Sequence record: BH153110.1
Reading direction: 5' to 3' (one strand)
DNA: 365 nucleotides
From: a phage
Shown: piece after piece, positions 1 through 365 of the stretch
Position numbering within the stretch: the first letter of the stretch is position 1
Layout of the letters: each line of letters opens with the position of its first letter
Program-made: the position numbers and the translations under genes
Notes under the pieces: generated by a model
Databases searched by the model: none
The model's input: only the letters and a program-made list of their open reading frames with translations
What the model was told of the DNA's origin: nothing

Positions 1-46
1 TTGAGGTAGTTTTTACTGACCGACCAGTAGGCCAACGTTACGGCGG

Positions 47-70
47 ATATGATAGCCTAGTTTATCATAT
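47..70. repeat. Perfect 8-bp inverted repeat ATATGATA (47-54) / TATCATAT (63-70) with 8-nt spacer; candidate operator or hairpin upstream of ORF1
   Basis: Exact reverse-complement arms read from the sequence. Direct repeat ATAGCC at 52-57 and 69-74 overlaps the arms. It ends 10 bp before ATG 80. Rough chance of such an 8-bp IR with a short spacer somewhere in 365 bp is a few percent; function is unproven. Confidence 0.3.
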
Positions 71-79
71 AGCCTTGAA

Positions 80-208
80 ATGTGGGTAGAAGATTTTAAA
101 AACTTGGCTGATACATCTAAACCGCTTTATTTGTGGGATGTTGAGTATAATTGCGATCCTAACTGGCCTGGCATTAATGTTTATGCGTCTATGACTTTAA
201 AGGTGTGA
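80..208 (+). CDS. Hypothetical small hydrophilic protein, 42 aa (MWVEDFKNLADTSKPLYLWDVEYNCDPNWPGINVYASMTLKV); family not recognised; possibly a coupled leader or partner ORF for the downstream membrane peptide
   Basis: ATG at 80 to TGA at 206-208; the frame is open from 56 after TAG at 53-55, and ATG 80 is the only canonical start. Composition is protein-like (D, E, N, P, W, Y) with consistent NNT codon preference (Asp GAT 4 of 4, Tyr TAT 3 of 3). The stop is 2 nt from the ORF2 start and the ORF2 SD is embedded in the last two codons, a typical operon junction. Against it: no Shine-Dalgarno upstream of ATG 80, and the ORF is short. Confidence 0.38.
   Translation: MWVEDFKNLADTSKPLYLWDVEYNCDPNWPGINVYASMTLKV
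146..151 (+). promoter_or_regulatory. Candidate sigma70/sigmaA-type -10 hexamer (perfect TATAAT) inside ORF1; could drive independent transcription of ORF2
   Basis: Exact TATAAT at 146-151. No good -35 at 15-18 bp spacing (cgcttt / gcttta), and the upstream TG (142-143) is one position off the extended -10 register. A consensus hexamer is not rare by chance in AT-rich DNA. Confidence 0.2.
200..205 (+). promoter_or_regulatory. Shine-Dalgarno / ribosome-binding site for ORF2 (AAGGTG)
   Basis: AAGGTG is complementary to the 16S rRNA 3' end and sits 5 nt upstream of ATG 211. It lies inside the last codons of ORF1 (AAG GTG TGA). Confidence 0.5.
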
Positions 209-210
209 TA

Positions 211-351
211 ATGGTTGAACAAATGTTAACTTCAATGGTAATGGCTTTCTGTATGGTTGTTGTTATGATTGCAATGATCCCTAAAGAGAGAATGAATCTT
301 CTTGTAGCTGTCTGTATGGGCGTTGTTTGTGGATGGTTGGGATCCGGTTAA
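211..351 (+). CDS. Hypothetical small hydrophobic protein, 46 aa, predicted two-helix hairpin membrane peptide (MVEQMLTSMVMAFCMVVVMIAMIPKERMNLLVAVCMGVVCGWLGSG); family not recognised
   Basis: ATG at 211 to TAA at 349-351, read directly. AAGGTG at 200-205 lies 5 nt upstream of the ATG. Two hydrophobic segments (residues 5-23 and 28-44) are separated by a short polar loop, PKERMN. Codon third positions are biased to T/A (Val is GTT 6 of 9), consistent with the AT-rich context. The frame is open only from 178, so ATG 211 is the first plausible start; GTG 205 is too close to the SD. Chance of a stop-free frame this long at this composition is only about 5%, so the call rests mainly on the SD and the protein-like hydrophobic pattern. 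Confidence 0.55.
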   Translation: MVEQMLTSMVMAFCMVVVMIAMIPKERMNLLVAVCMGVVCGWLGSG

Positions 352-365
352 ATCCGTATTGTGGT

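Follow-up and report, generated by a model that had tools for sequence, protein, structure and literature searches.

A Tandem of Small Open Reading Frames in Phage Record BH153110.1 Corresponds to Two Adjacent Genes of RB49-Type Krischvirus, One of Them in a Broken Copy

The DNA analyzed here, a stretch of 365 nucleotides from a phage (sequence record BH153110.1; hereafter the window, always at its full length), is very probably a fragment of an RB49-type Krischvirus genome with two ordinary adjacent genes, one of them in a broken copy. These genes are p108 and p107 of RB49. An initial annotation of the same letters had described a translationally coupled pair of small open reading frames (ORFs), a 42-aa hydrophilic peptide followed by a 46-aa hairpin membrane peptide, and had likened it to small-protein modules in which a leader gates the translation of a membrane peptide. 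The layout of the two ORFs and the hairpin character of the second are retained in the present analysis, while the first ORF and the proposed gating are interpreted differently.

Origin of the Window

In blastn searches, the window matched 59 phage records at 90–99% identity, all of which belong to Krischvirus, the RB49-like T4-type coliphages of the Straboviridae. Plasmid collections and complete E. coli genomes searched with the window gave zero matches, and a host or plasmid toxin locus was therefore rejected as a candidate. Positions 1–344 align to RB49 (NC_005066) with zero substitutions over 339 aligned bases and two deletions (Table 1). The 4-nt deletion at about 63–67, which lies at an ATC/ATC microhomology and whose exact position is ambiguous, distinguishes the window from RB49 and from 20 other relatives examined. 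The unalignable 3' terminus probably reflects low quality or chimerism at the end of a contig.

Table 1. Features of the window and spacing of the p108/p107 junction in related phages.
Feature	Position	Strand	Details
RB49p108, 5' portion	3..89	+	codons 36–56 in frame (EVVFTDRPVGQRYGGYDSLVY), then 7 out-of-frame codons (HIALKCG) and TAG at 87–89
4-nt deletion	63..67	+	RB49 TTTATCCATCATAT, window TTTATCATAT; frameshifts p108
ORF1, RB49p108 codons 63–104 plus stop (PHROG 16246)	80..208	+	profile match, E 1e-26
Shine–Dalgarno-like AAGGTG for ORF2, within the last p108 codons	200..205	+	5 nt before ATG; kept in relatives
ORF2, RB49p107 homologue (PHROG 16035), predicted two-helix hairpin	211..351	+	E 1.2e-30, profile positions 1–44 of 52
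1-nt deletion in a T run	337..338	+	RB49 GGTTTGGG, window GGTTGGG; shifts the last 9 p107 codons
Unalignable terminal 21 nt	345..365	.	aligns to nothing in RB49 or the fetched loci; contains GGATCC
p108/p107 junction, most Krischvirus records			2-nt gap
p108/p107 junction, KMB43			3-nt gap
p108/p107 junction, FL38			7-nt gap (TGTGA duplication)
p108/p107 junction, L023			7-nt overlap
p108/p107 junction, L024			13-nt gap

Layout of the Two ORFs

The window holds two ORFs of at least 20 aa, both on the plus strand. ORF1 starts with ATG and encodes 42 aa (MWVEDFKNLADTSKPLYLWDVEYNCDPNWPGINVYASMTLKV), and ORF2 encodes 46 aa from its ATG (MVEQMLTSMVMAFCMVVVMIAMIPKERMNLLVAVCMGVVCGWLGSG), with an alternative GTG start that would extend it to 205–351. 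The TGA of ORF1 occupies 206–208 and the ATG of ORF2 211–213, which leaves a gap of 2 nt and places the stop codon between the AAGGTG and the start codon of the downstream ORF. The arrangement is thus exactly as first described, both in the coordinates of two consecutive same-strand ORFs and in the position of the ORF1 stop within the ribosome-binding region of ORF2. The hydrophilic nature of the 42-aa stretch was likewise recovered (GRAVY −0.29 over 80–208, net charge −3), and ORF2 is strongly hydrophobic (GRAVY +1.43). When the window was resampled 5000 times under a first-order Markov model, one ATG-initiated ORF of at least 40 aa arose by chance in 40% of cases and an adjacent same-strand pair in 0.34%. 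The two-ORF layout is real and above chance.

ORF1 as the Tail of p108

Beneath the window match, the RB49 record carries the annotated coding sequence RB49p108 (315 nt, 104 aa), whose codons 1–35 precede the window. RB49p108, phi1p108, and EpJSE_00112 are hypothetical 104-aa proteins of PHROG 16246, and window positions 3–65 encode residues 36–56 of this protein, while positions 80–205 are 100% identical to its residues 63–104. Compared with RB49p108, the window copy is split by the 4-nt deletion so that a full-length product is impossible, and the 42-aa ORF1 is therefore the stretch left open behind an internal Met. The profile comparison gives the same picture: RB49p108 matches all 104 positions of PHROG 16246 (E 2e-72), and ORF1 matches only positions 63–104, leaving the window copy without a full-length match.

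Among relatives, the 104-aa frame is unbroken in all 21 loci that were translated, and in each of the 59 phage records tblastn covers residues 1–104 without a break. Summed over pairs of closely related genomes, which are not independent of one another, pN/pS is 0.09 for p108 overall, 0.10 for codons 16–62 (the stretch upstream of the ORF1 ATG and outside the overlap with p109), and 0.06 for codons 63–104, as compared with 0.5–5 in the other two frames. When 1.84 billion representatives were searched exhaustively with HMMER, only three distant relatives emerged, at 56, 39, and 38% identity, which align from residue ~17–26 to ~103. The core motif common to the distant members, DRP(V/L)GQRY..G ... 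KP(L/V)YLW(D/S/G)(V/I)E, begins upstream of the internal Met, where DRP(V/L)GQRY is common to p108 and its distant relatives. In the window, both parts of the motif are still encoded, DRPVGQRY within 3–65 and KPLYLWDVE within ORF1, in different reading frames.

The start region of p108 lies outside the window as well. In RB49, the gene begins at a GTG preceded by GGAGG at 9 nt, roughly 100 nt upstream of the window, and no SD-like sequence was seen, on reading the sequence, before the internal ATG of ORF1 at position 80. The AlphaFold2 (AF2) model of p108, computed from a single sequence and hence of moderate confidence (pLDDT 66), predicts one alpha/beta domain of the order H-H-E-E-H-E-E that draws on both halves of the protein. 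A look-up of ORF1 returned as its sole match a 42-aa gene call in phage AV108; the 104-aa ORF is also intact there, so this call reflects a choice of start site and was rejected as a separate peptide. The genes p109 and p108 overlap by 44 nt in the +1 frame, but programmed frameshifting between them was rejected too: p108 starts at a GTG of its own (GGAGG-N9-GTG), and in the related locus L023 the overlap is missing.

The 42-aa peptide proposed at the outset is not upheld by this evidence, in which the family assignment, the 59 intact frames, and the constraint on codons 16–62 extend beyond ORF1. From the sequence comparisons, ORF1 is best read as the remnant of a conserved 104-aa p108, and neither as a separate peptide nor as a leader.

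ORF2 as p107, a Predicted Two-Helix Membrane Hairpin

The second annotated coding sequence beneath the match is RB49p107 (159 nt, 52 aa), to which residues 1–42 of ORF2 are identical. Members of PHROG 16035 are recognized by a match to the 52-position profile, two hydrophobic helices, an I-P-x-E/H-R motif in the turn, and C-x-G-x-V in helix 2, and ORF2 has all of these. RB49p107, phi1p107, and W115_233, which belong to this family, share with the window the same SD sequence, the 2-nt junction, the hairpin, the I-P-K-E-R-M turn, and C-x-G-V-V. The difference lies at the end of the protein. The Krischvirus p107 has 52 aa and the C-terminus FGI(A/S/V)LE(E/Q/H)ALR, whereas in the window copy, of 46 aa, the 1-nt deletion has put LGSG at the end, so that the tail LE(E/Q/H)ALR conserved among the 52-aa members of PHROG 16035 is absent from it. 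Look-ups of the exact product, in its 46-aa and 48-aa versions, gave no record.

The reading frame of p107 is conserved, with a pN/pS of 0.25 in frame, summed over the same kind of related genome pairs, against 1.3–1.6 out of frame, and with 12, 5, and 21 variable sites at the first, second, and third codon positions. An AF2 model built from an 18-sequence alignment predicts a helical hairpin with helices at residues 2–22 and 30–51 (pLDDT 84) and the turn at the conserved I-P-K-E-R-M. A profile search of 5.8 billion proteins recovered 19 clusters only, all of them Krischvirus-like, including diverged members of 50 and 61 aa. In phage W115, the homologue W115_233 is annotated as 'putative membrane protein', and the modeled fold makes p107 probably a membrane protein.

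These data agree with the initial annotation on the hairpin membrane peptide, which is supported by the AF2 model, by the in-frame constraint, and by 52-aa homologues in all relatives. The frames are conserved with ratios below 1, at 0.06 for the part of p108 that remains in ORF1 and 0.25 for p107. The suggestion that ORF2 might represent an undescribed family does not hold, as the protein is RB49p107 of PHROG 16035, of uncharacterized function. Nor were these genes missed by annotation: the RB49 record already lists them as hypothetical proteins, and each has a PHROG family.

Genomic Neighborhood

In RB49, p108 and p107 belong to an extended series of small hypothetical genes, all on one strand, that reaches from dmd/55.3 to an M15-type endolysin, the latter located downstream of p107 at a distance of four genes and ~870 nt. 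The pair is also annotated in Phi1, GEC-3S, JSE, G2248, Makalu, and others. The synteny extends further: the order p109-like, p108-like, p107-like is kept in the loci L023 and L024 and in the metagenome contigs L026–L030. In L026–L028, which encode proteins of 106, 104, and 52 aa, p107 is 67% identical and the 2-nt gap is the same. Identity over the aligned core is 56% for p108 and 45% for p107 in L023, and p108 and p107 are 39 and 29% identical in L024, L029, and L030. In L025, a peptide with two transmembrane (TM) segments comes after the p108 homologue, but it is not a homologue of p107. A scan of IMG/VR with p108 returned one locus, from phage ECD7.

The comparison of p108 with the 106-aa protein of JSE (p109) gave a Foldseek E of 4.9e-4, and BLASTP between p108 and p109 an E of 0.012 with a common ...AD...DVEY segment; the two may be old paralogues. 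Beyond this, Foldseek against viral models found only other uncharacterized small proteins of large myoviruses, and p108 and p107 searched against Pfam, NCBIfam, PADLOC, and PDB sequences gave nothing meaningful.

In RB49 and phi1, a published comparative study describes hyperplastic regions with many ORFans, most of them non-essential, and many promoter/stem-loop (PeSL) cassettes; ORFs 106–109 are not named in it (PMC2839356). The p108–p107 cluster has a gene-dense arrangement like that of these regions. A conserved stem-loop, annotated as a terminator in G2494, follows the p107 stop on its 3' side; when a PeSL cassette was sought there, this stem-loop was found and a properly spaced −35/−10 pair was not. 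Literature searches on the locus tags and on Krischvirus transcriptomics gave nothing relevant, and no RNA-seq, Ribo-seq, or proteomics data were found for any Krischvirus.

Junction and Translation of p107

The Makalu_002 and Makalu_003 records mark the AAGGTG ahead of p107 as a ribosome_binding_site. At the junctions that were read directly, the SD of the downstream gene is AAGGTG in RB49, GAGG in L023, and AAGGA in L024. The short spacing is unremarkable in its surroundings: within an 8.3-kb stretch of RB49, 19 of 30 same-strand junctions are at most 10 nt long, and 14 of 30 are at most 3 nt or overlapping, so the 2-nt gap is the local norm. RNA folding of window positions 160–260 gave a minimum free energy of −16.5 kcal/mol for these 101 nt against −17.8 ± 3.1 for shuffled sequences (z +0.41), and an RBS-occluding fold was not found at the junction. 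An Rfam search of the window returned zero matches. On the minus strand, the promoter scan produced one weak site at 121–93, equal to the chance expectation and away from the ORF2 start.

The AAGGTG of p107 is most likely the SD from which the gene is translated. As at most junctions of T4-type polycistronic clusters, ribosomes that stop 2 nt upstream may re-initiate to some extent. The junction reads as generic gene packing, with no dedicated gating device. The tight adjacency maintained down to 39% identity would also fit a genuine link between the genes, in function or in translation.

Comparison with Toxin Modules and Holins

According to the proposal first made for this locus, translation of a small membrane toxin would be gated by a 42-aa leader or partner ORF, in the manner of type I systems such as mok-hok, or the second ORF would be a holin-like lysis peptide. 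We consider this highly improbable. It has the position of the upstream stop in its favor, inside the SD–ATG region of a hydrophobic 2-TM peptide, as well as the location of the locus ~0.9 kb upstream of an M15-family endolysin; moreover, small hydrophobic 2-TM peptides are often toxic when overproduced. The likeness to hok/mok/sok, however, does not go beyond an overlap between the start region of a small hydrophobic peptide and the end of the preceding ORF. In p107, there is no sequence relation to Hok, and homology to Hok/Gef or a catalogued type I toxin was not found; the Pfam search of both proteins gave nothing above the E 0.03 level and no toxin families, and NCBIfam and PADLOC were blank. 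The initial annotation, which had noted that ORF2 does not resemble Hok, TisB, Fst, and other named peptides, agrees with these searches. The upstream ORF is not an overlapping leader serving only to deliver ribosomes. It is what remains of a conserved protein of 104 aa, all of which is under purifying selection. Neither a stable mRNA structure that sequesters the RBS (z +0.41) nor a fold-back mRNA was found; for an antisense RNA, Rfam gave no match, and the single promoter-like site on the minus strand is at chance level. In addition, the spacing of the p108/p107 junction varies among relatives rather than being conserved, and the setting is a strictly lytic T4-type phage, in which addiction modules have no obvious role. 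Gating of the mok-hok type has no support in these results.

The holin reading meets other difficulties. Class II-like holins are characterized by their transmembrane domains, a charged and usually basic C-terminus, and a place in a lysis cassette; p107 shares with them the two helices, but its C-terminus is short, net acidic, and unlike that of typical holins, and four other genes spanning ~870 nt separate it from the endolysin. No holin family match for p107 was found among PHROG and Pfam profiles. The locus belongs neither to hok/mok/sok, nor to the catalogued type I toxins, nor to a holin family.

A parallel in general character only may be drawn with Imm of phage T4, a small early membrane protein of 83 aa with two TM segments that acts in superinfection exclusion. 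Like Imm, p107 is a small, predicted multi-TM protein among the ORFans of a plastic, non-core part of a T4-type genome. It differs in having no detectable similarity to Imm, and its profile search gave Krischvirus-like members only.

Artefact or Mutation

The differences from RB49 are indels only, the end of the window is unalignable, and the Skers record of the same locus has adapter-derived errors; for these reasons, we judge the damage to be probably a sequencing or assembly artefact rather than a real mutation. Natural divergence, too, is a less likely explanation of the indels than errors of sequencing or assembly or a laboratory variant of RB49 itself. Should the deletions be real mutations, the window would represent an RB49 variant, natural or from the laboratory, with an inactive p108 and a C-terminally altered p107, and both genes would be dispensable. 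Such an origin is conceivable, if somewhat doubtful. The microhomology at the 4-nt deletion and the T run at the 1-nt deletion are plausible sites of replication slippage, and other public Krischvirus genomes carry indels at the same locus, namely a 2-nt insertion in pEJ01 and the TGTGA duplication in FL38. Furthermore, ORFans of the hyperplastic regions have mostly been described as non-essential (PMC2839356). Against this, two indels and a 21-nt unalignable end within 365 nt, together with zero substitutions over 339 bases, form a pattern typical of error-prone reads or contig ends. The variant junctions are absent from the collections searched by exact match, which comprised viral and metagenome contigs for the junction of the 4-nt deletion and viral contigs for the variant 3' end. 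Finally, the Skers record demonstrably has assembly artefacts with adapter sequence.

Proposed Roles of p108 and p107

In the preferred reading, p108 and p107 are very probably two ordinary, independently functional genes within a polycistronic same-strand ORFan cluster, which, judging from its genomic setting, may be expressed early. The product of p108 would be a 104-aa soluble acidic protein with a predicted alpha/beta fold. The p107 hairpin would insert into the inner membrane of the host with the P-K-E-R-M turn on one face. As a best guess, both proteins may have accessory, non-core functions in the interaction with the host at the membrane. The window copy, as read, cannot yield p108, and its p107 lacks the conserved C-terminal LE-x-ALR.

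A closer relationship among the neighbors has to be weighed against the reading of two independent genes. In this alternative, p109, p108, and p107 form a dedicated functional module, in which one or both of the small soluble alpha/beta proteins act with or regulate the membrane hairpin peptide; superinfection exclusion, the countering of a membrane-associated host defense, or the tuning of lysis are examples of what such a module might do, and their tight linkage would reflect stoichiometric co-expression. The order of a 106- or 83–88-aa protein, a 104- or 84–105-aa protein, and a hairpin of 50–61 aa is indeed kept at identities of 39–56% for p108 and 29–45% for p107, with a p108/p107 junction that always measures at most 13 nt or overlaps, and the possible paralogy of p108 and p109 (Foldseek E 4.9e-4, BLASTP E 0.012) points in the same direction. 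Yet the p108 homologue of L025 adjoins a non-homologous 2-TM peptide, synteny among such close phages is expected without a functional link, and the neighboring ORFans are all packed equally tightly. On balance, a dedicated module appears unlikely. The stronger proposition, that the trio is a functional unit, the hairpin a new family of phage membrane effectors, and the window a natural p108-null variant, is still less probable. Under that proposition, the hairpin could be, for example, a superinfection-exclusion or anti-defense factor or a membrane-active toxin, which the two possibly paralogous alpha/beta proteins would control or assist.

Meaning and Outlook

The genes p108 and p107 are already known, annotated, and PHROG-classified ORFans whose functions are uncharacterized. 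The window illustrates that one indel in a short contig, whether real or artefactual, can make the tail of an ordinary gene look like a 'leader peptide' beside a membrane protein. Beyond this lesson in quality control, its significance is small, and nothing points to a new kind of system. RB49-like phages are used in phage therapy cocktails. The role of the conserved 52-aa hairpin, once known, would add to what little is known of small membrane proteins in phages.

Organisation of the p109-p108-p107 region

The products of p109 and p108 look like diverged paralogues, given a Foldseek match of p108 to the 106-aa protein of phage JSE (E 4.9e-4), the similarity that links the two in BLASTP (E 0.012) and an AD....DVEY segment common to both. 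In RB49, the GTG start of p108 lies within the 3' end of p109, with an overlap of 44 nt; at this junction L023 has a 1-nt gap and the divergent Krischvirus-like contig L024 an 8-nt overlap. L024 carries, in addition to the p109-p108-p107 trio, an Acb1-family gene (PF23474, anti-CBASS nuclease; L024 584-1039) about 2 kb upstream of it.

Features of the RB49 locus (L001)
Feature	Coordinates	Size or position
p109	3621-3941	106 aa
p108	3898-4212	104 aa
Stem-loop GGGTAGT-N7-ACTACCC	4384-4404	10 nt 3' of p107 stop

Length changes are tolerated at the p108/p107 junction. In FL38 (L007 ~909-920), TGTGA is tandemly duplicated where p108 stops and p107 starts, which turns the 2-nt gap into one of 7 nt; in KMB43 (L022 913-917) the gap is 3 nt. 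Matches to three further records (FL15, Delraymugoa and Aragogtheria) show the same 5-nt increase in length; the duplication itself was read in FL38.

The outer stem of the stem-loop that follows p107 (GGGTAG/CTACCC) is kept among relatives, with differences in the loop and in the position of the inner stem, and the structure is annotated as a terminator in the G2494 record. The stem-loop has no visible -35/-10 pair with proper spacing beside it and is therefore not an obvious PeSL promoter cassette of the kind described for RB49 and phi1.

Irregularities in individual records

The final 21 nt of the window (345-365, CGGTTAAATCCGTATTGTGGT) match neither RB49 nor any fetched locus and are directly preceded by GGATC, which creates a BamHI site (GGATCC); the remainder of the window has zero substitutions relative to RB49. 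In pEJ01 (OP114734.1), a 2-nt insertion (TG, L006 ~948-950) shifts the frame of p107 at about codon 12; a shorter CDS is annotated at the locus and p108 carries no annotation. The insertion may have arisen in sequencing, or it may genuinely inactivate the gene. In the public genome record of Skers (MW748999.1), the Illumina adapter AGATCGGAAGAGCGTCGTGTAG occurs within this locus in both orientations (L019 993-1014 and ~1124-1140), with part of the p108-3'/p107 region duplicated around the adapter copies. The combination is an assembly artefact, which accounts for the truncated 34-aa CDS SKERS_245.

Putative small membrane protein genes near the endolysin

Successive small ORFs (50-70 aa), each with two hydrophobic stretches, lie 5' of the M15_4 endolysin gene (L001 3205-5210; L025 523-1275). 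Both stretches were read directly in RB49 p107 and p106, while p111, p110 and p105 were counted through W115 counterparts annotated as putative membrane proteins; L025 has four consecutive ORFs of this type. These runs upstream of the endolysin may represent a set of small membrane proteins that has expanded.
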